Source: Octopus bimaculoides
Lineage: Eukaryota
Assembly: GCF_001194135.2 (NCBI RefSeq)
Contig: NC_068991.1
Location: forward strand, 36,914,444-36,978,443
Direction of reading: 5' to 3'
DNA length: 64,000 nt
Shown here: positions 1-64,000 of the stretch, piece by piece
Numbering within the stretch: the stretch's first letter is position 1
Layout: the number at the start of each line of letters is the position of its first letter
The notes under the pieces: generated by a model
Seen by the model: only the letters and a program-made list of their open reading frames with translations
Told to the model about the DNA's origin: nothing
Databases searched by the model: none
Program-made: the position numbers and the translations under genes

Positions 1-863
1 CTATCAAAACGTTGTATTTCTGGGAAAGAAGTATTAAGTGAAGTGTTTATTGCAAATTTTGTGCACTGAAACAAAATATGGATGCCGAGAAGACAAAAAA
101 TCGGTGAATTGTTTGGGCTTCTTAGAAAGTACGGTAGCCGTGTTATTTGCAGTTGAACAAAGTGGATGCAGCACGTCGATGAGATAGGGGTTTATAGCCT
201 GTGATCCAGTTTGATTAAACAATCGGCTGGAAGATCGTTTTTTGTACTTCTTCTTTATCATACATGGTTTAGCTTCCCTGTACTGAATATATAATTCCCC
301 GATGTGTGCAACATTTACGTATTGAAGAGGTCCCTGTTTAATTGGGTTGTGAGATAAAGAAATAGAAAAACAAAAAGGTAGAGATATGGACGGATAGACA
401 TGCAGACTATACATGCATATCCAAAATTTAAACCAAATTCTACAACTACATAATGCGTCCTTCTTTACTTATTACGTTTCTTATTTGTTAACTAAACCGC
501 GACATATCGTTTGGTTTTGCAACAGATAAATAATCAGTTTATGCTGGAAATGATCTGCTAATCACTCATCGATGAACTTAGATTTCTTCGAATAAACATT
601 ACAATATGGGTTAGTGTGATGGCGAAGCGAGAGTTCGAATGGCGGAGACGTTAAGATACACGGTGCCCAGTCAATGAGTTGACGACTCACATTTTGTCAT
701 TACCCTATGTTGTGCTAGCTTTCAACATCTGATTTCAACTTTCTCAAGGTAGGTGCAATATATTTCCCTCACAGACAGAACGGTGACACAGTAAAACTAG
801 GTGATGTTTCGTTTGACTTACAGAAATGACGATAATAATGGTGGTGATGATTATGATGATGAA

Positions 864-957
<94 letters not shown>
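864..957. repeat. Compound microsatellite (GAC)n-(GAT)n
   Basis: Directly visible; explains the poly-D, poly-T and poly-R/H ORFs at 769-1068. Confidence 0.98.
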
Positions 958-958
<1 letters not shown>

Positions 959-1638
959 GGGTGGTGGTGGTGCTGATGGCAATGATGACGTACAGTACCT
1001 CTCGGAAGAAAATCTATTGACAATAAAACACTGTCAAATGTAGGACGCTGTTTTATCGCAAATAACATTTCTTTCGAGATTCGACACTCAACAGCATAGC
1101 ACCCTGAAAACTAAAGATATAATCCCTGATCACACAGGTCTTTGTTATTTGGAAAATAGTTAGCAGGGTTGTTGTTAGTGAAAGCATCATCGTCTAGTAG
1201 TAAGTTTTTACGTATGGCTATGTATAGACAAAACATCTTAAAGATTTTCAAGAAATAATCCATCGGTGTGATACCTTGACTCTTAAGGAAACCCCTATGA
1301 ATTATTTTGTTCCCTTACTTGGAGCATGGACTGAGCTATGCATAATGAGCTATTTATAATGGTTATGCTTGGAATGTAGTTTTTATACATCTCCGATTAC
1401 ACCAAAATATACTATTTTCTCCGTTGCTATTGTATCCAAGCTGTTTCCTACTTACACAGAGCGTCTCTTATTTATCAGTTCTGGTGGTCGGTGTATGAGA
1501 TGGCAGTAGCCGAGCGTCACGGGATCTGTACATTGTTTGTGGTGCCATATTTACGGTAAACAAAAGTGAAGTGTAACATAGTAAAATAACATAATAATCA
1601 CTTTTGTAGTTGCGGGCATTCCAGGGGTAAATTAATGA

Positions 1639-1848
1639 TTTCAAATTATGGCACAAGACCAGCAGCAATTTTAATGGACGGAGTAAGTTGATTATACATC
1701 GACCCCAGGATTCAAATAGCTCTTATTTCATCAACCCCGAAAACATGAAAAGCAAAGTCGACCCTCAGCAAACTTCGAGCCCAGAACAGGAAGAAATACT
1801 ACTAAGCATGTTGTCCAACTTGCCAACGATTATTCCAGCCCACTGCCT
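1639..1848 (-). mobile_element. tRNA-derived SINE family A, diverged copy
   Basis: Reverse complement of the family consensus seen across the window (GGCGAGCTGGCAGAATCGTTAGC...GTCGACTTTGCCTTTCATCCTTTCGGGGTCGATAAAATAAGTACCAG...GGCCTTGTGCC, ATT tail). Confidence 0.85.
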
Positions 1849-2244
1849 TTTCCAAGGATCAAAATAATATAACTCACAATGCTACCTAGAAATTTATTGC
1901 TACGATACACTCCGAATATTATTGGTCTTTGGTCCCCGAAGTAAACAACAGTATTAGTGAACGAAGAACTGCTGAACACTGCCTTTTGTTCATGTTATGC
2001 ACGAGAACGTTCCTCTTATTTGGGTTAGCCGCAGTCCACTTAATTGTAAGCGGGCCTCATAGACTTTTTTTCATAATTCACTGTAGTCCTAAATAGATAT
2101 ATTTGCACCCAGTGTTGATATCTTGTGTGGAATACTGAAGCAGAACAAATATATTACATGTATGAGTGTAGACAAGTTCTTTGAAATATAAGAAACAAAA
2201 TAGCATTTCGGCATTTCAGTTACTCCTTTTCTCAGAGGGCAGGA

Positions 2245-2500
2245 CATTTAACTGCTATATCTAGCATATAGTTCGAACATGCGGAGGGTCCCAGGCTAAC
2301 TTTTCATTTAAGAGACATTCCTCTCCTATTTCTAACAGGTCGAGCGACCATGAAGGAGCCCACACTTGTTATTGTCCATTGACCCAGTTCAACTCTGATT
2401 AAAGGTTTCTTTGTTCCAATTTTTTTGTCTGTTTGTTTATAGGTGTCACAACCCATCTCTTCTTTTTCAGACATAGTGCATTTTGGACAAAGTTATTTAA
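2245..2500 (+). repeat. Dispersed repeat family D (GCTATTTCTAGCAGGTCGAGCGACC motif), rearranged copy
   Basis: Shares GCTAT(T/A)TCTAGCA / CTAACAGGTCGAGCGACCATG and CCATC..TCTTTTTTCAGAC blocks with 18505-18650, 19040-19245 and 41780-42065. Confidence 0.55.
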
Positions 2501-3048
2501 AGTGTCCTTTCTAATTGCAGATGGTAACATATAATTTGATTGAGATTTGACTGATATTTCTAGCAGGCTAGATCACAAATTTTGTTTAATGTGTAGCTCT
2601 TATTTTTATGGAGCAAAAGTTGATTTGTATCACAAATACATCAACAAGAGTGAGGCAGATAAATATGTTTATTTTGCTGCAAAATTGAGGCTTCTGTTGT
2701 CTCGTAATAGAAACATGTTAGTAGTTGACATCATAGCAAATATCGGCCGGAATCGAAAATGCTTTAGAAAAAGAGAGACAAGTGTTAGAAAGTAAAATAA
2801 AAATGCATTTTAAAATATTAACTTCTTTAATATACTTTTCAGGTAAACTAAAATAAAAGAAATTATTTTCCGTTATCACAACAACATAAATAGCAAGAAG
2901 GCCATAATGAGCAGCAAAAACATGCACAACAACAGAAGCATAAACAAAAACTGCAATATCACTAGTATAAAAAGTAACGTTGCGATTTCTAAAACAGGTG
3001 TCAGTTTAAGATAGGGATTTAGTTGATGCAATCTACCCTAGTATATTG

Positions 3049-3259
3049 ATTTCTAATTTTGGCAAGGCCTGAAAATTCGGGAGATGGGATAAGTCAATTA
3101 CATCGACCTCAATGTTCAACTGGTACTTATTTTATCGACCTCGAAAGGATAAAAGGCAAAACCAACTTTGGTGGCATTTGTATTCAGAACGTTAAGACAG
3201 ACGAAATGCCGCTAAGCATTTTTACCGGTGTGCTAACCAATCTACCAGCTCGCCGCCTT
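3049..3259 (-). mobile_element. SINE family A
   Basis: Full head-to-tail match to the family A consensus, reverse strand. Confidence 0.9.
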
Positions 3260-3336
3260 ACCTATCATTAGGAATATTTAAAAACAAAGCGTCACTTATA
3301 TGATGTAAAAGACTAATACATTTTACAAATATTATT

Positions 3337-3489
3337 CACGTAAGTTTCAAATTCTGCCGAGGTCGACTTCGCCTTTCATCCTTTCGAGGTCGGTAAAATA
3401 AGTACCAGTGAAACACTGGGGTTGATGTAATCGACTTAACCTCCTCCCAACAAATTTCAGGCCTTGTGCGTATAGTTGAAAGGATTATT
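3337..3489 (+). mobile_element. SINE family A, 5'-truncated
   Basis: GAGGTCGACTTCGCCTTTCATCCTTTCGAGGTCGGTAAAATAAGTACCAG...GAAAGGATTATT tail. Confidence 0.9.
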
Positions 3490-3530
3490 CACTTAGGTAT
3501 CGTTCAATATTTTCTCACTTTTGTTCGTTT

Positions 3531-3683
3531 CTACGTTCCGAGTTCAAGTATCACTGAGGTCAACTTTGCCTTTCATCCTTTTGGGGTCGATAAAGTAAGT
3601 ACCAAATGAACAATGTGGTCGACGTAATCGACTTACTCCCTCCCCCGAAATTTCTGGCAACATGCTAAAATTTCAAACCAATA
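3531..3683 (+). mobile_element. SINE family A, 5'-truncated
   Basis: Family A core GCCTTTCATCCTTTTGGGGTCGATAAAGTAAGTACC. Confidence 0.88.
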
Positions 3684-3956
3684 TTTATTGCAACAGGATG
3701 ACGTGTGTGCATTAAATTACAAACCATACGAACGGATGGGTGTATTGTTCAGTCCAAGTTAATAGGAGAATGGGCAATTTGATTCTGATGCATAAAACGT
3801 TGGAAAGATGTGGTGTGCAAAACTCAATAAAATGATATTCAACTAAAATTATAACAATCTCAACATAGAACCGGCCTTTACTTCTCAAGTCTTGCGAAAA
3901 AAAAAACAGGAGAGGTATAATTGCACCACTATGGACTATGTCTCTATACTATAGCT

Positions 3957-4284
3957 GTGAAGGCGCGGGGCTTAATGGTTTGGGCGTTCGGCTCTCAATC
4001 ATAAGGTAGTGAGTTCAATTTCCGGTGGCACGTTGTATGCTTGGGTAAGGCACTTTATTCCACGATGCTCCAGTCCACTCAGCTGGCAAAAATGAGCAGC
4101 ACCTGTATTTCAAAGGGCCAGCCATGTCACACTCTGTGCCATGCTGAATCTCCCTGAGAACTACGTTAAGGATATGCGTGTCGGTGGAGTATCTCAGCTA
4201 TTTGCACGTTAATTTCACAAGCAGGTTGTTCCGTTGATCAGATCAATTGGAACCCTGGTCGTCGTAGCCAATGGGGTGCCAGTC
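3957..4284 (+). mobile_element. tRNA-derived SINE family B (CORE-SINE-like)
   Basis: Pol III-like head (GGCTTAATGGT A-box, GAGTTCAATTTCC B-box), then CTTGGGTAAGGCACTTTATTCCACGATGCTCCAGTCCACTCAGCTGGCAAAAATGAG, which resembles the CORE domain. Multiple copies in the window. Confidence 0.8.
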
Positions 4285-5135
4285 TTCTATACTGCAAAAT
4301 ATTTCTATTTTACAACGACAACCTACACTGAAGATAAAAAATACTATGACAATATTCTTGTATAAGCTCTGGAAGGAAAATAGCATAGCCCAGGCTAATG
4401 TTGAATTCGTTTAGATTAGCTGACTTAAGATACATTAAGCTAAAATAAGTATCGGTAGTTAGACTAGAGCTGTTAAAAGAAAGACCACCTAACATAAAAA
4501 CAAAACAAATAAAATTGAGAATATACATCATAAACATAAACCCAACAGGTGCAAAACATAGGAAATATCAAAGAGCAGCAGAGAAATGACTAACAAAACT
4601 TAACCAGAACAATACAAACAAAAAATATAAATATGAAGTGTAAGGAAAATTGAAGAATAGAAAATTCTAGAGGTGGAAGTCAAGAACATGGCATTCTAAA
4701 GGCGGGGGAAATTAAATAATTAACATCAATGGAAACTCTTCGCTACAACCCAGCGAAAGTATCTCTCAACGATAAAACTCAACAATAAAATGGCAACAAC
4801 GACAAAAACACAGACTTGGCCAGCACAAACTTTATGAAAATGAGTACGAGTATGAATAGCACAAGCTTCAGCAAAATACAATGCGGCAGCCATTGCAAAC
4901 TGCGATGGAAAGAGAATTAGAAAGTCATAGAAAATAGAAAACTATAAAAATAGAAAGTAGGAAACCATAAAAATAGAAAACAAAAATAGGAAGCGTCAGG
5001 GAATAAGAAAAATATCTTTGAGTCTTTAATGAAATAAATAGCAAAATAATACAAATAAAAGAGATGAGACTAATACAACAGAAATATATCATAACAAAAA
5101 ATGGAAAAATCAATAATTAAAGAACTCCTGAACAA

Positions 5136-6630
5136 GTGATTCTCACTGAATTTCAAAAACACCGTCGAAGAAATGTTTTAGCAAACAAAAACTATTCAAC
5201 TTCAATCCGCACCTACTTTGCGGAAGTAGTACTCCCAAAGACAAAGCCTCCACCTCTGCTGCCCTTTTGCATCCAATTCGACTTTATTCACCTTTGGCCA
5301 ATTTACACCTCTTCTTTTCCACCAATCAGCCCACCTATTATACACATACTCCAGATGCAGAAAAATATCTGGTTGCTTCAAACCACCAAGATCACCAGCC
5401 CTAATAACATCCTTTCCATCACACGCAAACATATTGCCTCAGAATTTGCTCATATGCTCATCGAACTCTTTAATCTCTCACTCTTCACCAAGATCTTCTC
5501 TGTCATTTAAAAGCATTCCTTAGTGTGCCCCTTTCCAAAGAAAGGTATTCATTTTAACTCAGCCAACTATCGTTAATATCCCTCCCAAATGATTTATCTC
5601 TTTAGAAAAGTTTTGTGATGCTATTCTAGACATCAGCAAAGATTTTGACCGTGTTGGAATGCAAATTTTCAGTCAAAACTTCTCGTCTGTGAGCTCCACC
5701 GTTCACTTATCACTTGTGTTGATATCCTCCTATCAAATCATACCGCCATTGCAAATATGACTTCACGGAGATCTTTCTAGAGCACTGTCACTCAATTCTG
5801 ATGTCCTCATGGGTTTGGGTTTTTTTCGACCGCACTCTCTTTTTTATATACTTCAATAACTTGCCACCATTCTGACATTGCCCATTTTTATGCAGACAGT
5901 ACACTCTTTCATTCGTTCCTAAATTTCTTCAACCACACATCACCCACATGCTAGTAAGACACCACACACCAATCTTAAATTGATTTCATAAATGGAAACT
6001 TTGAGAACATCTACCAATGTAGCCATACTAACCTTGTCACTTTTATCAGCGACAGAAAAAAAAGAGAAAATCCAAACACTATTCTAAACATGAACATCAA
6101 TCCAAAGCTCTCATGATCCCTTCAAAAATTAGGTGTTACAATCGCCGAAGATCTCTTCCAGAGAAAGTACATCCTTAACATAGCTATGACACATCACAAA
6201 GATTTGCTCTTCTCTTTAGGCCAGAAAATATTTCAGTCCCTAACAATTGTGGATAATAAAACCCACTTTGGAGTGTTACTCCAGCATCTGACATAGTACT
6301 GCTGATATTCCCACTAACATCTTTATCCAAAAAGGGGCCACTTGACTGACTCTTATAAAGTCATCCACAGACACGCTTCAGCCTCTTTTCTAAAAGCATT
6401 CTGCCTCCTCTATCTGACATTTCTGCTGGATGGTCTCATATCATTCAGGCACCCTGACTCACTTGTCTGTCTCAACTACCGTCACCGTGTCGCCTCCACC
6501 ACCACCTACACATCGCGTTAATCATTGTTTTCAGTCCTTTCTTCTCAGAACCTTGTCTCTCCGGAATCTTTTCACGATCAATCTTTCCTGCAGATGTTAA
6601 TCTGAAACAGTTTCAACAACATCAGGTTCA
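5136..6630 (+). mobile_element. Degenerate CR1/L2-group LINE (reverse transcriptase pseudogene, 3' half)
   Basis: Frameshifted RT motifs in order: KHIASEFAHMLIELFNLSL..VCPFPKKG..NSANYR, LDISKDFDRV, HFYAD, LGVTIAEDL, and a C-terminal SF.PRT..LWN-like segment. Confidence 0.85.
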
Positions 6631-6756
6631 CTAGTCTCGGAGGTCCTACAATGGTTATGAGTACTGTTCTTTCCTCCAGACTTAGCAATTTAAAAAGCAA
6701 AAAATAGCTTCAGCGTAATTTTCTATGGGAATGTTTGAACGAAAAGAAACTATTTT

Positions 6757-7124
6757 AACAATTGCAGCGCGGAAGATGTTTATAAGCTATTTAAGAACAT
6801 ACAAAAAAAACCGTTAGACTCACTTCAACATTTAAATTTAATTTATGTCAAAATATTTTCGTGGCTTTGAAACCGCGACGAAACCTCTGACGAAACTTCG
6901 TGCTACACGAAGTTTTGATGCAGTACGAAGTTTTGTCAGTGAACAGGTCACGGTTTCAAAGTGACGAAAATATTTTGACACAAATTAAATTTAAATTCTG
7001 AAGTGAATCTAACGGGTTTTTTGTGTGTTCTTAAATGGTGTATAAACATCTTCCACGCTGCAATTGTTTTTGTTCCAGCACACTATCTCTGATGAAGTGA
7101 CTTGCTATGCAAGTACATCTCCGT
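6757..7124. mobile_element. Palindromic (fold-back) element with 16-17 bp target-site duplication
   Basis: Arms 6757-6879 and 6947-7068 are imperfect reverse complements, with an inner hairpin at 6887-6939. Flanked by AAAAGAAACTATTTTAA (6742-6758) and AAAAGAACTATTTTAA (7125-7140). Confidence 0.85.
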
Positions 7125-9249
7125 AAAAGAACTATTTTAAATTAGCTGAGAAATGACACATCAGTATCTAAAAATCGATTATGGAATTTCCGAACCAAGA
7201 ACTGAGAATTGAAGAAAATAAATATGGAACAAATCGACTTGTCTAATAAAGTAAATGATAAGATTTCGTTAATCAAGATTGAAGCGTTAAAATTATCAAA
7301 GAGAAAGGATAAGTTAGGGAATTTAACTTTAATCTGTTACAGTTAAAGAAGCGAAATTTTAAAATTGTCTTCCACACACATATTATGAACTTTCGTAAGA
7401 CTACGAGCATATTTCACCGTTCACTAAAGTCACTATTAACAAACAAGAAAATAAGATGACTCTATATCAGTGTGCTTCGTCGCAATGTGACAATGGGCAT
7501 GTGAGGTTTGAAAAGGTGAGGGAAGCAGACAAAATTTCACGTTTAAGATGGTTTCGAACCCATTTAAAACTTGTCCAACACCATGGTGAATATAGAAGAA
7601 TTATATGAACGTAGATATTAGCACGCATCAGTAAATAATTTGTTTGCTAAGTTATTAGCAGGAGCCACAGAATCTTGTGATATTCCTTAACCCGAGGAGG
7701 CTTTGGCTGAGAAAACACAGTGATGTCGAAACATGGGTATCCCAAAGTCCACCTTCCGCTATTGAATCGAGTGTGTTATGAACACACATTCGTCTGAAAA
7801 GAGAGCTATTCTCCAAGGACGAAATACAACAATGATTAGCATATTCACTTTCGAATATACCGGGACGTATTAAGAATGGTTATATATGTCATAGAAACTG
7901 TCTTTTGTTTTCTCATTAACACAGTGGAAAAGGAAAGGAGAAAACATCCCTAATATTTGTTAGGAATATGGCTTATAGCCTTAGAACAAATGCGCTATAG
8001 TTCAACTCTTATATTATGATACATTAGAGAAAAAGTAGTTCAGAGACGCATTTCGGGTGAAAAAATAATACTTCAGTTAACAGATTTAAGGCTGGGAGTA
8101 TTAATAAAACTAGCGAGAAATAAGTAATCGGCGAGGCAAAATTATATCAGCAAATAACTAACATTTTTCCAAACTGTTCAACATAAGCAAGGAACTTGCT
8201 TATGCTAAAGACATTTAAAGTGAGATAGATTTTCCTGAATAACCTTTTATTCGGTTATTCTAACTGTATGGTTAATTTAAACATTAAAAATTAGACACTG
8301 GTTTAGAAAACACAAATTTAATGATTCAATCGCTGTCAGATAGCACTCAGGAGATTAACAATGTCTGTCGAATTAGTTGGCCCTTTATTTTGATATACGA
8401 AGCTAGTTTGTAGCCTTATGGACCGTTGATGATACTATCAATCTGAAGTGCAAATATTTTGTTCACTGCGTTCAAGATTATAATCTTAGTCTCTAAAGGA
8501 ATATGCTCCCCTTGACGAATAAATGTTAGACAATATAAACACTAACTTAAAACAGAAAACAGCAACATACCAAATATGGGACTCGAAAACGATAGCTTTC
8601 TGTGTAATCATCTTACAGATTACACTGCGTGATCATTTGCCGTCCTTTCAAAATTATGTACTATTGAATTTTTTTAATAGTTGAACTCTACTATGTTATC
8701 TCTACAAGATAATTTATCACCCACTTAGCGATAGTAGTATATGCCCAGCATAACAAGGTATTCTGTCATAGTTTGCTGACAACTACGAAGAATAGACCAA
8801 CAAATCAACCAAAAAATACTGAAGCCAACTCTACAAACACTCTTTGATCTAATACATTTTTTATTACAGCTTCTCTGTTATTCGGGCTATCATGGGGGCA
8901 ATAAATAGAATAGATACCATCTCCAATAACATATAGGTCTACTGCATTCTATTACCTAGACCGAGCCCCGTTACATTACTGGAGCGACCAGTTTTGTAAT
9001 CATTTTCTGAATTTTATTTGAAGCCATTTCACTTTACTTATGTGGCTACTATTCTTGCCGTAGATATGAACTTCAACGATACAATTAATTTGAGGCATTG
9101 CTCTTCAGTATAAATTTAAGAAAACATATGTGAAACATGACGTGTTCGTATAAATCGTGTCCTTGTTATGGCAAAGTGGTAGTGCAAAGTTGTTATAGCA
9201 AACTACAGTGTAACAGAGAGAGAAAAACAAGAGAGAAAGACAAGAGAGA

Positions 9250-9291
9250 AAAAGAGAGAGAGAGAGAAAGGGAGTGTGTACGTGTGTGTGT

Positions 9292-9323
<32 letters not shown>

Positions 9324-9330
9324 TTGTGAT
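9250..9330. repeat. (GA)n/(GT)n microsatellites
   Basis: Directly visible. Confidence 0.95.
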
Positions 9331-9544
9331 ATGAGTAACTTCCTTTGTGCATAAGTTGTATGCAAAATCAGTGTACGTGTGTCTATCTGTATTTGTATGG
9401 GTGTAAGTAGCTGTGTGCGTGTGTATGTGTGTGTATATTGTGTTCATCACTATCTATTCCTTAATAATGGGGGACTTAATTTCGCTTAAGTGCTTACGTT
9501 TAATTCTGTATTTGTTCGATTAGCGAGGGAGAGAATATGAGTTA

Positions 9545-9690
9545 AGTTGTTGTAGTAGTAGTAGTAGTTGTTGTTGTTGTTGTTGTTGTTGTTGGCGGCG
9601 GCGGCGGCGGCAACAGCAGCGGCAGTGGTGGTGGAGGGGCGGCGGCGGTGAAGGTGGTGAAGGCGGTGGTGGTGGTGATGGTGGTTGGCG
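9545..9690. repeat. Compound (GTA)/(GTT)/(GGC)/(GGT) trinucleotide tract
   Basis: Directly visible. Confidence 0.92.
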
Positions 9691-10550
9691 GTTTTGTGTT
9701 TTTTGTTATTAAGTTGGTATCAATGCGAATGTTTTTTTCAACCTTGCATATTTCTTAATTCAGTTCTAGTATTAATATATCGATTAGAAGTTCAATAAGG
9801 AACGTAACCTGGCTGTAGATGGTGCTGATGTGCATTTGGCAACATTTTTATTGACAGTTTAGAGTACATTTTCATGGCTTTGTGTGTGCACACGTGCATG
9901 TGTGCGTCTGTATGAGTGTGCGGAGGGGTGTACGCATGTCTATAAATACGTCTTAAATTACACGTGAAGAATGTTTATGACAAGCAAAACAGCAGACGTA
10001 TTATTGATTTCATAGAGGCACCAACTTCCTCATGCAGCAGATTTATAGACAAATGTAAATAGGATTGAGATACAGTATCTATGTCTCTCCCAAGGACACT
10101 AATTATATCAATGGTGCTAACTGGTTTCAATTTAGGATCGAAACCGGTTCACGGAATTAGTTCATTGAAGATTTCTTTATACTTCAGAGAAGTTGTTATC
10201 TTAAACATGCCAAGAAACATTGTTTCTTATTCTGTGACAAGAAGAGTTATAGAAGAGAAGTAATATGGGAATTTATGGCGTTCATACATTCTTAGTCGTT
10301 TTTATATTATGGCAGAAATTATGATAAAGTATTGCACTTCTTTTTTTTAAATAAACGCCCTACAACGGCAGAAATGATAGATTGCCGGATAAAACGCTTT
10401 AGTTTCATCTTCCAGAGTTCTCGTGGCTTTCATTACTTTTCTCACGATATTGTACAAAGAATTTCTCTAGAGCGATCCATTTGACTCAATTTGTTTTCCC
10501 TTTACAAACTTTGGGTACTTTGCCAATATGAGAAATCCTAGTGTGAAGTA

Positions 10551-10674
10551 TTAATGATTTCTAACATTGGCACTAGGGGAAACATTTTAAGGCTAGCTAT
10601 AGACGATTAAATTGAGCCCAATCATTGACTAGTACTTTATTTTATCAATCTCAGATGGATGAAACGCAAAGTTG

Positions 10675-10712
<38 letters not shown>
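10551..10712 (-). mobile_element. Diverged SINE family A fragment followed by (GA)n
   Basis: GGATGAAACGCAAAGTTGACCTCA matches the reverse family A core. Confidence 0.7.
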
Positions 10713-10715
<3 letters not shown>

Positions 10716-10901
10716 GAATAAAATATGTGAAGCTATACAAAGCAATAATGGTGGATATACTGTATAAATTGTAAAGAATGTACTAAACGTTTTGTTGATT
10801 CACTTTAGTGTTTCCATAATTATGTTTTGTTACATACCGACACTGAATAAGTTGAAAAGATGTTACATTACTTGCGCAAGATTTAAATTAATGTTTTGGC
10901 A

Positions 10902-11135
10902 ACCATGTTCTCTCATGTAGTTACACGGAACGACCTAGAAGTTTTGTTGCATCACCTGGATAAATTGTAATCTAGTTGTTTTTGGTAAGCATGTTCACTT
11001 ATGTAGCTATACCGGACGACCTGGACAATTTGTTGGACTACCTGGGTACAATTTAATTTGTTTGGGTAAATATGTTCTTCTGTAGTTTCACACTGACTGA
11101 GGAAGGATTTTTAAACACCTGTGAAAATATTGACT
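10902..11135 (+). repeat. Diverged ~81-86 bp tandem repeat (two full units and a third diverging unit), each starting ATGTTC
   Basis: ATGs at 10905, 10991 and 11072; units 1 and 2 align without indels over 66 nt. Confidence 0.7.
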
Positions 11136-12189
11136 TGTAATATAAGTTGTATCGCAAAGCCAAAGATTTATTAAGGAATACCACGGGATGTTGTACAGTT
11201 CATGCCTTTCTCCAGAGAATTAGAAGTTTGATTAAACTGGAATTATTACAAAATGGAATACGAAGTCAGGGTGTACATCTCACCAGGAACCGAATTTTAC
11301 ACAGAGATGTCAATGTGAAGATATATTAAATATCGATTTGTAAATAGGCATATCAATGTTTATTTCTAGAAAGCAAATGTTGCTACCGAGACATCCATAC
11401 CTTTCTATAGCGCATCGGTAACGAGACTGATATAAAATGGCTGTATGCATCAAGTGAAAGCAGGTCACGAACTCAGGTCTGCAGGAGCAAAGCTCTCACA
11501 TGGTCGATTGCCTTACACCTGTGAAAATATTACTCAGGTACCCAGGAGCTATGATTATATATTTAATACTTTAATAGTTTTATGAAGCTACAGGGTGTCT
11601 AAAAATGTTTTCGTTATGCTTTGGAAGTATCGCTGCAGTAATTGTAAACTAGTTTTCTCTTATAACTTGTCTAATCGTCAGCGTACTTATTGATATCAGT
11701 TTGCCTAATAAATCCCAGTGGTGCAAATTTTAAGATGAAAGTATCAGCGAAATTGTATTATATCTCCCGTAGACAGATAGCAGACAAGAAGATAGACAGA
11801 CAGACAAACTGGCACGCACACGCTTGTGCACATACACACACACACACACATGCATGCATACATACATACATACATACATACATACATACATACATACATC
11901 AGGAGGTCAAACATTTGAAAAAGTTTAACATAGTGTCTTATATCAACAAAATTGTTGAACTTAAACTGAAAGCAAACTGAACTTACATTTTGGTTGAAGC
12001 CACTTAGCCACTAATTCCTTGAATGCCTCACAATCTCATATCATTTCCAGTATAACATTCCGATAATGAGCCTGATTAAAACAAAATAATAATTAACAAT
12101 TTATTATCTGCATAATTACCGGTCACATGTCGCTAGAAATTAATGTTGCAATGATTTGCTTTATACAAAAAAAAACGTAGGAAGTCAGT

Positions 12190-13070
12190 GAAGTGGTTGG
12201 CAAGATCGATAAAACAGTGGATAAAAGCATTGCGAACAGTGGATAAAAGCATTGCGTTCCAATCGCGCCGAAGCGACATTACACTTCTTTATCCTGCGGG
12301 GTCGAGAAGACATATACCACAAGAACTGGAGTCCAATAGTTAACTTTATTGCTCTCCTAGAAAGTAGGGACCACCTTATCCTTTCCCAGTATATGGGGGT
12401 ATACATTAACATCGCATTAAACTGCCCCAAGAATGGTTCAGAGTGTCAATATTAGAAAGCAATTGCAATAGAAGAGACATCAACATCATCTACAACAACC
12501 TCAATAATTTACGTGCACATACCGCTTCGGGCATAAACATTGAATAACGAAAAGCTATCTTTCAGAAATGTTCTCTCAGACATGTTCAGAAATGTTCTTT
12601 CGTATCTCTTGATACGAAACATTTTGCTGAAAGATCAAAAGCTTCAAGGTATTTCGTACACAACGCAGACATTTAGCAATCATAATCAATCGAGGATGAA
12701 GGGCAGCAATATGAGGAAAGTAACATACTTTTTCCTTGAGAAGAATACAAACGGCTTTCTAATTCTGTTCAAGTAAGAGCTGGAGCAGCCCTTATAGATA
12801 TATCAAACGCAATATTTGAGAAAAAAGAACACAAAGGTTACCATGAAATGGTGATGTCGGTACCTGGTTTAATCGTCACCTTTGTGATACAATAAAGCCA
12901 ATTTGTCAGGTCATTAATCCAGAAAACGTGAGCTTATACATGTCCCCTCTAATACAAAAGCTCCACGGAAAATTTTCGAATCTGAAGCACTCAATAATAA
13001 AAGAAAGAAGTAGCTTGCAGATGTAATCAGGGAAGTGGGTTTCTTTGAACAGCGCAAGAGGAGGTTCCAA
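12190..13070 (+). mobile_element. Probable hAT-superfamily transposase remnant (DUF4371-like region)
   Basis: Broken motifs LRGRED...NFIALLE (cf. LRGHDE..GNFLALL), TTQTFSNHNQ (cf. DETTDISN.EQ), KGYHEMVMS (cf. QGYDGA.VMSG) and LIHVPSN, in the expected order. Many stops; no termini found. Confidence 0.45.
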
Positions 13071-13109
13071 TTCTTATATAAATATCTTGCTTTAATTATT
13101 TTGTTTTAT

Positions 13110-15870
13110 CGTATACTTTTATTTAATCCGAGTAAATTTTTGTCATTAATAAATTTTGACATTGTCCCATTATATACTGCACGGTGTCTTTTACCTTTTT
13201 CATAACTTACTGTTCTCACCCAACAAATCTTTGTAATCTCTCTGTTACCATCACCACCACCACTATTACAACCAGTGCCGACCGAAACCACAACAGCAAA
13301 ATCAACAACAGTAACAAAAATAAAAGCCAACATATAAACAAAAACTTAAATTGTCCTCCAAACATGCCAACACATTCTACATCTTCCAGCACAGCACTAG
13401 CACAACGAAACAAGACACAACGTGCATCTCCACCGTCGCCGCCTTCGTTAATGCTACTTGCTGAATGCAAGAAGCAATTACAGTCTCGGTAGATGTATTG
13501 AAAACACACAAAAAAATTCTTAAAATGCACAACCAGAGCATCACATTGAATTCCCCGAGCCCATCCAACAGGAACCAGAATTAAAAATTGTTATATACAA
13601 AACTGTAGGAATAAAAGCTAAGAAAATAGAGCAAGTGACACAAGAAATAGAAAAATACCTCAGACCTATTTTGACGACCAAAATATATGCCTCCAGAAGG
13701 AAAATGTCTGGCACTTTTGAGATGAGATCTTCAACAGACGAGGAGCACTTCACTACAACATTAAAGCGTACGAAGCTTAGCCGTAGGGTTTTCGGAATAA
13801 AAAGAGTTAACATGCCACCAGAAATAAATATTTTCTGGTTGGTGGTGGAGGTGCTCTTTGACATAGAGTAGGAAATCAATATTCTTTAGGTCCAGAGCCT
13901 GTAGACACAATATTAGTTGTGCCAAGGGATGGAGCTACTGACTTCTAACGGAACACCAAAGTATAGAGTCCAAAGTATAGAATCAATCTGTTACACGGTT
14001 CACAACAGCATGTGGCTATTGAGGGCAGAAAGCCGAGATGTCATTATGTGGTGATACAATCCACTTGAAGACATTCTCTTCACAACAAAAGAAGAAAGAA
14101 TCAACACACTCATTTTCACCAACACCACTATCACAGCAGCAACAACACCAAAAGGAAATCAGAAGCACCATCCACAGATGAGCACGACCATAACAATTAC
14201 AACAATTGCAACACCAAAGTTGCAGCAACAGTAACAAAAACAACAAAAGAAACGCTGTCCTTAAGAACTACCACATCACAAACAACAACAACAGAAAATC
14301 CCTTTACAAAAACAACAGAACAGAAAGACAATGACCTTCAAAATATGCCCATCCCTGCTTGGGACCACTTAGACATGTGGTGTTGTGAAGGAGACAGGAA
14401 AGAAGGCAAATGGGAATATGTAATGAACAAGGAAAAAGGGAATGGGAGAAAAACACGCCAACAGAAGTGCAGGGCGGTTCAAAGAGATAGAACCTCCCAA
14501 CAAAAGCAAACTAACAACATCCCCAACAGCAACACGAACACTAACAACACTATTATCTCCATCGCCATCACCAACATTATATTACAATCATCATCACCAC
14601 AAACACACTTAACAGTACAACCACCAACAAATCTTTTGGCCACAAACCAAAAGCAACCACAGCAAAGACACATCAGAAATTTTACTGCCATAAACACTAA
14701 TGGAACTCATGTACAACCATACAAACATCACGCAGAGCGATTTCATCATACCGACACCCATGAAAAATCGTCCAAAAACCCAAAACATACAACTCAATAC
14801 AAAATACAAAACATAGTCCTATGAATAGGAGACATAAAGAATATCAATAAATATTTATAAGAAACTGCTTGTGGAGACGCTTAAGTTTAACTAGAGATAC
14901 GTAACATCTGTCCGCCTCCCTAACAAAATTACTGTAATTAGCTCCTTGTTTCATTATTTCTCGCTGTCTAACATAGCATTGCTCAGAAGTAATGCTCGTG
15001 GCCCAGAGTCTCCTTAGAATGAGGGCTATCTACTCAGAGATCTCAGATTGTTAAATATAGATGTGGTGGCCATCAGTGAGGCTACAGTTTCCGATCCACA
15101 AGTCTCCATGCCCATTTTCGGTGGATACGAGATTTACTTATCTCCATGTTGACCAGGAGTGGGGTACAGATCTGAAGTTTTTTTTCCAAAAGGTATGGAT
15201 CGCAAGATACGGACCATCTTCTTGAACCCAGAAGTTAAGCTGATGATCCTGTGTAAACAATACAGAAGGGGTTGCTTCGGTAGTATTTGTTTATGCTTTG
15301 ACAGGTTCGAGACAGCCAAATTTCTTCAAATGTTAGGAGGTTTTCCAGGTAAAGTTCCGCTCTTTAATATTAGTGGGTGGCTGTAACACCTTCATGGATG
15401 CACTCTTGGATTGAGTGGGGCTAGCTGATAGGAGAGGGGTGCAAAAGCCTGATAGGTATCGACTTGATTTCTCGAACGTGAGAAACAGTATCGAGTCATC
15501 AAGGTTGTATTTATATACAATATCCTGTTGACTAGTAGATAAGAATAGCATAGACTCCTCAGATTTTAACATCCTCAGTTACACAGACCACAAATTTGCG
15601 ATGTAGATCGTAAATTTGTGGTCTGTGTATAGGCTTCGTATACAGGAACCCGGGTACTGGATGTTGAACGCGTCATTCCCGGCGCGCCGAGCTTACAGCG
15701 ACCGGATAAGAGAATTAGTTAAGCGAGGAATGACGAGGGCAATTGTCAACAGCAAATGGAAGTTGACCTTAAAAGGGCGCTCACAGTTAGGTTAAGTAAG
15801 ACTGTAGTGATAAAAAAAATAGAACAGAGAGAAAGTTAGAAACTTAGAGGAAGCGCTTTACACGCCTGCA
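13110..15870 (+). mobile_element. L1/Tx1-like LINE, 5' part: degenerate ORF1 plus APE endonuclease and linker of ORF2
   Basis: ORF1 with CCHC remnant IEGRKPRCHY/CGDTIHLKTF (14018-14080). EN motifs from ~14973: NARG...LLRDLRLLNIDVVAISE, VYA, LILVGGCN, YTDHKF. Linker GYWMLNAS...DRIRELVKR. 3'-truncated. Confidence 0.8.
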
Positions 15871-15961
15871 TATAACTCCATCAGATCATTCATGTTTTGT
15901 AGTGTTTCGTCTTGTATCATCCTTGATTTCTTTCTAAACTGTTAATGGTTAATAAAGACAT

Positions 15962-16211
15962 TTTCTTCTTCTTCTTCTTCTTCTCCTCCTCCTCCTCTTC
16001 CTCCTCCTTCTTCTTCTTCTTCTTCTTCTTCTCCTCCTCCTCCTCCTCCTTCTTCTTCTTCTTCTTCTTCTCCTCCTCCTCCTCCTCCTCCTCCTCCTCC
16101 TCCTTCTTCTTCTTCTTCTTCTTCTTCTTCTTCTTCTTCTTCTTCTTCTTCTTCTTCTTCTTCTTCTTCTTCTTCTTCTTCTTCTTCTTCTTCTTCTTCT
16201 TCTTCTTCTTC
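15962..16211. repeat. Compound (TTC)n/(TCC)n polypyrimidine tract, ~250 bp
   Basis: Directly visible; explains the poly-E, poly-F and poly-R ORFs at 15942-16278. Confidence 0.98.
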
Positions 16212-16329
16212 TATATCGTTTTTCTGCTTTTTGCAGCACTTCACTCTTTAATTTTACTTTACAACCTTTATTGAACACTTTTGTTCCTTCGAATTTCGTT
16301 TTTAGGTTATATAAAAAATAAACGGAGAA

Positions 16330-17630
16330 AAATTACAATGAAAAGACCAATTTATAAACAACTAAAGTTAGATAAGCAAAAGCGCGAACTTGAACGAGAT
16401 AACAGAAGTTCTAGAAGCAACTGCGACTCATATCATTGCTAGTGTTGCCAGCCAAAAGGAAATACATGGACATGGATCGACTGTAGATAAAAGAAGAACC
16501 GTGGAAGAGGTGGGTCACAAAAGAACATATTTCGTTGCCTGAGGAATTCATCAATAAATTGGCGAAGAATGTGACGTAACTATTTTTCAAAAAGGGTGTG
16601 TCTTAGATATCTCAAATGGGGATGTAGTGGAAATTCAAACTGACGTACGGTAGGTCGTGTAATCCATCATCCTGGAAAACCTGCATGGAAGCATGTACAT
16701 CATCTTCAAAACCGAAGATAAAGTGAGCAGATAAGTGGGGCTAATGAGCCTGATACCTATCCACAAACTGGATAGGTAGAGAGAACAAGGGTGAGAGAAA
16801 TATAAGGGTGACAGCTCAAGATATTGGTAGTGACATTGACTCTTCGTTTATTGTTATCTCTGTGATACAGTATAGATGGATGTCGTACAGTGGCTCCCAA
16901 TATGAAGTGGTCGGCGGATGGGTATATGGACATCAATGTTCCGATTATCCCTAACACCATAAGGCTATCCCAGAACTGTTTACCTTTGAGGAAATAGAAT
17001 TAGAGTTAATCAGACTAATGTGGTAAAACAGAAGATCCAGTTACTGTATGCCAAGTAGCAAAAGTCACTCGAAGCATTGTATCCAGCGGTGGAAATAAAG
17101 GTAAATGGTGAACGGCAACGGTAGACAGCAGCAGATGCAGCAACAACAACAAACGCAGCATGCGGACTCTGAGACGAAGACGATGGTCATTGTGGCTGCC
17201 ACTGTTTCGGTCGCTGCTTTACAGATGGCTACAGCAAAGAGTAATGGAATTGTCACAAAATCAGTGTTTTCAGAAAGAGAAGCCCACGAAATAGGGCACT
17301 GAGAAGCCGTTATGTCGCTTTCTTTAGGATAATACTAACCAGAAGCTCTAAACAGAAGTTGGGTGAGATTATAGACTGGAGAAAGGAATGGAACCGTCAA
17401 GGATTGTAGGGGACAATAAGAAGACAGAAAATAATAAAAAGGAGTCTAGACTTAAATCAAAAAGCCGGCTGGAAATCCCACTCAAAGAGACTTCCTCTTC
17501 CCTGGAATGCATGAATTTCAATGTTAACCGAAAGAAGAGTAATAGCTTAGGGAAACCGCTGAAAGACTGAGAAAAAGAAATGGTTTGTTGCATGAGGAAG
17601 AAATAAAGAATATCAATGAGCTCAAATGAC
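16330..17630 (+). mobile_element. Second, highly degenerate L1/Tx1-like ORF1 remnant
   Basis: RTRVREI segment, CCHC-like remnant CMPSSKSHSKHC and low-complexity Q/T/K C-terminus parallel 13500-14830. Confidence 0.5.
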
Positions 17631-17994
17631 ACTGCTTATGAAAACTATACTAATAATTTGTATATCCTTCTATGATTTGGGATATTTTATACTTTGGATA
17701 ATTATAATATATATCTAAATTCGGGAGGCCCAGATTGCAGCTAGTATGGAAAGTGCTAGAACTCATAACGTACCGAGTTCTTCATCAGGGGCGGCTTCTC
17801 ACGACTTGTGTCCTTACGAGTTTTTCTAAAGTTTGAACCTGTTTAATATACAACGTTATGTTTCTGTCGCAGTCTCCGCTTATTGTATATCTTCACATGT
17901 TTTGTAACACTTTTCATCAATGTTTTTTTTTTATTTTATGTTTGGACACTTACAGCCAATAAAAGCAATAATAATTATTATGATGGTGGTCCAT

Positions 17995-18179
17995 GGAAGA
18001 ATCGGTAGAACCGTCGACAAAATGTTATGTGGTGTTAAATTATGCTTCTTTACATTCTGACTTCATAACCTAGCAATGCCAACATTGCCTTTCATCTTTC
18101 TAGGATCGATAATGCTGGCATAGACCTAATTGATCAGATCGAACATAAAATATATGACTTCGTGCTAATGTTAGAAAAC

Positions 18180-18208
<29 letters not shown>
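17995..18208 (+). mobile_element. Diverged SINE family A with (ATT)n tail
   Basis: TTGCCTTTCATCTTTCTAGGATCGATAA core and ATT tail. Confidence 0.75.
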
Positions 18209-18210
<2 letters not shown>

Positions 18211-18397
18211 GCAATACCCGACTATGTGTGAGTTTTGCTTGTTTAGTTTTTGTAATGTCTCTCATTCGCTGTCCTTATGACAAATAAAGAAACAAGTCTA
18301 AGTAGACTTTGGGTCAACAAAATAAGACAATAAAATACTCGATCGATTTCATTATCAATTCCCTGCCTCATAATGTACATTATTATCAAACATTATC

Positions 18398-18398
18398 T

Positions 18399-18431
<33 letters not shown>

Positions 18432-18485
18432 TGTTGTTGTTGTTGCCGTGGTGGTGGTGGTGGTGGTGGTGGTGGTGGTGGTGGT
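18398..18485. repeat. (GTT)n-(GGT)n microsatellite
   Basis: Directly visible. Confidence 0.95.
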
Positions 18486-18504
18486 ATTACTTTTGTATTT
18501 TAGC

Positions 18505-18650
18505 ACCAGGTCAGCCCTGATCGAGATCTACTATGGTTATTCCAGCCATGACTGTCCTGTTGTTTTCAGACAATATTTTAAGACGTAGGGAGAGAGAAAT
18601 CGATGGAGATTTGGTTGCTATTTCTAGCAGGTCATGTACTGACTTTCCGA
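18505..18650 (+). repeat. Dispersed repeat family D
   Basis: CAGGTCAGCCCTGATCGAG...GGAGATTTGGTTGCTATTTCTAGCAGGTC, shared with the other family D copies. Confidence 0.65.
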
Positions 18651-18700
18651 CTCACTTGTACGCATCAGTGTTATTATTATTATTATTATTATTGTTCTTT

Positions 18701-18920
18701 AGGCGGCGAGCTTGCAGGTTCGTAAGCACGCCGGGCGAAATACTTAGCGGCGTTTCGTCCGTCTTCATGTTCTCAGTTCAAATTCCACCAAGGTCGACTT
18801 TGCCTTTCATCCTTCGGGGTCGATAAAATAAGTACCAGTTGAATACTGGGGTCGATATAATCGACTTATCCCCCTCTCCCTAATTCCAGGCCTTGTGCTT
18901 ATAGTAGAAAGGATTATTAT
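18701..18920 (+). mobile_element. SINE family A, near full length and well conserved
   Basis: AGGCGGCGAGCTTGCAGG...GAAAGGATTATTATT. Confidence 0.93.
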
Positions 18921-19039
18921 TTTTATTGGTGTTGTTGCTGCTGCTATGCTCTTGTTCTTATTCTATTTTTTCCTATCTTTGTTGTTCTCCTTTGTCGTCA
19001 TCATCGTTGTTGCTATTGTCAGATTCCTTTGTACATGTT

Positions 19040-19245
19040 TTTAATCCTGGTGCTGAACCCTAGGTCAGCCCGAATCAAACAGCTCTAGGACTTATGTTGT
19101 TCCAACACTGACCGTCCTGCCTTTTGGTATGTCAGAGACTATAACCATTGTCCATTGCATCTTCCTTTATTTATAACGGTGGTGTGTGATTTGAGTGTTA
19201 TTTGGCTTCTACTTCTACCAGGTCGAACGGTCGTTTAGAAACTTC
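19040..19245 (+). repeat. Dispersed repeat family D
   Basis: TAGGTCAGCCCGAATC...GTGTGATTTGAG...CTACCAGGTCGAACG. Confidence 0.55.
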
Positions 19246-19862
19246 CGAGCTGACTTGTTGCTAATCTTCTTACCGTTACCGTTGTTGTTATTGTTATTGT
19301 CAGCTGGGAATATCAAATAAAGCAAAGGAAAAACAAAACATTAAAAAAAAGGAACGCAATAAACACGCAAAACAAAACAAAAAGCTATGGAAAAATACAC
19401 AAAAGCCAGAAAGGACTAAAAGCAAATACAGAACGTACAGATGACAAAAACAAACTATATTTCACGTTAAGAATATAATAAAAAAAGGTCGTGTGGGGAC
19501 GAAAGATGAAACGAAAACTACAATGTAACTTCAATTTATGTATTTATTTATTTTCGGTAAATGTAGAAGTGATGTGTCTAAGGCAGAGGGAGGGTGTCAC
19601 AGAGATTAATTAACCCGACCATTATTCTATTATTTTTAGTTTCTTTTAACCTACAGCTGTAGATCAAATTTAACAGATTCGAAATAGTTAGCAACAAAGA
19701 ATTACAATTTGATGTATGTTTTTAAACATTTATTTGTATCATTTGCGTTTCGTTTATATATNNNNNNNNNNNNNNNNNNNNNNNNNNNNNNNNNNNNNNN
19801 NNNNNNNNNNNNNNNNNNNNNNNNNNNNNNNNNNNNNNNNNNNNNNNNNNNNNNNNNNNNNN

Positions 19863-19973
<111 letters not shown>

Positions 19974-20659
19974 ATGTGTATGAATGAATATAGACAGATA
20001 GATAGATAGATAGATAGATAGATGTTGTATTTATTTATTTATTAAAAAACAATGTTGTTTTTTCGTTTTTTATATATGCAATTATGTGTGTATATTTTAT
20101 AAGCTTGAGAGCGTATGCGTGTGTATGTGTGTCTGTATGTTTTATACTTTCTCATTTGAGTGTGCATATATGCTTTGTGTGTATGAATTTGTATATATGT
20201 GTATGAGACATGTTTCCACTTTGTTTTATCTTTTTATCTTTTCGACAGTTTTCGTGAATCAGTTTTATTCGTATTTCTTTACGCTTTTTTTTCTTATATT
20301 TATATTTGCTTTGCCTCGTATTTTTTGCTTTATTTATTTAAATATTTTTTTCCTCGTGTTTCGATTTTTATTATTTTTTGCAAGATTCAGAATTTTTTTT
20401 ATTTCTTTCATCTAGTAATTTTTTCTGCGTGTGTGTGTGCCCGCGCGCGTGTGCATGTGTATGTAGGTGTGTGTGTGCGCGCGTGCGTGCGCACTGCGCG
20501 TTCTTTCATGTTATTTTTTTCTCGCATTTTTATTTTATATTATTTTTCCAATTTTCCTTGTTCTGTTCTTTTAGGGATTTTTTTGGTAAGAAGACGTTTT
20601 TATGAAGAGCAGGAAGACTTCTTTTTAAGAAAAAGTGTCTCTATATTTTATATTGATGT

Positions 20660-20691
20660 AATTTTATTATTATTTTTATTATTATTATTAA

Positions 20692-20763
<72 letters not shown>
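20660..20763. repeat. (TTA)n tract, the 3' tail or target of the adjacent minus-strand RLE LINE
   Basis: Directly visible; abuts the LINE 3' UTR. Confidence 0.95.
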
Positions 20764-20767
<4 letters not shown>

Positions 20768-21097
20768 TAGTCTTATTTTTATTACGCGCTTTCATTGCAC
20801 TACCGAGCGCAGCTCTGTGTCTTGAGTATGTGCTGTGGTTTGTTGTGGTGCTTTTATTTTCATTGTATTGAAAGTGTTTTAAGTAGGATGTGTGCGGTGC
20901 CAAGTAGTACTATTTTCTGTATGTTATATACACTTGTAAGTCCTGTTGTTTTTGTTATGTATTTGTCTGAATGTTTTTTTTTTTATCATACCTAATGCGC
21001 CTACTATAACAGGAATTGTTTCTGTTTTAGGCTCCGTATTCGTGGTACCTCTATTCCAGATCTTTGAACTTTGAAAGTTTCTCCGTTTGTTTTTGAA
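20764..21097 (-). mobile_element. R4/Dong-type RLE LINE, 3' end (C-terminal half of the split element)
   Basis: Minus-strand translation KFKDLEIEV...KTETIPVIVGALGMIKK...NIQKIVLLGTAHILLKTLSIQ*, then 3' UTR and (AAT)n. Confidence 0.85.
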
Positions 21098-22580
21098 GGT
21101 GCTAGGACAATTCGTCCCCGGTTATTTCGTCGTCGATTTGTCTGTCCCCCGTCTTTGATCAATTCATCCCAGATCAATTCATCACTGGGCAATTCGTCCC
21201 AAAATGCTCTTAAATTTGATTTTCGAAGGAAAATTTAGAACAATCACTTTAAAATTAGAATTGCGTTGGACAGTTTTAGATATTCCCCCTTTTTTAACCC
21301 CCTCTCCCCCTCTCTCCCTCTCTCTGTCTTTCTCAAGTATCTGCACTGAGCAGTTAACGAACAATGGTTTTCAAGCAAATCGAATTAAATTTTTTCAATA
21401 CGCCTACTCATCAACATGATTACCTGTAAGAACATAACCTCATAGAAAGACAATTATATATACACACAAAATAAGCAGAATACAGGTGGATTGAAGATAT
21501 ACTGGAGGTGGGAAAATTGTGTGTGCAAGGCGAGACTTCATACAGATGAAAATTATAAAGATCTTAAAAAGAGTGGGATCCATAATCACGCTTCAACTGT
21601 TGCAGAGGTAAACGCAAAGATAATAGTTTCGATTTCCTCTCGTGATCCACTCGCTCAGTTATCGCTAGTGAAGTTCATAATTTAAACGACTGTACATTGT
21701 CGCAAATACCTCCGTCTGCACAGCTTAATAGGAATATTAGACGTCTGAGGCAAGCTGATTCCAACTATCCTGCCACCCAACTTACAAATGTTGGATTTTC
21801 CATTGCAAGTGAATACTCCTACCTTGACATTGATGAAATGTTTTTACAGTATGACAGCAAGATGAAAGATTCAAAATGAATACTAATATTTGCAAGGGAC
21901 AGACTTCGACAGTTAAAACAGCACAAGAACTGGGTGGCAGATGGAACATTTAAGTGCTGCTCTAGTTTACTTTTCAGTTATATATACTTCACAATCAAAA
22001 TAATTTTAATGCCCCACGATTGTTTGCATTGCAGAATGAGGAACCTGATAATATAATTATGGATTTCGAAAAAGCAGCCCATAATGGATTTCTGGAATTG
22101 TTTCCTGGGTTGAATTTGGCATGCTGCTTGTTTCATTTAAGACAAAATGCGTACAGGCATGTTGTGGACTAAAATATAAATATCTTAAAGATGACAGTTT
22201 TAGTTTTAAAATGCGGTGTTTTGTTGTCCTTGCCTTCCTGCCGGTTGATGATGTTGTAGATGGATATGAACAACTTGTAGATGATGATGATATTCCACAG
22301 TCAATTGTATCTTATTTTGAAAATAATTATATAGGACTACCTAGAAGAAGACAGAGGAGACGACGTCTTGAACCTCCATTTTCATTACCTATTTTAAGAA
22401 AAAATAAATATGTAATAATGCAAACCTTAAAATAAACGTTTTTTAATTCAGATATTTGTTCTTCCATTTTCCCTATGATCTCGACGAATTGACTGACGAC
22501 GAATTGACTGACGACGAATTGATCTGGGGATAAATTAAACGACGACAAATTATTGCCGTCGACGAATTGACTGGACACCC
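21098..22580 (+). mobile_element. MULE/Mutator DNA transposon with FLYWCH-type zinc finger, degenerate transposase
   Basis: Imperfect ~100-bp TIRs built of CAATTCGTC / GACGAATTG subrepeats. Motifs YWRW..CVCKARLHT..HNH, ILIFA..WVADGTFK, IMDFEKAA..LFPG..CLFHL, LAFLPVDDV..YFENNYIG. Confidence 0.88.
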
Positions 22581-23115
22581 TTTTAGAGAAACGTTGTCAG
22601 CTGTTTGTATTGATACACCGATTAGAAAGCATTTTTTTCTTAGTTATCTCTGGCAACTATACCCAGCCTATAAACCTTCATTTCTCTGTCTGTGTTGGCA
22701 TATCCTAGAGTATGGCTGCTCTCGTTTTCAGTGACCTTTTCTGGGGTGTGCGTATACCATCTTTTTTTTCAGTTGTTATCCCATAGTATTTGCATAGCTT
22801 TCAGTGTATATAGATCCCAGTTCTGTCATGTCAGTGAATATATTCCTTCTTAGCCAGGACTGGGCAACCAGAGACAATATGATTTATTGTATCTTCTCCA
22901 TCACCACATATTCTGCAGTTACTTGTATTTTCTTTTCCGTGTAGTTTTTGGGGATTTCTGGTTGGAAGGCTTTGATCTTGTGCTGCAATTAAAAATCCTT
23001 CAGTCTCTGCTTTGACTCCTGAGCTTCTCGGCTATTGTTGGGATATTGTTTTGTTTATTACTTTTCTGTTTAGTTTAATCCAATATTTGCCACATAGGGG
23101 CTTTTATTGCCATCG
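22581..23115 (-). mobile_element. R4/Dong-type RLE LINE, zinc-knuckle/RLE region (N-terminal half of the split element)
   Basis: Minus-strand GVKAETEGFLIAAQDQSLPTRN...CRICGDGEDTINHIVSGCPVLAKKEY...WYTHTPEKV...ADNVSLK. Confidence 0.9.
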
Positions 23116-23121
23116 TTTTAT

Positions 23122-23122
23122 T

Positions 23123-23172
<50 letters not shown>
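23122..23172. repeat. (ATC)n microsatellite
   Basis: Directly visible. Confidence 0.95.
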
Positions 23173-23174
<2 letters not shown>

Positions 23175-23206
23175 CTATTATAGTTATTATTATTAAAATA
23201 TATATA

Positions 23207-23387
23207 AAGGCGGTGAACTGACTGAATCGTTAGCGTTGCCGGGCGAAATGCTGAGCGGTATTTTCTCTGTTGCTGCGTTCTGAGCTTAAATGCCACTGTG
23301 GTTAACTTCGTCATTCATCCTTTCGGGGTCGATAAAATAAATACCAGTTGAACACTGGGGCCGATGTAATCGACTTAGCCCCCCAAG
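23207..23387 (+). mobile_element. SINE family A, 3'-truncated
   Basis: AAGGCGGTGAACTGACTGAATCGTTAGC...GGGGTCGATAAAATAAATACCAG. Confidence 0.88.
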
Positions 23388-23389
23388 TC

Positions 23390-24285
23390 TCCTCTTTGCT
23401 CTGGGCAAAAGCTTTCTTTCTCTGTAGTCCAAAATTCAAAATATTCCTCCGCAACTATCACCACGACTACGAGTGGCGGCAACATAAACTACAGCAGCAG
23501 CAACAGCGGTAGTAGCAGCAGAAACATCAACAACAGGTAAAGCCAATGGAACAACAACCTGCTAAGCATCACTACAACCATCATTACCTCTACAACAGAT
23601 AATAAGAGCAACCCTTCCACTTGTAGTGATAAGTCTAACAACACTGCCATGACAAACGAAAGCTACGGAAGCAGCAACAATACAAAGGGTAAACTTTCTT
23701 CTACCTTCTCCATCATCGCGCTACCGCCAAACCACCTCTATTGTCGGAACAAAAACAATAAACTACGGCAGTAGTGGCACAAACAGTACCGTAAAAGTCA
23801 GATCCTTTCCAGGACCTGCCAACAAATTGTCTAATTTTGTATGGATGACAAACAAATTTACGAATTGCTTCTAGTGCTAGTGAAGACACAAGGAAGAAAA
23901 ACCGCATTAGTAGTACTTCCAAAACATCTGGAAAAGACTGCCAAGGAAAAACTAATTTGCTAATGTCTGTCGATTAACATTTGATGAATAGAAACGGCCA
24001 CACATGCCGCGAAGTGGAAACATGTTTGGGAGAAATCTGGACGGGCATAGAGCATATCATTAGTATTTGACAATTCGGTACTGTCGAAGTGCGATTCTGG
24101 AAGAGGCGCTCACATTGAAGAATTCCATTGCCTCGTATGGGAGTGAGGAATTTAGTCTCTTTCCAACTTGTCTCAGCAGATGGATCGAGAGGGTCAGGAT
24201 ATTCGGTGTGTCACCCGATAAGACATCTTGAGAGTTGTGGTCTGTGTCATCCTGGAAGGAGGTGATATTATCATCGTAATCTATA
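23390..24285 (+). mobile_element. Third L1/Tx1-like ORF1 remnant, truncated before the CCHC
   Basis: S/T/N-rich start, then QFGTVEVRF and LFPTCLSRWIERVRIFGVSP, paralleling GTFEMRS..KLSRRVFGIKRVNMPP at 13700-13820. Confidence 0.5.
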
Positions 24286-25075
24286 TAACCAAGACTGAAT
24301 AAACTTTAACAAACTACATTCACAAACAACTATTCACACAAAAACTCATTCTACTGCTTGAATTTATACAACTAACAACCGAAACTTTGGACACAATCAT
24401 GTCTGCTAAACTGACAGATCCTATATGTATATAAGTGTTGAATGATTAGAAAAATGATTGTTAGTAATTAAATTTGATGCCTGCATATATAGACACAAAC
24501 CACAACTATTAAACCACTAGGCTACATAAAACAACTCCTGTTCACTATACTACTCGGCAGATTAAATTTAGAGAACCTTATTTTGGGACTGTCACTAGAC
24601 ATGTTCATTCAACCGTGCCAGCATTGATCTTCGGCGCCAAAAATAGTCACATATTGACGAACAAGCGTAATGGTGAATCTACAAAAATTTCGTCATTAGA
24701 TATGTTCGCTCAACCGTGACAGCTTTTAACTAATGCACAAAGCACATTGTCACATGACATTAAAAAGTGGACCTAAAGGAGAACTTTAAAAAATCTCGAA
24801 ACCTGATCACGTGATCATCTTCGGCTAATCAAAACTTATCCAAAACATACTAAATTGAGCTATTTTCTCTCTATAAAACAAGACAATTTTTGAATTCCAA
24901 TCAGAAGCAGGGCAGTTGCAGCTTAGCTCCACATCTTTCTATCTCAACTTTCGAAAATCAGAGAAATCTGTGGGACCGGTTAAGTCTTTAAAAATTTTAA
25001 ATCTAAACTAATCCCAGTGCATTTTCAATTTCTTTTTTATATATTTCTACTCGAGTGAAATAAAACTTTATTTCA

Positions 25076-25108
<33 letters not shown>

Positions 25109-26059
25109 NNNNNNNNNNNNNNNNNNNNNNNNNNNNNNNNNNNNNNNNNNNNNNNNNNNNNNNNNNNNNNNNNNNNNNNNNNNNNNNNNNNNNNNNNNNN
25201 NNNNNNNNNNNNNNNNNNNNNNNNNNNNNNNNNNNNNNNNNNNNNNNNNNNNNNNNNNNNNNNNNNNNNNNNNNNNNNNNNNNNNNNNNNNNNNNNNNNN
25301 NNNNNNNNNNNNNNNNNNNNNNNNNNNNNNNNNNNNNNNNNNNNNNNNNNNNNNNNNNNNNNNNNNNNNNNNNNNNNNNNNNNNNNNNNNNNNNNNNNNN
25401 NNNNNNNNNNNNNNNNNNNNNNNNNNNNNNNNNNNNNNNNNNNNNNNNNNNNNNNNNNNNNNNNNNNNNNNNNNNNNNNNNNNNNNNNNNNNNNNNNNNN
25501 NNNNNNNNNNNNNNNNNNNNNNNNNNNNNNNNNNNNNNNNNNNNNNNNNNNNNNNNNNNNNNNNNNNNNNNNNNNNNNNNNNNNNNNNNNNNNNNNNNNN
25601 NNNNNNNNNNNNNNNNNNNNNNNNNNNNNNNNNNNNNNNNNNNNNNNNNNNNNNNNNNNNNNNNNNNNNNNNNNNNNNNNNNNNNNNNNNNNNNNNNNNN
25701 NNNNNNNNNNNNNNNNNNNNNNNNNNNNNNNNNNNNNNNNNNNNNNNNNNNNNNNNNNNNNNNNNNNNNNNNNNNNNNNNNNNNNNNNNNNNNNNNNNNN
25801 NNNNNNNNNNNNNNNNNNNNNNNNNNNNNNNNNNNNNNNNNNNNNNNNNNNNNNNNNNNNNNNNNNNNNNNNNNNNNNNNNNNNNNNNNNNNNNNNNNNN
25901 NNNNNNNNNNNNNNNNNNNNNNNNNNNNNNNNNNNNNNNNNNNNNNNNNNNNNNNNNNNNNNNNNNNNNNNNNNNNNNNNNNNNNNNNNNNNNNNNNNNN
26001 NNNNNNNNNNNNNNNNNNNNNNNNNNNNNNTATATTATTTATTTAAAGGTCACAATACA

Positions 26060-27120
26060 TGTATTTAAGCGCTACTAATAATTTCATATATTGACAAAAC
26101 TCAAACACAGTCTTCAGGCGTAAACCACATATCATAACGAACTAAAGAAATTGAATAATAGAAAAAACGCGAAAAAACTGAGAAGGCAGCATATAGAAAA
26201 CGCAGACAGTAAACAACTGAAAACGAAAACAAAAAACAAGCTAAAATTTTAAAAAATAAAAAGTAAAAAGGTAAATGAGCTATCCTCCTTAGACCTTAAA
26301 TAATAAGGCTAGAAAGATGTGAAGTCAGTCAGAAATAGACGAAATTTTCCAATTCTTCAGAATATATCTATACATATGCATGCAACTGCTGAAAATTTCT
26401 GACCTGGAGTTCAATAGAGAGTTAAGGATTTTAGATATGAACAGTATCTAGGCTCTTTCAGCCAAACGAAGTTTACATTTATTCGATTCATTCACATAAG
26501 GTATGGACTTCTCAATTACTTTCCATTTAATCACAAGTGCTGTTTCGTCATCTTTCAAAGTCCATATGTAACTAGCCAACTTAGTAGCTTTACTTTTGTC
26601 CCTATGTCAGAAGGAGGCTATGTGATTGGCAAAGCGATTTTTAAATTCTCCTTCACATAATCCAATATAGGTCTTCTTATCAGTTGTATTATTATTTAAG
26701 GTTGCAGTAGCTTCTGCCTCATATGCGATAATCATACACCGTTGGTCAAATGGACAAGACCCTAGGTCGCGACAGTTGTAACTGGATTCAAGCTCTTGGA
26801 TTGACCACGTGTAATGATACTCTTCATATTGGGGCATCAGCTATATGATAATTTCACAGAACGCCTATTAAGTATTTTCCTGTATCTGCGAGGGGCTGGA
26901 AAGTATTTGTCTAGAAGAGACAGGAATCTTTTACCAATATTAGTTTTTAGGTAAAAGGAAAAGGGAGGGGCGAACCAAATAATTTTCCTAGGGATATTTT
27001 TAGGCTTCTTATTATCTTGCTTAATACTAGAGTGGTTATGTAATACTTTATTTTTTATGCCACTAGATCTATTATTAATATCTTGATTATTATTAGATGG
27101 ATTATATGTTAATTTATTTT
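26060..27120 (-). mobile_element. Penelope-like element (PLE) 3' part: Cys-rich linker plus GIY-YIG endonuclease pseudogene and 3' UTR
   Basis: YNCRDLGSCPFDQRC..AYEAE..KTYIGLCEGEFKNRFANHIASF*HRDKSKATKLASYIWTLK..IKWKVI..NKCKLRLAE..LLNSRSEIFSSCMH. Confidence 0.9.
26064..26124 (-). ncRNA. Degenerate type I hammerhead-ribozyme-like motif in the PLE 3' UTR
   Basis: Minus strand TTTACGC-CTGAAGA-[stem II with GU pairs]-GAAA-TTATTAG-TA-GCG-CT-TAAA. Stem I pairs with a 2-nt bulge; the stem II closing pair and stem III are imperfect. Confidence 0.5.
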
Positions 27121-27130
27121 AGTGGCTTCA

Positions 27131-27403
27131 AAGATAAATTAACATATAATCCCTCTAATCATAATCAAAATATTAATAATAGATCTAATGGCATAAAAAA
27201 TAAAGTATTACATAACCATACTAGTATTAAGCAAGATAATAAGAAACCTAAAAATAGGCCAAGGAAAAATTATTTGGTTCGCTCCTTCCTTTTTACTTAA
27301 TATAAAAACTAATATTGGTAAAAGACTCCTGTCTCTTCTAGGACAACCACTTTCCAGCCACTAACAGATACAAGAAAATATTCAATAGGCGTCCTGTGAA
27401 ATT
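27131..27403 (+). mobile_element. Inverted duplicate of the PLE RT-EN linker (fold-back arm)
   Basis: Reverse complement of 26850-27120 across a 10-nt spacer; with frameshifts it encodes RPRKIIWFAPSF...KTNIGKRLLSLL..HFPATNRYKKIFNRR. Confidence 0.88.
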
Positions 27404-27845
27404 GTATATATATATATATATACATATATNNNNNNNNNNNNNNNNNNNNNNNNNNNNNNNNNNNNNNNNNNNNNNNNNNNNNNNNNNNNNNNNNNNNNNN
27501 NNNNNNNNNNNNNNNNNNNNNNNNNNNNNNNNNNNNNNNNNNNNNNNNNNNNNNNNNNNNNNNNNNNNNNNNNNNNNNNNNNNNNNNNNNNNNNNNNNNN
27601 NNNNNNNNNNNNNNNNNNNNNGAACCAGCAAGGGGAAGCTACTGACCTCCCCTGTTCGAAGGTTGTAATGGATAAAGGTTCGTGTGTCATATAGCTAGCT
27701 AGAGGCGATGGCCTCTTGGAACCAATCAACGGCAGCATTCGTCTTATTTTCCTGGACTGCCATGTTAGTTTTCAATAACTATTAATATCCATTACTGTTG
27801 CCCTGTTGCCGTAGTCTCCTTTAGAGATATTTAATAATATTAATA

Positions 27846-29070
27846 TCACGTCATCCCTTAGGTTCTGTCCGAATTTTTAACAAAGAAAACAAGTGATCAA
27901 ATGTAATATTTAATTGAAATTTAATCATTAATGTACTTTCCCTGATTATCTATAACTTCCTTCCATCTATTTATAAGCTTTTTAATCCCATCAATGTAAA
28001 ACTCTTTTTATTTCAAAGCGAAGAACTCTGAAATGTCAGTTTCGACCTACTCTTGACTTGCGAAAGTTATGTCCCCCAAATGATTTTGTAAACTACGAAA
28101 CAACTGGTAGTCTGAAGGAGCAAGGTCGGGAGAATAATGTGGATGAGGATTTTTTCCCAAGCTCTTCGATCTTCTGTGATATGATCTTCGCAGTGTGGGG
28201 TCGCACATTGTCCTGATGAAACAACACTCCTTTTCGATTCACTAAAGCGGGTCTATTATTTCTTCAAAGCTTGGTTCAAACGCTCTAATTGCTGACATTA
28301 GACTTGAGCATTGATTGTTGCATTAGGTGGTAACAATTCAAAGTGAATTACTCCTTTGCAATCCCACCAGATAGAGAGAAGAACCTTTTTTCCATGAAGT
28401 TCACTTCTCGGATGTGGTTGAGCTTTTTCCCTTTTACCAAGCCACTATTTACGACGTTTAACATTTCGATAGAAGATCCATTTTTCGTCACCAGTCACAA
28501 ATCTATCCAAACAGGATGAAATGAGTTCGCGATAATGGAGAGAAGAGCAGAAGTCAACTCGGGATTGCAGTTGCTTTCGGACAATTCATGAGGCACTCAT
28601 TTTCCAACTTTAGGAACCTTTCCAAGTTGTTGAAGATGATGATGGACAGTTGTATGGTTTGAACTAAGCTTTATTGCCAATTCTTCAACTGATAATGCAG
28701 GATTTTCTTCAAGTAATGCCTCAAGGAGCTTATCATCAAACTCAACTGGACATTCTGTTTGATCTTCACCTTCAAGGCTGAAATATCCACTTCTGAATTT
28801 TGCAAATCTTCTTCTGCAAGTTCTTTCATTCAAGCATTCTTTTTCCTATAAACTGAGTGTATGTTTCGAGTCGCTTCGGCTGCAGAGTTTCCTTTTTTGT
28901 ACTCATAAAGCATTATGTGCCTCAAATGCTCTTTGGATACTTCCATGTTAGAGAGGGTTTTAATCAAAGAAATTTTAATTCTATTATTTCGTAAAATAAT
29001 ATTTAATTAGTTTAAATGTACACAAATGCGTAAAAATAATTTTAAATTCCATTAGACATTCTAAAATACT
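27846..29070 (-). mobile_element. Mariner (DD34D) transposon, pseudogenised; only one TIR evident
   Basis: Transposase 28946 to 27921 with stops and frameshifts: MEVSKEHLRHIMLYE, *VPHEL, VTGDEKW, HQDN.RPH, YSPDLAPSDY. TIR-like TCACGTCATCCCTTAGGTTCTGTCCG after TA at 27844-27845. Confidence 0.88.
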
Positions 29071-30265
29071 ATTAAATTTTATTCAATTTATGTTATGTTC
29101 ACCAATAATGTTTGTATCCAATATGACTTATCGGTATTCTCAGTTTGTTCTTTTTCTAATAGCATCAGCTCCTTCTTAGATAAACTTTCTTTCTGCAACA
29201 CTAGCAACCCAATAACATCATTTCCTATGTTAGACTTTCTATTCCTTACAGAAATTAAAATTATTCGTCATTGGTTTTCCTTTATGGTAGCTAAACTGGC
29301 CTTAAGTAGGTTTTTCGCACTCATTGGAGTGACGTTCCGTCATGAGGCCAAACATCAAGGCACCAATTTAATCGACTCCTTTACTTGACTGGTAACTTAT
29401 AGCATCGATTACAGAAAGATAAAAGGCAAAAGGTGGTAACTAAATACCATATATTATAAAGTGCTCTGCTAGTTTGAAGATATCTAAAAACTTACTGTAA
29501 CTATATTCTCTGCCCCTTCCAGACTGCTATCCTGTCGAAAGAGATACAAAAATATGTAAACTACGAGTGAAGACCAAGAGAGAAGTTTAACACGGAGTAT
29601 TAAGAGAGAAGACTAAGAGAGAAGAATAAGAAGTGGAGAACTTCAACACTTTAATGGCTTCTTAAATTATCACCGAATACTGTTTTCAATTAATTATCAA
29701 GTTTGTTTCTTTTTATTTCTAACTTAGTGGAACCCACACGTCTATATTACATAGACTTCAAATCATAGACTTCAAGAAATTACGGTGAGAAATAGTTTCG
29801 ACCAATATTCAAATCTATATTACAACCTTCCGGCTTGTTTTGACTCATCCGATAATACTCAGAACTGGCAGAGTAAATAAGAGAAATTATCACAAAATGT
29901 TATATAATTCATACTTAATGTTTCGTAATTCGAACAGAAAAACTTTTAGATTCCAATCAAAATGTTCACTTCTAAGGTAAACACACTTGACTGGCGCCAC
30001 CAGTCATTAAGTCATCAGCGAATTCTTCGCTTTGCCTTGAGGAGATCTGCTTATTCTTGGCAGTAACCAATTCCTTTCTTTTGGCAACAATAACACTTAG
30101 AAGGTGTAGACTGAGTGGAGCGGGGGAAACTGTGGTGTACCAACATTTACGTATGTCCTATGTTTCAAGTTCAAATTTCAGCAGGGTCGATTATGCGTTT
30201 GATTTCACTGAATTCCAATACTGCGGTTAATTCAGTCGGCCATCCCAAACTAAAAGCTATTGATA

Positions 30266-30485
30266 ATAATAATCCTTTCTACTAAAGGCTCAAGACCTGA
30301 AATTTTAGGGGAGGAGACTAGACGATCACGTCGATCCCAGTATTTCACTGGTACTTCATTTATCGACCTCGAAAGGATGAAAAGCAAAGTCGACCTCAGC
30401 GGAATTTGAACTCAAAACATTAAGACAGGTGAAATGCCGCTAAGCATTTTGCCCGGCGTGCTAACGATTCTGCCAGCTCACAGCC
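30266..30485 (-). mobile_element. SINE family A, full length
   Basis: Tail AATAATAATCCTTTCTACT through head CCAGCTCACAGCC. Confidence 0.92.
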
Positions 30486-30490
30486 TTGGT

Positions 30491-30613
<123 letters not shown>

Positions 30614-30639
30614 AGGTAAGTTTACAGCGACGTGTCCAA

Positions 30640-31245
30640 ATATTGGATCTAATTTACTCTAATGATGCTGCTAATGTTGAACCCTTATTACGCCAGAAGT
30701 AAATTACACTCCTAATCTATCTCGAAAGTCTTAAACATATCTGCTTCGTGCCCAGCTGAAACTATTGATTTCACATTGAAGTAGTCATTGTGGCAGAGCC
30801 TCAGTATGAACACGTCGACAGTGTAACCCCTAGGTTTACTATAGAAAAGGACATTTGGTAGGTGGCACATTATACATGCCTCGTTGAGTTCAATTAATCA
30901 TGTTGATGATAAACCGCACAAAACTGAAACACCTAGTAAATTAAATTAATCCTGCGTAATATGCGAATTTTTAGATCCCCAGTAAATGTAATTTGGCGGT
31001 TAATTGAGCCATTTAATTTAAATGTAGCTTCGTCACCCCCAAACAATCTTTGTTACAAAGCATACACCTACACATCTTACGAAGTACCATTTGCGAAACT
31101 TTACTCTTCGGTTCGGATCATCTTCGTTGACAGCATGCGTTATTCTTGGAAGGTAACTTTTCCAGTGACACATTTCAAAATGCGGCAGATGCTTGATTTT
31201 AAAATTCCTAGCTCGCGATTCACTTGCTGCAGATGTGAGATAGGA
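30640..31245 (-). mobile_element. Degenerate Tc1/mariner-superfamily transposase (DUF4817-type family)
   Basis: Minus strand RELGILKSSICRILK / WKSYLPRITHAVNEDDPNRRVKFRKW...KIVWGDEATFKLNGSINR / YWGSKNSH. Plus-strand ORF 30961-31398 is largely its antisense. Confidence 0.75.
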
Positions 31246-31394
31246 CTATACACATGTGCGGATTTATACACACACATTACACACAGACACACACACACGC
31301 GCGCGCGAAATCAATTACGTTTTATGTTAATAGTAGTATCAATATTTCTATTTCCATGTGTATTTTATTCATATTCTTTTAGTCTTTTATTCTT

Positions 31395-31765
31395 TTAATT
31401 GTTTCAGTCATTTGACTGCGGCCGTGCTGGAGCACCGCCTTTAGTCGAACAAATCGACCCCAGGACTTATTCTTCGTAAGCCTGGTACTTATTCTATCAT
31501 TCCCTTTTGCTGAACTGCTAAGTCACAGTGACGTAAACACACCAACATCGATTGTCGAGCGATGGTGGGGGAGACTAACACGGACAACACAAAAATTTGC
31601 ACACGCGCGCACACACACATATGTACGACGGACTTCTTTTAGTTTCCGCCTACCAAATCCACTCACAAGGCTTTGGTCGGCCCGAGGCTATAGTAGAAAA
31701 CACTTGCCCAAGGTGCCACTCAGTGGGACTGAACCCACAACCATGTGGTTGGGAAGCAAGCTTCT
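31395..31765 (-). mobile_element. tRNA-derived SINE family C (internal CA/TA microsatellite)
   Basis: Minus-strand head GGTTGGTAAGAAGCTTGCTTCCCAACCACATGGTTGTGGGTTCAGTCCC (B-box); body shared with 34675-34975 and 63680-64000. Confidence 0.9.
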
Positions 31766-32289
31766 TACCAACCGTAATATGTACTATGCTCTACTAACAA
31801 ATGTTTCTACAAAATGTAAAGAAACAGAGAATATATATTAAGAAATAACTCGGTAATTTAATGTTACTGGACACACATTGTCCATTTACGAAAACGTTAT
31901 ACGATTCTCCAATAATGTTTACATTATGTCTCATTGATANNNNNNNNNNNNNNNNNNNNNNNNNNNNNNNNNNNNNNNNNNNNNNNNNNNNNNNNNNNNN
32001 NNNNNNNNNNNNNNNNNNNNNNNNNNNNNNNNNNNNNNNNNNNNNNNNNNNNNNNNNNNNNNNNNNNNNNNNNNNNNNNNNNNNNNNNNNNNNNNNNNNN
32101 NNNNNNNNNNNNNNNNNNNNNNNNNNNNNNNNNNNNNNNNNNNNNNNNNNNNNNNNNNNNNNNNNNNNNNNNNNNNNNNNNNNNNNNNNNNNNNNNNNNN
32201 NNNNNNNNNNNNNNNNNNNNNNNNNNNNNNNNNNNNNATATATATATACGACGATTATAAAATACAGTATTATAGATTCATTTCATCCG

Positions 32290-33145
32290 ATTTAGCCAAT
32301 CGCTTTTGCACACAAGAGTGTGGAAAAATACTAACACTCGTTAGAAGTGCTTGAAGGAAGAGTATGATGAGTGCTGTTTACCATGGGCAGTCGGAAAATG
32401 TCAGATCCAGTTTGTAGGCTTTGTGTAAAAAATTAAAGGAAAAACGTTCAGAGGGGAATTTCTTCTAGAAAGGATCGGAGTGCCTTCATGAAATAAGAGT
32501 AAATACCTACAGAGTGGGGTTGGGGCTGGGGTAAGAGCGAGATGGAGTTGATCTGTGTGCAAGTAGGAGCGGAAAGTTCGTATACAGTCTGCACGTATCT
32601 AAATACGTGTTTCTCATCATGATGGTAGGATCGGAAAAACTCACTTTTAGAATTTAGGTAGGTGTCCGGTGGAAGAGTGTTGTATTCTATAATTCTCCGT
32701 CAAGCAAAGCCTGCAACTCTTATTGCTATTGAAGCATGGCTTGCACCTCTTTAGCACTCTCCACTGGATGTTGTCATCCTTGCCACTTTCTGTCAACGAC
32801 CTTATATACCTAGTAAAAAACATTTAGCTTCTCCTGGATATTAAAGAAGGACTTGCAGTTGTTAAATCTGGTCCTGAAAGAAACTTCTGTCGCGTCCTCA
32901 TATTTCCTCATGTCTATCTATTTACTGGGATCTTTTGACAGAGGACACTGCAAGAAACCATAATCGATCTGGTCATATGTATGAAATGGAAACTATTTTT
33001 CTTCGACCAAATACACCTCCCGCGGAGTCGAGCACTTCTGTCTAAGGAATTTCCCCCATAGGATCAAGGAACTAGAATCCTTTCGCAACTACCTCTTGCT
33101 AAGGGGACACAGTATGAACCACACCGGGTTCTTGGACAGGTGTAA
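32290..33145 (-). mobile_element. Second PLE remnant (linker plus GIY-YIG, degenerate)
   Basis: Minus strand KNPVWF..., ATEVSFRTRFNNCKSFF, RYIRSLTESGKDDNIQWRVLKRCKPCFNSNKSCRLCLTE, LNSKSEFF. Confidence 0.8.
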
Positions 33146-33367
33146 ATATAAACATATACATAAACACACGCACATACATATACATACACACATACATGCA
33201 CACAGATATACACACGGACTCATTTGTACTTACTCTAAGCCACTGGTATTGTTGAATCCGAGGTTGCAGTAGTGATGTCCTTCCCCTGGGTAATTCAGAG
33301 CAGGAACACTCGAAAACACAGGGCTACGTTTCACCCTGTGTGTGTGTCTACATATGTATGTATGTGT

Positions 33368-33416
<49 letters not shown>

Positions 33417-33999
33417 CGCGCATGCGTGCGCGCATGCGTGCGTAAGTGAGTTTGTATGTTTAAACGCTTTTAGAATATTGCGGGATTGAGAAAATGTAAA
33501 TTTCGTTATACCTGTCAGAATTTGTTTATATTTTTGATTTTGAAGTGTAAGCCTGTTGCCTTTGACAAAGGAGGTAAGTGATACTTGATGAAGGACGAAA
33601 ATGAGGTATGCTATACTGAATGACGGACGAAACAAGTTAGTTCGATCATCGCTCCAAGCTACGAAGCTTCTGCAACTTTTCCACGATGTTTATTTTCACT
33701 GCATAACTAAATTTATGGCAGTTAAATATATTGTATATTATTTCTCTATACATAATTACATAATCACACACACACACACATATATACGTATGTATGTATG
33801 TGTGTGTATATATATAAAATAACAAACTAAGGAAATTCACTGGTACCTCAGTTGAATACCACACAAATATGGCTATTACGCAAATTACAAACAATAGATT
33901 AAATAGGGAGATTCAATTGACAATCCAATAATTTATTTACATTATAATCTAATATACTATGAATATAATATAATGTAAGGTAACATTAAAAATTATTAA

Positions 34000-34660
34000 A
34001 AAAACCAAAAGAGCCAAGAATTTGTTTCGACTTATATACATTATTTGATTTATAAACAATTCAGTTCACTTATATAAGTCTCTTCAGAGCTTTGGTTTAA
34101 AGACAGACGAAATTCCGCGTGAAAGGACGGCTGGATTGTAAAAAAATTTAAAATGTGAGCGTTAACTTTTCAACTACATAAGAATTACGATTTAAAAAGA
34201 AAAAACAAAATAATTAAGTAAATAGAATCTACAACTATTGAAACATATTTCTCTATATCTCAAATAATATTAATCCAAATTCGTTTAGGCCGAAGACAAT
34301 CTTTGGCTATTATAATAACATACAACAACAATATATAGGTATATAAATTAAGTATCAGGGTATTACTTAATCTAGGGATTGTAATAAAACGTGTAAATAA
34401 ATATAAATGATAATATACTATTATATTGGTAATATATAACAACTCTTCTCTTTTATTTAAAGCTACTGATATTAAAAAATTGTTTCAAGTAACTAACAGA
34501 AGAAAATGTTCTTTATTTATTTAGTTTATCGGAGGGAAAATTCCGTAATAAATATGAATATAAACTGAGCGCTACAATAACTACATATAAAGAATATGTG
34601 GTGTTTAGTTCACTGATGATCTAAACCAATAGGTACGCTGCGTTTGTGCTATAAGTGGTA
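34000..34660 (-). mobile_element. Third PLE 3'-end remnant (AT-rich)
   Basis: Minus strand EHFLL....ALNKREEL (~34440-34520, cf. PLE C-terminal LNKRSEL), followed ~340 nt downstream by a hammerhead-like motif. Confidence 0.5.
34002..34098 (-). ncRNA. Type I hammerhead-ribozyme-like motif
   Basis: Minus strand AAACCAAAGCT-CTGAAGA-GACTTATATA...TATATAAGTC-GAAA-CAAATTCTT-GGCT-CTT-TTGGTTT. Perfect 10-bp stem II with G-C closing pair; bulged 11-bp stem I; stem III and cleavage triplet imperfect. Confidence 0.65.
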
Positions 34661-34674
34661 ATTTGTTAAGTTCC

Positions 34675-34772
34675 AATTTAACAACTGACGCTAGAGATCC
34701 GAAGTTGCTGGGGCATAAACACAGCAATACCGGTTCTCAAGCGATGATGGGGGAACAAAGACATACACACTG

Positions 34773-34807
<35 letters not shown>

Positions 34808-34972
34808 TACGCACACACGCGCGCGCGCACGCACACACACACACACAGTTTTCTCAAGGCTCTGGTCGGCCCGAAGCTATAGTAGAAGACACTTACTGTA
34901 GGTGTCACGCAGTGGGACTGAACGCGGACCCATGTGTTTCGGAAGCAACTTCTTAACACAGCTACGCCTGCA

Positions 34973-34975
<3 letters not shown>
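34675..34975 (-). mobile_element. SINE family C, partial
   Basis: CAAGGCTCTGGTCGGCCCGAAGCTATAGTAGAAGACAC...GGGACTGAAC...CACAGCTACGCC. Confidence 0.85.
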
Positions 34976-35009
<34 letters not shown>

Positions 35010-35335
35010 NNNNNNNNNNNNNNNNNNNNNNNNNNNNNNNNNNNNNNNNNNNNNNNNNNNNNNNNNNNNNNNNNNNNNNNNNNNNNNNNNNNNNNNNNNN
35101 NNNNNNNNNNNNNNNNNNNNNNNNNNNNNNNNNAAAATAATTACATATATATATAATTAGGAAAAATATATATATACATATAAATACACACACATATATA
35201 CACGTATATGTATATAATTTATGAGTGTATATATATATATATATATGCGTGTGTGTGTGTCTATACACACACACATTACATTTATACATACGTGCGTGTT
35301 TTGATGTGTGCATGTGTGTCTGTGTCTAAGTATGC

Positions 35336-35385
<50 letters not shown>

Positions 35386-36599
35386 TTGCAGACATATGTA
35401 CAAGAAGTTTTTAAGTGTTATGCTCGGTTTGCACACTTCTTCGGATTAATAGTTTATTCGGAATTTAAGCGTAGCTTAATATCTGTAAAAACAGGCTGGT
35501 GTGAAGCTAGCCGACACTGCGGCGTCAGAGTATGTTTTAATGCCTGTTAAGAGAACTCATCAAAACCTTTTTTCCTTTTTTTTTCATCCTGTAAGCAAAT
35601 AATAATAATAATTTATAATGGCAACTATTTACATATGAGATTCGGGTAGACAGCTTAAATGATGAAAGTTGAGGTTAATCATCTCCCACATAACAACATT
35701 TTATGCGATAAATACCAGTTTAAACGATGCATTAATATAACATCTAATTGATGGTACTACAGTGTTTATTTATTTATAACACTTGTAGATGGTGGAGCAG
35801 CCTCATTGCTCAGAAACCCACACAGATACAGACATATAAGCGCGCACACACAGCTTTCTGCATTGATGTAGGTCTCCTTCGATCAAGAAGGTCTTGATTT
35901 TTGGAAATCGGTTCTCGTTGATCTTGATTTCATTCGGATTTGTGTTTTTGTATATCTATAGAAGTTATTACGTAAGATTTATTTAATAGAATTTGATGAA
36001 CAATGTCGGCTACGTAAAAATAATAATTATGTCCGACTTTCGGACGGAGATATGGTTTCAATGAGCTGTACTTACCTCCGGTTTTATGGTGGTTAAATGG
36101 GTAGGAGATAAATCCTCACCTGCTGGCTAAGACGCTGGTGTTCTTCAGGTGATAGCATTCACAGAAAATATGGTATATATTCCGGACAGGTAGATAAACT
36201 GAAGCTATATAGAATTAAAACGTGCTGTCCAGATATTTAAGAAAAGAACTATAGTAAATTTAATACAGACAATTTAATTTAAATCCTACATATGATTTTT
36301 CTACAAATTATTTGTTATGGGACCTTCAATATGTATATTTGACTATTTGAACTCGATTTTGTAGTAACCGTTTAAAAAGGCAAGCAGTAACATGGATATT
36401 TTGCGTAATGTTATGGAAATAAGTGTTTGAAATGATCTGCTCATTGCATCACAGACTTAGCACAGCTGGACAAATTAACAATAAGTTCATCACCAGATAT
36501 AAACGATAACGCAAAATTGTTTTGTTGCTGCTGCCCCCGACTCTACTGCAGATTCTATAATAATATTAGCAATAACAACAACAACAATAATAATGATAA

Positions 36600-36803
36600 T
36601 GTTTTCATAAGGGCAGCCATTTGGGGAGAGGGGATAAGTCTATTACATTGACGCCAGTGGTTCACCGGTACTTAATTTATCGACCACGAAAGGATGAAAG
36701 GCAAAGTCAACCTCGGCAGAATTTGAACTCAGAACATAAAGACAGACGAAATACCGCTAAACATTTCGCCCGTCGCGCTAACTGTTCTGCCAATTCGCCG
36801 CCT
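36600..36803 (-). mobile_element. SINE family A
   Basis: Reverse consensus through head CCAATTCGCCGCCTT. Confidence 0.88.
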
Positions 36804-36824
36804 TAAATAATAACAGTAATAATC

Positions 36825-36960
36825 ATGATTCCAAATTTTCGCACAGGGCCAACAGTTTTTTGAGGGGAAAGATAAGTCAAATACATCAACCACCAGTTCT
36901 TGGTGTGGTACTTATTTTATCGACCCCGAGAGAACGAACGGCAAAGTTGACCTCAGAAAG
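36825..36960 (-). mobile_element. SINE family A, 5'-truncated, abutting a (GAT/GAC)n tract at 36960-37065
   Basis: TATCGACCCCGAGAGAACGAACGGCAAAGTTGACCTCAG. Confidence 0.8.
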
Positions 36961-37687
36961 ATGATGATCATGATAACGATGATTATGATGATGACGATGA
37001 CGATGACGATGACGATTGATGACGACGATGATGATGACAACGACGACGACAACGATGTTGATGATTTTTGACAATTGTACATTAGAGGCTTTTATTTTTG
37101 TAGGGAACTTGACTGCTACATCATGTGATCGATCCCGGTGGAAATAAGAATAAAAGATAACCTCATCTAAACACACACAATAGAAAAAGAACATTTAATG
37201 TGCTGGTGATGTAAACCATTTGGGGCTTAAATGGTCGCATCTCAATTTTACTTATCCGGATTGTTATTTTATTTTCACGCCATAAACGATATGCTTAGGC
37301 TCCTCTGATAGACTCCCATTCTAAAATTTTCTCTAAGTTGATTGATTAATTCACAAATTTGTGGTCTGGGTAGTCTTCTAGCCAACATTCTAGACATTCT
37401 GCTTTCTTCCTTTTATGTAGTACAACCCAGATGAGCTATTCTAATTTGTCCAAGACCGCACATATATCCGAGAAAGCCTTTCGATATTTGCCAAATAATT
37501 GCCGGTTTCAACAGATTTATGAAAGCCATTTCACTCTGCTATTCTCACACAATTTTAGAGTGTATGTATTATAACATTCTAACTCCTTCACTGATATCTA
37601 TCTGTCATTCTATCTATCTCTCTATTTTATGAATATATGTATGTATGTATGTATGTATGTACGCATGCATGCATGTATGCCTGTGTC

Positions 37688-37731
<44 letters not shown>

Positions 37732-37853
37732 NNNNNNNNNNNNNNNNNNNNNNNNNNNNNNNNNNNNNNNNNNNNNNNNNNNNNNNNNNNNNNNNNNNNN
37801 NNNNNNNNNNNNNNNNNNNNNNNNNNNNNNNNNNNNNNCATATATATATATAT

Positions 37854-37889
<36 letters not shown>

Positions 37890-38289
37890 GGCATCCACCA
37901 TGTGTTTAAACAGCAGAGGAGATATCGTTTTCAGCAAGAGATTAAATAAAATTTGCAGCGCACTGTAGATCTGTTGTTCTGCTGATATGAATGAATGCTA
38001 CAGCAAAGGTCTGTGACAAAGAAAACATCAATATTCACATGTTATAAAACTCCGATAAAACCTTAATTTAACTGGTATTTAGTGACGTTGATGCGTTATT
38101 GTTGTTGTTTAGGCCAGGGTCAGCATATCATTATAATTATTTTAAACAGCTTTTATAATTGGCTGGCTACATTTTTTCAACCAGACCAGTCACTAGTTTA
38201 CTGCATTTTTCTTGATAGCGTGATCAAGTAATATGTTTCGAGCAATTGAACCCTTACCGACGATACTGACGAAAGATGCATCATCATCA

Positions 38290-38452
38290 TCATGACTATG
38301 ATGCTCCTCCAACACATGACTATGATGCTCCTCCACTACTTCTGCTCGTGATCAGAGATGCACATATCGTCAGCCATCAAGGGACATGCTCAACTGGTTA
38401 CGGTCAAGCAACTGACAAGCAAATCTGTGGTACAGAGCAGAATATTTGTTAG
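38290..38452 (+). repeat. Partial copy of the ~550-bp dispersed element at 39375-39925
   Basis: CATGACTATGATGCTCC...GATCAGAGATGCACAT...GGGACATGCTCAACTGGTT...CAGAATATTTG; begins with a 24-bp tandem duplication. Confidence 0.85.
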
Positions 38453-38920
38453 GTCAGATACATTCTTCTTTGGTAGAGCTTTCATTGACTTCCTCGAGTT
38501 TCAGTTGAAAAGGAAACTGAGAGTGGAGGGGGAAGTGCTGTTCGCGAGTCAGTTTATTGAAAGGTGGGTGAAGGTTGCGAAAATGGCAAGAGTGGATGGT
38601 ACCTCTCAAAGTGTAGATCTGTGAGTCGGAGAGAAGGAATTAGAGAGGACACTTGCTCCTGGAGTTTCAGGGAAATATTGGAAAGTGGGGTTCCTCGATC
38701 ATCCCTAGAGGCCTTCCTGTATCAGGAGAGCCACATTTCTATCATCTTCCCCGCCATTTTTTAAAACCTTTGTATGGTATGCATATGTCCCTTCTTTTTC
38801 GGTGGATACCATGTATACTAACTTTTTATTATCATTTCATTATTATATGTAAACCCCTACACTTTATGTCTGTCTTTGTATTGTCACCCTCATCTTTCGC
38901 CCTCGTGGCAAATAAATGAA

Positions 38921-38925
<5 letters not shown>
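38453..38925 (+). mobile_element. 3' end of an L1/Tx1-like LINE (ORF2 C-terminus, 3' UTR, AATAAA, ATT tail)
   Basis: FIDFLEFQLKRKLRVEGEVLFASQFIERWVKVAKMARVDG...*; AATAAA at 38910-38915 directly before (ATT)n. Clade assignment is inferred. Confidence 0.55.
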
Positions 38926-38970
<45 letters not shown>

Positions 38971-38994
38971 TATCATTGTTATTATTATTATTAT

Positions 38995-39365
38995 TGCCTT
39001 TGCACAGCTTCTAACGCTTGAGTTGTACTACGGTGTCAGCTGTTCATAACCAGTTTGTTTCCTTTCTCAATTAACACTATGGTTGGCTTCTATTCTCTAT
39101 CTCATTGTTGCACTGAATCATAAAATCCCATAGGATCTTTGCATTATTATTTTTGATGATGCCTTCGGGTTTGTGGTCGTACCAATTTTTTGCTCTCTCA
39201 AGTCCATAATTATTGTAAAGTCTCCAATGGACAAGCCTTGTTATATTGTCGTGGCGTCTCTTATATTCCTTCTGGGTTAGTGGCGTACATTGGCTGGTAA
39301 TATGCCATACGGTTTCACCGTTTTATCCAGTTCCTGCACTTATCACTTTCTGATGTGTTGTCTAT
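38995..39365 (-). mobile_element. R4/Dong-type RLE LINE fragment with internal deletion
   Basis: Minus strand SDKCRN..., NNNAKILWDFMIQCNNEIE..., joined to a 3' tail shared with 39965-40030; flanked by (ATT)n. Confidence 0.75.
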
Positions 39366-39374
39366 TATTATTAT

Positions 39375-39925
39375 TAATGAGTGAGAGAGCAGGGCATGCC
39401 ATAAAAGTGACACTGGAGTAAAATATACGAAGCCCAATATATCCATTATTACTACCCGTCTGATAAGGGTACACTAGGCACATGCATCACAACCATATGT
39501 GCGCGACATGGTGATCTAATATCAAGATTAACAGCGCATGACCTCACAGGTGGGGCCCAGTTAGAATTTTCTTCAGGTCGGGTAGCCCATCTCGCTCAAA
39601 AGGTCATTGAATAAGGTTTGTTTAAGGATGTTGAGCAAAACACCCATGTTTCCAAAGGTGAATTATTCAAACTCCAAAGAATTCCTCTCAACACATGGCT
39701 ATGATGCACCCCCACTATTTCTGCTCATGATCAGAGATGCACATGTCAGCCACCAAGGGACATGCTCAACTGGTTAAGGTCAAACAACTGACAAGCAAAT
39801 CTTTGGTATTAAGCAGAATATTTGCTGTAGCCCATCTTTTATACCAAGACAAAACAACGTACATGATAACACTTCCAATCAATTAAGATCAGAAGCCATG
39901 AGAGCCACTGCCTGGTACTGCATCC
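39375..39925. mobile_element. ~550-bp non-coding dispersed element inserted between (ATT)n tracts
   Basis: Second partial copy at 38290-38452; ATT repeats on both sides; no ORF. Confidence 0.7.
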
Positions 39926-39927
39926 GA

Positions 39928-39964
<37 letters not shown>

Positions 39965-39968
<4 letters not shown>

Positions 39969-40115
39969 TATCGTTACACAGCTTCTAACGCTGGAGATGT
40001 ACTACGGTGCCAGCTGTTCACTATCAGTGAACTAAGGTAACACCCATTATTTTTTCGAGCATCATTCGGGGTATTCGAGCGGTTCCAAGCAATGCTGTTT
40101 TTTGCAAGTGCATCA
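39965..40115 (-). mobile_element. Extreme 3' end of an R4/Dong-type RLE LINE
   Basis: Minus strand LQKTALLGTARIPRMML plus 3' UTR; (ATT)n on both sides. Confidence 0.8.
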
Positions 40116-40137
40116 TTATTATTATTATTATTATTAC

Positions 40138-40180
<43 letters not shown>

Positions 40181-40425
40181 GTGAGGGCGCATAGCTTAGT
40201 GATTTCAATTCCTGGACCTGCTGGTGCGTTGTGTTCTTGAGCGAAACACTTCATTTCGCGTTGCTCTGCGATCACTCCGATGCCTGACGCGTGGTATACA
40301 ATGCACCTGTTGAGACAACGTTGATTTGATGGAGAGGGTGAGCTAATGTGCAGCACAAACATTTGTGTGCAGGTCGTTCGGCAAAAGTTGAACGCTCATA
40401 CATCGTGTTCGACAGGAGAGTCCAT
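40181..40425 (+). mobile_element. SINE family B-related (CORE-like) copy
   Basis: GTGAGGGCGCATAGCTTAGTG...GTTCTTGAGCGAAACACTTCATTTCGCGTTGCTC. Confidence 0.7.
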
Positions 40426-40435
40426 CATTATTATT

Positions 40436-40651
40436 AAGACATCAAGCTGGCAGAATCGTTAGCACGCTGGACGAAATGCTTAGCAGTATTTCATTCATCA
40501 CTACGTTCTGAGTTCAAATTCTCCTGAGGTTCACTTTGCCTTTCATCCTTCCGGGGTCGATGAAACAAGTACCAGTTGAGCACTGGGGGTCGATGTAATC
40601 GACTAGTCCCACTCCCACCAAATTTCAGGCCTTGTGCCTATAGTAGAACGG

Positions 40652-40655
<4 letters not shown>
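40436..40655 (+). mobile_element. SINE family A, full length with long (ATT)n tail to ~40760
   Basis: Consensus match. Confidence 0.92.
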
Positions 40656-40714
<59 letters not shown>

Positions 40715-40769
40715 GTTATTATTATCATCATCATCATTTTTATCATCATCATTATTATTTGACCTTTCT

Positions 40770-41310
40770 TACGGCTTTACATTCTGAGTTCAAATGCCGC
40801 CGAAGTCGACTTTGCCTTTCATTCTTCCAAGGTCGATGAAAACTAAATGCCAATTGAGAACTGGGATCGATGAAATCGATTACTTTGCTTCCCCCAAACT
40901 TCAAGCTTTGTGCTTATAATAGAGAGATTATCATTTTATCTATTTTCCAAAGGCCACAGACCTTAGAGCATCGGGAAAGAAAGAACACTTTGCAGTATTT
41001 CTTCAGACTCTTTATGAGTTCAAACCCCAGCGATGTCCTCCTTCCGGAATTGGTAAAATAAAGTACCAGTCATGTACTGGGATCGATTGTATCAACTAAC
41101 ACTCCTACACAAACCTTTTGATATCAAGCCTATATAAGGAACCATTTAAAGGGGCAAAGAGCTGGCAGAATAGTTAGAGCGTCGGCTAATATGCTTTGCT
41201 GTTTTGTGCATCGTTTCAGGGTCGATGAAAAAAGTACCAGTTTAATGTTGGGGTTCATTTAAGCGTCTTTGCTCTAAATTACTGGCATTGCGCCTAAATC
41301 AGAAACAAGT
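40770..41310 (+). mobile_element. Three consecutive diverged or partial SINE family A copies (40770-40935, 41010-41140, 41155-41310)
   Basis: Each carries GGTCGAT(G/A)AAA..AGTACCAG or GTCGACTTTGCCTTTCA blocks. Confidence 0.7.
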
Positions 41311-41779
41311 GTTACTTCCTACTTCCAGCTGAGCAGGTTTCCTTCCGTAGCTACTAGTTCGTTTTTTAATGGCGGTGTCGGAGATTGCAGACTTCATCAT
41401 CATCACCATCACCATCATCACCACCACCAACAATATCAACAACTATACATCAGCAGAACTACCAGCGCCACTTCCATTCGCCAAAACAATTTCGTAAACA
41501 ATTTTTTTATTCCTTTCCATTTAGGTTAATCAATATAAAAAAAAAGAGAGAGAGAGATTATGTTCTTATTGAGAGTTTTGACTATTTTCTTTTAATATTT
41601 TGTTGTCTATGATGCATACTTTGTTTATATTTCAATATTCTTCACGTTGTTCATGTTGTTGTTGCTGCTTTTGCTGTTGCTTGGGTTGTTTATGCTAGCG
41701 ATGTTGTTTTTGCTGTAGTTGCCTATGTCATCTGTTATTGTTGTTGTCTTTGTTTTTGTTGTTGCTTAGCAATATTGTG

Positions 41780-42065
41780 GCAGACCTACGATCAAAGTTT
41801 TCCAGTCTTGAGTAGAAGCACGTGGTCCAGTGTGCCCTGCTTCTCTTTAAGGCAGTAGCGTGTGATCTGAAGGAAATTCATGGGTTATTTCTTGCAGGAA
41901 GATACATTGGGTGTTCCTTCGTTGACTTGTTGTTGTTGAACTCCGGGGCCGCCTTGATACAGTAGACCAATTATCAAATGCATTGCATATGACCATATCG
42001 TCTGATTTGTTCTTTTTAGATATTTGGATATGATTTGAAGAAATTTTGCTACTATTTTAGCAAAA
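41780..42065 (+). repeat. Dispersed repeat family D, two diverged partial units
   Basis: GCAGACCTACGATCAAAG...GTGTGATCTGAAGGAAATT, and GATATGATTTGAAGAAATTTTGCTACTATTTTAGCA. Confidence 0.5.
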
Positions 42066-42227
42066 TGGAAAACAACGAAGAGCCTCCTTCGTTGTTCGTA
42101 TTAATAGCTCTTACAGTATTATTGTTGTTGTTACTGTGGTGGAACTACATTATTGTTGTTATTATTGTTTCAGTTGGATTAATTCTTAATCTATGCCGCA
42201 ATCATTTTTTTGTTATTACTGATATAG

Positions 42228-42436
42228 GGAAGACGGTGAACTGGCAGAATCTTTAGCGTCCCGGGTACAAAGCTTAGCAGCATCTTCTTGTTCTGTGTTC
42301 AAATTTCACCGAGGTTGACTTTGCCTTTTGTCCTTTCGGATTCGATAAAATGAGTACCAGTTGAGCACTGGGGTCGACGTAATCGACTTACCTCTCCCAC
42401 AAAATTGCTGGCATTGTGCCAAAATTTGAAACCATT
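42228..42436 (+). mobile_element. SINE family A
   Basis: Consensus match. Confidence 0.9.
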
Positions 42437-42629
42437 ATTGACATAGGGACATGCGCTGGTGTGGGTGGGGGAATATAGTTGATTGGTAATCATTTTAACC
42501 AATCCGGAATGCTAAAAGGCAATAAAGTCAACATAGATAGAGTTTGGACTTAGAGCGTAAAGAGGTGTATCATTTTGTCTGGTGCGTTAAAACTTTTATC
42601 CAATCCCCGCCTTCAATTATATTAATTTT

Positions 42630-43015
42630 TTAAAATTTTGTCACAAAGTCAGCGATTTTAGCGGTAGGAGTCAAGTAGATTACAAGTACCCCAATACCTG
42701 ACTGGTACTTTATTTTATCGCCTGCAAAAGGATGAAAGATAAAGTTAACAACGGCGGGTTTTTTTAAAATCAGAACGTAAAGAGCCGGAAGATACATCGC
42801 TAATAATAATTCTTCCTGCATTAGGCATAAAGCCTGAAATTTCGTGATAGGGGGCTAGTCGATTACATCGACCCCCAATTCTCAACCGGTGCTTATTTTA
42901 TTCACCTCGAAAGGGTGAAAGGCAAGACCTCAGCAGCATTTGAACTCAGAACATAATGAGTCAGAAGAAATGCTGCTAAGCATTTTGTCCGACGCCATCA
43001 CGATTCTGCCAACAG
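42630..43015 (-). mobile_element. Two tandem minus-strand SINE family A copies (42630-42795, 42800-43015)
   Basis: Consensus match, reverse strand. Confidence 0.85.
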
Positions 43016-43029
43016 TCCTTCCCTTGTCC

Positions 43030-43262
43030 ACAGGCTCTTAAGGCCGGTTTTCCTGATTCTGTGGCGTATATATATATTACCTCTCTGGATGAGACGCCGG
43101 TGCGTTGTAGGATTACTCATCTTTGCCAGCTGAGTGAACTGGGGAAACGTGAAACGTAGTATTTTGCTCAAGAAAACAACGCATCGCTCGGTCCAGGGAC
43201 CGAAAGCACAATCTTAAAATAATGAGTGCAACAATTTAACCACTAAGACACGTACCTCCACT
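43030..43262 (-). mobile_element. SINE family B (CORE-like)
   Basis: ACTCATCTTTGCCAGCTGAGTGAACTGG...TTTTGCTCAAGAAAACAACGC. Confidence 0.82.
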
Positions 43263-43272
43263 AAATAGCACC

Positions 43273-43574
43273 GAGAGATGTGACAGGGTGACGCCGTAGT
43301 AGATGTTCTAGACCACGACCATGTTGTCTTCTGTACTAGACCACGACCATATTCTTTTCTACTCTAGGCACAAGGCCCGAAATTTTGGGGGAGGGGCCAG
43401 TCGATTGGATCGACCCCAGTACACAACTGGTACATAATTTATCGACCCCGAAAGGGTGAAAGGCAAAGTCGACCTCGGCGGGTACTACACCACGACCATA
43501 TTGCCTACTCTGTACTAGATCACGACCATGTTGCTTACACCATCCTACTACGACGTCACCCTGTCACATCTCTC
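43273..43574. mobile_element. Small element with 33-34 bp terminal inverted repeats and internal ~25-30 bp direct repeats, interrupted by a SINE
   Basis: GAGAGATGTGACAGGGTGACGCCGTAGTAGATG (43273-43305) versus CATCCTACTACGACGTCACCCTGTCACATCTCTC (43541-43574); five CTAGACCACGACCAT-type units. Confidence 0.7.
43354..43481 (-). mobile_element. 5'-truncated SINE family A with 21-bp TSD
   Basis: Flanked by GTACTAGACCACGACCATATT (43333-43353) and GTACTACACCACGACCATATT (43482-43502). Confidence 0.88.
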
Positions 43575-43639
43575 TGTACTAGACCACGACACATGTTGCC
43601 AGAGATACACGAATATCTTTTACTCCACTAAATAATCTT

Positions 43640-43850
43640 TCTTTGTTTTGGTACAAAGCCAGCAATTTTGAGGGGCAGGGAAATCGATTACATCGATTCC
43701 AGTGCTTGACCGGTATCTATTTTATTGACCCCGAAAGGATGAAAGCCAGAGTCGACATCAGTGATATTCAAACTCCGATCGTAAGGAGCTGGAAGAAATA
43801 CCGCAAAGCATTTTGTCCGTGTGATAACGATTCTGCCAGCTTGCACCTTG
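43640..43850 (-). mobile_element. SINE family A
   Basis: Consensus match, reverse strand. Confidence 0.87.
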
Positions 43851-44221
43851 CCTTCAATAACAATAATTATTATTGTAATGACTAAGGCAGNNNNNNNNNN
43901 NNNNNNNNNNNNNNNNNNNNNNNNNNNNNNNNNNNNNNNNNNNNNNNNNNNNNNNNNNNNNNNNNNNNNNNNNNNNNNNNNNNNNNNNNNNNNNNNNNNN
44001 NNNNNNNNNNNNNNNNNNNNNNNNNNNNNNNNNNNNNNNNNNNNNNNNNNNNNNNNNNNNNNNNNNNNNNNNNNNNNNNNNNNNNNNNNNNNNNNNNNNN
44101 NNNNNNNNNNNNNNNNNNNNNNNNNNNNNNNNNNNNNNNNNNNNNNNNNNNNNNNNNNNNNNNNNNNNNNNNNNNNNNNNNNNNNNNNNNNNNNNNNNNN
44201 NNNNNNNNNNNNNNNNNNNNN

Positions 44222-44350
44222 AATTTCTCCGAGGTCGACTATGCCTTTCATCCTATTGGTGTCGATGTGTACATTTAAGTACTGGAATAGATGTAATCAA
44301 CTAGCCCCTCTCTCAAATTTCAGGCCTTGTGCTTATTGTAGAAAGGATTA
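44222..44350 (+). mobile_element. SINE family A, 3' half (5' part in N-gap)
   Basis: GAGGTCGACTATGCCTTTCATCC...GAAAGGATTA. Confidence 0.85.
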
Positions 44351-44389
44351 ATATTATAATGACAGTAAGAGCAGCAGAAACAATAATAA

Positions 44390-44575
44390 TAATAATCCTT
44401 CTATAGGCTTGAAATTTGGTGGAGGGGACTAGTCGATTACATCGACTCCAGTGTTTCCCTGGTACTTAATTTATCGACACTGAAAGGATGAAAAGCAAAG
44501 TCGACCTCGGCGGAATTTGAGCTCAGAACGCAGCGACGAGCGAAATACCGCTAAGTGTTTCGTACCACAGCCAAC
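44390..44575 (-). mobile_element. SINE family A
   Basis: Consensus match, reverse strand. Confidence 0.88.
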
Positions 44576-45218
44576 AATAGCTAAAAAAAAAAGCAAAAAA
44601 CTCTCCTCTTAAACAGTATCATTTGCTCAAATAATAGGGTCATGGAAAAGATTCCTTGAAGAATCGAAAGCCGAGTGCAGAAAAATGCACAGAATGAATA
44701 TCGTGGGACCAGGCATGATATCTCGTCTGGAGCAACAGTTGCACGGCGCTGAAGACCGGCCAACCGGAAGCTTGGGTAAGACATCAAAGAACTCACCAAC
44801 TACCCACCCTTGCCCAACCACATTGTCAAACTCATGTTGAGGATAAAGTACTAGTCAAATCCTGGGACAGATATAATCGGTTAACCCCTCCCCTCAATTT
44901 TCTGGCTTTATTCAATTGACAGTGGATAAACAGAACGAAATGCATTGCGGTATTTGTTTCGGTATTTGTTTCGTATCGAGGATATAATACCGTATTTCCT
45001 GTTTGTAACGTATGTAACGAAAGGAGTGAAAGGAGTTATTTCCCTGTGATTGTTTAAGAGGAAGACAAAGGAGGTAGAGGAGGAGGCGGGTGGGAAACAG
45101 GCGGAGAGAGGGAGAGAAATAGCAGAAAACTGAAATAAGAGAATAAAAAACGGAATCTAAGCAGAAAAAGGGAACGAATTAAGAACAAATGCTTTAATTC
45201 CTATTTTCTTTCATTTCA

Positions 45219-45297
45219 GGTGTCTTCTGCTATAGCCTCGGGTCGACCAAAGCCTTGTGAGTGAATTTGGTAGACGGAAACTGAAAGAAGCCCGTCG

Positions 45298-45320
<23 letters not shown>
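45219..45320 (+). mobile_element. SINE family C fragment
   Basis: GGTGTCTTCTGCTATAGCCTCGGGTCGACCAAAGCCTTGTGAGTGAATTTGGTAGACGGAAACTGAAAGAAGCCCGTCG. Confidence 0.88.
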
Positions 45321-45344
<24 letters not shown>

Positions 45345-46504
45345 NNNNNNNNNNNNNNNNNNNNNNNNNNNNNNNNNNNNNNNNNNNNNNNNNNNNNNNN
45401 NNNNNNNNNNNNNNNNNNNNNNNNNNNNNNNNNNNNNNNNNNNNNNNNNNNNNNNNNNNNNNNNNNNNNNNNNNNNNNNNNNNNNNNNNNNNNNNNNNNN
45501 NNNNNNNNNNNNNNNNNNNNNNNNNNNNNNNNNNNNNNNNNNNNNNNNNNNNNNNNNNNNNNNNNNNNNNNNNNNNNNNNNNNNNNNNNNNNNNNNNNNN
45601 NNNNNNNNNNNNNNNNNNNNNNNNNNNNNNNNNNNNNNNNNNNNNNNNNNNNNNNNNNNNNNNNNNNNNNNNNNNNNNNNNNNNNNNNNNNNNNNNNNNN
45701 NNNNNNNNNNNNNNNNNNNNNNNNNNNNNNNNNNNNNNNNNNNNNNNNNNNNNNNNNNNNNNNNNNNNNNNNNNNNNNNNNNNNNNNNNNNNNNNNNNNN
45801 NNNNNNNNNNNNNNNNNNNNNNNNNNNNNNNNNNNNNNNNNNNNNNNNNNNNNNNNNNNNNNNNNNNNNNNNNNNNNNNNNNNNNNNNNNNNNNNNNNNN
45901 NNNNNNNNNNNNNNNNNNNNNNNNNNNNNNNNNNNNNNNNNNNNNNNNNNNNNNNNNNNNNNNNNNNNNNNNNNNNNNNNNNNNNNNNNNNNNNNNNNTG
46001 TGTGTGTGTGTGTGTGTGTGTGTTCGTTTGTTTTTGAATTTATGTGTGTCCTTGCATATGTATGGATATGTGTGTGGCATACATATGTATATGACATGTC
46101 TGAGCGTGTGTGTATATACCCGTTCACGAACCTTCTCTTTCTATTGGGTAGGTACTTATTTCTTGTATTCCTGTTCACAACAGTCTGTGTATCACATGTA
46201 ACCGTCTTGACTGTGGAGATTCAACTCAGCACTGTAACAAAATACTCAGTATTTTAAGAAGTTTATGCTGCTTACAGTTACAGCGGTGAATTATAATTAT
46301 GGCGTGAGAGAAGGTTTATTTGGATTCTTTTTTTCAAAATACTGTCGTGTGATTGGAAAAAGAGAGACTGTTCACATGAAAGCCTATATCTCTCAGTAAC
46401 TTAGCAAGAAAAATACTTTGCAACTTTTACAAATGTTCCATGAAAAGTGTATTTTCATTAACACTGTCCAAACAAACGACGCTGTGATATGTTCATAAGT
46501 CACT

Positions 46505-46750
46505 TAAGGCTTTGAAATAAAGTTACCTCCTCGAGTTATACCGACTCATAAGCACCGGTTTCCCAGTTTCATAGCATATAAATTCCCCGCCGGGACGGGA
46601 CGCCGGTCCAGCGCAGGATTATTCATTTTTGCCAGCTGAGTGAACTGGAGTAACGTGAAAAGAAGTGTTTTGCTCAAGAATGCAACGCGTCGCCCGGTCC
46701 AAGAATCGAAACCACAATCTTACGATCATGAGTCTAACACCCAAACCACT
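46505..46750 (-). mobile_element. SINE family B (CORE-like)
   Basis: TCATTTTTGCCAGCTGAGTGAACTGGAG...TTTTGCTCAAGAATGCAACGCG...AACCACTAA. Confidence 0.83.
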
Positions 46751-46915
46751 AACGTTAAATAAGGTTAAAGAATCGAATCCACATCACATAATAACATTAC
46801 GCCACAGCTTTTTGACCTCAGCTCATCCTGCTCTAGTCAATATTATTCCAAAAGAAATCAAGAAAGGAAAAATCTCCATTCAAATAGTCTCTGGACAAAT
46901 TCCACCAATAAATAC

Positions 46916-46984
46916 CAGACGAACCGCCAACAACGGGATAATTTCAATAAACAGCAAATGCCTACTCGAGTAGGCTATGGTATC
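46916..46984 (-). CDS. Candidate internal exon 4 (DTIAYSSRHLLFIEIIPLLAVRL), phase 0/0
   Basis: Acceptor GTCGTGTTTTAG, donor CTG/GTATTT; open only in the phase required by the upstream exon. No homology recognised. Confidence 0.25.
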
Positions 46985-47089
46985 CTAAAACACGACTTCA
47001 AATGAAACACTAGGTAGTACAATTAAGTTAGAGACGGTGTCCAAGTTCAATACACGCACACATACACACACACATACCCTTATTCATAG

Positions 47090-47116
47090 AAATAGATAGA
47101 TAGATAGATAGATAGG

Positions 47117-47154
<38 letters not shown>

Positions 47155-47205
47155 CATACATACATACATACATACATACATACATACATACATACATACA
47201 TACAT
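47090..47205. repeat. (GATA)n-(TACA)n microsatellite
   Basis: Directly visible. Confidence 0.95.
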
Positions 47206-47390
47206 AGGCTTCTCAAAACCAGAAAGGTGAAAACTGATTGGAAGATTACAGATCCAAGCTATGACTAAACCTGTAAAAGTCTGTAAAACTTTCCAGAAGT
47301 TTATCATTTAAGTATATATGAGCATGTCTAGATATGCAACTATATGCGTGAGAAGACATACATAAAACAAAACATACAAATCTGTACATA
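47205..47390 (+). mobile_element. Short 3'-end copy of the (TACA)n-associated RLE LINE
   Basis: Matches 47695-47870 (GFSKPE..KLI.RLQIQ..KTFQKFII*); TACA tracts on both sides. Confidence 0.85.
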
Positions 47391-47432
47391 GACATACATA
47401 CATACATACATACATACATACATACATACATA

Positions 47433-48028
47433 CAGTGAAAACCTCAATAAAATGCAAACATAATAGTCCTGTCTATTTGGGACAAGGATGAGAAACAGTG
47501 TACAATTTTGGAAATAAGCTACCCTGTAGATGTTAGCATAAAACTAAAGATCAGTTAGACAGAAAATACCTACGCTGAACTATTGAGAAATCTACAGTTT
47601 CTCTATCCAGATTACAAGTTCAGGTTTATACTTGTAATTCTTGGAGCACTGGGATATGGAACACATTGCCTAAATACCAATCCTGAGAAACTAGGCTTCT
47701 CAAAACCAGAAAGGGGAAAGCTGATTCGAAGACTACAGATCCAAGCCATCACTGGAACTGTAAACATTTGTAAAACTTTCCAGAAGTTTATCATTTAAGT
47801 ATAAATGAGCATGTCTAGATATGCATGTATATGCGTGAGAAGACATACGTAAAACAAGACATACAGTCTGCACATGCACTGATTCCAAATAATGCACATA
47901 TATACGCATACATGCAAAAATACCCGATTGATGTTGCTGAAATTCATATGACGGAGCCTTGGATCTAGGTTAGAAACCGGCTCTTTCTTTATTGGCAAGA
48001 AATCTTGAAATAAGACCGAATAATGACA
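47433..48028 (+). mobile_element. 5'-truncated R4-clade-like RLE LINE ending in (TACA)n
   Basis: ...WDKDEKQCTILEISYPVDVSIKLKI...LLRNLQFLYPDYKFRFILVILGALGY...RLQIQAITGTVNICKTFQKFII* (PD-(D/E)xK-type C-terminus); TACA tracts at 47390-47432 and 48029-48140. Confidence 0.82.
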
Positions 48029-48189
48029 TACATACATTCATGCATGCATGCATACATACATACATACATACATACATACATGCATACATACATACATACA
48101 AACATACGTACATACGTACATACATACATACATACATACATGGTGGCTAGCAACTCGTAAACGAGTATGAACCATCACTGACAATTTAC

Positions 48190-48323
48190 CTTCTCCCAGA
48201 TGTTAAATATAATGGCTGACAGCAATACCCGTGCTGAAGGCAGTAACAGCATGCACAACAGCCTAAAACTCTCACCAACAAATCCAGGAACAAGATCTTC
48301 TGCGAGTGATATTTCGGAATTTC
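48190..48323 (-). CDS. Candidate internal exon 3 (G-NSEISLAEDLVPGFVGESFRLLCMLLLPSARVLLSAIIFNIWEK), phase 1/0
   Basis: Acceptor GTCTTTGTTTTAAG, donor AAG/GTAAAT; 134 nt; phase-compatible with the 53466-53520 exon. Confidence 0.42.
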
Positions 48324-48439
48324 CTTAAAACAAAGACTAGCAGTCTCTCACTCACAACTACTGAGTTCATCTGCCCTTTGACACATTTTTTTATTCCGTC
48401 CTACAGGATGTCCAATGAATACTCCTTTCCTTAGACAGA

Positions 48440-48440
48440 A

Positions 48441-48484
<44 letters not shown>

Positions 48485-48570
48485 CAGAAAGAAAGAAAGA
48501 AAGAAATAAAGTGAAAAAGAAAAAAAGAAAGTGAAAAGGAAAGAAAGAAAGTGAAAAGGAAATAAAGAAA
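48440..48570. repeat. (AAAG)n tract and derived polypurine repeats
   Basis: Directly visible. Confidence 0.93.
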
Positions 48571-48859
48571 GCTTAGGTGTATGAGTAAAGTGAAAGAAGG
48601 AATTATTATTGTTGTTGAAATGAAACCAGCGACTGACGAAGTCTGGCTGGAAGCAGACGTTCCCCTCTGCCGTACGGTTCAGTTATTTTGTCGATAAATC
48701 ACTATTTCATGCTGTATCGTATAGCCACCTCTTCCAGCCCTTCGCACTGCCGGGAGAGAAGCAAATTGTCAACATGTTCTACGTAATCACGCAACAGACA
48801 CTGACTTCTCTCTGATTGTTACTGTTGTTGCTGATGATGACGATGCGTTTCCTGTTGAT

Positions 48860-48980
48860 TCTGTCGTTGTTATTGCTGTTGCTTCTGCTGCTGTTGTTGC
48901 TGCTGCTGCTGCTGCTGTTACTGTTGCTGTTGTTTTATTGTTGTTTTTGTTGTTGTTGTTGTGGTGGTGGTGGTGGTGGT
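48860..48980. repeat. (CTG)/(TTG)/(GGT) compound trinucleotide tract
   Basis: Directly visible. Confidence 0.9.
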
Positions 48981-49176
48981 AACTTTAACAAATCGAAATT
49001 TGTGTAAGGTGTCAGCAGCAATAATTAGCAGCCCCCATACCCCACCCCTTGAAAAGAACGCGGGCGAAACAAGAAAAACAAAATCATTCGTTCTTCGTAA
49101 ACAAGCATATTATCACAACTCATCTCATGTTCGTATGTTTACTTCACCTTATACGTTTTAATCCTAATCCCATTCC

Positions 49177-49238
<62 letters not shown>

Positions 49239-50332
49239 NNNNNNNNNNNNNNNNNNNNNNNNNNNNNNNNNNNNNNNNNNNNNNNNNNNNNNNNNNNNNN
49301 NNNNNNNNNNNNNNNNNNNNNNNNNNNNNNNNNNNNNNNNNNNNNNNNNNNNNNNNNNNNNNNNNNNNNNNNNNNNNNNNNNNNNNNNNNNNNNNNNNNN
49401 NNNNNNNNNNNNNNNNNNNNNNNNNNNNNNNNNNNNNNNNNNNNNNNNNNNNNNNNNNNNNNNNNNNNNNNNNNNNNNNNNNNNNNNNNNNNNNNNNNNN
49501 NNNNNNNNNNNNNNNNTGTGTGTGTGTGTGTGTCTGTGTCTGTGTGTGTATGCGTATGTGTGCGTGCGTAGTGATGTGTGTGTATCGTGTGAGTACATAT
49601 AAGCATACATACGTACATATATACATATATATTTTGTTCCAAAAAGAATATTCATACATACACACATACACACACACGTACATACACTCACATACACACG
49701 TGTGTACAAATATATAAAGTAATTTTTCTTGCTTTCCAGTTATTAATTCTGTAACTAGATATAAAGTTTTAAAATGTAGACGCGCTTAGTATAAACAAAT
49801 AATTTCTAACTTTGGCCCAAGACTATATTTTTTCTAATTAAAAATGTATGTAGTTAATTAATTAGTCCCAATAGTTTATTGATAATTAGTTTCTGAACTA
49901 TAGAAAGGGTTAAATGGAAAGTTGATTCACGCTGGGCTTAAATACTGAGCGAGAGTCATTTTATCCGCTACCCAACAAATTTTGAACGAAAGATCAGTAA
50001 ACCCCATCCATCATCCCAGTACTTGAATGTTACTTTATTTGAACCCAGAAAGATGAAGGTAAAGAAGCATTACCTTTTGACTTTTACTTTTTACTTGTTT
50101 CAGTCATTAGACTGCGGCCATAAAGTCCTGTTAGTGTAAATATATGTTTAACTTACATGGAATTACGCAAGATTGCAGCTAAGGACTTAAGGACTTATTT
50201 CAACAAGATCGGAATTTGAACTGTGAACTTTTATGCTTCCTTTCTCTTCTCTTTCTTCATCTCCTTATTCCATTACACCTGTCTTCTATGTCGTCATTTC
50301 ATTAATCTATACCCTTTTCATTTTCCCTATTT

Positions 50333-50388
50333 GTCTCCGTTGACGGAACATCCCACACTTTGGGATATTTCAGAAACAGCTTTAAGAC
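50333..50388 (+). ncRNA. Decayed minimal hammerhead-like motif with palindromic stem III
   Basis: GTCT-CCGTTGA-CGG-AACATCCCA-CACTT-TGGGATATT-TCA-GAAAC-AGCT-TTA-AGAC. Stem I GTCT/AGAC; stem II 8 of 9 paired; the core has two substitutions versus CUGAUGA. Confidence 0.45.
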
Positions 50389-50485
50389 ATTGAATCTTTT
50401 TTCCAATAATAATAATGAATATGACTTGAGATGTTTGCCATGCCTTAACGTTTGTTGCCTTCTTTAACAATTATATGTATGTATG

Positions 50486-50554
<69 letters not shown>

Positions 50555-50779
50555 CAAAGAATATATATACATGTATACACACATATATGTACATACTTAC
50601 ATCTACATGTGTATATACATGCATATCAGGGTACAGGACGTTAGAACAATAAACTACAGACAACGGAACGAACACATAGGAAAACGGAAAGCCACTTGGA
50701 ATATCCCTTCATCAGCTGTCTCTATTCTATCTAGACGAGTCTTGTAGTGTTTCGAAGGCAATTTATATATATATATATA

Positions 50780-50890
50780 TGTGATGTGCGCCTGTCATTT
50801 TCAGTTTACCAATCCATTCACAAGGCTTTGCTCGGCCTGGGCTATTGTAGAAGACACTTGCCCAAGATGCCACGCAGTAGGACTAGCCTA
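50780..50890 (-). mobile_element. SINE family C fragment
   Basis: CACAAGGCTTTGCTCGGCCTGGGCTATTGTAGAAGACACTTGCCCAAGATGCCACGCAG. Confidence 0.82.
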
Positions 50891-50925
50891 AACCCAGAAT
50901 ACAGATGTACTGGCTGCGTGTGTAC

Positions 50926-50964
<39 letters not shown>

Positions 50965-51303
50965 CTATTATCTCTAATTACCTTTTGGATATACATTTTT
51001 TATATGCATCTGAATTGAGTTTCCCACTAGTAATGCTTTTCCTATATATATGCACATATGTAATTCTTTTTCCAAATAAATTGCATTTCATATTCGAGAC
51101 TCTGATAAAGTTGTAGGGCGTTATTTAAGCACTCAACTATGAGTCCACTGCATCTTATAGCAGAAACAGCTGTAAGCTAATGAAGTTCATAACATGTCAT
51201 CTCATTTTCTAATTACCGCTCTATACTCGTCTAACACTTCCATCTGAAGCATAAGTATACTGAGTTCTACACCAGGTTATTAGTCTCGCAACGCCTAAGG
51301 GAA

Positions 51304-51363
<60 letters not shown>

Positions 51364-52389
51364 NNNNNNNNNNNNNNNNNNNNNNNNNNNNNNNNNNNNN
51401 NNNNNNNNNNNNNNNNNNNNNNNNNNNNNNNNNNNNNNNNNNNNNNNNNNNNNNNNNNNNNNNNNNNNNNNNNNNNNNNNNNNNNNNNNNNNNNNNNNNN
51501 NNNNNNNNNNNNNNNNNNNNNNNNNNNNNNNNNNNNNNNNNNNNNNNNNNNNNNNNNNNNNNNNNNNNNNNNNNNNNNNNNNNNNNNNNNNNNNNNNNNN
51601 NNNNNNNNNNNNNNNNNNNNNNNNNNNNNNNNNNNNNNNNNNNNNNNNNNNNNNNNNNNNNNNNNNNNNNNNNNNNNNNNNNNNNNNNNNNNNNNNNATA
51701 TAGTTGCCATTATAGATTAAGATGTAACAAAGCGAAATATTTTGTTCCATACTTTGAAATGACGTCGGAAAATAATATAAACATACACCGCTAACACACG
51801 CGCGCGCTCACACAAACGAGCAAACAAACAACCAGAGACACATACACACACCTAGAACATAAATCAACTCTATCGAAGGAAGAAAAAGAGAAGAAAGGAA
51901 TAAACGAAATATGTTCCTGGGAAGATATGAAGCAATAAAAGCTGTGAGGTTGTAAGCATATTGGTCCACTTGTTATTTTATGTGCTGTGTTTTTAAGAGA
52001 CCTACATTAACGTAGGCATACATTTTATTTTCTATTTCTGTCAAGTATTATATTTGTTCTTCGTTCTTCATCTAATTTTTAACCCTTTCAATCCCATCGT
52101 TCTTTCGTTCTTTCTCTCTTTCGTTCTTTCTCTCTTTTGTTCTTTCTGTCCTCCTTTACTTCTTATTTGTCATGTTGTCATTTACGATGTGGCTGAAATG
52201 ATGTACCTCTCATAAGTGACATTTTCTGTTTCCTTTTTCTTTTTTTATTAAAGTGTTCGATTGTTCAGCGGAATTCTAGAAATTTCAGACCTGTCTTCTT
52301 CAAAATTGCCAATTCTTTATTTTCTATATTATTCTTAATATATTATTCCTTATAATTTTCTTTATTACCATTTCTTTGGGTGTGTATGT

Positions 52390-52460
<71 letters not shown>

Positions 52461-52614
52461 TGTGTGTGTGCATATATATATATATATATGTATGTATAAT
52501 NNNNNNNNNNNNNNNNNNNNNNNNNNNNNNNNNNNNNNNNNNNNNNNNNNNNNNNNNNNNNNNNNNNNNNNNNNNNNNNNNNNNNNNNNNNNNNNNNNNN
52601 NNNNNNNNNNNNNN

Positions 52615-52673
<59 letters not shown>

Positions 52674-53070
52674 GTATATATATATAATGTACATATATAT
52701 ATATATATATGTATGTATGTATGTGTGTGTGTATGCATGTATGTATGCATGCATGCATGCCTGTATGTATGTATGAATGTATATATGCATGCATGTATAA
52801 ATGTTTGTATTTAACTGAGATTCCTCTTAATTCAAGCCTGCATCATCCGGGACAGCAAAGAGTTAATGCAAAATACGCGGACAGAGTAAAAACTTAAGTG
52901 TTCACAAAGGAAAATTCGATGAACTTGAATCAATTAAGGTCTTTGATAAGGTTCGAATTTAGGGCGCTTTAAATTGGAGGACTTTTTTTTTACTATCTTA
53001 TGTGAAACCGTAGTCCACTCTTAGAGGTGAACAGGTGTAATTCAATCATGTTTAGTATTAGTTGTCCAGA

Positions 53071-53270
53071 AGGTGGTGAGCCAGCGGGATCGTTAGCACG
53101 CCTGGTAAAATGCTTAGCGGCATTTCGCCCGTCTTTGCTTTCTAAGTTCAAATTCTGCCGAGGTCGACTTTGCCTTTCATCCTTTCGAGGTCGGTAAAAA
53201 TAAGTACAAGTTGAGCACTGGGCGTCGTTGTGATCGACTTACATTGTGCCAAAATTTGAAGTCAATATTA
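53071..53270 (+). mobile_element. SINE family A
   Basis: Consensus match with a short internal deletion near the tail. Confidence 0.88.
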
Positions 53271-53465
53271 GTTTTTCAGTTGAACGATCGACCTCTGTTA
53301 CTACAAGCTTTTCTTTTTCATAACTAGTAAATGATCTGAAAGGATCATTTATTAGTGCTTCTGTGAAATATATAACCATATTGCTTATTCCAAGTCAAAC
53401 TCATGAGAGTTTTTAACTGTAGATAGCTCTGTGTATTAGAAATGTGGTTCCGCTTATTTTAATAC

Positions 53466-53520
53466 CTAATGAACTTCCATCTCCGTTAGACAAATCAGTC
53501 TGTTCACTGCACCAATACAT
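53466..53520 (-). CDS. Candidate internal exon 2 (MYWCSEQTDLSNGDGSSL-G), phase 0/1
   Basis: Acceptor GGTTTCCATTAACAG, donor TAG/GTATTA; 55 nt; bridges the phases of the neighbouring candidates. Confidence 0.33.
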
Positions 53521-53620
53521 CTGTTAATGGAAACCTCCAGATTTACTAGAAAAGCTAAAATCAGCTGGAGAAGGTGATCTTGTAAATGCGAAAGCCTTGT
53601 ATCAAATCAATAAATAAATA

Positions 53621-53841
53621 ATATTCTTTTCTACTCTAGACACAAGGCCCGAAATTTGGGGGGAGAGGACCAGTCGATTAGATTGATCCCCCATCACGAA
53701 ACTGGTACTTAATTTATCGACCCCGAAAAATGAAAGGCAAAGTCAACCTCGGCGGAATTTGAACTCAGAACGTAAAGACAAGCGAAATACCGTTTAGGCA
53801 TTTCGCCCGGTGTGTTAACGTTTCTGCCAGCTCACCGCCTT
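53621..53841 (-). mobile_element. SINE family A, full length
   Basis: Consensus match, reverse strand. Confidence 0.92.
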
Positions 53842-53872
53842 AATAAATAAATAATATTACGTGTAATGATGT

Positions 53873-54080
53873 AAGATGGCGAGCTGACAGAATCTTTAGC
53901 GCTCCGGGCAAAATGCATAGCGGCATTTCTTCCGTTTTTTCATTCTGAGTTCAAAATTCTGTTGAGGTTGACTTTGCCTTTCATCCTCTCAGGATCGATA
54001 AAATTTGAGTACCGGAGTTGATATAATTGACTTACCGTCTCCCCGAAATTGCTGGCCTTGTACCAAAATTTGAAACTAAT
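53873..54080 (+). mobile_element. SINE family A, head-to-head with 53621-53841
   Basis: Consensus match; ~30 bp spacer. Confidence 0.9.
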
Positions 54081-54756
54081 TTTAAATACAAAGATTAAGG
54101 CGATGGTATGGCATGAACCGTAATGAAACAAACGAAATACCGAATATTTTTTTATTCACCTTCTTCATCCCGTGTTAGAATTCCAACGGGTTCTACTTCT
54201 CTTCTCATCACTTAGGGCTCGATAAATTAAGTACCAGTAATATATTAGTGTCTAGCAGCAGACAGTTTGTTTTCTTCACTATGCACAGTTTACATTTTTA
54301 CATTTTCAAACCCAATATCGCAGTCCTGACGTTGACTTCTACATTTAACAAACCTGTTTCTACTTCCTGTGTTGATAAGTAGAGCCTGTTAATATTTATT
54401 TTACATACCCAACAAATATATGGTCTTGTGTCGATCTGAGAACTTTACTATGTAGGATATGCTGCAAACTGGTACCAGAAGCTAGTGCAGTACACAACTA
54501 CAAACGATGTTGGCACTTTCAAACTAATGAATGCTTCGTTAATACAACTTTCCTCCTAAGTATGTAAAGAAGACGGGAAATGGTGTATCATTATCCTAAC
54601 GGTTAAACGGCCAAATGTATCTCATGGCAATACAGTTTCTGACGGTCACACATGAGAATAGAAAAAGGTTTCCAGAATTTTCCGATTGACTCAGCTGCCT
54701 TCTCCTCCCTATCCACTCGTGGTCTTGTTAAGTAGTGGCAACAAACTAAAACTGAC

Positions 54757-54873
54757 ATCAGCCACATAAACTCTGGGTGGTCTCCTTGAAAATGATTTTA
54801 TTTCTTTATTCCACAACTCAACAGCGTTGTCTGCTTTCTCATCTCCACATTTGACAATGAAGAGAGAGAGAAG
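54757..54873 (-). CDS. Candidate internal exon 1 (LLSLFIVKCGDEKADNAVELWNKEIKSFSRRPPRVYVAD), phase 0/0
   Basis: Acceptor TTTTCATTATATTAACAG with a CTCAT branch-like motif, donor GAT/GTCAGT; 117 nt; only one frame open. Confidence 0.42.
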
Positions 54874-55140
54874 CTGTTAATATAATGAAAACTAGCATGA
54901 GTCCCTAACCTCGATTTAGCATTTGTATCTAGTCTCATTGTTGCTTCAATCCCGAAAGTTATAAAGAATCAGGGTGGAAATGGTTTCTTTCTTAGAGGAA
55001 AAAATCGAGATTTTGCTCTCTTAAAAAGTAACTAGTTTCATCGACATACATACATACATACATACATACATACATAAATACATACATTATGGTAGAAGCC
55101 ATAGCCACTCATAACAAAAAAAGGAGTACTGGTACAATAT

Positions 55141-55710
55141 CCCAGTGAAAACCTCAATAAAATGTAAACATAAGAGAACTGACATACTAATTGAGAAAGA
55201 GAAGAGAAATTGTGTATATGGGCAGATGTTAACATAAAGCTAAAGATCAGTGAAAAACAAAATACCTGAGCTGAAATATTGAGGAATCTACAGCTACTCT
55301 ACTCAGATTACAAGTTCAGGTTTATACCTGTGGTTATAGAAGCACTGGGATATGTGATACACTGCTTGAATACCAATCTTGAGAAATTAGGCTTCTCAAA
55401 ACCAGAGAGGAGAAAGCTGATTCGAAGACTACAGATTCAAGTCCTCACTGTGACTGTAAGAATTCTGTAAAACTTTCCAGAAGTTAATCATTTAAATATA
55501 TATGAGCATGTCTAGACATGCAAGTATATGTATGAGAAGACATACATAAAGCAAGATATACAAATCTGCACATATACATACATACACACATGCATACAAA
55601 AATACTCTATTGTCGATGTTGAAATTCCAATGAAGGAGCCTTGGATCTAAGTTAGAAACCAGCTCTTTCTCTATTGGCAAGAAATCTTTAAATAAAACTG
55701 AATGACATAA
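55141..55710 (+). mobile_element. Second long copy of the (TACA)n-associated RLE LINE 3' end
   Basis: Colinear with 47433-48028 (LLRNLQLLYSDYKFRFIPVVIEALGY...RLQIQ); starts near the same point (CAGTGAAAACCTCAATAAAATG) and ends in TACA repeats. Confidence 0.85.
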
Positions 55711-55769
55711 TACACACATACATACATACATACATACATGCATTTATTCTATATGCATGCACAGACAGA

Positions 55770-55806
55770 TAGACGGACGGACAGACAGACAGACAGACAG
55801 ACAGTC

Positions 55807-55870
<64 letters not shown>
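55770..55870. repeat. (GACA)n-(GATA)n microsatellite
   Basis: Directly visible. Confidence 0.95.
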
Positions 55871-55871
<1 letters not shown>

Positions 55872-55936
55872 TTGGGAGTTACAAATGTCAAGCAAATGTT
55901 ATAGTCTGAGTCGGTGTGTTGAAACTGACGGAATTA

Positions 55937-57223
55937 TCAGGCTGAGTAAAAAGTAAGCAACGTTTTGAAACATGAACTTCATCACAATATATTTGAACAA
56001 TGCGGGAATTTTATTCATCAAAGTAAGTACCATTACAATCAACACATTTTTGCCAATGAGTTACAAGTTTGTTTATTCCAGTAACATAAGAATCTGGAGC
56101 TCTGAAGCTGAGGAACTCTTTGAACGCACTTTCAGCATCCGTATGATTTTTGAACGCCTTCTCTCGCAGGAAACCATCAAGGTGATTGAAAGAGTAGTAG
56201 TCGGTAGGAGAACGGTCTGGGGAATATGCTGGGTGGGGAAGAACTTTGTAGCCAAATTCCCTCAACTTCTGGAGGGTCATAAGTGAAACGTGTGGTCGAG
56301 CAGTCTTGAAGAATGATTGGCCCTCTAATGTTGACCAATCTGGGATGGAGGAGTAGCAGTTTTTCGTTCAATCTGGCAATTTCATGACAATGTTCCTGCA
56401 GTAATGGGTTTTACGGGTTTTAAGAATTATAGTGGATGAGTCCAGCAGTACACCATCAACCAGTCACCATAACTTTTTTTTTTTTTGAAGAGCTCGGGGG
56501 TTTAGAGAAGGTTTTCGGTGCTTCGTTTTGGTCCAACCACTGCGAAGAACATTTTTTATTATTGTACAGAATTCGCTTTTCATCGCAAGTTACAATACGG
56601 TCGAGAAATGGATCGGTCTGGTTACGGAGAAGAAGCGATGAGCAAATTTCATACCCGCGCATGTTTTTATTTTCATTCAAATCGTATGGTACCCATTTAT
56701 CGAGCTGTTTTGATTTTTCTTTCGCATGCAAATGGTTGTAGGCAGTTTTCTAGCTAACTTGTTCTTTTGCCAGTTCTCAAGTGGTTTTACGTGGATCTTT
56801 CTCAATGACGGTCTTTAATTGACCGTCATCGATGACAGATGCGCATCCGCTATGCTCACCATCTTCAAGGCTCAGGTCTCCACTACGAAACCGTTCAAAC
56901 TATTTTCGATCTGACCACTCACTGGTCATTTCTTATCCAAATATTTCATTGATATTGCAAGCAGTTTCAGCTGCTTTACGTCCTTTTTTGAAGTTGAATA
57001 GCGAAATTGCTCGAATATCGCGCTTTAACAGTTCCATTTCAGATGATTGTAAAAACGGTGAAAAAAATATCAATCTTAATTTATTGATTCATTTGGGCAA
57101 ATCTATGTCTATATTATCAGTCAATTGTAAAATAAAAATGTTTTAAAAAAATTCAAAACTCTGCAAAAATCCGGTACAAATTCTTCATGGTTCAAAACGT
57201 TGCTTACTTTTTACTCAACCTGA
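55937..57223 (-). mobile_element. Full-length mariner (DD34D) element, 1287 bp, pseudogenised transposase
   Basis: 40-bp TIRs TCAGG(C/T)TGAGTAAAAAGTAAGCAACGTTTTGAA(A/C)CATGAA with TA on both sides. Transposase 57037 to 56011 with WVPY, VTCDEK, YSPDRSPTD; contains stops and frameshifts. Confidence 0.95.
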
Positions 57224-57229
57224 TACATC

Positions 57230-57465
57230 GAGGAAGAGCCATTCAAACCATTTAGGAACACACACACAAAAATCTGTTAAATTGACATTTCGTTTATTTT
57301 TTGAGATGTCACAATTATAGTTTCTTTGTATATTTGATGCTGTTAAATTATGTCAGTGATGATCAGGTCGCGGAAATGCGATGAACATTTTGACACGTTG
57401 ACAAATAAACAAAAAATTAATATAACAGTTTTGTATGCTCTTTAATCGCTCTTAAATATGTGTAT
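57230..57465. repeat. Highly diverged relative of the 6757-7124 fold-back element
   Basis: CATTTAGGAACACACAC...GTCAGTGA..CAGGTCGCGG..GCGATGAA.ATTTTGACA...TCTTAAAT parallels blocks of 6790-7035. Confidence 0.45.
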
Positions 57466-57499
57466 GGTGGTGGTGGTCGTCGTCGTAGTGGTGGATTTC

Positions 57500-57700
57500 C
57501 ATCGTTTGACGACGAGGGTTCAATCGATCAACCAACGGAGTTATCTGCTCCTGAATCACCATATAAGTAGCTGAACATTCCATAAACAAGTGTGCACTTA
57601 AAGTAATTGTCGGATAGAATCAGCCAGCCACAGCTTTTAACGTTTTGAATGACTATTTCAATCCACCCGACAGATTTCTATACAGTTTCCGTTAAATAGA
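57500..57700 (-). mobile_element. Diverged SINE family B tail fragment
   Basis: GACGACGAGGGTTCAATCGATCAACCAACGG parallels 58900-58940. Confidence 0.5.
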
Positions 57701-58880
57701 AACACACACACACGTACGCATGCTCGCACGCATTCACGCATGCATGCTTACAACATATTAAACTCAGCGGAAAATGCTCAATATATGATCATAAATTGCT
57801 CAGGCCACGCTATAAAGGTAATTAACACACCATATAATGACAATTCGTGTACCGCTACCTCACAGTGCTTCCTTGACAAAATCATTAGACAATATTAGTT
57901 TTGTTGAATCTAAGGCCGTCTACTTCTGTACATTCTCTCGCATCCACTTTTATATCAATCACCGCATGTCAAGCTGCTACGTAACAACAGAATTTGCAAA
58001 ACATTGTTCTTCAACCCCAGGAAGCGAAGACAGGAACAAATATATTTGTCGTGGAAGATAAACACGTATACGCTTAAAGTAACTCTCGGGCAGAATCATC
58101 ATGACACAATATTTGAAGACTGTGCCGTTTATCCTTTTCATGTGGTGTACCAGAAATTCAATTTTGTAAAGTTTGCATTTAACTATGGCTGGGGCTTGTT
58201 TACTTTTTAATTATTTGTAGAGTACTTTGAATTGATTATACTTCATTTAGGCAAGCTAACATGTACTAGTGGAGCCATCGACAAACTTTGCCAGGATAAC
58301 TTAAAGCCTGATGTTATCAACTTAGCCTTATACTGACGCTTTACTAACCATTTCAAATGTATGAAATATCGTTATTAAGACTGGTGTGCAAGCATCTTAA
58401 GTGCTATCAAAATTCCGACCGGTGTAGTTTCATCCATCGCTGTTTTACAGGAATCAAATTGTATAGTGCCACTGCAAAACTCCAATTTCATTTAACATCA
58501 CTGGTGAAGGGGTTTAAAATAGCAAATGCTCGTTGCCACATGATGCAATGGGATTTGATGAATCGCATTTGTTTTTGATGCTCAGCTGACAGGAAGGAAA
58601 TATGGCGTCAGAAAAGCTGGTGATATGACAGAGACCACAGTGGAAATGAAAGATGAAATAGGTGAAGTGTAGAACACAGGTTGGACAGGAACGGACAATG
58701 GACAAGTGATTGACCTCCTATCAATGTGAGATATTGTAAACAAAATTCGTCATATTAAAAGGGAGACGCATGCAATTAAATCAGATGGGTTAAAAAGTCA
58801 ATGTGCACGGTTAAGAAGTCAATGTGCAACTGAATAAAAGAAAATCTTGTGGAGTGTATTTGTATACACACATACATATA

Positions 58881-59200
58881 ACTGGCACTCCGTCGATTAC
58901 GACGAGAAGGGTTCCAGTTGATCTGATCAACGAAACAGACTGCTCGAGAAATTAACGTGAAAGTGACAAAACACTCCGCAGTCACCTGTACTCATAACAT
59001 AGTTCTCAGGGAGATTCAGCGTGACACAGTATGTTACGAAGCTGGCTGTTTGAAATACAGATACTACTCATTTTTGCCAGTTGAGTGGACCGAAGAAACA
59101 TGAAATAAAGTGTCTTGTTCAAGGAACATGCTGCCAGGAATCGAACTCATGACTTTATGACCGTAAGCCAAATACCCTAACCATTAAGCCACTCGCCGTC
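58881..59200 (-). mobile_element. SINE family B (CORE-like), full length
   Basis: Reverse complement of 3957-4284 throughout. Confidence 0.88.
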
Positions 59201-59241
59201 ATACACATATATACGTAAACATAGATGTCATGTAGGTGTGT

Positions 59242-59278
<37 letters not shown>

Positions 59279-59282
59279 TATG

Positions 59283-59333
<51 letters not shown>

Positions 59334-59665
59334 TTGTGTGCGTGCGTGTGTGTGTGCACGTGCTTGTGCATCCGCACGTGTGAATAAATAGATCTCATAC
59401 ATACACACACGCACGCGTGCACACACACACACATGCATACATACACACACACACACACACATACACACATACAGCTTAATCAACCCGGTTTGCAATCCCC
59501 AGACTGATCTGGGAAAAAATGTCAGATTCGATACACAGCGTAATTTGAGTGAAAACGAGGCCATGCTATTTCATTATAGAGTGGGCGAATTCTACAGCCC
59601 AGAGGCCGTGACTCTGGAAATCACTTAGCTAACCTCATCCGATGTTAAGCCGTGTAAGATTATAA

Positions 59666-60867
59666 TGTAGTGAAACTAACACCTCGATCTCCATTACATA
59701 CAAAACTACCTATCGCCATTAGATACAAAACTACTATCGCCATTACATACAATCTTCTCATTTAAATATAAATAAACGCGAGCGTAGTAGAGAACCCATT
59801 CCTTGTCATCACGTGACTGATTATTATTCGAATCGGCAACTTCTTCGAACCGTTCCCGCCAGAACGCAAACTGACCAATCACAGCCCCTAATAAGGTCAC
59901 GTGATAGAGTATTAAACTGAAGCCTTCGGGAGCCGATAGTTTGTTATAAATAGCTTTAACTCATACCCAACAAATTTGTCTCGGTCCAGTTTCTCTTAGA
60001 GACTGTTCCGTGTACTACACGACAGCAGCAGCAACAATCAGCCAGCGACCACNNNNNNNNNNNNNNNNNNNNNNNNNNNNNNNNNNNNNNNNNNNNNNNN
60101 NNNNNNNNNNNNNNNNNNNNNNNNNNNNNNNNNNNNNNNNNNNNNNNNNNNNNNNNNNNNNNNNNNNNNNNNNNNNNNNNNNNNNNNNNNNNNNNNNNNN
60201 NNNNNNNNNNNNNNNNNNNNNNNNNNNNNNNNNNNNNNNNNNNNNNNNNNNNNNNNNNNNNNNNNNNNNNNNNNNNNNNNNNNNNNNNNNNNNNNNNNNN
60301 NNNNNNNNNNNNNNNNNNNNNNNNNNNNNNNNNNNNNNNNNNNNNNNNNNNNNNNNNNNNNNNNNNNNNNNNNNNNNNNNNNNNNNNNNNNNNNNNNNNN
60401 NNNNNNNNNNNNNNNNNNNNNNNNNNNNNNNNNNNNNNNNNNNNNNNNNNNNNNNNNNNNNNNNNNNNNNNNNNNNNNNACTATTGGGTACACAAGAACT
60501 GGTATAAAATTGCTCACGTGTTATTGACTCTCTTTCTATCTGCTGTAATATGTCACATACACACACATGTATCACTCACATACACACTTTTCTTTGCATG
60601 ACGGCCTGTCTTTGATTATGTTCTTATATGTCGCATTCACACTCTCACACAGACATACATCTTTAACGCTACAATAAATATCTCTGTTATTCGGTCTTTC
60701 ATTACTGGTCATCTATGTTATCGTCGCATAACATATATTATGTATATCATCATTGATATATATAATTTTTGTGTTCGACCGTGTGACACGTTTAAATAAA
60801 AGGAGTCCTCTGTTTTTCCATTCGTCACCATTTCTCCTTTTTTGAGTTCACACGGTCGTTCCTTACA
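59666..60867 (+). mobile_element. Probable solo LTR (TGTA...TACA termini, 4-bp ATAA TSD) spanning an N-gap
   Basis: Starts TGTAG at 59666 and ends TTACA at 60867; ATAA at 59662-59665 and 60868-60871; promoter motifs in the 5' part and AATAAA at 60795-60800. Confidence 0.6.
59809..59952 (+). promoter_or_regulatory. Compact Pol II promoter-like cluster: two TCACGTGA E-boxes, GC box, CCAAT, TATA
   Basis: TCACGTGAC 59809-59817, CCCGCC ~59855, GACCAATCA 59873-59881, GTCACGTGA 59896-59904, TATAAATA 59945-59952. Confidence 0.55.
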
Positions 60868-60984
60868 ATAATATTAAGTTGAAACAAAAGTGAACTAATC
60901 AGTTGAGTATGGACGAGTATATTGTCAAGTAATAACCCTATATGTACTTCAACTCATAATCCGCGTTAAAACAATGTTGGTGGT

Positions 60985-61141
60985 TAAGCATTTCACGTTG
61001 CTCCGGTCCACTCAGCTGGCAAACATGAGTAAACCTGCAACGGACCGGTGTCCCATTCAGGCGGGGAACTTATATGCCATGAAACCACTAAACTGGGCCT
61101 TATGAGTCGGCATGAATTGGGATGGTAACTTTACCTTTACA
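60985..61141 (+). mobile_element. SINE family B fragment with internal deletion
   Basis: ATTTCACGTTGCTCCGGTCCACTCAGCTGGCAAACATGAG. Confidence 0.75.
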
Positions 61142-61551
61142 ATTTTGGGAAATTCTTTTTTCTTGAGATGATCTTCTCAAATGAAGATTGTCTTAATTGC
61201 CATGTAATAATTAGGATACACCCTCTAGAATTTATGTTGTAGGGTATTTGATATGCTTGTATTTCTCTCTCTCCTTCCCTCTCTGTCTTTCTCCCTATGT
61301 ATGTATATGTGTGTATATATNNNNNNNNNNNNNNNNNNNNNNNNNNNNNNNNNNCTTGCTTTATTCATTAGTTTATTTGGATGGTGAGTGGTTTGGTTTT
61401 TCCATTCCTTCATTTTTATTTTGTCTACAATTTTCATTGGTGTTATTCTTAAAACCGGGATTTCATTTCTCTTTTTTTTTAAATTTTAATTCAAGGTTTG
61501 CTTATTGATACATTTTTTAAGTGCGGCTGTAAGAAAGGAAGGACTAAAGGA

Positions 61552-61554
<3 letters not shown>

Positions 61555-61629
<75 letters not shown>

Positions 61630-61630
61630 T
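61555..61630. repeat. (GATA)n microsatellite
   Basis: Directly visible. Confidence 0.96.
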
Positions 61631-62407
61631 GACAGGAAGACAGATTGACAGACTGATGGACGGGAAGCGAGAAAGAGAGAGAGAGAAAGAAAGTGAGAGA
61701 GAGCTGGGGAGAAAGAAATTAAATGAGAAGATACAAATGGAGGTAGGCGGGAGAGTTCTGTGAACGTCAAAAGCTACAAATTAGCACCGAAATTGTTAGT
61801 CAAAGGAAAGTGGCGAAACTGCCTTCTCTGAGGCCGAGCGCACTGACAGACAGACAGGCAGACAGACAGACAACTTAACTGAGTGACTGGCGATCTGATT
61901 ATTTCAATGCTAAGTTTTGAACCCAATGACACAGGAGTAATTATGGGTAATGTCTTCACTAACATCATCACCACCCTCTGCAACATGAAATAATGGAATA
62001 CATACATAAATACATACATACATACATACATACATATAAATGATATATATATGTATATATATATGCATAAGTATATATATATATATATATNNNNNNNNNN
62101 NNNNNNNNNNNNNNNNNNNNNNNNNNNNNNNNNNNNNNNNNNNNNNNNNNNNNNNNNNNNNNNNNNNNNNNNNNNNNNNNNNNNNNNNNNNNNNNNNNNN
62201 NNNNNNNNNNNNNNNNNNNNNNNNNNNNNNNNNNNNNNNNNNNNNNNNNNNNNNNNNNNNNNNNNNNNNNNNNNNNNNNNNNNNNNNNNNNNNNNNNNNN
62301 NNNNNNNNNNNNNNNNNNNNNNNNNNNNNNNNNNNNNNNNNNNNNNNNNNNNNNNNNNNNNNNNNNNNNNNNNNNNNNNNNNNNNNNNNNNNNNNNNNNN
62401 NNNNNNN

Positions 62408-63670
62408 AAATAATGCGGTTTTTTTCAATTGCCTGAGCTAAAAGTCGGAAGGGGACGGGATAAACTACCTGCATAAACTTGCTATAAAAGCAGGTAGTAA
62501 ATTTAACTTACCTTATTCTTAGTGCAAGTTTTGAAGAGTGCAGTTCGATTTTAACAGTTTTTCTTTCAAAGCTATAATGGAAGTGACAAAATATTCGGCA
62601 TATTTTGCTTTATGAGTTCAATAAAGGCAACAACACGACGGAAAAGGCGAGGAATATTAATGCAGTACATGGGGATCGGACAATAAGCGTAAGCCAGTGT
62701 CAACGGTGGTTCCAGAAATTCCGAGCCGGAAATTACAGCCTACATGATGAGCCTTGCCTTGGATGATCTGTAGAGCTCGACGAGGACGTCCTGCAAACTC
62801 CGGTGGAATAATATCCCTCGTAATTGTTGAAGAACTAACAGAGAACTTGGATTTGGTCATTCAACTATTCATCGACACCTGCGTGCCGTCGGAAAAGTCA
62901 GCAAATTGGGTCAATGGGTTCTTCACAGACTTTCCGAGTCTACTCGCGCGCAGAGAGTGAATGTGTGCTCTTCTTTGCTGTCATATCTCACCAATGAAAC
63001 TTTTTTTTAGACCGAATAGTGACTGGTGGCGCGAAATGGGTTCACTATAAAAATGTCAAGTGCCGAAGACAGTGTGTAGGGAAAGGAAAATCACCGGCAC
63101 CCCAGGCTAACGAAGGTCTTCACCCACATAAGGTGTTGTTATCTGTTTGGTGGGATATGAAAGACTTAGTCCACTTTGAACTTTTAAACCCAGACCAAAT
63201 GATAACAAAAGAGATCTACTGCGAGCAGCTTGAGCGGCTTAAGTCAGCGCGAGAAGCAAAACGACTATCTTTGGTTTCAAGGCGAGAGGTGTTTTTCCAT
63301 CAGAATAACGATCGGCCACATACAGCGAGGATAAAATTCCAAAAGCTGAATCAGTTTCAAAAGGAAATGATGCCCCACCCACCATATTCGCCGGACATTG
63401 CCCCATCTGATATCATTTATTCTGCAGTCTTCAAAATCATTTGGACGGAAAAAAATATGAATTCTGTAAACGAGGTCAGAACAGTACTGGAGGAGAATTT
63501 TTCGTCACAGACACGTAAATTTTGGAAGAGGAGCCTTGCAAGTCTACCAGATAGATGGAAGAGCATTGTAGAAAATGAAGGAGAGTATATTTTAGATTAA
63601 AAAAGAACTTTGTATATCTTTATTGTGAAAAAGAAGCATAAAAAATCGCATTGTTTATGGGATGACCCAA
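62408..63670 (+). mobile_element. Near full-length mariner element; left TIR partly hidden in the N-gap; pseudogenised transposase
   Basis: ATG at 62577; WVLHRL, VTGGAKW, HQNNDRPH, HPPYSPDIAPSD; stop at 63600. Right TIR ...ATCGCATTGTTTATGGGATGACCCAA followed by TA; left remnant AAATAATGCGGTTTTTT. Confidence 0.9.
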
Positions 63671-63679
63671 TATATATAC

Positions 63680-64000
63680 TCTTTTACTCTTTTACTCTTT
63701 TACTTGTTTCAGTCATTTGACTGTGACCATGCTGGAGCACCGCCTTTAGTTGAGCAAATCGACCCCGGGACTTATTCTTTGTAAGCCTAGTACTTATTCT
63801 ATCGGACTCCTTTTGCCGAACCGTTAAGTGACGGGGACATGAACACACCAGCATCGGTTGTCAAGCAATGCTAGGAGGACAAACACAGACACACAAACAT
63901 ACACACACACACACATATACATATATACGACAAGCTTCTTTCAGTTTCCGTCTACCAAATCCACTCACAAGGGTTTGGCCGGCCCGAGGCTATAGTAGAA
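63680..64000 (-). mobile_element. SINE family C, running off the window end
   Basis: TTTTACTTGTTTCAGTCATTTGACTGTGACCATGCTGGAGCACCGCC...GGCCCGAGGCTATAGTAGAA. Confidence 0.92.

What the first reader, a model, noticed from the sequence alone, without database searches (positions are those of the whole stretch)
6742..7140. Fold-back element with a 16-17 bp TSD and a half-hammerhead tail: a palindrome that appears to have moved by retrotransposition
Seen: ~120-bp inverted arms, a central switchable hairpin (ACGAAGTTTTG occurs twice and can pair alternatively with CTGACGAAACTTCGT), an asymmetric ~55-nt tail with TCT-CTGATGA followed by a hairpin, and a 16-17 bp direct repeat at both ends. Established: cut-and-paste MITEs leave 2-10 bp TSDs, whereas long variable TSDs are typical of target-primed reverse transcription; Penelope-like elements carry hammerheads and generate inverted repeats. 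Inference: a non-autonomous, PLE-mobilised hairpin RNA element rather than a MITE. A decayed relative lies at 57230-57465.
Basis: partly seen in the sequence, partly recalled or inferred. Interest (0 to 1): 0.7.

Follow-up and report, generated by a model that had tools for sequence, protein, structure and literature searches.

The report
Octopus fold-back retroelement with long duplications
This is a real mobile fold-back repeat in an octopus-like genome that inserts with long, variable target duplications and looks like the head-to-head "pseudo-LTR pair with a one-sided tail" left by Penelope-like retroelements, but its supposed hammerhead ribozyme is a chance heptamer.

Summary
The sequence features are real. 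Window 6759-7124 is a 366-bp element: two ~150-nt inverted arms, a 10-nt centre and a 58-nt tail on one side only. It is flanked by a 17/16-nt direct repeat.

The window is octopus-like DNA. A 20-kb piece of the Octopus vulgaris genome (L001) holds a second copy. That copy has the same arms and tail but a different 14-bp flanking repeat, so the repeats are target-site duplications of variable length.

In both copies the two arms share derived changes, including indels: 6-7 concerted sites and no arm-specific ones. Both arms were therefore made from one template at insertion.

The hammerhead idea fails:
- CTGATGA occurs at chance frequency.
- It is not conserved in the second copy.
- It has no GAAA partner.
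- Rfam finds no hammerhead in either copy.

The "switchable" central hairpin is an 18-nt local duplication, missing from the second copy.

The layout is an inverted pair, a tail at one end, a variable junction and a TSD. It matches published Penelope-like element (PLE) insertions, whose Naiad clade lacks hammerheads and occurs in Octopus. No RT-encoding partner could be reached, so PLE membership is inferred, not shown.

The element is of moderate interest and a new member of a known kind.

The parts
6742..6758 (.). Left target-site duplication, AAAAGAAACTATTTTAA (17 nt)
   Evidence: Read directly. It matches 7125-7140 with one indel. The second copy (L001) has a different 14-nt repeat at the equivalent boundary.
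6759..6908 (+). Left arm, the reverse complement of unit X (pLTR-like), starting CAATTGCAGCG
   Evidence: blastn self-match on the minus strand, 83% over 313 nt, E=4e-89. The repeat finder I1/I2. Four-arm alignment.
6909..6918 (.). Centre or loop of the palindrome. The wider centre, 6877-6939, holds the locally duplicated CTGACGAAACTTCGT / ACGAAGTTTTG units.
   Evidence: the repeat finder D6, D7 and I14. The 44-nt central block is absent from the L001 copy, so the junction varies between copies.
6919..7066 (+). Right arm, unit X in direct orientation, ending CGCTGCAATTG
   Evidence: An ATG at 7035 is conserved in 3 of 4 arms. It opens a short frame that runs into the tail. This frame is only weak evidence.
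7067..7124 (+). One-sided 58-nt tail, ...GTTCCAGCACA...CTTGCTATGCAAGTACATCTCCGT, containing the chance CTGATGA at 7089-7095
   Evidence: Conserved in the L001 copy, 86.7% overall with the last 27 nt identical. There is no counterpart at the left end. CTGATGA is not conserved. No other copy of the tail occurs in the window or in L001-L005.
7125..7140 (.). Right target-site duplication, AAAAGAACTATTTTAA (16 nt)
   Evidence: Read directly. The joined flanks give a plausible single empty site.
57226..57458 (.). Older, diverged relative of the same fold-back family, with shorter arms and internal arms about 74% complementary
   Evidence: nhmmer with the family profile gives E=3e-6 (+) and 7e-6 (-). 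Alignment; internal inverted repeat. Neither tail nor TSD is recognisable. The right end runs into a (GGT)n tract.

Best explanation
This is a short, ORF-less retroelement of the Penelope-like (PLE) type.

The unit X is about 150-165 nt and corresponds to a PLE pseudo-LTR (pLTR). At one insertion event it was laid down twice, head-to-head, from a single template. The direct copy carries a 58-nt 3' extension, the "tail".

Integration was by target-primed reverse transcription at nicks staggered by 14-17 bp. Repair of that stagger gives the long, variable target-site duplication.

The fold-back is therefore a by-product of how this class of reverse transcriptase/endonuclease resolves its insertion intermediate (self-priming or double priming). 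It is not a transposase-binding terminal inverted repeat. No ribozyme is involved.

Shown:
- the palindrome;
- the one-sided conserved tail;
- two copies with different TSDs of different length;
- arms of each copy sharing derived changes;
- a variable centre;
- absence of a hammerhead.

Inferred:
- the RNA intermediate;
- the PLE enzyme;
- whether the ORF-less form is inserted as such, or arises from a full insertion by recombination between direct pLTRs.
For: 1. Second copy. An O. vulgaris copy lies at L001 17010->16690, minus strand (nhmmer E=6e-57; alignment). It has the same arms and the same tail, but is flanked by CTGAAAATTCATAA (14 nt; L001 16676-16689 and 17011-17024). The window copy has the 17/16-nt repeat instead. 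The TSD is therefore real, long and variable.

2. Concerted arms. In the four-arm alignment of 117 columns, 6-7 sites, including two indels, have both arms of one copy differing together from both arms of the other. There are 0 arm-specific sites, 0 cross sites and 5-7 singletons per arm. If all three patterns were equally likely, 6:0:0 has probability of about 0.0014. Each copy's arms therefore derive from one template younger than the split between the copies' source lineages.

3. Variable junction. The centre differs between copies. The L001 left arm is about 25-44 nt shorter.

4. Literature on structure. [quoted passage not shown] Naiads lack canonical hammerheads and occur in Octopus spp. 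(PMC8557442).

5. Literature on the rotifer Penelope. It has inverted pLTRs of about 200 bp, a 31-bp tail on one inverted pLTR, an inverted pLTR 37 bp shorter, a flanking TSD, and a pLTR holding the first 12 codons of the ORF. The pLTRs suffice in cis for mobilisation in trans (PMC3846280). Here an ATG sits 11 codons before the end of X, and its frame runs into the tail.

6. Host context. PLEs are abundant and recently active in O. vulgaris (PMC13282606).

7. Other insertions. Another insert with a long TSD (17 bp) lies at 11132-11514, so machinery that makes TSDs of this size operates in this genome.
Against: - No RT/GIY-YIG ORF or full-length element sharing X was found. No further octopus DNA could be reached.
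- Only two good copies plus one decayed copy were examined.
- Canonical Penelope, Neptune and Nematis pLTRs carry hammerheads, and none is present here.
- The tail is 58 nt, against the reported 30-40 nt.
- Rotifer PLE TSDs are 8-10 bp.
- Both copies have nearly the same arm length, whereas random 5' truncation of a 3-4 kb element would vary more. This points to a dedicated short unit rather than truncated full copies.
- Some concerted sites are CpG transitions, which can recur in parallel.
- Within-copy arm identity (88.4-88.9%) is only slightly above between-copy identity (85.6-87.2%).
- The ORF-like frame is open in neither copy: each has one stop, at a different place. It would be open by chance about 16% of the time.
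Confidence: 0.5

Rival explanations
1. A SINE-like hairpin retroposon mobilised by a LINE (RTE, CR1, Dong-R4 or L1-Tx1 type) rather than by a PLE. On this reading the conserved 3' end of the tail is the recognition site borrowed from the partner LINE, TPRT gives the variable TSD, and the palindrome is either a property of the master gene or arises by snap-back of the cDNA.
For: - The TSDs are variable, 14 and 16-17 bp, in two copies.
- The last 27 nt of the tail are identical between copies that are otherwise about 13% apart.
- LINEs have variable-length TSDs (PMC8969392).
- Several LINE clades are active in O. vulgaris (PMC13282606).
Against: - There is no poly(A) or microsatellite at either end.
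- No Pol III head was found: ARAGORN gives 0 genes and Rfam gives no tRNA, 5S or 7SL match.
- The one LINE family whose 3' end is visible, at three loci, ends in ...ACTGAATAATGAC(ATAC)n and is unrelated to the tail.
- The tail motif occurs nowhere else in the 160 kb examined.
- The tail hairpin is not thermodynamically unusual.
- A faithfully copied master palindrome does not explain concerted changes in both arms.
Confidence: 0.2
2. A DNA-level element. It would be either a fold-back MITE of an unknown transposase family or a non-autonomous Helitron2/Helentron-type rolling-circle element. [quoted passage not shown]
For: [quoted passage not shown]
- Non-autonomous Helitron2 copies in Chlamydomonas can carry variable TSDs of 7-19 bp (PMC3627910).
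- Helitrons and TIR elements expanded in octopus (PMC13282606).
- Hairpin heteroduplex repair could also give concerted arms.
- The decayed relative at 57.2 kb shows no tail.
Against: - Helitron2 ATIRs are 8-15 bp and lie 20-30 bp from the 3' end. Here the arms are 150 nt and lie 58 nt from the end.
- Canonical Helitron2 and Helentron insertions give no TSD and sit after T or TTTT. Here both good copies have TSDs, and the junctions read ...TAA|CAATTG and ...CCGT|AAAA.
- The TSD-bearing Chlamydomonas copies are 5'-truncated, one-ended events in a single alga.
- No eukaryotic cut-and-paste superfamily known to me makes 14-17 bp variable TSDs. That statement rests on my own knowledge.
- The ends are asymmetric.
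Confidence: 0.12
3. A hammerhead-bearing element (retrozyme-like, or a canonical PLE pLTR) whose tail holds half of a self-cleaving ribozyme.
For: - CTGATGA is present at 7089-7095 and is followed by a 6-bp hairpin.
- Canonical PLE pLTRs do carry hammerheads (PMC8557442).
Against: - CTGATGA occurs 8 times in the window against 9.25 expected.
- The second copy reads CTCAGAACAGG at that site.
- There is no GAAA within 30 nt of it.
- Rfam at E<=10 finds no hammerhead family on either strand of either copy.
- The hairpin does not abut the box as helix II would have to.
Confidence: 0.02

Closest known systems
Penelope-like element insertions with inverted pseudo-LTRs and a one-sided tail (Penelope/Poseidon, Neptune, Naiad; Arkhipova et al. 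2013, PMC3846280; Craig et al. 2021, PMC8557442)
   Same: Both have a head-to-head inverted pair of ~150-220 bp units. Both have a junction that varies by tens of bp, with the inverted copy shorter. Both have a short extension at only one end and a flanking TSD. In both, the unit holds the first ~11-12 codons of a frame that continues into the tail. The lack of a hammerhead matches Naiad and Chlamys. Naiads are reported in Octopus spp.
   Different: There is no ORF between or beside the units. No RT/GIY-YIG partner was identified. The tail is 58 nt rather than 30-40. The TSD is 14-17 bp against 8-10 in rotifers. No (TA)n target bias is seen at these two sites.
MITEs and fold-back DNA transposons (for example Drosophila FB and Galileo, and the MITEs of Xenopus and Aedes)
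   Same: It is small, non-coding, almost wholly palindromic and AT-rich, and it is dispersed in several copies.
   Different: The TSD is long and varies in length, rather than fixed at 2-10 bp. The ends are asymmetric because of the 58-nt tail on one side. The arms behave as if made from one template at each insertion.
Helitron2 / Helentron non-autonomous elements (Bao & Jurka 2013, PMC3627910)
   Same: Both have an asymmetric inverted-repeat layout with a small hairpin in the 3' stretch beyond the right repeat. Variable TSDs of 7-19 bp are documented for some Chlamydomonas copies.
   Different: The repeats are ten times longer. The distance to the 3' end is twice as long. A TSD is present in both copies. 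There is no T or TT target and no 5'-T/TC terminus rule.
LINE-dependent SINEs with a shared 3' tail
   Same: Both are non-autonomous, have a conserved 3' end, and have variable TSDs from TPRT.
   Different: There is no Pol III-derived head and no A-rich or microsatellite tail. No LINE with the same 3' end was seen. The body is palindromic.
Hammerhead ribozymes of PLEs and retrozymes (Cervera & de la Pena 2014, 2020)
   Same: Only the heptamer CTGATGA in one copy.
   Different: There is no GAAA box and no helices II or III in register. The heptamer is not conserved, and no covariance-model match was found.

Membership tests
Penelope-like elements (PLE-derived insertion) | Pseudo-LTR units arranged as direct and/or inverted (head-to-head) copies within one insertion | tested here: met
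   Inverted pair at 6759-6908 / 6919-7066. The same pair occurs in the L001 copy (I2). Feature as described in PMC8557442 and PMC3846280.
Penelope-like elements (PLE-derived insertion) | A short extension (tail) at only one end of the insertion | tested here: met
   A 58-nt tail at 7067-7124 is present on one side only and is conserved in the L001 copy. It is longer than the published 30-40 bp.
Penelope-like elements (PLE-derived insertion) | Target-site duplication flanking the whole structure, with length not fixed | tested here: met
   17/16 nt in the window and 14 nt in L001, with different sequences.
Penelope-like elements (PLE-derived insertion) | All repeat units of one insertion derive from one template and are identical at birth | tested here: met
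   6-7 concerted sites against 0 arm-specific sites in the four-arm alignment. The margin is modest and only two copies were compared.
Penelope-like elements (PLE-derived insertion) | PLE-clade reverse transcriptase with a GIY-YIG endonuclease, in the element or in an autonomous relative that shares the pLTR | not testable with these tools
   The element has no ORF. The octopus genome cannot be searched by DNA here. Scans of the metagenome, genome and viral collections were empty.
Penelope-like elements (PLE-derived insertion) | Hammerhead ribozyme motif in the pLTR (canonical clades only; absent in Naiad and Chlamys) | tested here: not met
   Rfam at E<=10 gives no hammerhead in either copy. 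The CTGANGA...GAAA pattern is absent.
Hammerhead ribozyme | Conserved core CUGAUGA - helix II - GAAA - helix III - UH | tested here: not met
   Only CTGATGA is present, at chance frequency, and it is not conserved in L001. There is no GAAA within 30 nt and no covariance-model hit.
MITE (cut-and-paste DNA transposon derivative) | Short TSD of fixed, family-specific length (2-10 bp) directly abutting symmetric terminal inverted repeats | tested here: not met
   TSDs are 14 and 16-17 bp. The right TSD lies 58 nt beyond the right repeat. No TA, TTAA or 8-bp repeat occurs at the ends of the inverted repeat.
Helitron2 / Helentron | Insertion without a TSD after T/TT(TT); 8-15 bp ATIRs; 3' ATIR 20-30 bp from the end and upstream of a hairpin | tested here: not met
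   A TSD is present in both copies. The junctions read ...TTTTAA|CAATTG and ...CCGT|AAAAG. The arms are 150 nt. The tail is 58 nt. The tail hairpin has z of only -0.7 to -1.3. Criteria taken from PMC3627910.
SINE | Pol III-type head (tRNA, 5S or 7SL) and a LINE-derived 3' tail or A-rich end | tested here: not met
   ARAGORN finds 0 genes. Rfam finds no tRNA, 5S or 7SL match at E<=10. There is no A-rich end. The tail is unrelated to the LINE 3' ends visible here. A partner LINE elsewhere in the genome cannot be excluded.

The most novel reading that the evidence does not exclude
Octopus genomes hold an abundant family of ORF-less, hammerhead-less "pLTR-only" PLE dependants. Three copies were seen in about 84 kb. 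Only one arm plus the tail would be heritable, and the second arm would be re-synthesised from it at every insertion by self-priming or double priming. Every new copy would then be born as a perfect ~150-bp hairpin. Such a hairpin is a ready-made double-stranded RNA substrate for ADAR editing or RNAi in an animal known for extensive RNA editing.
Probability: 0.3. Interest if true: 0.6.

Novelty: new member of a known kind. Interest (0 to 1): 0.4.

Why it matters
PLE insertion is the least understood retrotransposition mechanism. Its head-to-head repeats and one-sided tails are described but not explained.

A short, high-copy, ORF-less family that preserves exactly those features would be a natural minimal substrate for several questions:
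- how the junction is made;
- how the tail arises;
- how the stagger between the nicks is set.

For genome annotation, such elements are easily mislabelled as MITEs or "unknown". That would inflate DNA-transposon counts in cephalopods.

If copies are born as perfect 150-bp hairpins inside transcribed regions, they would also add to the double-stranded RNA pool that feeds A-to-I editing in octopus.

If the PLE link fails, the finding still records a palindromic element with retro-type TSDs, which is unusual.

Tried and rejected
1. Hammerhead. Rfam found nothing at gathering thresholds over the whole window and no hammerhead at E<=10 on either copy. The heptamer count and the core pattern search were also negative. 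Rejected.

2. Other copies through called ORFs. Exact look-ups of the element's ORFs and flanking ORFs found nothing. A homology search with the 47-aa central ORF gave no candidates.

3. Placing the window in an assembly. Look-ups of two further window ORFs found nothing. The mariner ORF gave only hits of 51% identity or less.

4. Exact-pattern scans. The tail and an arm motif gave 0 hits in the metagenome, prokaryote-genome and viral collections.

5. ENA contigs carrying related RT fragments (L002-L005) are not octopus and hold no copy.

6. Partner LINE. The LINE family visible at 47.5 kb, 55.2 kb and L001 10.1 kb ends in (ATAC)n with an unrelated 3' UTR. The tail has no other match.

7. Paralogous empty site. 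The joined flanks have no second copy in the window or L001.

8. Snap-back with a copy-specific centre. The L001 centre differs by a one-sided 44-nt gap, not a symmetric shortening. A simple \"fold at the 5' end\" model does not fit by itself.

9. The short frame from the 7035 ATG. I did not pursue it.

10. Tail hairpin as a structured recognition element. The z-scores are unremarkable.

11. Replitrons. Variable TSDs are reported only for one algal family, and the paper text I searched does not mention molluscs. Not pursued.
Full report
**What is in the window**

Window 6759-7124 holds a 366-bp element. Its parts are:
- a left arm at 6759-6908;
- a 10-nt centre;
- a right arm at 6919-7066, which is the reverse complement of the left arm. 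blastn gives 83% over 313 nt, E=4e-89 (repeat finder I1 and I2);
- a 58-nt stretch at 7067-7124 that has no counterpart on the left, the "tail".

The whole is flanked by AAAAGAAACTATTTTAA (6742-6758) and AAAAGAACTATTTTAA (7125-7140).

As RNA the element folds into one long hairpin at -195 kcal/mol, against -77 +/- 5 for shuffles (z = -22.9).

The arms are about 150 nt rather than the 120 stated.

**Source organism**

The window is eukaryotic. It has about 35% G+C, microsatellites, fourteen runs of N, mariner and MULE remnants and LINE 3' ends.

A query built from two RT-fragment ORFs matched a "Hypothetical predicted protein [Octopus vulgaris]" at 87% identity (P0057). Its locus, L001, is 20.3 kb of O. 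vulgaris chromosome OX597824.1.

I treat the window as Octopus or a close relative. The species itself is not established.

**A second copy settles the target-site duplication**

L001 contains a copy of the element on its minus strand, 17010->16690 (nhmmer E=6e-57; sequence; alignment).
- It has the same two arms, 118 nt at 89% complementarity.
- It has the same tail, ending ...CACTTGCTATGCAAGTACATCTCCGT.
- It is flanked by a different direct repeat, CTGAAAATTCATAA, at L001 17024-17011 and 16689-16676.

Two independent loci thus share the same asymmetric boundaries but carry different flanking duplications of 14 and 16-17 bp. That is the signature of a target-site duplication of variable length.

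Isolated non-simple 14-mers repeated at this spacing are only a handful per 64 kb. Chance coincidence at both loci can be dismissed.

The left end differs by 1-3 nt between the copies (CAATTGCAG against TTGCAG). The right end differs by 3-5 nt (CCGT against CCGTAATCT). Neither end carries a poly(A) or a microsatellite.

No cut-and-paste superfamily that I know of makes TSDs of this length and variability. That statement rests on my own knowledge. LINE-type and PLE-type target-primed reverse transcription does (PMC8969392; PMC3846280).

**The hammerhead and the switchable hairpin**

The hammerhead reading fails on four counts:
- CTGATGA occurs 8 times in the window against 9.25 expected.
- The O. 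vulgaris copy reads CTCAGAACAGG at that position.
- The core pattern CTGANGA-N(4-30)-GAAA is absent from the element.
- Rfam finds no hammerhead family at E<=10 on either strand of either copy. It finds only generic long-hairpin miRNA models far below their thresholds.

That criterion is met.

The 6-bp tail hairpin is conserved in sequence but is not thermodynamically unusual (z -0.7 to -1.3).

The two ACGAAGTTTTG units are an 18-nt tandem duplication at the centre (D6). The 44-nt central block that contains them is missing from the second copy. The "switch" is therefore not a family feature.

**The arms of a copy evolve together**

I aligned the outer ~120 nt of all four arms and classified 117 columns:
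- 86 columns are invariant.
- 6-7 are "concerted": both arms of one copy differ together from both arms of the other. Two of these are indels.
- None is arm-specific (left = left and different from right = right).
- None is crossed.
- Each arm has 5-7 private changes.

If the three informative patterns were equally likely, 6:0:0 has probability of about 0.0014.

A palindrome that is copied faithfully from a master should accumulate left/right differences shared between copies. None is seen. Each copy was therefore born as a nearly perfect palindrome whose two arms came from one template, and the arms have since drifted about 6% each.

Caveats:
- Only two copies were compared.
- One or two concerted sites are CpG transitions, which can recur in parallel.
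- Within-copy identity (88.4-88.9%) exceeds between-copy identity (85.6-87.2%) only modestly.

On the scale of Bonar et al. 2026 (Jukes-Cantor distance 0.065 ≈ 18 My; PMC13282606), about 6% per arm suggests an insertion roughly 15-20 My old. This age is an inference.

**Comparison with known systems**

The combination found here is described for Penelope-like elements.

Craig et al. 2021 (PMC8557442) report:
[quoted passage not shown] - Naiads lack canonical hammerheads and occur in Octopus spp.

Arkhipova et al. 2013 (PMC3846280) describe a rotifer Penelope with:
- pLTRs of about 200 bp and an adjacent inverted pLTR that is 37 bp shorter;
- a 31-bp tail on one inverted pLTR;
- a flanking TSD;
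- a pLTR that holds the first 12 codons of the ORF, extended by the tail;
- pLTRs that suffice in cis for mobilisation in trans.

Here the L001 left arm is about 25-44 nt shorter than its partner. An ATG at 7035, conserved in 3 of 4 arms, lies 11 codons before the end of X. Its frame runs through the tail, and each copy has one stop at a different place. That last point is weak, because the frame would be open by chance about 16% of the time.

**What could not be shown**

No RT/GIY-YIG element bounded by X was found, because the octopus genome cannot be searched by DNA with these tools:
- ORF look-ups were empty.
- The homology search with the central ORF gave no candidates.
- Three collection scans were empty.

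The only LINE family whose 3' end is visible ends in (ATAC)n and is unrelated to the tail. The tail occurs nowhere else in the ~160 kb examined. PLE membership is therefore an architectural inference.

**Rivals**

- *LINE-dependent hairpin SINE.* This fits the TSDs and the conserved 3' end. It lacks a Pol III head, an A-rich end and a visible partner. It does not explain the concerted arms or the one-sided tail.
- *Helitron2/Helentron-type element.* This shares the asymmetric-repeat-plus-3'-hairpin layout, and variable TSDs of 7-19 bp are documented in Chlamydomonas (PMC3627910). Those are exceptional one-ended events. Helitron2 repeats are 8-15 bp and lie 20-30 bp from the end, and canonical insertions have no TSD and a T-rich target. 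None of this fits here.
- *Ordinary MITE.* This fails on TSD length, TSD variability and end symmetry.

**The 57.2-kb relative**

Window 57226-57458 matches the family profile at E=3e-6 and is itself an inverted repeat, with arms about 74% complementary. It is older. It has no recognisable tail or TSD, and its right end runs into a (GGT)n tract. It confirms that there is a family but adds nothing on mechanism.

**Verdict**

The TSD is now supported by an independent copy.

The reading "moved by retrotransposition, probably PLE-type, not a MITE" is the best-supported one: about 0.7 for a TPRT-type insertion in general and about 0.5 for PLE specifically. It stands for reasons other than the hammerhead, which is a chance heptamer.

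Most likely this is a new, ORF-less member of a known kind of insertion structure. A TE specialist would find it recognisable rather than astonishing. The concerted-arm result and the apparent abundance (three copies in about 84 kb) make it a useful minimal model for the unexplained PLE insertion mechanism.

Noticed in passing
window 11115-11531: A 383-bp insert (11132-11514) is flanked by a perfect 17-bp direct repeat, ACACCTGTGAAAATATT. It has no internal inverted repeat and no relative in the window or L001. It is probably another TPRT-type insertion with a long TSD.
   Followed up: partly
window 26850-27403: A second, unrelated palindrome of about 555 bp has arms of about 275 nt (85-92% complementary) and a 10-nt loop at 27121-27130. 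Its right end abuts a (TA)n tract and a run of N that starts at 27430. Rfam finds no hammerhead in it. (TA)n targets and assembly breaks are features reported for Naiad PLEs.
   Followed up: partly
window 26448-26837 (minus strand): An ORF with one in-frame stop starts 12 nt from that palindrome. It carries a C-x-C...C-P motif followed by IAY...YIG...R...H. It belongs to a widespread family of mostly 100-280-aa proteins (258 representatives at E<=1e-3). Three of ten relatives tested hit Pfam GIY-YIG (PF01541), one above the cut-off and two just below it. The ORF itself has no Pfam or PDB match. It may be a detached PLE-type endonuclease domain, but this was not shown.
   Followed up: partly
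window 62998-63597 (+), 56014-56749 (-), 28600-28845 (-): Mariner-type transposase remnants are present: Pfam Transposase_1 at E=3e-21 and E=7e-5, plus an HTH_48-like N-terminus. The closest database relatives are only 46-51% identical.
   Followed up: partly
window 47559-48100, 55248-55790; L001 10150-10650: Three copies of one LINE 3' region end in ...CTATTGGCAAGAAATCTTNAAATAANACTGAATAATGAC followed by (ATAC)n. O. vulgaris annotates an ORF in one of them as a hypothetical protein (P0057).
   Followed up: partly
window 21966-22169 (+): A fragment of a MULE transposase domain (Pfam PF10551, E=3e-6).
   Followed up: no
L001 tail, about 16715-16735 (minus strand), versus window 6943-6953: The L001 tail contains GAACAGGTCAC, identical to an 11-mer in the inner right arm of the window copy. 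About 0.004 such matches are expected by chance. The tail may be a diverged partial repeat of the start of unit X.
   Followed up: no
window, 14 runs of N (for example 25109-26030, 27430-27621, 45345-45998): There are many masked or unassembled stretches, mostly next to microsatellites. The low G+C readings at 24-26 kb and 44-46 kb are artefacts of these runs.
   Followed up: yes
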